Shown here: positions 1-32,000 of the stretch, piece by piece
How positions within the stretch are numbered: position 1 is the stretch's first letter
Layout: each line of letters opens with the position of its first letter
NCBI RefSeq assembly: GCF_023161965.1
Contig: NZ_JALNTY010000003.1
Coordinates: 11,271 to 43,270, forward strand
Origin: Anaerosoma tenue
GTDB lineage: Bacteria > Actinomycetota > Coriobacteriia > Anaerosomatales > Anaerosomataceae
Length of the DNA stretch: 32,000 nt
Direction of reading: 5' to 3'
The notes under the pieces: model-generated
What the model saw: only the letters and a program-made list of their open reading frames with translations
Database searches by the model: none
Told to the model about the DNA's origin: nothing
Translations under genes and position numbers: made by a program

Positions 1-1998
1 GCGGTGGCGCGTCCGGTAGATGTGGTTCGAGAGCGCCGGCGCCAGCGTGTCGGTCACGAGCGAGCTCTTGCCGGAACCCGAGACGCCGGTGACCACGGTG
101 AGCGAGCCGAGAGGGATCGCCACGTCCACCGACTGCAGGTTGTTCTGGCGCGCGCCCTCCACCGTGATGTGACCGCGCTCGGCCTCCCGGCGCTCGGCGG
201 GTACGGGGATGCTCAGTTCGCCCGACATGTACCGCCCCGTCAGCGATTCGGCGCAGTGCAGCATCTTCTCCGGCTCGCCCACGCACACGAGCTCCCCGCC
301 GTGCTCGCCGGCGCCCGGCCCCATGTCCACAACGAAGTCCGCCGAGCGGATGGTCTCCTCGTCGTGTTCCACCACGATCACGGTGTTGCCGAGGTCGCGC
401 AGTCGCTCGAGCGCCGCGATCAACCGGGCGTTGTCGCGCTGATGCAGGCCGATGGAGGGCTCGTCGAGTATGTAGAGCACGCCCACGAGACCGCTGCCGA
501 TCTGCGTGGCGAGCCTGATGCGCTGCGCCTCCCCGCCCGAGAGCGTGGCCGTAGCGCGCTCGAGGGTGAGGTAGTCGAGCCCCACCTCGACGAGGAAGCG
601 CAGCCGCTCCACGATCTCCTTGATGATGCGGCGGCCGATCGCCTCATCGCGCTCGGAGAGCTCGACGCCCTCGAAGAACTCGAGCGAGTCCTTCGCCGAG
701 AGCATCGTCACCTCGTTGATGCTCTTGCCGCCGAACGCCACCGCGAGGATCTCGGGCTTGAGACGCGCGCCGCCGCACGAGGCGCACGGGATCACGGCCA
801 TGTACTCCTCAAGCTTCTCCTTGCTGGCGTCGCTCTCGGTCTCCTCGTGGCGGCGCATCACGCTGGCGAGCGCGCCCTCGTACTTCGTGAACCAGTACGT
901 CTCGCGGCCGTCCCGGGTCACGTAGTCGAGCCGGATCTTCTCGTCACCGAACCCGTGCAGCAGCTTGTGCCGCGCCTCCTCGGGCAGGTCGCTCCAGGGC
1001 GCGTCGATGCTCACACCCAGGTGTTTGGCGGCGGCCTCCACCAACTGCGGGTAGTAGTTGAGGTTGCCCGAGTAGGGCTTGATCGCGCCCTCGGCGATGG
1101 AGAGCGAGCGGTCAGGGACCACAAGGTCGGGGTCGGCCTCAAGCCTGCTGCCGATGCCGAGGCACTCGGGGCAGGCGCCATAGGGCGAGTTGAAGGAGAA
1201 GTCGCGCGGCGCAAGCTCGTCCATCGAGAACCCGTGCTCCGGACATGCCAGCGCCTGCGAGAACTCGTGCTCCTCGCCGTCCACCACGTCGATCATCACG
1301 GTGCCGCCCGCTAGCCGGAGCGCCATCTCCACGCTCTCGGCGAGACGCGTCCGGATGCCGTCCTTCATCACGAGCCGGTCGAGGACCACGTCGATCGTGT
1401 GCTTGTACTTCTTGTCGAGGACGATCTCCTCGTCGAGCATACGGACCTCGCCATCCACCCGCACGCGGGTGAATCCCTCGGCCTTGAGCTCGCTGAACAG
1501 CTTGCCGTACTCGCCCTTGCGCCCCTTCACCACCGGCGCGAGCACCTGGAACCTGGCGCCCTCGGCCATCTCGAGGATCGCGTCCACGATCTGCTCCGGC
1601 GTCTGCCGCTCGATGCGGCGGCCGCATATCGGGCAGTGCGGAACGCCCACCCGCGCGAAGAGCAGCCGGAGGTAGTCGTAGATCTCGGTGACGGTGCCCA
1701 CGGTCGACCGCGGGTTCTTGCTCGTGGTCTTCTGGTCGATCGCCACCGCGGGGGAGAGACCTTCGATGTGGTCCACGTCGGGTTTGTCCATCTGGCCGAG
1801 GAACTGCCGCGCATAGGCCGAGAGCGACTCCACGTACCGCCGCTGCCCCTCGGCGTAGATGGTGTCGAACGCGAGCGAGCTCTTGCCCGAGCCCGAAAGG
1901 CCCGTTATCACCACGAGCTGGTCACGGGGGATCTCGAGGTCGAAACCCTTGAGGTTGTGCTCGCGGGCGCCTCGGATGGAGATGTGGTCGAGAGACAT
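1..1998 (-). CDS. uvrA: Excinuclease ABC subunit A, N-terminal part; C-terminus runs off the window start
   Basis: Minus-strand translation from ATG at 1998 reads [118 protein letters not shown], diagnostic UvrA sequence with Walker A and zinc-site Cys residues. Confidence 0.97.
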
Positions 1999-2201
1999 GC
2001 GGGTCGGCCTTTCGGTATGCAAGATGCGAGGGGTTTCTCTGCAAACCCCTATTCTACCCCGCCCTCACCAGCCCCGCACCCGGTCCGCAGCGACTCGCCT
2101 CGGCACCGCACCCGTTCCGTCGCGCGCTGCTTTCGCACCGCGTGCCGGGGTCCGGCGTCCTGCGTGGAGACACGCCCTTGTCGCAGGACCTTCACGGTGG
2201 C

Positions 2202-2217
2202 GTCACACCGCTGAAAC
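2202..2217 (+). promoter_or_regulatory. Candidate GlnR-type box upstream of amt
   Basis: GTCAC-ACCGCT-GAAAC matches the actinobacterial GlnR half-box gTnAC-n6-GaAAC exactly. Weaker half-sites at the same 11-bp phase lie upstream (GTCGC at 2180, TTCAC at 2191). About 83 nt before the amt ATG. Confidence 0.55.
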
Positions 2218-2299
2218 ACACCGCGTCCACCGTGGATGCATGACATACCCGTGCCAGGTACGCGGGGCGATCGTGAGGCGACCGGAAGGAAGGAAGCGC

Positions 2300-3965
<1,666 letters not shown>

Positions 3966-3969
3966 GACG

Positions 3970-6276
3970 ATGTGCGCAACACCACGGGCGACAGGGATGC
4001 CGGCGGGCGGTCCACTCCAGTGGTACACCGCCCGCCGGGCGGCCCTCATGGCAACGGCGGTGCCCGGCTCGGCCGCGGCACGCGAACTCTCCGACCTCAC
4101 GGATGAGGCCGTCCTGGCACTGGCCGGGGCGGCCCCGTCGCACGCCCGCCCGCCGTTCGCAGTCTTCGCGCTCGGAGGATACGGGGCCCGCCGCCTGCTG
4201 CCCGGGTCGGACATCGATCTACTGATCGTGTCCGAGGGCAACGCCCGTGACCTGGAGCCGCTCGTACGGACGCTGCTCTACCCGCTCTGGGACACCGGGG
4301 TCGATGTGGGTCACCAGGTACGCACGCGCGCCGGACAGGTACGCGCGGTGAGCGCCGACCTCACCGTGGCGACCGCATTCCTCACGGCCCGGTTCATCGG
4401 GGGCGATGAGCGGCTGGCGCACCGCGTGGTGGCCGACGCGTTCAAGCGGCTCCGCCGGGACCGGCGCCGTCTCCTGGACGAGATCGGAGCGCGCGCCCGT
4501 ACCGGTTCGCCGTATCTGCTGGCGCCCGACCTCAAGGAGGGAGCCGGCGGACAGCGGGACATCGACGAACTCGTCTGGCGCGCGGCGCTCGAAGCCGGCG
4601 TGCCGCTCACGAACGTTCCTGTCGACACCGCGCTCGAGGAGGCCCAGGACACGATCACGGCAGCCCGCTGGCGTCTGCACCTGCATCGGCCCACGGCACG
4701 AAACCTCATGGGTGTGGCCGACGCGGAGGCGGCCGGTATCGACGCGGAGGCCGTGCAGCGCGCGCTGGCGGCGGTGCAGCACATCCTTTTGGCAACGCGC
4801 GACGCGGTCCGTCGCACGAAGCGAAGCACTGCCGAGGACCCGCCCGCACCGCTTGGCCTCGCCGACCTCGTAAGCGCCGCGCGAGAAGGCGCGCGCGTCC
4901 TCCCGAGCGTGGAGCGTGCCGTCTACGCCGGCGGGCTCGACCATGCCGTACCGGGCTTCTCGGCGCTGATGACGCTGCGCCGCCCGGGCCTCTCGCACCG
5001 CTACACGGTGGGGGCCCACAGCCTGCACACGCTCGTGTCGCTCTTCAACGGCGACCAGGCGCATGCTGGAGACGCGCTTCCGGGTGACGCGTTCGAGGCG
5101 CTTGTGGTGGCCGCGCTCACGCACGACATCGGCAAGCGCGAGCCGGGACCGGACCACGCGGAGCGCGGTGCGGCGGAGGCCGGATCCGCTGCCGGGCGCC
5201 TTGGGCTTGCCCCGGATCCATGCCGCATCGTGGAGACGCTCGTGCGAGAGCACCTGCTCCTCGGCGAGGTCGCCACGAGTCGCGACCTGACCGACGAGGA
5301 CGTCGTACTGGAGGTGGCGGCGCGGATCGGCAGGCGGGATCTCGTGGAGCCGCTCTTCCTGCTGACCGCGGCTGACATGACCGCCACCGGCCCCGATGTC
5401 TGGACGCCATGGCGCCGTTCGCTCGTGGTCGAGCTGGCCCGCAAGACCGAGGCCGCCCTCTCGCCGGAGATCGACGGCACCGGCATCGTCTCGATGGCAC
5501 ACGCGTGCCGCGACGAGGCGGCGCGTCTCGCACTCGCGGAAGGCGCCTCGCGCGCCGTGCTGTCATTCATCGAGACCGCGCCGCTCCGGTACCTCGCCAG
5601 GCGTACTCCCGGGCACGTGCTGCGCGACGGACGCCTTGTCCAGAGCCTGTCCGGCCCGGGAGTGTTCGGGGAGGTCGCGCTGGACGTACGCGCAGGTGAT
5701 GCCCCCGACACATGGCTGCTCGACATCGCCACCCGCGACAGACCGGGGCTCTTTGCGGCGATCGCCGGTGCGGTGGCGGTCTCGGGCCTCGACACGCTTG
5801 CCGCCGAGGCCTTCACGTCCCACCGTGGCGTGGGGCTCGACATGTTCGTGGTAGCGCCTTCCACTGGAGCCCCTGTGGACGCGAGCACCTGGCATGCCCT
5901 TGAGCGTCACCTCTCCGACGCGCTGAGCGGCCGGGCCGGTCTCGAGTCGCTGCTTGAGGGACGGCGCAGACACTACCGCCCTCGCCCGGTACCCGATGCC
6001 ACACCGTGCAAGGTGACGCTCGGCCCGTGCGGCCCGTTCTCCTCCAGCGTGCACGTCCGCACTCACGACCGCATCGGACTGCTCCACGACCTTGCTTCGG
6101 CGATCCAATGCGCCGGGCTCGACATACGGCGCGCCGTGGTCACCACGCGCTCGGGCGTTGCCGACGACGTGTTCGATCTCACCGACGCGATGGGATCCCC
6201 GCCGCAACGCGACGTGCTCGAGACCGTGCTGGTGCCCCTCCTCGCGGCCGCCGCCGACAACGGGTCCGGGCGCTGA
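3970..6276 (+). CDS. glnD: [Protein-PII] nucleotidyltransferase/removase (GlnD-like), NT + HD + ACT domains
   Basis: Nucleotidyltransferase motif ALGGYGARRLLPGSDIDLLI, HD-domain motif LTHDIGKREPGPDH, C-terminal ACT-like regions (DRPGLFAAIAGAVAV; DRIGLLHDLASAI); immediately downstream of glnB. Confidence 0.92.
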   Translation: MCATPRATGMPAGGPLQWYTARRAALMATAVPGSAAARELSDLTDEAVLALAGAAPSHARPPFAVFALGGYGARRLLPGSDIDLLIVSEGNARDLEPLVRTLLYPLWDTGVDVGHQVRTRAGQVRAVSADLTVATAFLTARFIGGDERLAHRVVADAFKRLRRDRRRLLDEIGARARTGSPYLLAPDLKEGAGGQRDIDELVWRAALEAGVPLTNVPVDTALEEAQDTITAARWRLHLHRPTARNLMGVADAEAAGIDAEAVQRALAAVQHILLATRDAVRRTKRSTAEDPPAPLGLADLVSAAREGARVLPSVERAVYAGGLDHAVPGFSALMTLRRPGLSHRYTVGAHSLHTLVSLFNGDQAHAGDALPGDAFEALVVAALTHDIGKREPGPDHAERGAAEAGSAAGRLGLAPDPCRIVETLVREHLLLGEVATSRDLTDEDVVLEVAARIGRRDLVEPLFLLTAADMTATGPDVWTPWRRSLVVELARKTEAALSPEIDGTGIVSMAHACRDEAARLALAEGASRAVLSFIETAPLRYLARRTPGHVLRDGRLVQSLSGPGVFGEVALDVRAGDAPDTWLLDIATRDRPGLFAAIAGAVAVSGLDTLAAEAFTSHRGVGLDMFVVAPSTGAPVDASTWHALERHLSDALSGRAGLESLLEGRRRHYRPRPVPDATPCKVTLGPCGPFSSSVHVRTHDRIGLLHDLASAIQCAGLDIRRAVVTTRSGVADDVFDLTDAMGSPPQRDVLETVLVPLLAAAADNGSGR

Positions 6277-6307
6277 ACGGCGGGGTCCATGCCGGGACCC
6301 CGCCGTT
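6276..6307. terminator. Strong inverted repeat between convergent glnD and the SDR gene, likely bidirectional terminator
   Basis: Perfect 13-bp stem AACGGCGGGGTCC / GGACCCCGCCGTT with a 6-nt loop, starting at the last base of the glnD stop codon. Confidence 0.75.
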
Positions 6308-6327
6308 GCCTTGCACGTCGCCGGCCC

Positions 6328-7110
6328 CTACACCAGCGGCGGGGCGTCCACGAAGCCGCCGTCAACGTGAAGCGTGGTGCCGGTGACGTAGGAGGACGCG
6401 TCGGAACACAGCCAGAGGCTCGCCTCGGCCACTTCCGACGGCTGGGCGAAGCGGCCCAGGTTGCTCATCTGCAGCGCATAGCGCTCGGGGTCGAGACCGA
6501 ACTGCGTGAGGGCGTTCCGCAGCATCGGGGTGTCGATGGCGCCCGGCGCCACCGCGTTCACCCTGATGTCATGCGGACCGTTCTCCATGGCCGCGGTCTT
6601 GGTCATGCCCACCACACCGGCCTTGGCGGCCGTGTACGCGAACGTGGTCATCTGCGGCCGGAAGCCGCTCACCGACGAGATGTTGACGATCGACCCGCCG
6701 TCGCCCTGGGCGATCAGCTGCCGGAGCTCGTACTTGAGGCACAGTGCGGTGCCCTTGAGGTCGATCGACATCAGCCGGTCGTAGTAGTCCTCGTCGAAGT
6801 CCGATATCAGGCCCTGGTCGGGCGTGAGGGCCGCGTTGTTCACCGCCACGTCGAGCCTGCCATAGGTCTCCACGGTCTTCGCGACCATCGCCTCGACCTC
6901 GGCGGACTTGGAGATGTCCACATACACGAACGTCGCGTCACCACCGTCGGCGACGATCTCCTCGGCCACCTTCGAGCCGGTCTCCCGGTTGAAGTCGGCC
7001 ACGACGACCTTGGCGCCCGACGCCGCGAACAGCCGCGCGGTCACTTCGCCCATGCCCTGACCCGCGCCGGTGACGATCGCGACCTTGCCCTCAAGTACTG
7101 GATATGCCAT
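6328..7110 (-). CDS. Short-chain dehydrogenase/reductase family oxidoreductase
   Basis: 260-aa product MAYPVLEGKVAIVTGAGQGMGEVTARLFAASGAKVVVADF... with TGxxxGxG, NNA, YxxxK (YTAAK) and C-terminal VTGTTLHVDGG. Confidence 0.93.
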   Translation of the reverse strand: MAYPVLEGKVAIVTGAGQGMGEVTARLFAASGAKVVVADFNRETGSKVAEEIVADGGDATFVYVDISKSAEVEAMVAKTVETYGRLDVAVNNAALTPDQGLISDFDEDYYDRLMSIDLKGTALCLKYELRQLIAQGDGGSIVNISSVSGFRPQMTTFAYTAAKAGVVGMTKTAAMENGPHDIRVNAVAPGAIDTPMLRNALTQFGLDPERYALQMSNLGRFAQPSEVAEASLWLCSDASSYVTGTTLHVDGGFVDAPPLV

Positions 7111-7178
7111 CAGTCGACCCCTTCCCATGTTTTCCGGGCGGCTGGATGAGTGCCGCCGAGCCAACACTGTAGGGGCCG

Positions 7179-7208
7179 AATGTTTGTAACTGCAAGTCAC
7201 AATGTTTG
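7179..7208. promoter_or_regulatory. Candidate operator/promoter region of the SDR gene
   Basis: 8-bp direct repeats AATGTTTG at 7179 and 7201 (22 bp start to start) flank the near-palindrome TGTAACT-GCA-AGTCACA (7185-7201). On the minus strand a TTGCAG-n18-TACAGT promoter-like pair overlaps. Confidence 0.4.
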
Positions 7209-7215
7209 ATACTTC

Positions 7216-7246
7216 TCGTATGGCGGGCGGTACACCCGCCATACGA
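7216..7246 (-). terminator. Inverted repeat downstream of acs
   Basis: Perfect 12-bp stem TCGTATGGCGGG / CCCGCCATACGA with 7-nt loop, just beyond the acs stop codon (7255-7257) in the direction of transcription; no clear U-tract. Confidence 0.6.
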
Positions 7247-7254
7247 TCGCGCGC

Positions 7255-9240
<1,986 letters not shown>

Positions 9241-9330
9241 ACCATGCTCCTCCCGGTCGCCTTGTATTCGTATTCCCCTTCTGCCCCCCTCTTGTCGTGT
9301 ACGATACGCATACCCGCTGTAAGGAACCTT

Positions 9331-10149
9331 GTGAGCACACTCACCCGAAAGTACGACGACCTGCGCAACCGCCTGGCCAACCTCGGCAGCGCGCTGGTCG
9401 CATACTCTGGCGGCGTAGACTCCACCTTGCTCGCCTTCACGGGACACGTGGTGCTCGGCGAGAAGTGCCTCGCGGTGATCGCCGTCTCCGACGTGCATCC
9501 CGCCTCCGAGATCGACGAGGCGCGGGCCACGGCGCGTTCGCTCGGCCTGAACACGTACGAGGTCGAGACGTACGAGCTCACCGACCCTCGCTTCCAGTCG
9601 AATCCCCCCGATCGCTGCTACTACTGCAAGGCCGAGATGTTCTCCCTGTTCCGGACCATCGCCACCACGCGAGGCATCTCATGGGTGCTCGACGGGACCA
9701 ACGCCGACGACCCGGGACAACACCGCCCCGGGCTGCGCGCGATCAGCGAGTTCGGTGTGGTGAGCCCGCTCCTGGATGTGGGCCTGCACAAGGACGAGAT
9801 CAGGGCGCTTTCCGAGCAGCTCGGCCTCCCCACGTGGGACAAGCCCTCAGGCGCGTGCCTCGCCACACGGTTCCCCTACGGCACACCTATCACCGAGGAG
9901 GACCTCGACCGTGTCGCGGTCGCGGAGGCTGCCGCACGGAGACTGGGGCTCAAGCAGGTACGCGTACGCTCGCACGGCGACATCGCCCGGATCGAGGTCG
10001 ACCCCTCGGAGATGGAGCGTGCCTTCGCGCTGCGCGAGCAGCTTGCGGCGGGTGTGCGCGCGGCGGGCTTCGAGTTCGTCACGCAGGATCTCGACGGGTA
10101 CCGGAGCGGCTCCCTCGACGAGGGACTCGAGGAGCCCCGGAGCGAGTAG
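9331..10149 (+). CDS. larE: LarE-family ATP-dependent sacrificial sulfur transferase (PP-loop)
   Basis: GTG start; PP-loop motif [53 protein letters not shown]; 272 aa. Confidence 0.9.
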
Positions 10150-10567
10150 CGCGCACGGCCGACGACCGCCTGACCCATGCCACCGCGATGCCCAGCAGTA
10201 CCGGGACGGCGGTGAACACCTGGGTCGACGCGAGGACTCCGGTCGGCGAGTCCATCGACGGTCCGAGGAGCGCGAGTGCCATGACCACGCCGAGGTACGC
10301 GACCGAACCGGTCCAGACGCCCGCGCGGTTCCGCTCGAACCGCGCCACCCGGCGCACGAGACCGTACGCGATGACGCCGAGCGTCGCCAGCCCGCCGCCC
10401 CAGACCGACCACGCTACCGCCCCCATCACGCCCTCGTCTTCGATGCGAAGGAAGTAGACCGCGAAGAACGGCAGCGCGTACAGCACGTACTGGAACGCGG
10501 CGGCGATCACTATCAGCACAACCGGTACGGCCAGCGCCACGATGATGGTGCGCATCGTGCGAGTCAT
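10079..10567 (-). CDS. Small multi-spanning membrane protein, unknown function
   Basis: ORF MTRTMRTIIVALAVPVVLIVIAAAFQYVLYALPFFAVYFLR... with about 4 hydrophobic segments and a basic tail; TGATG overlap with the upstream gene; 3' end overlaps larE in antisense by 71 bp. Confidence 0.6.
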   Translation of the reverse strand: MTRTMRTIIVALAVPVVLIVIAAAFQYVLYALPFFAVYFLRIEDEGVMGAVAWSVWGGGLATLGVIAYGLVRRVARFERNRAGVWTGSVAYLGVVMALALLGPSMDSPTGVLASTQVFTAVPVLLGIAVAWVRRSSAVRATRSGAPRVPRRGSRSGTRRDPA

Positions 10568-10995
10568 CACGCCACCGCGGTCCACCGGTGTTCGCCTAGT
10601 GTCACGAAGGCGATCGTAAGTCCGATCAGGGCAGGCAGGGCGATCCCCGGCTCGTAGACCCCGGCAGGGTCACCTACGGTCGCGAATCCCAACCATACGA
10701 CCGGAGACACCGCCAGTCCCGGCCAGACGCACCATGGAACAGGCCTGCGGCGACCGATCATCTTGATCGTCGCATGTATGACGCCCGCATACACGCCCAG
10801 CCCGCCGATAAGAGCGAGCATATACGCGGCAACACCTGCGTACTCGCCCAGGCGCAGCACGACGATCACCGCCATGGCCATGCCCAACGACGTCATGAGC
10901 AGGACGTATGGCACCACGCCGCCCGCAATGACCGCCCCCAGCCCCCACAGGATTCCACGTCCCCAGCCGAGCTGTGCCGATCGAGTCATCGTCAT
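10567..10995 (-). CDS. Small multi-spanning membrane protein, unknown function
   Basis: ORF MTMTRSAQLGWGRGILWGLGAVIAGGVVPYVLLMTSLGMAMAVIVVL... with about 4 hydrophobic segments; G-rich RBS-like sequence upstream. Confidence 0.65.
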   Translation of the reverse strand: MTMTRSAQLGWGRGILWGLGAVIAGGVVPYVLLMTSLGMAMAVIVVLRLGEYAGVAAYMLALIGGLGVYAGVIHATIKMIGRRRPVPWCVWPGLAVSPVVWLGFATVGDPAGVYEPGIALPALIGLTIAFVTLGEHRWTAVA

Positions 10996-11049
10996 CTCCC
11001 CCTGCCCCCTCCATGCCGGACACCAGTTCACCGCCGACGGCTCCGGCCC

Positions 11050-12408
11050 CTACTCGGTAAGCACACGCAGCGCCGCCCTCACCGCGGCCGGCATGCGCTC
11101 CCGCACGCGCACGGGATCGCCCATCGCCCGACCGAGGATGCGCGTGGTGAACGGCTGCGCCGTGGACACGATGTCGATCTCCGGATAGAGGGCGCGTGCC
11201 ACACCCTCCACTGTTGCGAGCGACTTGATGAGCAGGCCGTATCCTCCGGGGATCGCGATGTCGTGCGCCCCCAGCAGCCTGAGGAACCCAAGCCCGAAGT
11301 GGGCGAAATCGCGGGTGCCGTCTGGTCGCACATCGCCATCCAGCAGCTCGCCCAGCCCTTTGCGCACAGGCTCGACGTGCTCGGGTGGCACATGCACGCC
11401 GAGCTTCTCCGAGTACCTGAGCGCCCTGTCCGGGTCACGGTAGACGAGGGCAGCCATCACCTGCGTGATGTTCATCCGCTCCTCGGGAGTGAGGTAGCCG
11501 ACGATGCCGAAATCCAGATACGCGATGGTGTTCTCGGGGGTGACGAAGATGTTCGCGGGATGCAGGTCGGCGTGATAGCGGCCGTAGACGAAGACCTGCC
11601 GCATGAACGCCGTCGCCCCGTGGATCGCAAGACCTTTGCAGTCAACGCCCGCCGCACGCGCGGTCTCAAGGTCACTCAATCGCCATCCGGTGATGTACTC
11701 CATGGTGAGCACCTTCGCGGTGGTCCTCGACCACACGATCCGCGGCGCCACCACCTTGTCGTCGTCGCGAAAGTCGAAAACGAATCGGTCAGCGAACCGG
11801 CCTTCCTTACGCAAGTCGAGCTCCCGGTCCACCGTCTCGGCGAACTCGTCAACGAGCGCCACAGGGTCGAATCGGCGCGCGAACCGGGTTCCCGCGAGGC
11901 GGGTAGCCAGCCGGCGCACTATGGCCACGTCGCCCCTGATGGACTCGGCCGCCCCCGGGCGCACGACCTTCACCACGACCTCGGCGCCCGCCGGAAGCAC
12001 GTCGCCCCACACAGGTCGGCAGGGTGCGGCGAGTGTCGCCCGATGTACCTGAGCGATCGAAGCGGCGGCGAGCGGCGTGTCATCGAAGGACGCGAACAAC
12101 TCCTCGGGCTCCGCCGCGAACTCACTGCGGATGACCGAGCGGATGGCACTCGCGGGTATGGGTGGAACAGCGTCCTGCATGCTCTGCATCTCGGCGACCA
12201 GCTCCGCCGAGAACTCGTCGGGCCTCACGGAGATGAGTTGGCCGAGTTTCACGAACGCCGGGCCGAGGCGCTCGAACGACAGACGCAACGCGCGGGCCCA
12301 GGCCGCGCGCCTCACGCGGCCCGGCGCCAGGCCGAAGCGCGCAGAGGGCAGCTGCCGTACCAGCTGGCCGAGCGTGACCCCCACGATGACGGCGTTACGG
12401 GATGGCAT
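11050..12408 (-). CDS. ABC1/AarF/UbiB-family atypical protein kinase
   Basis: FERLGPAFVKLGQLISVRPDEFSAELVAEMQSMQDAVPP, ASIAQVHRA, EVVVKVVRPGA, YHADLHPANIFV, IAYLDFGIVGYL are signature motifs of the ABC1 kinase family. Confidence 0.93.
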   Translation of the reverse strand: MPSRNAVIVGVTLGQLVRQLPSARFGLAPGRVRRAAWARALRLSFERLGPAFVKLGQLISVRPDEFSAELVAEMQSMQDAVPPIPASAIRSVIRSEFAAEPEELFASFDDTPLAAASIAQVHRATLAAPCRPVWGDVLPAGAEVVVKVVRPGAAESIRGDVAIVRRLATRLAGTRFARRFDPVALVDEFAETVDRELDLRKEGRFADRFVFDFRDDDKVVAPRIVWSRTTAKVLTMEYITGWRLSDLETARAAGVDCKGLAIHGATAFMRQVFVYGRYHADLHPANIFVTPENTIAYLDFGIVGYLTPEERMNITQVMAALVYRDPDRALRYSEKLGVHVPPEHVEPVRKGLGELLDGDVRPDGTRDFAHFGLGFLRLLGAHDIAIPGGYGLLIKSLATVEGVARALYPEIDIVSTAQPFTTRILGRAMGDPVRVRERMPAAVRAALRVLTE

Positions 12409-12417
12409 GGCGCACCC

Positions 12418-12759
12418 CTACTCGCCGAGCTTGCGGAGGATGGTCTCCAGCAGCGACTCCATGGTGTCGAGTCGGCCGCGCAGCTCGGCGACCTCGAAGC
12501 GGATCTCGTCCAGTGCGGGATCGGATTCCTTCTCCTCCGAGACCTGCTCACCACGGGCGCGCGCCTCGAGGTCGAGCTTGAGCTTCTCTTTCTCCTCCTC
12601 GACCATCGCCGCGAGGCCGTCCACGAACGCATCCCGTCCACCCGTCATGCCCTCGGGCCCTTCGGCAATGCCCCGCCGGATCGCGGCCTTGATCTCCTCA
12701 TCCGCGGCCTCATGCGTGAAGAGCCACGTTGCGAAGAACCGCATCACGTCGTCCGTCAT
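12418..12759 (-). CDS. Small coiled-coil (phasin-like) protein, co-transcribed with the ABC1 kinase
   Basis: 113-aa ORF MTDDVMRFFATWLFTHEAADEEIKAAIRRGIAEGPEGM...EIRFEVAELRGRLDTMESLLETILRKLGE; 9-nt gap to the downstream kinase gene. Confidence 0.7.
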   Translation of the reverse strand: MTDDVMRFFATWLFTHEAADEEIKAAIRRGIAEGPEGMTGGRDAFVDGLAAMVEEEKEKLKLDLEARARGEQVSEEKESDPALDEIRFEVAELRGRLDTMESLLETILRKLGE

Positions 12760-12795
12760 GTCACGCCCCCCGTCGACCTAGATACTGTGTAATGA

Positions 12796-12824
12796 ATAGT
12801 ACCTCGCATTACGAGGTAATGCAA
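12796..12824 (-). promoter_or_regulatory. Sigma70-type promoter with palindromic operator in the spacer, upstream of the coiled-coil/ABC1-kinase operon
   Basis: Minus strand TTGCAT-n17-TACTAT. The spacer holds ACCTCG-CATTA-CGAGGT (12801-12817), overlapped by GCATTAC-GAG-GTAATGC (12806-12822). Predicted start lies about 30 nt before the ATG at 12759. Confidence 0.65.
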
Positions 12825-12851
12825 CCCGCCTTCCGGGATCGCCCGGTTGCT

Positions 12852-15248
12852 CTACTCGCCGCGGGCGGCTGCCGCTCCGCCCAGGAGACGCAGGCCGTTC
12901 GCGATCACCACGAGAGCGATGCCGGTGTCGGCGAAGACCGCCATCCACAGGGTGGCGTGACCCGTCATCGCGAGCGCGAGGAACACCGCCTTGACGGCCA
13001 GCGACAGGGCGATGTTCTGCCTCACGATGCGCATCGTCCTGCGCCCGAGGCCGATGAACCGCGGGAGGGCCGACAGGTCGTCTCCCAGAAGCGCGACGTC
13101 GGCGGTCTCCAGCGCGGTCTGGCTCGCCGCGGCTCCCATCGCGATGCCGATGTCGGCGCTCGCGAGGGCAGGGGCGTCGTTGATGCCGTCGCCCACCACC
13201 GCGACCGGTCCGTACGCCTCGCGCAGCTCGCCCACGGCATCGGTCTTCCCTTCGGGAAGAAGACGTGCGCGGTACTCGGAGATGCCCGTCATCTCCGCTA
13301 CGCGAGCTGCCGCGGCGGGGTTGTCACCCGTGAGCATGACCACGTGCGCCACCCCGCCCAGGCGAAGGTCCGTGACCGCACGCGATGCGTCGGAGCGCAC
13401 CGCATCGGCAACGCCCAGCAAGCCGATCGCACGCATGTCGGAGCCGTCACCGGTCGCCACGACGAGCACGGTGAGACCGCGCTCCTCCAGCGCCAGCGCC
13501 CCCGCATCCGTCTCGCCCGACATCACGCCGAGCTCCCCGGCATACGCGGCGCTGCCGACCGAGACACGCACGCCGTCCACCTGCGCGGACACGCCCTGCC
13601 CGGGCGTCTCGACGACCCCGCTCACCGCTTCCGAAGCAGGCGCCGCGGCGGCCGTCACGGCAGCCGCCAGCGGATGATTGGAGTGCGCCTCCACGGCGGC
13701 CGCCAGGGATGCCACCCGTTCGACCGGTTCGTGGCCCAGCGCGATCGTCTCGATCACCACCGGGCGCCCCTCGGTAAGGGTGCCCGTCTTGTCGAACGCC
13801 ACCACCCCGACGTGAGCGGCGCGTTCGAGGAAGGCGCCCCCCTTCACCAGCACGCCGTCCCTGGTGGCCCGCGCGATCGCGGAGACGATGGCCACGGGCG
13901 TGGAGACCACCAGCGCGCACGGACACGAGATCACCAAGAGCGTGAGCGCGCGGTAGACCCATTCGCGCCACCCCTCGATCCCCACCCACCCCGGGCTGAG
14001 TCCCCCGAGGAACGGCCCGCCGATGGCGACCGCCGCCGCCGCGACCATCACGATCGGGGTGTAGACGCGACTGAACCTGTCCACGAACCGCTGCACGGGC
14101 GCACGGCTCGCCTGGGCCGCTTCGACCAGGTGGACGATGCGAGCAATCGTGGTCTCGGCTGCCGGAGCCGTGGTCACGATCGCCACAAGGCCGGAGGTGT
14201 TGAGCGTGCCCGCATAGACGGTGTCGCCGGAACGCTTGTCCACAGGCAGCGACTCGCCCGTGATGGGCGACTCGTCGAAGGCCGACACACCCTCGGCCAC
14301 CACTCCGTCCAGCGGTACACGCTCACCAGGACGCACCACGATCGTGCCCCCCACAGGCACATCGGCAGGCGCGACCTCGATCTCGCCCTCATCCATCCGC
14401 AGACGCGCACGCTCGGGCGCGAGTGACATGAGCTCCCCGATCGAGCGCCTGGTGCGCGCGACCGACCGCGACTCCAGCATGCCGCCCAACGCAAACAGGA
14501 CGATCACGGTGGCCCCTTCGCCCCACTCGCCCAGCGCGGCGGCGCCACTCACCGCAAGCGTCATGAGCACGTTCATGTCGAGCGTACGCGCCATGAGCGA
14601 CGTCACCGCGCGTCGCCACACCAGTGAGCCACCGACGATGATCGCCAGCGCGAACGCACCCACCGAGGGTACTTCCGACGCTAGACCCCCGAGAAGCCAT
14701 CCGAGCACGAGGAGGATCGACGCGATGCCCACGCGGATCTCGGTCCGGTTCTTCACCCACCACGAGACAGCCGGGAGCGGCGGTCCGCCCTCGGAATCGA
14801 CCGCCTCGATACCGTGACCGGCGCCGACCACCGCGGCAACCGCGGCGCCGCGCGGATCCGCTTCGGGGTCGTACTCCATGAGCAGCAGCCCGCTCGCGAA
14901 GTTGACGTCGGCGGATACGACGCCGGGGATCTGCCGTACGGACGCGGCCACGGTCCGCGCGCAGTCAGGTCAATCGAGCCCTTCGAGCCGGTAGACCGCG
15001 TGCCCCACGACGCCTGCCTCGTCCAGCGCCAGGCGTTCCACCAACTCCTCGAGCGACCTCTCCTCAAGGGACTCAGGATCGTACGTCACGGTGAGGGTGC
15101 CGCCCTCGAGGTCGCAGCGCGTTTCGAGAACGCCGGGCACGTCATCGAGCCCCCGGCACACCCGCCCGGCGCACCCGGCGCAGTACCGCGGCCCCGGCAG
15201 CAGCCGTGTCAGGTCGAACGAGCGTGTCGTCATGTGCGGCACGCCCAC
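12852..15248 (-). CDS. P1B-type (Zn/Cd/Pb class) heavy-metal translocating ATPase with two N-terminal HMA domains; in-frame TGA at 14970-14972 probably encodes selenocysteine (UxxC metal-binding motif)
   Basis: ORFs 14970..15248 and 12852..14951 are in the same frame, separated only by TGA plus six sense codons. The joined product reads ...YCAGCAGRVCRGLDDVPGVLETRCD...HAVYRLEGLD[TGA]PDCARTVAASVRQIPGVVSADVNFASGLLLMEYDP..., a continuous HMA fold. ATPase motifs: SCPCALV, DKTGTLTEG, HPLA, GDGINDAPALA, and QNIALSLAVK...ADTG typical of ZntA/CadA. Exact start uncertain (GTG 15248, GTG 15242 or ATG 15233). Confidence 0.88.
14935..14961 (-). promoter_or_regulatory. Candidate bacterial SECIS hairpin directly 3' of the in-frame UGA
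   Basis: mRNA after UGA: CCUGACUGCGCGCGGACCGUGGCCGCGUCCGUACGG. GCGGAC (14958-14953) pairs with GUCCGU (14943-14938), plus two outer pairs (14961/14935 and 14960/14936) across a 1x1 mismatch. The 9-nt loop CGUGGCCGC starts 18 nt after the UGA and has G at loop position 2. An alternative GCGCGG/CCGCGU fold also exists. Confidence 0.55.
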
Positions 15249-15252
15249 CGCC

Positions 15253-16050
15253 TCACGCAGCGTCCCTGCGCCGGAACACGACCACTGCCGCCACGGCGGA
15301 TACCAGCGCCACGCCGCCGTACAGCCACCACGCCGCCGCGTCCACCGGGTCGCCGTTGATGATCTTGCCCGGTTGCCAGTAGCTCACGATGTTGATCGGG
15401 TCGAAGAGCTCGGCGGCTTCCGAGAAGTTCGATACGAGGTCGGCGATCCACAACACCACGAGCACGCCGGCGGCGATGGCACCGGGTTTGCCGGCGCCTC
15501 TGAAGATCGCCGACAACATGAGCGTGAAGCCACCCACGGCCAACATGAAGAGCAGGCCGAAGGCGAACAGCGTCCAGAACGTGTCCCAGGGCAGGTCGAT
15601 GTCGTACTTGGGCCCGAACACCATGATGGGCACGAAGCTCGCCGCGGCCAGCGCGAGCGAGTACCCCACCATCACTGCGATGCGGGTAATGGCCAGCCGT
15701 GCGCGCGAGACAGGCTGCGACAGCACGAATTCCATCGTGCCCTCGGCTATCTCACCGGCGAACGCCTTGGCGGAGTAGATGATCAGCGCCGACGCGACGA
15801 TCACCATCCACATGAGTCCCAGATACTCCGTCTGGAAGTACCCCCCGAGCGACGCGAAGGACACCTCCGTGCCGCCGAAGATCGCCAGCACCTCGGCCGG
15901 CATCGTCTCCACGAGCTCGGCGTACTCGTTACCGCCGATCTCGGGATAGAACCAGGTCATCATCCAGGAGTACAGGACGAGGCCGAACGAGAACCAGAAT
16001 ATGGACACGCGGTTCTGGTGGAGCGTGCCCCGCAACAGCGTCCAACTCAT
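15253..16050 (-). CDS. ABC-2 type transporter permease
   Basis: 265-aa protein with about 6 hydrophobic segments, MSWTLLRGTLHQNRVSIFWFSFGLVLYSW...SAKAFAGEIAEGTMEFVLSQPVSRARLAITR; overlaps its cognate ATPase gene by 4 nt. Confidence 0.9.
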   Translation of the reverse strand: MSWTLLRGTLHQNRVSIFWFSFGLVLYSWMMTWFYPEIGGNEYAELVETMPAEVLAIFGGTEVSFASLGGYFQTEYLGLMWMVIVASALIIYSAKAFAGEIAEGTMEFVLSQPVSRARLAITRIAVMVGYSLALAAASFVPIMVFGPKYDIDLPWDTFWTLFAFGLLFMLAVGGFTLMLSAIFRGAGKPGAIAAGVLVVLWIADLVSNFSEAAELFDPINIVSYWQPGKIINGDPVDAAAWWLYGGVALVSAVAAVVVFRRRDAA

Positions 16051-16973
16051 CGGACCTCCCCTCCCTCTTCGTTCGCATGCGTTGCATCATCACTGCGGTA
16101 GAACTCCAGGAACACGTCCTCCAGGCTTGCATGCTGGATACGGATGTCGCTGACCTTCCGGCTTGCGATGCGCTTGAGCACGCCGTCGATCGCGTCGCCA
16201 CGCACGCGCGCCGCCAGGCTCTGGTCGGAGACGGCCACCACGCTGTCCACGCCCGGCAGCTCCCCCAGCAGCGAGGCCTCCACGGGGTCGGCGAACGTCA
16301 CCTCGACCTCGCGCAGCCGCTTGCCAAGCAGCGACTTCACGCCCTCCTCGGCCACCAGGCGACCCGAGCGGATGATGCCGACCTTGTCGCACACCCGCTC
16401 CACCTCGGACAACACGTGGCTCGAGAGGAACACCGTGCGTCCCGCGGCCACCCGCTCCTCGATGACCGAGTACACCGCCTCCTGGTTGAGCGGGTCGAGA
16501 CCGCTCGTGGGCTCGTCGAGTATGAGCAGCTCGGGATCGTGTGCCATGCCGAGGATCAGGGCGAGCTTCTGCTTGTTGCCCTTCGACAGCTCCTTGACCC
16601 GCCTCGACGGGTCCAGATCGAACCGCTCAAGCAACTCGGCGGTGAGCGGGCCTTTGGTCCCGCGGAATCCGGCGACGTAATCGAGATGCCAGCGGCCGGT
16701 CTCCTTCTCGTACAAACGTACCTCGCCCGCCACATATCCGATCCGACGCCTGAGAGCCGCGCCGTCGAGGGTCACCCGCTCACCCAGCACGGACGATGAT
16801 CCCGCCGTAGGCTTGAGCATACCGAGCAGGCACCTGATGGTCGTGGTCTTGCCCGCGCCGTTGGGCCCAAGGAATCCATAGACCGCGCCCTGCGGGACGG
16901 CCATCGTGAGGTCCTCGACACCCCGCGCCTTGCCGTAGTACTTCGTGAGCCCACTCGTGCTGATGACGTCCAT
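16047..16973 (-). CDS. ABC transporter ATP-binding protein (DrrA/CcmA-like)
   Basis: Walker A GPNGAGKTTTIR, signature LSKGNKQKLALI, Walker B LLILDEPTSGLDP, H-loop SSHVLSEVERVCD; 308 aa. Confidence 0.95.
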   Translation of the reverse strand: MDVISTSGLTKYYGKARGVEDLTMAVPQGAVYGFLGPNGAGKTTTIRCLLGMLKPTAGSSSVLGERVTLDGAALRRRIGYVAGEVRLYEKETGRWHLDYVAGFRGTKGPLTAELLERFDLDPSRRVKELSKGNKQKLALILGMAHDPELLILDEPTSGLDPLNQEAVYSVIEERVAAGRTVFLSSHVLSEVERVCDKVGIIRSGRLVAEEGVKSLLGKRLREVEVTFADPVEASLLGELPGVDSVVAVSDQSLAARVRGDAIDGVLKRIASRKVSDIRIQHASLEDVFLEFYRSDDATHANEEGGEVR

Positions 16974-17109
16974 GCAGCAGCCTCCTTGCGGCCCTCGGCA
17001 CACCGCGGCACTCCGTGCCTGCGATGGGACGCATACCATCCTAACGCTCCGGGACCGAGTGAGCGACGTGGTTGTGGGGACATACTAGACAATCGCCCCG
17101 CTGAAGAAG

Positions 17110-17772
17110 GTGATCCGCTTGACGACGAAGGATCCCGTCACGAAGACGACGCTCTGGGTGGTAGTGGCCGTGGTGCTCGCCCTGGCGGTTGGAGCGCTGG
17201 CGGGGTGGTTCGCCCGCTCGGGAGAGGTCCAAGACCTGGAGGACCGCATCGCAGCCTCGGAAGAGGAGTCCGCGACGGATGAACCGGCGGCGCCCGCCGA
17301 ACCGGAGACGGACACGGCGCCGGTGGAACCGCCTGCCGAGGAGGAGCCCGCCGAGGAGGACGAGGAGCCCGTTGACGTTCCCGTTGCTGCCGAGCGTGTA
17401 CCGGCAATCATCACCGCGGTCGACACGAGCGGGTCGACGGTGCGCCTTGAGGCGGACTACATCCAGTTCCTCACCGGTGACGAAGCGGCCGATGCGGCGA
17501 CCGCCCACGGCGACGAATCCCCCCCGCCCAACGACTACTACATCGTCAACGACAACCCCGCGCTCCGGGAGTTCCCAGTGCAGGAGGGCATCAGCGTCGT
17601 GACGGTCGTCAACGATGATGGGACCTCGGATCCGGCTGGACACACGCTCACATTGGACGAGTGGGTGGATCGCATCACGGGCCCCAACGCCGACGCGTTC
17701 AGGTCGAGCTTCTACTGGATCACCGTCTCGGAAGCGACCATCACGACCATCGAGCAGCAGTACCTGCCGTAG
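17110..17772 (+). CDS. Membrane-anchored extracytoplasmic protein of unknown function (tandem paralog 1)
   Basis: GTG start; N-terminal TM (TTLWVVVAVVLALAVGALAGWF), acidic/Pro-rich linker, then a domain with FLTGDEAADAAT...NDYYIVND...FYWITVSEATITTIEQQYLP that resembles the next gene. Confidence 0.75.
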   Translation: MIRLTTKDPVTKTTLWVVVAVVLALAVGALAGWFARSGEVQDLEDRIAASEEESATDEPAAPAEPETDTAPVEPPAEEEPAEEDEEPVDVPVAAERVPAIITAVDTSGSTVRLEADYIQFLTGDEAADAATAHGDESPPPNDYYIVNDNPALREFPVQEGISVVTVVNDDGTSDPAGHTLTLDEWVDRITGPNADAFRSSFYWITVSEATITTIEQQYLP

Positions 17773-17781
17773 GAGGCTCCG

Positions 17782-18507
17782 ATGAAGTGGAGCGAGTTCT
17801 CTCGCACGCAGCGGGCTCTAACGATCGCGGGAGTCGTGGTGCTCGGCCTGGCGGTCGTCGCCGGAGCCTTCGCGCTCGGGCTGGGGCTTGGCGACGGCCC
17901 TGAAGCGGCCACTGATACCGCAACAGACGCCGCCGAGACCACCGGGACCGCCGAGACCACGTCCACCGAGGAGCCAGCGACCGAGACGGTGGAGCCCGAG
18001 ACGCCGCCCGCCGCCGAGCCCGAACCCGAGCCCGATCCGTCGACCCCTGCGGCAACTCCCCCTGCGGAGGACGCGCGCGTCTTCGGCCGGATCGAAGGCA
18101 TACGCGATGAGAGCGGCGGGGCGTGGACGGAGTTGTGGGTGGACATCGACACGGCGGTCTTCCTCACCGACGACGCCGCGCTTGACTGGCTCACCAGCCA
18201 GGGGGACGCCGAGTTCTACAACGCCGACTACTGGTACGCGAAGCCCGACGGCGCGGCGGTCACATCGCACCGCCTGAAGCCGGGCTCCGTCAAGGTGTGG
18301 ATGTACACGTACCCGACCACGCCTCCGATCGGCTTCTACGGGCCGGGTATGGCGAAACAGACGGTCGGCTTCGGCGAGTTCTACGATGCGATCTACATGG
18401 CAGGCGACCCCGACGGCCTGCTCGACCGCTACTACTGGTTCACGGTCGACGGCGACTACATCACCATCATCGAGGAGCAGCCGAGAGACGCCTACTACGA
18501 GCCGTAG
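17782..18507 (+). CDS. Membrane-anchored extracytoplasmic protein of unknown function (tandem paralog 2)
   Basis: ATG 17782 with AGGAGG upstream; N-terminal TM, acidic/Thr/Pro-rich linker, then VFLTDDAALDWLT...NADYWYAKPDG...YYWFTVDGDYITIIEEQ, parallel to the preceding gene. Confidence 0.82.
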   Translation: MKWSEFSRTQRALTIAGVVVLGLAVVAGAFALGLGLGDGPEAATDTATDAAETTGTAETTSTEEPATETVEPETPPAAEPEPEPDPSTPAATPPAEDARVFGRIEGIRDESGGAWTELWVDIDTAVFLTDDAALDWLTSQGDAEFYNADYWYAKPDGAAVTSHRLKPGSVKVWMYTYPTTPPIGFYGPGMAKQTVGFGEFYDAIYMAGDPDGLLDRYYWFTVDGDYITIIEEQPRDAYYEP

Positions 18508-18518
18508 CGGCCGTGCAG

Positions 18519-20585
18519 CTACCGCTTGCGCCGACGCGTGGCGTGAGCCGACCCCCGGCGAGCGCCCCGCTTCAGGCGCGACAGCACCTCATCGGCCGTC
18601 GACGACTCGGCGTCTGTCTTGAGCTTGACCACCTGGTCGCGCAAGCGTGCCGCAGTCTCGAAGTCGAGCGCCTCGGCGGCGGCGTGCATGTCCTCCTCCA
18701 TCGCCGCGACGATGCGCGCCACCTCGTCGCGCGGGAGCTGACCCAGCTCGGCCGCCACGTCCACGCTCGGCTCGAGGCCGGCCTCCGTCTCGCGCACGTA
18801 CTGCGCGATGTCGTGGATCGCCTTCCGTATGGTCTGCGGCTCGATCCCGTGCTCCTCGTTGAACGCGACCTGGATGGCGCGGCGGCGCTCCGTCTCGTCC
18901 ATCGCCGTACGCATCGAGTCCGTGACCTTGTCCGCGTAGAGGATCACCTCGCCCGACACGTTGCGCGCGGCTCGACCGATCGTCTGGATGAGCGAGCGGT
19001 GGTTGCGCAGGAAGCCTTCCTTGTCGGCATCGAGGATCGCCACGAGCGAGACTTCGGGCAGGTCGAGCCCCTCGCGGAGCAGGTTGATGCCCACCAGGCA
19101 ATCGATCACGCCCGCGCGCAGGTCGCGGAGGATCTCCACGCGCTCAAGCGTGCCGATGTCGCTGTGCATGTACCGTACCTTGATGCCGTGCTCGAAAAGG
19201 TAATCCGCCAGGTCCTCGGCCATCTTCTTGGTGAGGGTGGTGACGAGCGTACGTTCGTTGCGCTCGGCGCGCTCACGCACCTCGGCCATGAGATCGTCGA
19301 TCTGCCCGTGTGTGGGCCGCACCTCGATGGCGGGGTCCACCAGGCCCGTGGGTCGGATGATCTGCTCCACCACGCGCTGCGAGGTGCGCGTCTCATAGTC
19401 GCCAGGCGTGGCCGAGACGAACACGGTCTGCGGTATCCGCGCCCTGAACTCGTCGAACTTCAGCGGACGGTTGTCGAGCGCGCTCGGCAGGCGGAACCCG
19501 TGCTCAACGAGCGTGAGCTTGCGCGAACGATCGCCCTCGTACATCCCGTGAAGCTGCGGCACGGTCACGTGGCTCTCGTCGATGATGCACAAGAAGTCGT
19601 CGCCGAAGTAATCGATGAGCGTGTGCGGAGGCTCGCCGGGCTTGCGCCCGTCGAGATGGCGCGAGTAGTTCTCGATCCCGTTGCAGTACCCCATCTCCTC
19701 GAGCATCTCGAGGTCGTATGAGGTGCGCATCTCCAGACGCTGCGCCTCGAGCAGCTTGCCCTCGGCGTTGAGTCGCACCAACCGCTCGTGCAGCTCCGCC
19801 TTGATCGACGCCACCGCGTCGGTGAGCTTGTCCTTGGGCGTGACGTAGTGGGTGGCCGGCCACACCGGCGTTGCGCCGAAGCGGTTCACCACCTCGCCGG
19901 TCACGTGGTCCACCTCGGCGATCGACTCGATCTCGTCGCCGAAGAACTCCACCCGGATCGGCACCTCGGCATAGGGCGGAAAGACGTCGAGCACGTCGCC
20001 GCGCACGCGGAAGGTGCCGCGGGAGAGCTCGTAGTCGTTGCGGTCGTACTGGATGTCGATGAGGTCGTAGATGAGCTTGTCGCGGTCGTACGGCGCCCCC
20101 TCGGCGAGGAACACCGCCATCCCCGCGTAGTCCTCCGGCGAGCCGATGCCGTAGATGCAGCTCACGCTCGCCACCACCACGACATCCCTGCGCGAGAGCA
20201 GCGCGGCCGTGGCGGCGTGCCGCAGCTTCTCCACCTCGGCGTTGATGCTCGCGTCCTTCTCGATGAAAGTGTCGGTGGTGGGAACGTACGCCTCGGGCTG
20301 GTAGTAGTCGTAGTACGACACGAAGTACATGACCGCGTTCTCGGGCATCACGTCACGGATCTCGCTCGCCAGCTGAGCGGCGAGCGTCTTGTTGGGCGCG
20401 AGCACCAGGGTCGGCTTCTGGACCTCCTCGATCAGCTTGGCCATCGTGAACGTCTTGCCCGAGCCGGTCACGCCGAGAAGCGTCTGGTCTCTCAGCCCCT
20501 CGCGGACGCCCTCGGCCAGGCCGATGATCGCCTTCGGTTGATCGCCGGCTGGCTCGAACTCAGAGACGACCTTGAGCTCCCTCAC
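18519..20585 (-). CDS. uvrB: Excinuclease ABC subunit B
   Basis: GTG start; [68 protein letters not shown]-terminal UVR-type motif; 7-nt gap from coaE. Confidence 0.98.
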
Positions 20586-20592
20586 TGCCCCA

Positions 20593-21204
20593 CTACCTTC
20601 CGCGCGGCGCGATCTCCGCATCCCAGAACTCGGCCACTATCGCACGGAACTCCTCGGGCGTGCCCTCGTTGTCGATCACGTAGTCGGCGATCTCACGCCG
20701 TTCCGCGTCGCCCGCCTGTCGCGCAAGCCGGTTCTCAGCGTCTTCCCGCGACATGCCGCGAGCAAGCGCCCGGGCGATGCGCGTCTCCTCGTTGGCCGAG
20801 ATGGCGAGCACGGCATCCACCGGCTCGAGAAACAGCGGCGACTCGACAAGCAACGGCACCACGAGCACCACCGCCTGCGGCGGCTCCCCCTGCAGGGCGA
20901 GCGTGTCGAGAGCGCCGGCGACCGCGGCAAGGATCGCCGGGTGCATGATGGCGTTGAGCCTGCGGGTGGCGTCCTCCGTAGCGAAGGCGACCCGCGCGAG
21001 CGCAGCGCGATCCACCGCGCCATCGTCGCGGCGCACGTCCGGACCGAACTCCTCGATCACACGGTCACGCACCGCGGACGCCTCGTCCAGCAGGGTCCTG
21101 GCCACGTCGTCGAGGTCGATCACCACCGCGCCACGGTCGGCGAAGACCTCGGCGGCCGTCGACTTACCTGAGCCGAGTCCGCCGGTGAGAGCGAGCACAT
21201 ACAT
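20593..21204 (-). CDS. coaE: Dephospho-CoA kinase
   Basis: [36 protein letters not shown]... P-loop and HPAI motif; position between uvrB and rpsA. Confidence 0.95.
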
Positions 21205-21223
21205 GGTTACCTCCAGATGGTAC

Positions 21224-21258
21224 GGGGCCGGGCCGCGCTCTCGCGAAGGCCCAGCCCC
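21224..21258 (-). terminator. Inverted repeat between rpsA and coaE, possible partial terminator/attenuator
   Basis: GGGGC-c-GGGCC ... GGCCC-a-GCCCC stem with a smaller GCG/CGC inner stem, between the rpsA stop (21286) and coaE start (21204). Confidence 0.4.
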
Positions 21259-21285
21259 GAAAGGTGCTTCGTGAAGCCGAGGACG

Positions 21286-22695
21286 CTAGGCGTCGTCTCC
21301 GTCGTCGGAATCCTCGGCTCCGGCTTCCGCCTCGTCCTCGGCTCCGGCTTCCGGCTCGTCCTCGGCGACCTCCGTCTCGTCCTCGACCGCTTCCTCAGCC
21401 TCGGGCGCCGCGTCGGCATCGTCAGCCTCGGCGGTCTCCTCAGCTTCGACGGTCTCCTCGGCCTCAACGGTCTCGACGGCCTCTTCGACCGGCTCGGGGG
21501 CTGCCTCGTCGGCGACACCCTCGGACTCCACCGCTTCGATCTCCTCGGCGGCTTCATCCTCCACCGGCGCCGGGATGGCGTCGGGCAGGCCGAGCTCCTC
21601 GTTGGCGGCGCGGATCGAGAGCGAGATCCGGCGACGGTCGAGGTCGACGTCCATGACCTTGACCTTGATCTGATCGCCCACGCGGACGACGTCTTCCGGC
21701 TTCTCCACGTGACCGCGGGCCATCTCGGAGATGTGCACAAGACCCTCGACGCTCTCGCCGATCTCAACGAACGCGCCGAACGGGACGATCTTGGTGACCT
21801 TGCCGTCCACGATGACGCCCACCTGGAAGTCCTTGACGAGCTGCTTCCACGGGTCGTCCTGGGTCTGCTTGAGGCCGAGGGAGATGCGCTCGCGGCCCAT
21901 GTCCACGTCGAGGACCTGCACCTCGACCTTGTCGCCCACCGCGACGACCTCGGAGGGGTGGTTCACGTGGCTCCAGCTGAGCTCGGAGATGTGCACCAGA
22001 CCGTCGATGCCGCCGAGGTCGACGAACGCGCCGAAGTCGACGATCGAGGAGACGGTACCCGGCAGGATCATGCCCTTGACCAGCTTGTTGAGCACTTCCT
22101 GACGCTCTTGCTTGCGGTCCTCCTCGAGGACGACGCGGCGCGAGAGCACGACGTTGTTGCGGTTGCGGTCCATCTCGATGACACGCGCCTCGAGACGGTC
22201 GCCCAGGAACATGTGGAGGTCCTTCACGCGGCGAAGATCCACCAGCGATGCCGGGAGGAAGCCGCGAAGGCCGATGTCGAGGATGAGACCGCCCTTGACG
22301 ACCTCGATGACTTCGCCCTCGACGTTCTCGCCAGCCTCGAACTTCTTCTCGATCTCGTTCCACGCACGCTCGTACGCGGCGCGCTTCTTGGAGAGGATGA
22401 GGCGACCATCCTTGTCCTCCTTCTGGAGAACGAGCGCTTCGATCTCGTCACCGAGCTGCACGATGTCAGCCGGGTTGGCATCCTTGCGGATGGAGAGTTC
22501 GCGCGCCGGGATGACGCCTTCGGATTTGTAGCCGATGTCGAGGAGGACCTCGTCCCGCTCGACCTGGACCACGGTACCAGTCACCAGATCACCGTCGTCG
22601 AAGTCGGTGATGGTCTCGTCGATGAGGGCATGCATCTCCTCATCGGTGTACTCGCGATCGTCGTGCTCGATGTAGCTGCTCTGCTCTTCTACCAC
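21286..22695 (-). CDS. rpsA: 30S ribosomal protein S1
   Basis: GTG start; four S1 RNA-binding repeats (e.g. LPGTVSSIVDFGAFVDLGGIDGLVHISELS; DGKVTKIVPFGAFVEIGESVEGLVHISEMA) and a long acidic Ala/Glu-rich C-terminal tail. Confidence 0.96.
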   Translation of the reverse strand: MVEEQSSYIEHDDREYTDEEMHALIDETITDFDDGDLVTGTVVQVERDEVLLDIGYKSEGVIPARELSIRKDANPADIVQLGDEIEALVLQKEDKDGRLILSKKRAAYERAWNEIEKKFEAGENVEGEVIEVVKGGLILDIGLRGFLPASLVDLRRVKDLHMFLGDRLEARVIEMDRNRNNVVLSRRVVLEEDRKQERQEVLNKLVKGMILPGTVSSIVDFGAFVDLGGIDGLVHISELSWSHVNHPSEVVAVGDKVEVQVLDVDMGRERISLGLKQTQDDPWKQLVKDFQVGVIVDGKVTKIVPFGAFVEIGESVEGLVHISEMARGHVEKPEDVVRVGDQIKVKVMDVDLDRRRISLSIRAANEELGLPDAIPAPVEDEAAEEIEAVESEGVADEAAPEPVEEAVETVEAEETVEAEETAEADDADAAPEAEEAVEDETEVAEDEPEAGAEDEAEAGAEDSDDGDDA

Positions 22696-22823
22696 GTCGG
22701 GTGGCCCCTTCCGTGCTTCCGGGGCCCCGGTCCCATGCCGTCTCGGTCGCCTGCTTTCCGGTCAGTCATGCTCTCGGGGGCCTATAGGACTGTACTCACC
22801 ACGCGCGCACGCGTAGCCGAGAG

Positions 22824-22829
22824 ATTGTA
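22824..22829 (-). promoter_or_regulatory. Candidate -10 element for rpsA transcription
   Basis: Minus strand TACAAT in the rpsA-polA intergenic region, with TCGCAT 17 nt upstream as a weak -35. Confidence 0.45.
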
Positions 22830-22921
22830 CCACCTGCGGGAAAGAGATGCGAACGTGCGCACTGCCCCTGCGCCATCCGCACGGTGGCTGTATCAGCCCT
22901 GGCCACGGCATGTGATCCGCC

Positions 22922-25555
22922 CTACTTCGCCTCCGCCCAGTTGGGCCCGTATCCGATCCCCACCTCGAGGGGCACCGCAAGCCCGGCCACGCCGGCCATC
23001 GCTTCGCGCGCGAGCGAGGAGAGCGCTTCACGCTCGCCCTCCGGCGCCTCGAACACGAGCTCGTCGTGGACCTGCAGCACCATGCGCGCCTCGTACCCTT
23101 CGGTCCGCAGCCGCCGGTCGACCTCGATCATGGCGAGCTTCATCAGGTCGGCCGCAGTGCCCTGCATCGGGTGGTTCATCGCGGTGCGCTCCCCGAACGA
23201 CCTGAGGTTGTGGTTGCGGTTGCGGAGTTCGGGTATCGGGCGGCGACGGCCGAACATCGTCTCCGCATAGCCGGTCTTGTGCGCCTCGGCTATGGTCTCG
23301 TCGAGGTACGCCCGCACCCTCGGGTAGGCCGCGAAGTACCGGTCGATCGTGGCCTGCGCCTCGGCATACCCGATGCCGAGCGAGTCTCCGAGGCCGTGCG
23401 CCGAGATGCCGTAGACGATGCCGAAGTTCACCGCTTTCGCCTTGCGGCGCATCTCGGCATCGACATCGCCGGGCTCGACATCGAAGACGCGAGCGGCGGT
23501 CGCCGCATGGAAGTCGGCGCCGGAGGTGAACGCCTCGATGAGGCCGGCGTCACCCGACAGGTGGGCAAGGATCCGCAACTCGATCTGTGAGTAGTCGGCG
23601 CTGAGCATGAGATCGCCTGCATGCGCGGGCACGAACGCAGCGCGGATCCGCCTGCCAAGGTCCGTGCGCACCGGGATGTTCTGCAGGTTGGGACCCGATG
23701 AGGAGAGCCGCCCGGTGGCCGCGACGGTCTGGTTGAAGGTCGTGTGCAGCCGCCCGTCCTCCCCAAGCAGCCGTGGCAGAGCGTCGATGTACGTGCTCGT
23801 GAGCTTCGTGAGCTCGCGGTATGCGACGATCTTCTCGGCGATCGGGTGGAGCGGCGCCAGGGTAGCGAGCACACCCGCATCGGTGGAGTAGCCGGTCTTG
23901 GTCTTGCGCTGCGGTGGCAGGCCCAGCTTCTCGAACAGCACCTCAGCGAGCTGCTTGGGCGAGTCGATCGTGAACTCGTACCCTGCGAGGTCGTGGATCT
24001 CGGCGATCAGGGTCTCGATCTCCGCATGCGTTTCGGCGGACAGCGCATCCAGCACGCTGCGGTCGAGCCCGACGCCCGTCTCCTCCATCCGCACGAGCAC
24101 CGGAACGAGCGGCATCTCGATCTCGGTGAAGCAGAGCGTGGCGCCCCAGCCCTCGAGCCTGTCGCGCAGCACTCCGGCGAGTTCTGCCGATGCCTGCGCC
24201 TCCGCAGCTGTGTCACCGGGCTCCACGCTCCTGCCGAGGTACTCGGCGGCAAGCGACGCGATGCCGTAGTCGGAACGGTTCGACGCCAGGAGGTAGGCGG
24301 CGATGCCGCAATCGAACAGCCGCCGGGGGTCCGCCAGTTCGGCCATGCTGCCACGTGGCCCCGCCCCGGAGCCGGGAGGACAGGCCCCCTCGACGAGCGC
24401 CTTCGTGTCGCCCGCGCTCACGTTGCGCGATGTGAGCACGCTCTCCAGCGCGCTCGCGGCCGCCGCACCTTCGAGCACGGCCACCGTGCCGTCATGCGCG
24501 AACGCCACCGCCCGTCCCTCGTCGAACAGGCACTCCTCGCCAGCCGGTCCGGCAGCGACGCCGGCATGGCCTTCGGACGGCGCCGTACACAGGTCACCGA
24601 CCCATCGGACAGCCTCATCGCCTGTCAGATGCCGCCATGCGGCGCTCGCGTCAGGCGCCGGGCGATCGTCGTCGGTCTCCGCCGAACGCGCGGACCGGAG
24701 CCTCGGTATGAGCGACGTGAACGCCAGCTCCGTAAGCGCGGAGAGCGCCTCGGCCTCATCCCACTGGCCCCAACGCACCGCGTCCAGGTCGACGTCGACC
24801 GGAACGTCGCGTCGAATGGTGGCGACCACCCTGCTGGCCAGTGCGGCGTCCGCGTTCCCACGGAGGTTCTCTCCAAGCTTGCCCTTGATGTCGGGCGCCC
24901 GCTCGAGCACCTCCTCGAGCGTGCCGTGCTCCTGCAGGAGCTTGGCGGCCGTCTTCTCGCCCACCCCCGGCACACCAGGGATATTGTCCGACGGATCGCC
25001 CTTGAGGCCGAGGAAGTCCGCTACCTGCTCGGGCATGACCCCGTACCGCTCGAACACGGCGTCGCGATCGTAGACGACGATGTCGGTGATGCCCTTCTTG
25101 GTGCTCACCACGCTGACGTTGTCATCGACGAGCTGCAGGGCGTCCTTGTCGCCCGTGATGAGCAGGACGCGCATCCCCTCGGCCGAACCGCGTGCCGCAA
25201 GCGTGCCGAGGACATCGTCGCCCTCCCACCCCTCCGCTTCGACGATCGGTATAGCGAGCGACGTGAGCAGCTCCTTGATCATCGGGAACTGCGCCTTGAG
25301 ATCGGGGTCGGTGGGTGGACGCTGGATCTTGTACTGGGCCAGCGCCTCGGTGCGGAACGCCGGCTTGCCGCGGTCGAACGCCACCACGACCGCATCCGGC
25401 CCCAGATCGGCCACCATCTTCAGCAGCATCGTCATGAAGCCGAAGACGGCGTTGGTGGGACGCCCGTCTGGCGCCGTCATCGTGGGCGGCAGACCGTGGA
25501 AGGCACGGTGCAGCAGGCTGTTTCCGTCGATCACGGCTATCGTGCGTTCGGACAT
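22922..25555 (-). CDS. polA: DNA polymerase I (5'-3' exonuclease and polymerase domains)
   Basis: 877 aa; MSERTIAVIDGNSLLHRAFHGLPPTM, SADYSQIELRILAHLSGD, RRKAKAVNFGIVYGIS, LQVHDELVFE. Confidence 0.98.
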   Translation of the reverse strand: MSERTIAVIDGNSLLHRAFHGLPPTMTAPDGRPTNAVFGFMTMLLKMVADLGPDAVVVAFDRGKPAFRTEALAQYKIQRPPTDPDLKAQFPMIKELLTSLAIPIVEAEGWEGDDVLGTLAARGSAEGMRVLLITGDKDALQLVDDNVSVVSTKKGITDIVVYDRDAVFERYGVMPEQVADFLGLKGDPSDNIPGVPGVGEKTAAKLLQEHGTLEEVLERAPDIKGKLGENLRGNADAALASRVVATIRRDVPVDVDLDAVRWGQWDEAEALSALTELAFTSLIPRLRSARSAETDDDRPAPDASAAWRHLTGDEAVRWVGDLCTAPSEGHAGVAAGPAGEECLFDEGRAVAFAHDGTVAVLEGAAAASALESVLTSRNVSAGDTKALVEGACPPGSGAGPRGSMAELADPRRLFDCGIAAYLLASNRSDYGIASLAAEYLGRSVEPGDTAAEAQASAELAGVLRDRLEGWGATLCFTEIEMPLVPVLVRMEETGVGLDRSVLDALSAETHAEIETLIAEIHDLAGYEFTIDSPKQLAEVLFEKLGLPPQRKTKTGYSTDAGVLATLAPLHPIAEKIVAYRELTKLTSTYIDALPRLLGEDGRLHTTFNQTVAATGRLSSSGPNLQNIPVRTDLGRRIRAAFVPAHAGDLMLSADYSQIELRILAHLSGDAGLIEAFTSGADFHAATAARVFDVEPGDVDAEMRRKAKAVNFGIVYGISAHGLGDSLGIGYAEAQATIDRYFAAYPRVRAYLDETIAEAHKTGYAETMFGRRRPIPELRNRNHNLRSFGERTAMNHPMQGTAADLMKLAMIEVDRRLRTEGYEARMVLQVHDELVFEAPEGEREALSSLAREAMAGVAGLAVPLEVGIGYGPNWAEAK

Positions 25556-25702
25556 GCGGCGCCTTTCGGAGTAGAATCGCTGCCATCAGCCGAGGCCGGG
25601 CATGCTCACGATTGTACCCGAGGGCCTGACAGCGGAAGCGACGCGGAAGGACGGAGACGCCACCGGCCGCGCACCGCTCCGGGAAGCGAAGGTGGCAGCG
25701 CG

Positions 25703-26299
25703 ATGGGCTTCTTCAACTGGGCCGCTCCCTTCATCCGCCGGTACGGCGACCGGTTCACCGCCGAAGACGCCGAGGCGATCGCGGGGTGGCTGGAGCCGGC
25801 CGTGAAACCGGGTGGCCGCATCCTCGACGTGGGCGGCGGCTCGGGCCAACTCGCAGCGCTCCTCGCCGACGCGCTCCAGGCGAACGTGACGGTCCTCGAG
25901 CCCACGGCCGAGATCCTCGCCTACGTGAACGCCACCGAGCGCGTGTCGGCCGTTCAGGGGACCGCCGAGGAGATGCCGCTCGCCGATGACGCCTTCGATG
26001 CGATCGTGGTGACCGACGCCTTCCACCACTTCCGCGATCAGACGGCTGCCGTGGCGGAGTTCAGACGGGTCGTGCGCGACGGCGGGTTCGTGCTGGTGCT
26101 CGACCTCGACCCTCGGCCGCTCGCGATGCGCCTGATCGCGCTCGCCGAACGGCTGGTGGGAGAGCCCGCAACGTTCATGACGCCGGAGCAGATGTGCGCG
26201 TTCATGGCCGAGCGCGGCATCGAGGGCCGGTGCGAACCGCTCAGGAAGGCCGACTACCGGTTCCTCGGCACCGTGAGCAAACAGCGTCCGGCGGCCTGA
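25703..26299 (+). CDS. Class I SAM-dependent methyltransferase
   Basis: 198 aa; motif I ILDVGGGSGQLAALLA, later VVTDAFHHFRDQTAAVAEFRRVVRDGG. Confidence 0.9.
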   Translation: MGFFNWAAPFIRRYGDRFTAEDAEAIAGWLEPAVKPGGRILDVGGGSGQLAALLADALQANVTVLEPTAEILAYVNATERVSAVQGTAEEMPLADDAFDAIVVTDAFHHFRDQTAAVAEFRRVVRDGGFVLVLDLDPRPLAMRLIALAERLVGEPATFMTPEQMCAFMAERGIEGRCEPLRKADYRFLGTVSKQRPAA

Positions 26300-26305
26300 T
26301 CCCGG

Positions 26306-26977
26306 TCAGCCGCGCCAGAGGTACCCCACGTTGCGGACGGTCTCGAGCCGTCGTGAGACCTCGGGCCCGAGCTTGGAGCGCACGCGCCTCACGTGCACAT
26401 CGACAGTACGTGCGCCGCCGAAGTAATCGGTCCCCCATACCCTGCTGAGCAGGATCTCCCTGCTGTACACACGGTTGGGATGGGTCACGAGGAACGCGAA
26501 CAGCGAGTACTCCAGGTACGTGAACTCCACGGCGGTGTCGCCGAGGTAGGCCTGGTAGGTGGCGAGGTTCAGGGTAAGGTCGTCGATACGGACGATATCG
26601 TGAGCCGCGACCTCCTCGCCCGGCCACAGGAGCGCACGCACCCGGGCGGTAACCTCGGCGGCCGACGAACCGCGCACCACGAAGTCGGCGGTCACGGCCA
26701 CCGGCAGACGCAGACGTTCAAGCACATCGGCCGGCACCAGCAACAGCAACCGGAGTTCCGAGCCGCGCCCCGCCGCATTCTCGGCGAGCGCGATGATCCG
26801 GTCGGGAGCCTCTCCGGCATCGGCGATCACGAGATCGCACGGCTCGGCCAGCAAACGGGACTCAAGATCGCCCACCGGGCAATAGAAGATGGCCGCGTCG
26901 AGCGCGCCCACGCCCGTCTCGACCCACGCCCGCGTGTGGACGTCGTCCGCCGCTATGACGACACGCTTCACATGCAT
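26306..26977 (-). CDS. OmpR-family winged-helix response regulator, GlnR-like
   Basis: 223 aa; C-terminal wHTH FTYLEYSLFAFLVTHPNRVYSREILLSRVWGTDYFGGARTVDVHVRRVRSKLGPEVSRRLETVRNVGYLWRG, similar to recalled actinobacterial GlnR; divergent receiver domain; downstream of glnA with no adjacent histidine kinase. Confidence 0.85.
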   Translation of the reverse strand: MHVKRVVIAADDVHTRAWVETGVGALDAAIFYCPVGDLESRLLAEPCDLVIADAGEAPDRIIALAENAAGRGSELRLLLLVPADVLERLRLPVAVTADFVVRGSSAAEVTARVRALLWPGEEVAAHDIVRIDDLTLNLATYQAYLGDTAVEFTYLEYSLFAFLVTHPNRVYSREILLSRVWGTDYFGGARTVDVHVRRVRSKLGPEVSRRLETVRNVGYLWRG

Positions 26978-27010
26978 GCCCGGCCGCTCCTCTCCCTCTA
27001 CAGAAGTGTA

Positions 27011-27039
27011 ACGCCGGGCAGGGTGTTCCTGCCCGGCGT
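27011..27039 (-). terminator. glnA terminator hairpin
   Basis: Perfect 11-bp stem ACGCCGGGCAG / CTGCCCGGCGT with 7-nt loop between the glnA stop (27085) and the regulator gene, followed by TACACTTCTG. Confidence 0.65.
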
Positions 27040-27084
27040 CATTGCCGTCGTGCTGTACCGCGTATCCCGCGATGCGGGCGAAGC

Positions 27085-28431
27085 CTACAGGATCGACAGG
27101 TACTTGCCCTGCTCCCAGGGGGTCACGTACGCCACGTACTCGGCCCACTCGGCCTTCTTGTTGGCCACGAAGAAGCTGTGGATGTGCTCGCCGAGGACCT
27201 CCTTCATCAACTCCGACTCCTCGAAGAGCGCGATCGCTTCGCCAAGGTCCTTGGGCAGCGTGCGGATGCCTGATTCCGCCAACTCCTCCTCGGTCATGTG
27301 GAAGATGTTGTTGGTGGCCTCGGGCATGAGCTCCAGGCCTTCCTCGATACCCTTGAGGCCGGCGCCGAGCATGACCGCGAACGCGAGGTAGGGGTTGGCC
27401 GAGGGGTCGGGCGAGCGCAGCTCCACGCGGGTCGCGACCTCCTTGCCGGGCTTGTACATCGGGACGCGCACCATGGCCGAGCGGTTGCGGCGCGCCCAGG
27501 TGACGTACACGGGGGCCTCATAACCCGGCACGAGGCGCTTGTAGGAGTTCACGAACTGGTTCGTGACCGCGCAGAACTCGGGGGCGTACTTGAGCAGGCC
27601 GGCGATGTAGCTCTTGCCCACCGGCGACAGGTTGTAGCCCTCGGGATCGTTCGCGTCGAAGAACGCGTTGCCCTCCTCGTTGAACAGCGACTGGTGCACG
27701 TGCATGCCCGAGCCGTTCACACCCTGTACCGGCTTGGGCATGAAGGTGGCGTAGACGCCACTCGCGTACGCGACCTCTTTCACGGTGAGACGGTAGGTCA
27801 TCACGTTGTCGGCCATGGTGAGCGCGTCGGCATACCGGAGGTCGATCTCGTGCTGCGACGGCGCCACCTCGTGGTGCGAGTACTCCACCGGGATGCCGAG
27901 CTTCTCGAGGTTGAGAACCGTCTCGCGGCGCAGGTTGCTCGCCACGTCGAGCGGCGTGAGATCGAAGTAGCCACCCTGGTCGAGCATCTCGGTGCCGCAC
28001 GAGTCGGCGAAGTAGAAGAACTCGAGCTCGGGGCCCACGTACATCGTGTACCCCATGTCGGCGGCCTTCTTGAGCACGCGCTTCAGCGCGTACCGCGGAT
28101 CGCCCTCGAACGGCGTGCCGTCAGGGTTGAGAACGTCGCAGAACATGCGGCCGGTGCCACCCATGTGGTCCTCGCTGCTGCGCCAGGGCAGGAGCTGGAA
28201 GGTCCCGGGATCCGGGTAGGCCACCATGTCCGACTCCTCGATGCGGGTGAAACCGTCGATCGATGAGCCATCGAAGCCCATACCCTCTTCGAACGCTCCC
28301 TCGAGCTCGCTGTCGGTCACCGCGAACGACTTGAGGAAGCCGAGCACGTCGGTGAACCAGAAGCGGATGAACCGGGTCCCCCGCTCCTCAACGCTCTTCA
28401 GCACGTAGTCCTTGTCCATCGTCTTGTCCAT
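27085..28431 (-). CDS. glnA: Glutamine synthetase type I (alpha subtype)
   Basis: 448 aa; LGFLKSF, GMGFDGSSIDGFTRIEESDM, PELEFFYF, VNGSGMHVHQSLF; C-terminal NNIFHMTEEELAESGIRTLP is GSI-alpha-like and lacks the adenylylation-site context. Confidence 0.97.
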   Translation of the reverse strand: MDKTMDKDYVLKSVEERGTRFIRFWFTDVLGFLKSFAVTDSELEGAFEEGMGFDGSSIDGFTRIEESDMVAYPDPGTFQLLPWRSSEDHMGGTGRMFCDVLNPDGTPFEGDPRYALKRVLKKAADMGYTMYVGPELEFFYFADSCGTEMLDQGGYFDLTPLDVASNLRRETVLNLEKLGIPVEYSHHEVAPSQHEIDLRYADALTMADNVMTYRLTVKEVAYASGVYATFMPKPVQGVNGSGMHVHQSLFNEEGNAFFDANDPEGYNLSPVGKSYIAGLLKYAPEFCAVTNQFVNSYKRLVPGYEAPVYVTWARRNRSAMVRVPMYKPGKEVATRVELRSPDPSANPYLAFAVMLGAGLKGIEEGLELMPEATNNIFHMTEEELAESGIRTLPKDLGEAIALFEESELMKEVLGEHIHSFFVANKKAEWAEYVAYVTPWEQGKYLSIL

Positions 28432-28482
28432 CTCGGATTCCTTTCAGTGAGTCATGGTTCACGAGCAGCGTAGGATCGCTGT

Positions 28483-28498
28483 GTTTCGTGCGTGTTTC
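28483..28498 (-). promoter_or_regulatory. Possible GlnR-like repeats upstream of glnA
   Basis: Minus strand GAAAC-ACGCAC-GAAAC, two b-type half-sites at exact 11-bp phase, about 52-67 nt upstream of the glnA ATG. Confidence 0.35.
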
Positions 28499-28581
28499 CG
28501 GTGGGATAACGGGGCGAGAAACCTGTCCGTCTCGGGTATCCTTACAGGACGATGCCGAGGGATTCCGGGGAGGAACGACAG

Positions 28582-29136
28582 GTGCTGAGAGGATCGACCA
28601 CCTATCTCACGCGGTTCGACAAGGCCCATATCGAGACAGTGCGCGGCTGGCTCAACGACCCAGCCGTCAACGAGTGGCTCCTCTCCAGCCAGCTGCCCTA
28701 CTCGAGCGAGCAGGAGGCCGCTTTCTTCGATCTCACCGAGCGCGAGTGGTCCCAGGGCACCGCGTACCGGTTCGAGATCCACGTCGCCGAAGACGACCGC
28801 CTCGTTGGCATCACCGGACTCGACGACGTGATCCTGCTCCACCGGCGCGCCGAAGTCGGCATCTTCGTGGGCTCGCTTGCGCATCAGAACCGGGGATATG
28901 GCCGGGACGCCCTCGTGACGCTCCTGCGATTCGGATTCGACAACCTCGGCCTGCACTCGATCGCCATCAGGGCGAACACCGAGAACGAGCGCGCCGTGCA
29001 TCTCTACCGCTCCATCGGGTTCACCGAGACCGGCCGCGAGCGCGAGTGCGCGTTCATGCGCGGCCGCTTCCACGACCACGTCTGCTTCGACATGCTGGCC
29101 TCGGAGTTCCACGAGCGGTACGGCCTTTCCGGCTGA
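28582..29136 (+). CDS. GNAT family N-acetyltransferase (RimJ/RimL-like)
   Basis: LVGITGLDDVILLHRRAEVGIFVGSLAHQNRGYGRDALVTLLRFGFDNLGLHSIAIRANTENERAVHLYRSIGFTETGRERE; GTG start preceded by GGGGAGGAA. Confidence 0.9.
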   Translation: MLRGSTTYLTRFDKAHIETVRGWLNDPAVNEWLLSSQLPYSSEQEAAFFDLTEREWSQGTAYRFEIHVAEDDRLVGITGLDDVILLHRRAEVGIFVGSLAHQNRGYGRDALVTLLRFGFDNLGLHSIAIRANTENERAVHLYRSIGFTETGRERECAFMRGRFHDHVCFDMLASEFHERYGLSG

Positions 29137-29970
29137 TCACATCGATGCGTAGAGCTTGGCGTACGGACGGTGGCTCATCGGGCTGATCCGCACGAACGGG
29201 GCCGAGAGGATCTCGTCGGCGTCCATCCCCATCGCCGTGGCATACTCCTGGATCACCGGGCGCAGTTCGGCCATGTGCTCCTCGCCGACCTCGACGACCC
29301 CCACCTCGGCTCCGCACTGCCATGGCTCCACGCGCCCGCGCACGTAGATGACGCCCCCGTGCATGCCTGCGCCAAGGAAGGAGCCCGCGATCGGCTGCGA
29401 TCCGTCACGGGCGTTCATGCCGAGAAGCACGAGCATGCCGCCCGCCATGTACTCACCGAAGAAGTCGCGCGCCTTGCCGCCGCACACGAGCACCGGCACG
29501 TTCTTCTCGTACGCCTTCATGTGGATGCCCACGCGGTAGCCCACGTCTCCGCGGACGAAGACCTTGCCGCCACGCATGCCATAGCCGAGCACATCGCCAG
29601 CGTCGCCGCGCACGACGACCGTGCCGCCGCTCATGGTGTTGCCCACCCCGTCCTGGGCGTTGCCGTTGACCTCGATAGAGACGCCGTTCGCGAACATGGC
29701 CAGGTCGTTGCCGGCGGTGCCTTCCACGCTGATGCGCACACCCGGCGCCCGGAGCCCGGCGCCGATGTAGCGCTGACCGTTCACCCCGGTGATCCGCACG
29801 TCGCGCACGCCTGCGTCGATCAGACGCCTGACGGCATCGTTGAGTTGCTGGAAGTACACGCCCGTGCTGTCAACGACAGCTACATCACCGTCACGGTCGA
29901 CCAGGGGTGCGACCTGCCTGTACCCTTCGATCACGCCGGCAGGCGGGACACTCGTTGCTGCTTTCACCAT
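29137..29970 (-). CDS. Glutamate synthase GXGXG-domain subunit (GltB3-like)
   Basis: Repetitive GXGXG beta-helix: GNAQDGVGNTMSGGTVVVRGDAGDVLGYGMRGGKVFVRGDVGYRVGIHM...GGMLVLLG; directly downstream of the FMN-domain gene. Confidence 0.9.
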   Translation of the reverse strand: MVKAATSVPPAGVIEGYRQVAPLVDRDGDVAVVDSTGVYFQQLNDAVRRLIDAGVRDVRITGVNGQRYIGAGLRAPGVRISVEGTAGNDLAMFANGVSIEVNGNAQDGVGNTMSGGTVVVRGDAGDVLGYGMRGGKVFVRGDVGYRVGIHMKAYEKNVPVLVCGGKARDFFGEYMAGGMLVLLGMNARDGSQPIAGSFLGAGMHGGVIYVRGRVEPWQCGAEVGVVEVGEEHMAELRPVIQEYATAMGMDADEILSAPFVRISPMSHRPYAKLYASM

Positions 29971-29986
29971 TCCGGGCACCCCTTTC

Positions 29987-31498
29987 CTACAGTCCGGCGG
30001 GCTTGACGCCAAGGACCCGGCAGGTCTGCTCGTCGAGACCGATCGCGCGCAGACGCTCGCGGCTGCCTCGCAGGCTTTCCACGGCGTTCACGCCGAGCGC
30101 GCCGAGGATCTCCTGGAGCTCGTGACTCCACGCGTGCACGAGGTTCGTGAGCCGCTCGGCGCCCCAGTCGGGATCGATGCGTCGTGTGAGCTCGGGCTTC
30201 TGCGTGGTGATGCCCCACGAGCACTTGCCCGTGTGGCAGCTCTGGCAGAGGTGGCAGCCCAGCGCGAGCAGCGTTGCGGTGCCGATCGCCACGGCATCCG
30301 CCCCCAGCGCGATCGCCTTGGCGGCATCGGCCGAGGATCGGATGGAACCCGCGGCGATGATGCTCGCCTGGTTGCGGATCCCTTCGTCCCGCAGCCGCTG
30401 GTCGACCACCGCCAGCGCGATCTCCACCGGGATGCCGATGTGGTCCCGGATCACCTGAGGGGCCGCACCGGTACCGCCGCGGAAGCCGTCGAGGTAGATG
30501 TAGTCGGCCCCGGCCCGCACGATGCCGCTCGCGATCGCGGCCACGTTATGCACGGCGGCGATCTTCACGCCCACCGGCTTGTAGCCCGTGGCTTCCTTGA
30601 GCGCGTAGATGAGCTGGCGCAGGTCCTCGATCGAGTAGATGTCGTGATGCGGAGCCGGTGATATGGCGTCTGAACCCTGGGGCACCATCCGCGTGGCCGA
30701 CACATCGCGGTCGATCTTCTCACCCGGGAGGTGTCCTCCGATGCCGGGCTTCGCCCCCTGGCCGATCTTGATCTCAAGGGCCGCGGCACGATCGAGCACG
30801 TCGGGATCCAGACCGAAGCGTCCGGAGGCGACCTGCAGGATGATGTTGTCCTGGTACGGGAAGAGGTCCTCGTGCATGCCCCCTTCGCCCGTGTTCATCA
30901 TGGTGCCGAGGCGCTGAGCGGCCATCGCTATCGACTTGTGCACGTTCAGCGACACCGACCCGTAACTCATCGGGGCGAAGATGATGGGAACGTCGAGCCT
31001 GATGTTACGGGACACGCCTCCGTCGTCGGCGAGCATGAACCCGCCTTCGGGGTCGGGCACCACCGACACGGCGTCGGGTTTGCGCCCGAGGTACGTGCGC
31101 AGCTCCATCGGCTCGCGGAGCGGGTCGATGGACGGGTTGGTCACCTGGCACGCATCGAGCACGAGCTTGTCGAAGATCCGCTCGTACGGCTTCGGGTTGC
31201 CCATCGACGTGAGCAGCACACCGCCCGTCTCCGCCTGCCGCCACACCGACGTGCGCGCATCCACCGACCAGTTGTCGTTGTCACGGAACGCGAGCGTGTT
31301 CTTCTCGATCGTGATGCAGTGCGCCGGGCAGTACGTCACGCAGCGATGGCATGCGCGGCACTTCTCGTCATGCGGGATCGGGCGCTCGTTGAACTCGTAC
31401 ACGCCCCAGCCGCACTGCTGTACGCAGCGCCCACACTTGTGGCACTTGTCGTAGTCGATCTTGACCCGGAACTCGGGCTGCACGAACGTCTGCTGCAT
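29987..31498 (-). CDS. Glutamate synthase FMN-binding domain subunit with N-terminal ferredoxin domain (GltB2-like)
   Basis: 503 aa; KCHKCGRCVQQCGWGVYEF and KCRACHRCVTYCPAHC [4Fe-4S] motifs, then APMSYGSVSLNVHKSIAMAA, GEGGMHEDLF, GQGAKPGIGGHLPGEKI, DGFRGGTGAAP, GCHLCQSCHTGKCSWGITTQ. Confidence 0.94.
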   Translation of the reverse strand: MQQTFVQPEFRVKIDYDKCHKCGRCVQQCGWGVYEFNERPIPHDEKCRACHRCVTYCPAHCITIEKNTLAFRDNDNWSVDARTSVWRQAETGGVLLTSMGNPKPYERIFDKLVLDACQVTNPSIDPLREPMELRTYLGRKPDAVSVVPDPEGGFMLADDGGVSRNIRLDVPIIFAPMSYGSVSLNVHKSIAMAAQRLGTMMNTGEGGMHEDLFPYQDNIILQVASGRFGLDPDVLDRAAALEIKIGQGAKPGIGGHLPGEKIDRDVSATRMVPQGSDAISPAPHHDIYSIEDLRQLIYALKEATGYKPVGVKIAAVHNVAAIASGIVRAGADYIYLDGFRGGTGAAPQVIRDHIGIPVEIALAVVDQRLRDEGIRNQASIIAAGSIRSSADAAKAIALGADAVAIGTATLLALGCHLCQSCHTGKCSWGITTQKPELTRRIDPDWGAERLTNLVHAWSHELQEILGALGVNAVESLRGSRERLRAIGLDEQTCRVLGVKPAGL

Positions 31499-31500
31499 CT

Positions 31501-32000
31501 TCAGACCGCCACTTCCTCGAGCTCGTGACAGGCATCGGCCGCCGTGACGGCGCATGAGATCTCGGCCGGTGAAGCGTGGAGCTGGCTGTGGAACGGCGGC
31601 TCCATCCCCTCGACCCTGGCGATGACCGGCTCGCCTGCTTTGGGCGCCCACACCTCGTCGGGAGCCGTCAGCACCGTGTGGATCGCGCTCTCCTCCGAGG
31701 CGACCATCAAACGGCTGCCGCTCCGCGCCGCAACGAGCGGCCGGAGCTTGATGCGGTCGTTGAGGGCCACCATGCCCCCGTTGAAACCGAGCACGATCGC
31801 GAACGGACCGTTGAGCATCCCCGGTCCGTAGACGGCCCGCAGCGAACGCATGACCGCAGCGTCTCGGTCGGGCATGCGATCGATATCCGACCACAGCGGC
31901 GCGGCGAGCGCCTTGCACGCCAGCTCCACCGGCAGCTTGTGCCGGCGAAGCATCAGGTCGAAGAGGTAGGCTGCCACCTCGGTGTCCGTGCCGAGCGAGC
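31501..32000 (-). CDS. Glutamate synthase glutamine amidotransferase class-II domain subunit (GltB1-like), N-terminus beyond the window
   Basis: SLGTDTEVAAYLFDLMLRRHKLPVELACKALAAPL...MRSLRAVYGPGMLNGPFAIVLGFNGGMVALNDRIKLRPLVAARSGSRLMVASEESAI matches class-II amidotransferase domains; frame open to the window edge; 2-nt gap to GltB2. Confidence 0.9.
   Translation of the reverse strand, partial: SLGTDTEVAAYLFDLMLRRHKLPVELACKALAAPLWSDIDRMPDRDAAVMRSLRAVYGPGMLNGPFAIVLGFNGGMVALNDRIKLRPLVAARSGSRLMVASEESAIHTVLTAPDEVWAPKAGEPVIARVEGMEPPFHSQLHASPAEISCAVTAADACHELEEVAV

Follow-up and report, generated by a model that had tools for sequence, protein, structure and literature searches.

A conserved in-frame UGA in a zinc/cadmium-class P1B ATPase of Coriobacteriia very probably encodes selenocysteine

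The pump gene and its surroundings

The window (the whole stretch of 32,000 nucleotides that we analyzed) carries a gene for a P1B-type heavy-metal ATPase on its minus strand (Table 1). The frame runs from an ATG at 15233 to a TAG at 12852, and its sole interruption is a TGA (14972-14970). It appears as two ORFs in the same frame (15248..14970 and 14951..12852, both on the minus strand), and the gap between them is made up of the TGA and six codons, CCT GAC TGC GCG CGG ACC, which encode PDCART. Translation through the TGA gives ...HAVYRLEGLD-[TGA]-PDCARTVAASVRQIPGVV..., and the gene contains no further stops or frameshifts. The GTG at 15248 is merely the limit of the upstream ORF. We think that the likely start is the ATG (MTTRSF...), which is where the gene was called in a contig that is 97.5% identical (L086). 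The first-pass annotation had reported the same pair of ORFs, split by the TGA and PDCART, and this description holds on the minus strand; the 15248 end of its range is an ORF limit, and the call in L086 makes the ATG the likelier start.

Table 1. Features of the pump locus (coordinates refer to the window).
Feature	Coordinates	Strand	Basis or remark
ABC ATPase	16047-17039	-	Pfam; upstream of the pump, same strand
ABC-2 permease	15253-16050	-	Pfam; directly upstream of the pump, same strand
Full-length pump gene	12852..15233	-	793 sense codons including the UGA (residue 88), then TAG
Architecture of the full-length protein			HMA1, HMA2 (UxxC), P1B-2 ATPase
HMA domain 1, residues 18-67	15033..15182	-	PF00403, 44.2 bits on the 87-aa upstream ORF
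C18-A-G-C21, ordinary motif of HMA domain 1	15171-15182	-	Motif location
HMA domain 2, residues 80-140	14814..14996	-	Spans the in-frame TGA; metal loop D87-U88-P-D-C91
In-frame UGA, proposed selenocysteine codon, residue 88	14970..14972	-	Next base C (UGA-C)
SECIS-like hairpin, nt 14-36 (U of UGA = 1)	14937..14959	-	Folds, conservation, covariance model
GTG (Val95), start of a 699-aa "ATPase" per gene callers	14949..14951	-	ORF list
P1B ATPase transmembrane and catalytic core	12852..14813	-	Motifs, NCBIfam
TGES	14250-14261	-	Core motif
CPC, transmembrane	13917-13925	-	Core motif
DKTGT	13779-13793	-	Core motif
HP	13671-13676	-	Core motif
GDGINDAP	13170-13193	-	Core motif
Lys in AVK	12990-12998	-	Core motif
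Asp in ADTG	12921-12932	-	Core motif
Terminator-like hairpin, TACCTCG-TAATG-CGAGGTA with T-rich tail	12800..12818	-	34 nt after the TAG

The stop codon of the permease lies 20 nt before the ATG of the pump. The gene order ABC ATPase-permease-pump is also found in four other loci (L001, L002, L005, and L086), and we infer that the three genes are co-transcribed. The terminator-like hairpin probably marks the end of this transcription unit; it was the one site found by a consensus-only scan, which would yield 0.7 sites by chance.

In the second HMA domain, the TGA takes the position of the first Cys (GLD-U-PDC). If the stop is replaced by Cys, this domain scores 38.2 bits against PF00403 (cut-off 24.8) and matches across residues 80-140, or positions 1-61 of the 62 in the profile. 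If translation begins at the GTG instead, the score is 18.6 bits, below the cut-off, and only positions 20-61 are matched; positions 1-19, which include the metal loop at about 10-16, are missing.

The remainder of the protein is an intact core of a Zn/Cd-class P1B ATPase. The protein belongs to TIGR01525 (P1B heavy-metal ATPases; 559.3 bits versus a cut-off of 346.25) and is above the cut-off of the cadmium-family model TIGR01512 (492.2 bits versus 313.5), while the copper model TIGR01511 gives 364.8 bits, under its cut-off of 397. The TIGR01512 score, along with CPC, the Lys in AVK, and the Asp in ADTG, places the pump in the P1B-2 (Zn/Cd/Pb) group; this Lys and Asp have a role in selectivity for Zn/Cd/Pb. 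In NCBIfam, the pump matches PRK11033 and P_type_ZntA best. Because the scores are below the cut-offs of the ZntA equivalogs (574.6 bits versus 1005 for PRK11033, and 508.9 versus 1240 for NF033775), the pump is not an ortholog of E. coli ZntA. We predict that it works like ZntA even though it is not filed as a ZntA ortholog.

On several points these results agree with the first-pass annotation, which had recognized an intact ATPase core (TGES, CPC, DKTGT, HP, and GDGINDAP are all present) of the Zn/Cd class, an upstream HMA domain that retains CAGC, and a stop exactly at the first metal-binding Cys of an HMA domain. The last point is seen both in Cys-containing homologs, which read GLDCPDCARTV, and in the match to PF00403, which is complete only with read-through. 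It had also argued that the genetic code is not globally reassigned, citing the TGA stops of glnD and the ABC-2 permease. Because TGA ends 5 of the 15 confident genes in the window, including these two (TAG ends the other 10), the code is standard.

At all of the loci that we examined, the gene calls divide the pump into an "HMA protein" and a truncated ATPase, and the HMA domain is missing from 75 of the best 120 database homologs. Public gene calls thus show the truncation at the GTG, with loss of both CxxC regions, that had been anticipated. The split pump genes expose a systematic annotation error.

Conservation of the TGA and of a downstream hairpin

The contig L086 is from an independent assembly, and it has TGA at the identical codon. 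So do five relatives that keep the synteny and whose ATPases are 57-68% identical, as well as 14 further metagenome loci that protein similarity recovered at identities as low as about 49%. The protein-similarity search gave TGA in 19/19 unique relatives. A DNA-pattern search, in which the pattern fixed the 5' arm of the hairpin that is described below, found the TGA in 62 species-representative genomes, always as GLD-U-PDC[A/T]RTV. Almost all of these are metagenome-assembled genomes (MAGs) of Coriobacteriia, and the carriers of the element include complete or near-complete genomes such as OY969691.1, OY968780.1, OW818687.1, CAWEJW010000001.1, GCA_040961035.1, GCA_029265315.1, and the assembly to which scaffold_43 of ERZ23499571 belongs. 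That all of the close relatives we examined share this codon is far beyond chance. More distant homologs have TGC or TGT at this codon and read GLDCPDCARTV: these include the loci L013, L016, L018, and L022, as well as P0027, P0080, P0084, P0087, P0115, and others.

Both sides of the TGA look like coding sequence. The GC3 values are 0.86 on the upstream side and 0.88 on the downstream side, and the median dN/dS for the 70 codons before the TGA is 0.20; purifying selection acts on both flanks. Among the relatives, the PDCART codons change almost only at synonymous third positions. Because their amino acids are conserved despite this synonymous variation, these six codons ahead of the GTG are translated. 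All of this fits the earlier claim that homology continues on both sides without a frameshift. When we scanned the window and six 22-kb loci for in-frame stops with a coding signal on both sides, the TGA of the pump was the only case; the other hits were artefacts of antisense or adjacent genes.

A single base change makes TGA from TGC, and the window is metagenome-type sequence, which could point to a sequencing or assembly error or to a recent nonsense mutation in a decaying pseudogene. But independent assemblies share the same TGA, and so do dozens of species whose identity ranges from 50 to 98%. Also, the pump has an intact core, lacks other stops or frameshifts, and is constrained upstream of the TGA (the dN/dS of 0.20). 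The conserved TGA refutes this explanation, which could be revived only by a shared systematic artefact, and we consider it vanishingly improbable. Two checks that the first-pass annotation had proposed, for sequencing error at the TGA and for how the TGA aligns in relatives, are answered by the independent assemblies (including L086) and by the pattern of TGA in close relatives and TGC or TGT in more distant homologs.

Downstream of the UGA, we identified a hairpin (Table 1). If the U of the UGA is nucleotide 1, then C16GGAC20 is paired with G30UCCG34, with an additional G15-U35 pair. The stem is 5-7 bp, and the apical loop (nt 21-29, or 14944-14952) opens with C21 G22 U23 G24, so that the GTG used by gene callers sits within the loop (G22 U23 G24). 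The G22 of the loop, 22 nt from the U of the UGA, is invariant, as is the codon before the UGA (GAU). The hairpin forms in every sequence that we folded individually. It is no more stable than shuffled sequences (z = +0.95 and +1.28), a comparison that is uninformative in DNA of 67.5% G+C.

The conservation of this region is unusual for the gene: the mean codon entropy is 0.37 bit over codons +4 to +10 but 1.40 bit over 60 comparable codons from the rest of the gene (p < 1e-5 by permutation). The ACC and GTG codons never vary, and 16/18 sequences have TCC. The stem comes in two classes, CGGAC/GUCCG (class I, 57 unique sequences) and CGCAC/GUGCG (class II, 14 unique sequences, with a shorter loop). 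The two arms are perfectly associated across the classes, which is a compensatory swap. At nt 31-33, class I always has TCC while class II is unconstrained, and the pair 15:31 of class II varies (G-U in 7, A-U in 4, C-G in 1, and U-A in 1). Because most of the stem pairs are invariant, the covariation amounts to one stem swap, which might have arisen only once, and one pair that varies. We also trained a covariance model on class I: it gave 59-73 bits to the class I sequences with the predicted selenocysteine (Sec), 34-46 bits to the class II sequences, which it had not seen, and 25.6 bits or less to the Cys forms. The SECIS element (the signal for Sec insertion) that the first-pass annotation had suggested searching for after the UGA thus has a good candidate in this conserved hairpin, with its frozen synonymous sites and a covariance model that separates Sec from Cys forms.

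Other approaches to the structure were less helpful. RNAalifold, run on a mixed alignment of 19 sequences, proposed a weak triloop helix that leaves the TCC pattern at nt 31-33 unexplained, and we prefer the two-register hairpin. Searches of Rfam, with the gathering threshold for the window and with E <= 10 around the site, matched neither a SECIS nor a tRNA-Sec; the hits, to miRNAs and snoRNAs, were due to chance.

The hairpin and the codons around it also bear on whether the TGA might be a true stop within a conserved split gene, which would yield an 87-residue HMA1 protein and a truncated pump that is re-initiated at the GTG, 18 nt downstream. All gene callers annotate the locus in this way, the GTG is invariant, and P1B pumps such as ZntA and CadA tolerate the loss of N-terminal domains. 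However, the PDCART codons keep their amino acids while varying synonymously, and are hence translated, and the stop falls exactly on the Cys codon of the Cys-form homologs. In the truncated pump, HMA2 would lose strand beta-1 and the metal loop and would fall below the Pfam cut-off, yet the rest of the domain is still conserved. We considered whether a Shine-Dalgarno sequence and re-initiation could be the cause of the ACCGTG conservation, but there is no Shine-Dalgarno-like sequence (class II lacks GGA, the sole candidate), and the conservation of synonymous sites (TCC) continues 3' of the GTG. We view a conserved split as very unlikely.

Decoding of the UGA

Because a conserved in-frame UGA, with a conserved hairpin after it, replaces a metal-binding cysteine, the UGA very probably encodes Sec. 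With high confidence, we propose that the gene encodes a single 793-residue P1B-2 pump, that the first ligand of HMA2 is a UGA-encoded Sec, and that the hairpin is its SECIS. This proposal is supported by the conserved UGA, the pairing of Sec and Cys homologs, the coding constraint on both sides, a hairpin with the geometry of a SECIS, and the intact pump. These observations, and the standard genetic code, favor the claim of the first-pass annotation that the pump is a selenoprotein. From them we infer the identity of the inserted residue, the reading of the hairpin by SelB, and all of the metal chemistry.

When the ribosome arrives at the UGA (14972-14970), the hairpin, which lies 11-33 nt downstream and has a stem of 5-7 bp and a loop with G22/U23, would serve as a bacterial SECIS. 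It would recruit SelB-GTP-Sec-tRNA(Sec), and Sec would be inserted in place of termination. In the full-length protein, the cytosolic metal-binding domain would have a selenolate/thiolate/carboxylate site, which we predict captures soft divalent metals. The captured metals might be handed to the transmembrane CPC site for transport, or the domain might regulate the CPC site.

We searched for the Sec machinery near the pump, where none is expected. In 149 sequences (~1 Mb), tblastn with approximate query sequences for SelA, SelB, and SelD from E. coli gave no match. Similarly, ARAGORN found no real tRNA genes in the window and 83 loci (with flanks of up to 10 kb), where none are expected; its sole call, a 96-nt "tRNA-Arg" in L121, lies within a GGCTCC simple repeat and is not supported by Rfam. 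Elsewhere in the Coriobacteriia, Eggerthella lenta and Slackia heliotrinireducens are documented to decode Sec (supplement of PMC5029168). Our search of the literature on Sec in OPB41/Anaerosomatales found nothing relevant and no earlier report, and our results imply that the Anaerosomatales-type lineage of Coriobacteriia decodes Sec.

Alternatively, the UGA might be recoded to another amino acid, either to Cys, whose insertion by a SelB-type factor and a tRNA-Cys-like tRNA with a UCA anticodon would be promoted by the hairpin and by the weak context (UGA-C), or by near-cognate read-through to Trp, Cys, or Arg. The product would be the full-length pump without selenium. Some bacteria have been reported to recode UGA to Cys with a non-canonical tRNA-Cys and SelB, all of the evidence for read-through fits equally well, and the Sec machinery was not seen in the window or ~1 Mb of loci (none was expected there). 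On the other hand, TGC would suffice for Cys, as it does in the neighboring lineages, and the retention of the UGA and the hairpin in 62 or more species implies an advantage that is specific to the recoded residue. Furthermore, the geometry of the hairpin is that of a SelB-type SECIS, and there are precedents for UxxC selenoproteins both in HMA domains and in ZntA-type ATPases. We consider recoding to another residue to be quite unlikely.

Sec insertion could also be one output of a selenium switch. With selenium, the cell would make the full-length pump with a high-affinity Sec domain for sensing or delivery. Without it, translation would end at the UGA, which would free the 87-residue HMA1 as a metallochaperone-like protein, and would restart at the GTG 18 nt downstream to give an active pump that lacks the domain. 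Metal efflux would then be coupled to the supply of selenium. Such a switch seems unlikely to us.

If the UGA does encode Sec, as we favor, then the gene would offer a clean example, deeply conserved, of Sec serving as a metal ligand and not as a redox catalyst in a well-understood pump. Compared to sulfur, selenium might provide a lower pKa, faster exchange, and higher affinity for Cd, Hg, or Pb. Because there are at least 62 species with the UGA as well as sister lineages with the Cys form, these pumps are a good natural system for comparing selenium and sulfur in the binding of soft metals.

Comparison with known systems

Selenoprotein specialists will find nothing surprising here: ATPases of COG2217/TIGR01525 with Sec in UxxC are already a predicted family of selenoproteins (PMC9312934, PMC13188914), of which ABB15669.1 is a published example. 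The protein from the window fits the definition of this family, as it is above the TIGR01525 cut-off and contains UxxC. The novelty that the first-pass annotation implied for a Sec-containing pump was therefore too high, as the same kind had already been predicted in other bacteria. In our search of the literature, we found no family member named from the Coriobacteriia and no experimental verification of any member.

Compared to ZntA and CadA, which are Cys-type P1B-2 ATPases for Zn(II)/Cd(II)/Pb(II), the pump shares the transmembrane CPC, the Lys in AVK, and the Asp in ADTG. As in ZntA, an Asp precedes the first ligand in the HMA loop (GxDCxxC). Unlike in ZntA or CadA, the first ligand is encoded by UGA instead of being Cys, and there is an extra domain, HMA1.

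Like the bacterial SECIS of E. coli fdhF, which is read by SelB, the hairpin lies within the coding sequence directly after the UGA, and we take G22 and U23 to correspond to G23 and U24 of fdhF. However, its sequence is unrelated to known bacterial SECIS such as that of fdhF, it does not match any Rfam model, and it has a loop of 9 nt (5 nt in class II). Bacterial SECIS elements are described as having a stem of 6-8 bp and a conserved G in the loop about 20 nt after the UGA (PMC4605307), and the stem of the pump hairpin is within or just below this range.

The replacement of Cys by Sec in the CxxC metal loop of an HMA domain, which has a ferredoxin-like fold, is also seen in a MerP-like selenoprotein (PMC2398784) and in the UxxU metal-binding (seleno)proteins of NF041115. 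In contrast to the pump, in which the domain is fused to the ATPase, these are small stand-alone proteins. Residues 79-130 of the pump score 38.9 bits against NF041115, well under its cut-off of 95, and NF041115 has two Sec (UxxU), whereas HMA2 has a single Sec.

The pump can also be compared with the other predicted Sec-containing P1B ATPases. In all of them, including the pump from the window, Sec is the first residue of UxxC, Cys-form homologs exist, and gene callers misannotate the gene; and for the known family and for this pump alike, the prediction is based on comparative genomics only. Unlike the published Sec pumps, those described here are from Coriobacteriia (Anaerosomatales-type MAGs), span at least 62 species, and have their own conserved SECIS, with two variants of the stem.

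The ATPase gene and its neighbors

As the first-pass annotation reported, two open reading frames on the minus strand lie in one frame and are separated only by a TGA and six codons, which encode PDCART. The joined reading is ...GHAVYRLEGLD-[UGA]-PDCARTVAASVRQIPGVV.... The gene probably starts at the ATG at 15233 (MTTRSF...), because it was called this way in the near-identical contig L086. From this start, there are 793 sense codons, the UGA is residue 88, and the stop codon is a TAG (12852-12854). If Cys is put in for the stop, then residues 80-140 match positions 1-61 of the 62 in Pfam's HMA profile (38.2 bits; cut-off 24.8), whereas the product from the annotated GTG start matches only positions 20-61, with 18.6 bits, which is under the cut-off. 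Reading through thus restores the domain, and the TGA does lie within its metal loop. Another HMA domain, upstream of the UGA, has the expected ordinary C18-A-G-C21.

The core of the pump is intact, as claimed (TGES, CPC, DKTGT, HP, and GDGINDAP were each found). The ATPase scores above the cut-offs of TIGR01525 (559 bits) and of the cadmium-family model TIGR01512 (492 bits), and below the cut-off of the copper model. Its best named matches are ZntA-type, yet they fall below the equivalog cut-offs. Given these scores and motifs, a Zn/Cd/Pb exporter is the best explanation, which agrees with the Zn/Cd class proposed initially. In ZntA/CadA, an Asp in the loop and a transmembrane Lys and Asp act in divalent-metal selectivity.

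Features of the ATPase locus and its surroundings (window coordinates, except for L004)
Feature	Position	Strand	Remark
ORF upstream of the TGA	15248..14970	minus	same frame as 14951..12852
In-frame TGA	14972-14970	minus	
ORF downstream of the TGA	14951..12852	minus	same frame as 15248..14970
ABC ATPase and ABC-2 permease pair	15253-17039	minus	immediately upstream of the ATPase gene
Region from ATPase stop to 113-aa gene	12760-12851	minus	
Imperfect inverted repeat GCAACCG...GGGTTGC	within 12760-12851	minus	
Perfect palindrome TACCTCG-TAATG-CGAGGTA	12818-12800	minus	terminator-like in scan
113-aa conserved protein	12418-12759	minus	directly downstream of the ATPase
Short-chain dehydrogenase	6328-7242	minus	between acs and glnD, in the window and L086
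ArsR/SmtB-type HTH_5 regulator	L004 (a relative's contig), 9306-9692		before the HMA ORF, in place of the ABC pair

The ATG lies 20 nt downstream of the stop codon of the permease. The ABC pair is syntenic in four relatives, L004 encodes the regulator instead, and L003 has neither of these upstream. This suggests a metal-regulated operon with a varying upstream partner. The region after the ATPase is unusually A+T-rich for a genome with 67.5% G+C; within it, the imperfect repeat comes first and then the palindrome, which could alternatively be an operator or promoter of the next gene. The 113-aa protein has no match in Pfam, and its C-terminal half is rich in Glu and Lys and is probably a coiled coil. 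A protein of 108-117 amino acids is encoded at the equivalent position in all seven relatives' loci. The shared gene order is ABC ATPase, ABC-2 permease, ATPase gene, 113-aa protein, and UbiB, then acs, glnD, glnB, and amt. The short-chain dehydrogenase is absent between acs and glnD in L001, L002, L004, and L005; in a gene order that is conserved otherwise, it is thus a small lineage-specific insertion.

Conservation of the TGA

We searched for homologs of the joined protein and assessed the best 120. The HMA domain is missing from 75 of these (56-98% identity), which are mostly labeled as Coriobacteriia MAGs; nearly all are 675-712 amino acids long and cover 84-88% of the query. The remaining 45 are full-length and include HMA. 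For six short homologs, we read the DNA: L086, which is an independent ENA assembly and is 97.5% identical within the gene, and five contigs (L001-L005) from JGI, NCBI, and ENA with 57-68% protein identity. All six have TGA at the identical codon (GLD-TGA-PDCARTV). In all six, the gene calls comprise an upstream ORF and an ATPase of ~695 amino acids, so annotation splits the gene at the TGA, as had been anticipated. The upstream ORF is an HMA of 87-97 amino acids in five of the six; in L003, only a short N-terminal stretch precedes the TGA.

We will call homologs with TGA at this codon Sec forms and those with TGC or TGT Cys forms. From a metagenome scan that used a protein alignment as its seed, we obtained 80 loci. 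Among the 18 closest, 14 have TGA as the residue-88 codon; TGC or TGT takes its place in L013, L016, L018, L022, and all of the more distant loci that bear the motif. Full-length Cys-form proteins contain GLDCPDCARTV. We also scanned one genome per species with a DNA pattern that was fixed from nt -3 to +24 (the U of UGA is nt 1). This found the element in 62 genomes, each time in the same protein context. Nearly all are Coriobacteriia-type MAGs; one is labeled Anaerosomatales and three are chromosome-level assemblies. A sequencing error or a pseudogene is extremely improbable, as the same TGA is present in the independent assembly L086 and in the genomes of 62 species.

Some contigs with the Coriobacteriia gene carry unrelated taxon labels (L131, L136, L095, L100, L105, and other genome loci). 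L131, "Firmicutes bacterium UBA6811", is 98% identical to the window, and L136, "Rhodocyclaceae bacterium UBA2250", is 99.8% identical to L114, "Actinobacteria bacterium UBA2184". Other such labels are "Aeromicrobium sp." and "uncultured Eubacteriales". These are likely binning or labeling errors in public MAGs.

The first HMA is missing from a subset of Sec-form genes, in which the start precedes the UGA by only 20-40 codons (L003, L090, L093, L094, L096, L099, L100, L109, L111, L120, L124, L126, L132, L138, L139, L141-L143, and L148). The same two architectures occur among Cys forms, such as P0115, and the number of HMA domains does not track with the two stem classes described below.

The sequence across the TGA is very probably translated. 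Upstream and downstream of it, GC3 is 0.86 and 0.88, respectively, and median dN/dS for the 70 codons upstream of the TGA is 0.20 (54 pairs). Across the window and six loci of 22 kb each, no other in-frame stop was convincingly flanked by coding signal on either side. In the six codons from the TGA to the GTG, third positions differ among the sequences (CCC/CCT/CCG, GAC/GAT, TGC/TGT), yet the encoded PDCART is unchanged. If the gene were truly split, with re-initiation at the GTG, then these six codons would be unexplained, and the product would have an HMA that lacks both the first strand and the metal loop; we consider this very unlikely.

An RNA signal after the UGA and conserved codons before it

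For codons with four- or six-fold degeneracy, we computed codon entropy across 19 unique Sec forms that were identified by protein similarity. The mean is 0.37 bit for codons +4 to +10 (GCG CGG ACC GTG ... TCC), as compared to 1.40 bit for a set of sixty comparable conserved codons from other parts of the gene (permutation p < 1e-5). The ACC and GTG codons are invariant. Cys-form relatives have varied codons at these positions.

Every sequence that we folded forms a hairpin 3' of the UGA: C16GGAC20 pairs with G30UCCG34, mostly G15 also pairs with U35, and the 9-nt loop begins with C21 G22 U23 G24. Among 71 unique 45-nt sequences, we distinguished two classes. Class I (n = 57) has CGG at nt 16-18 and the 9-nt loop. 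Class II (n = 14) has CGC instead, with the 3' arm shifted to G26UGCG30 and a 5-nt loop. In class II, codon 25-27 is AGT, GGT, or TGT, so the amino acid differs while nGU is constant; codon 31-33 is invariably TCC in class I and is free in class II. The association between 5' and 3' arms is perfect across both classes, although the switch may have been a single evolutionary event. At pair 15:31, the class II sequences comprise seven with G-U, four with A-U, one with C-G, one with U-A, and one with a mismatch, which was equaled in 11 of 500 shuffles. In class I, 88% of cells pair, versus 20-45% if the partner is slid.

Trained on class I only, a covariance model separates the Sec forms from the Cys forms: class I scores 59-73 bits, the unseen class II 34-46 bits (in L003 and L012, it fits with four loop nucleotides deleted), and Cys forms at most 25.6 bits. 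Most of the pairs are invariant, and the hairpin is no more stable than shuffled G+C-rich sequence. RNAalifold, given the mixed alignment, prefers another, weaker fold, and no Rfam family reached its gathering score anywhere in the window. Since the DNA pattern was fixed from nt -3 to +24, the 62 genome loci contribute independent evidence through their 3' arms only.

Just before the UGA (14973-14978, minus strand), the Asp codon is GAT in all 19 unbiased Sec forms. For Asp elsewhere in the gene, GAC is used 76 times against 14 for GAT, and most Cys forms read GAC-TGC at this site. The preceding codon is CTC in 17 of 18 Sec forms (0.31 bit). Conservation thus extends 5' of the UGA (CUC GAU UGA CC), which the downstream hairpin does not explain. 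This context may tune termination versus Sec insertion.

Probable selenocysteine insertion and previously predicted selenoprotein ATPases

The selenoprotein interpretation of the first-pass annotation is supported, and Sec is the best explanation. SelB would insert Sec at residue 88, directed by the hairpin as a SECIS. The Zn/Cd/Pb-class exporter would then carry a D-U-P-D-C metal loop in the second of its cytosolic metal-binding domains. Sec might improve the capture or hand-over of soft metals. Recoding of the UGA to Cys, or near-cognate read-through, is unlikely. Of the 15 genes called with confidence in the window, 5 end in TGA and 10 in TAG; the genetic code is therefore standard and, as originally argued, not reassigned. 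Neither the 32-kb window nor ~1 Mb of relatives' flanks contained relevant Sec machinery, and the window has no tRNA genes. (ARAGORN reported a 96-nt tRNA-Arg(CCG) at 5723-5818 of L121, within a simple repeat, GGCTCC(GGG), whose translation would be rich in Gly and Ser; without support from Rfam, this is a false positive.) Other members of the Coriobacteriia, namely Eggerthella lenta, Slackia heliotrinireducens, and Coriobacteriaceae bacterium JC110, are documented to decode Sec (PMC5029168, supplement), which makes Sec decoding plausible in this lineage.

Selenoprotein ATPases with UxxC motifs were described within COG2217 (ZntA) / TIGR01525, with ABB15669.1 as an example (PMC1976440). They were also seen in the GOS metagenome (PMC2398784), were counted in 2016 as 32 genes from 25 organisms (PMC5029168), and are listed in reviews from 2022 (PMC9312934) and 2026 (PMC13188914). 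Stand-alone HMA selenoproteins are known as well, namely a MerP-like form (PMC2398784) and the UxxU family NF041115. The gene in the window has the defining features of the UxxC family. It is a further case of these predicted selenoproteins and not a new class, and a specialist would find little surprise in a Sec-form ATPase. What we add is a large clade of Coriobacteriia with the Sec form, which the cited accounts of the family do not name; a well-resolved putative SECIS with two stem registers; and the finding that public gene calls systematically split the Sec-form gene. These are of use for correcting annotations and offer an experimental model for Sec as a metal ligand.
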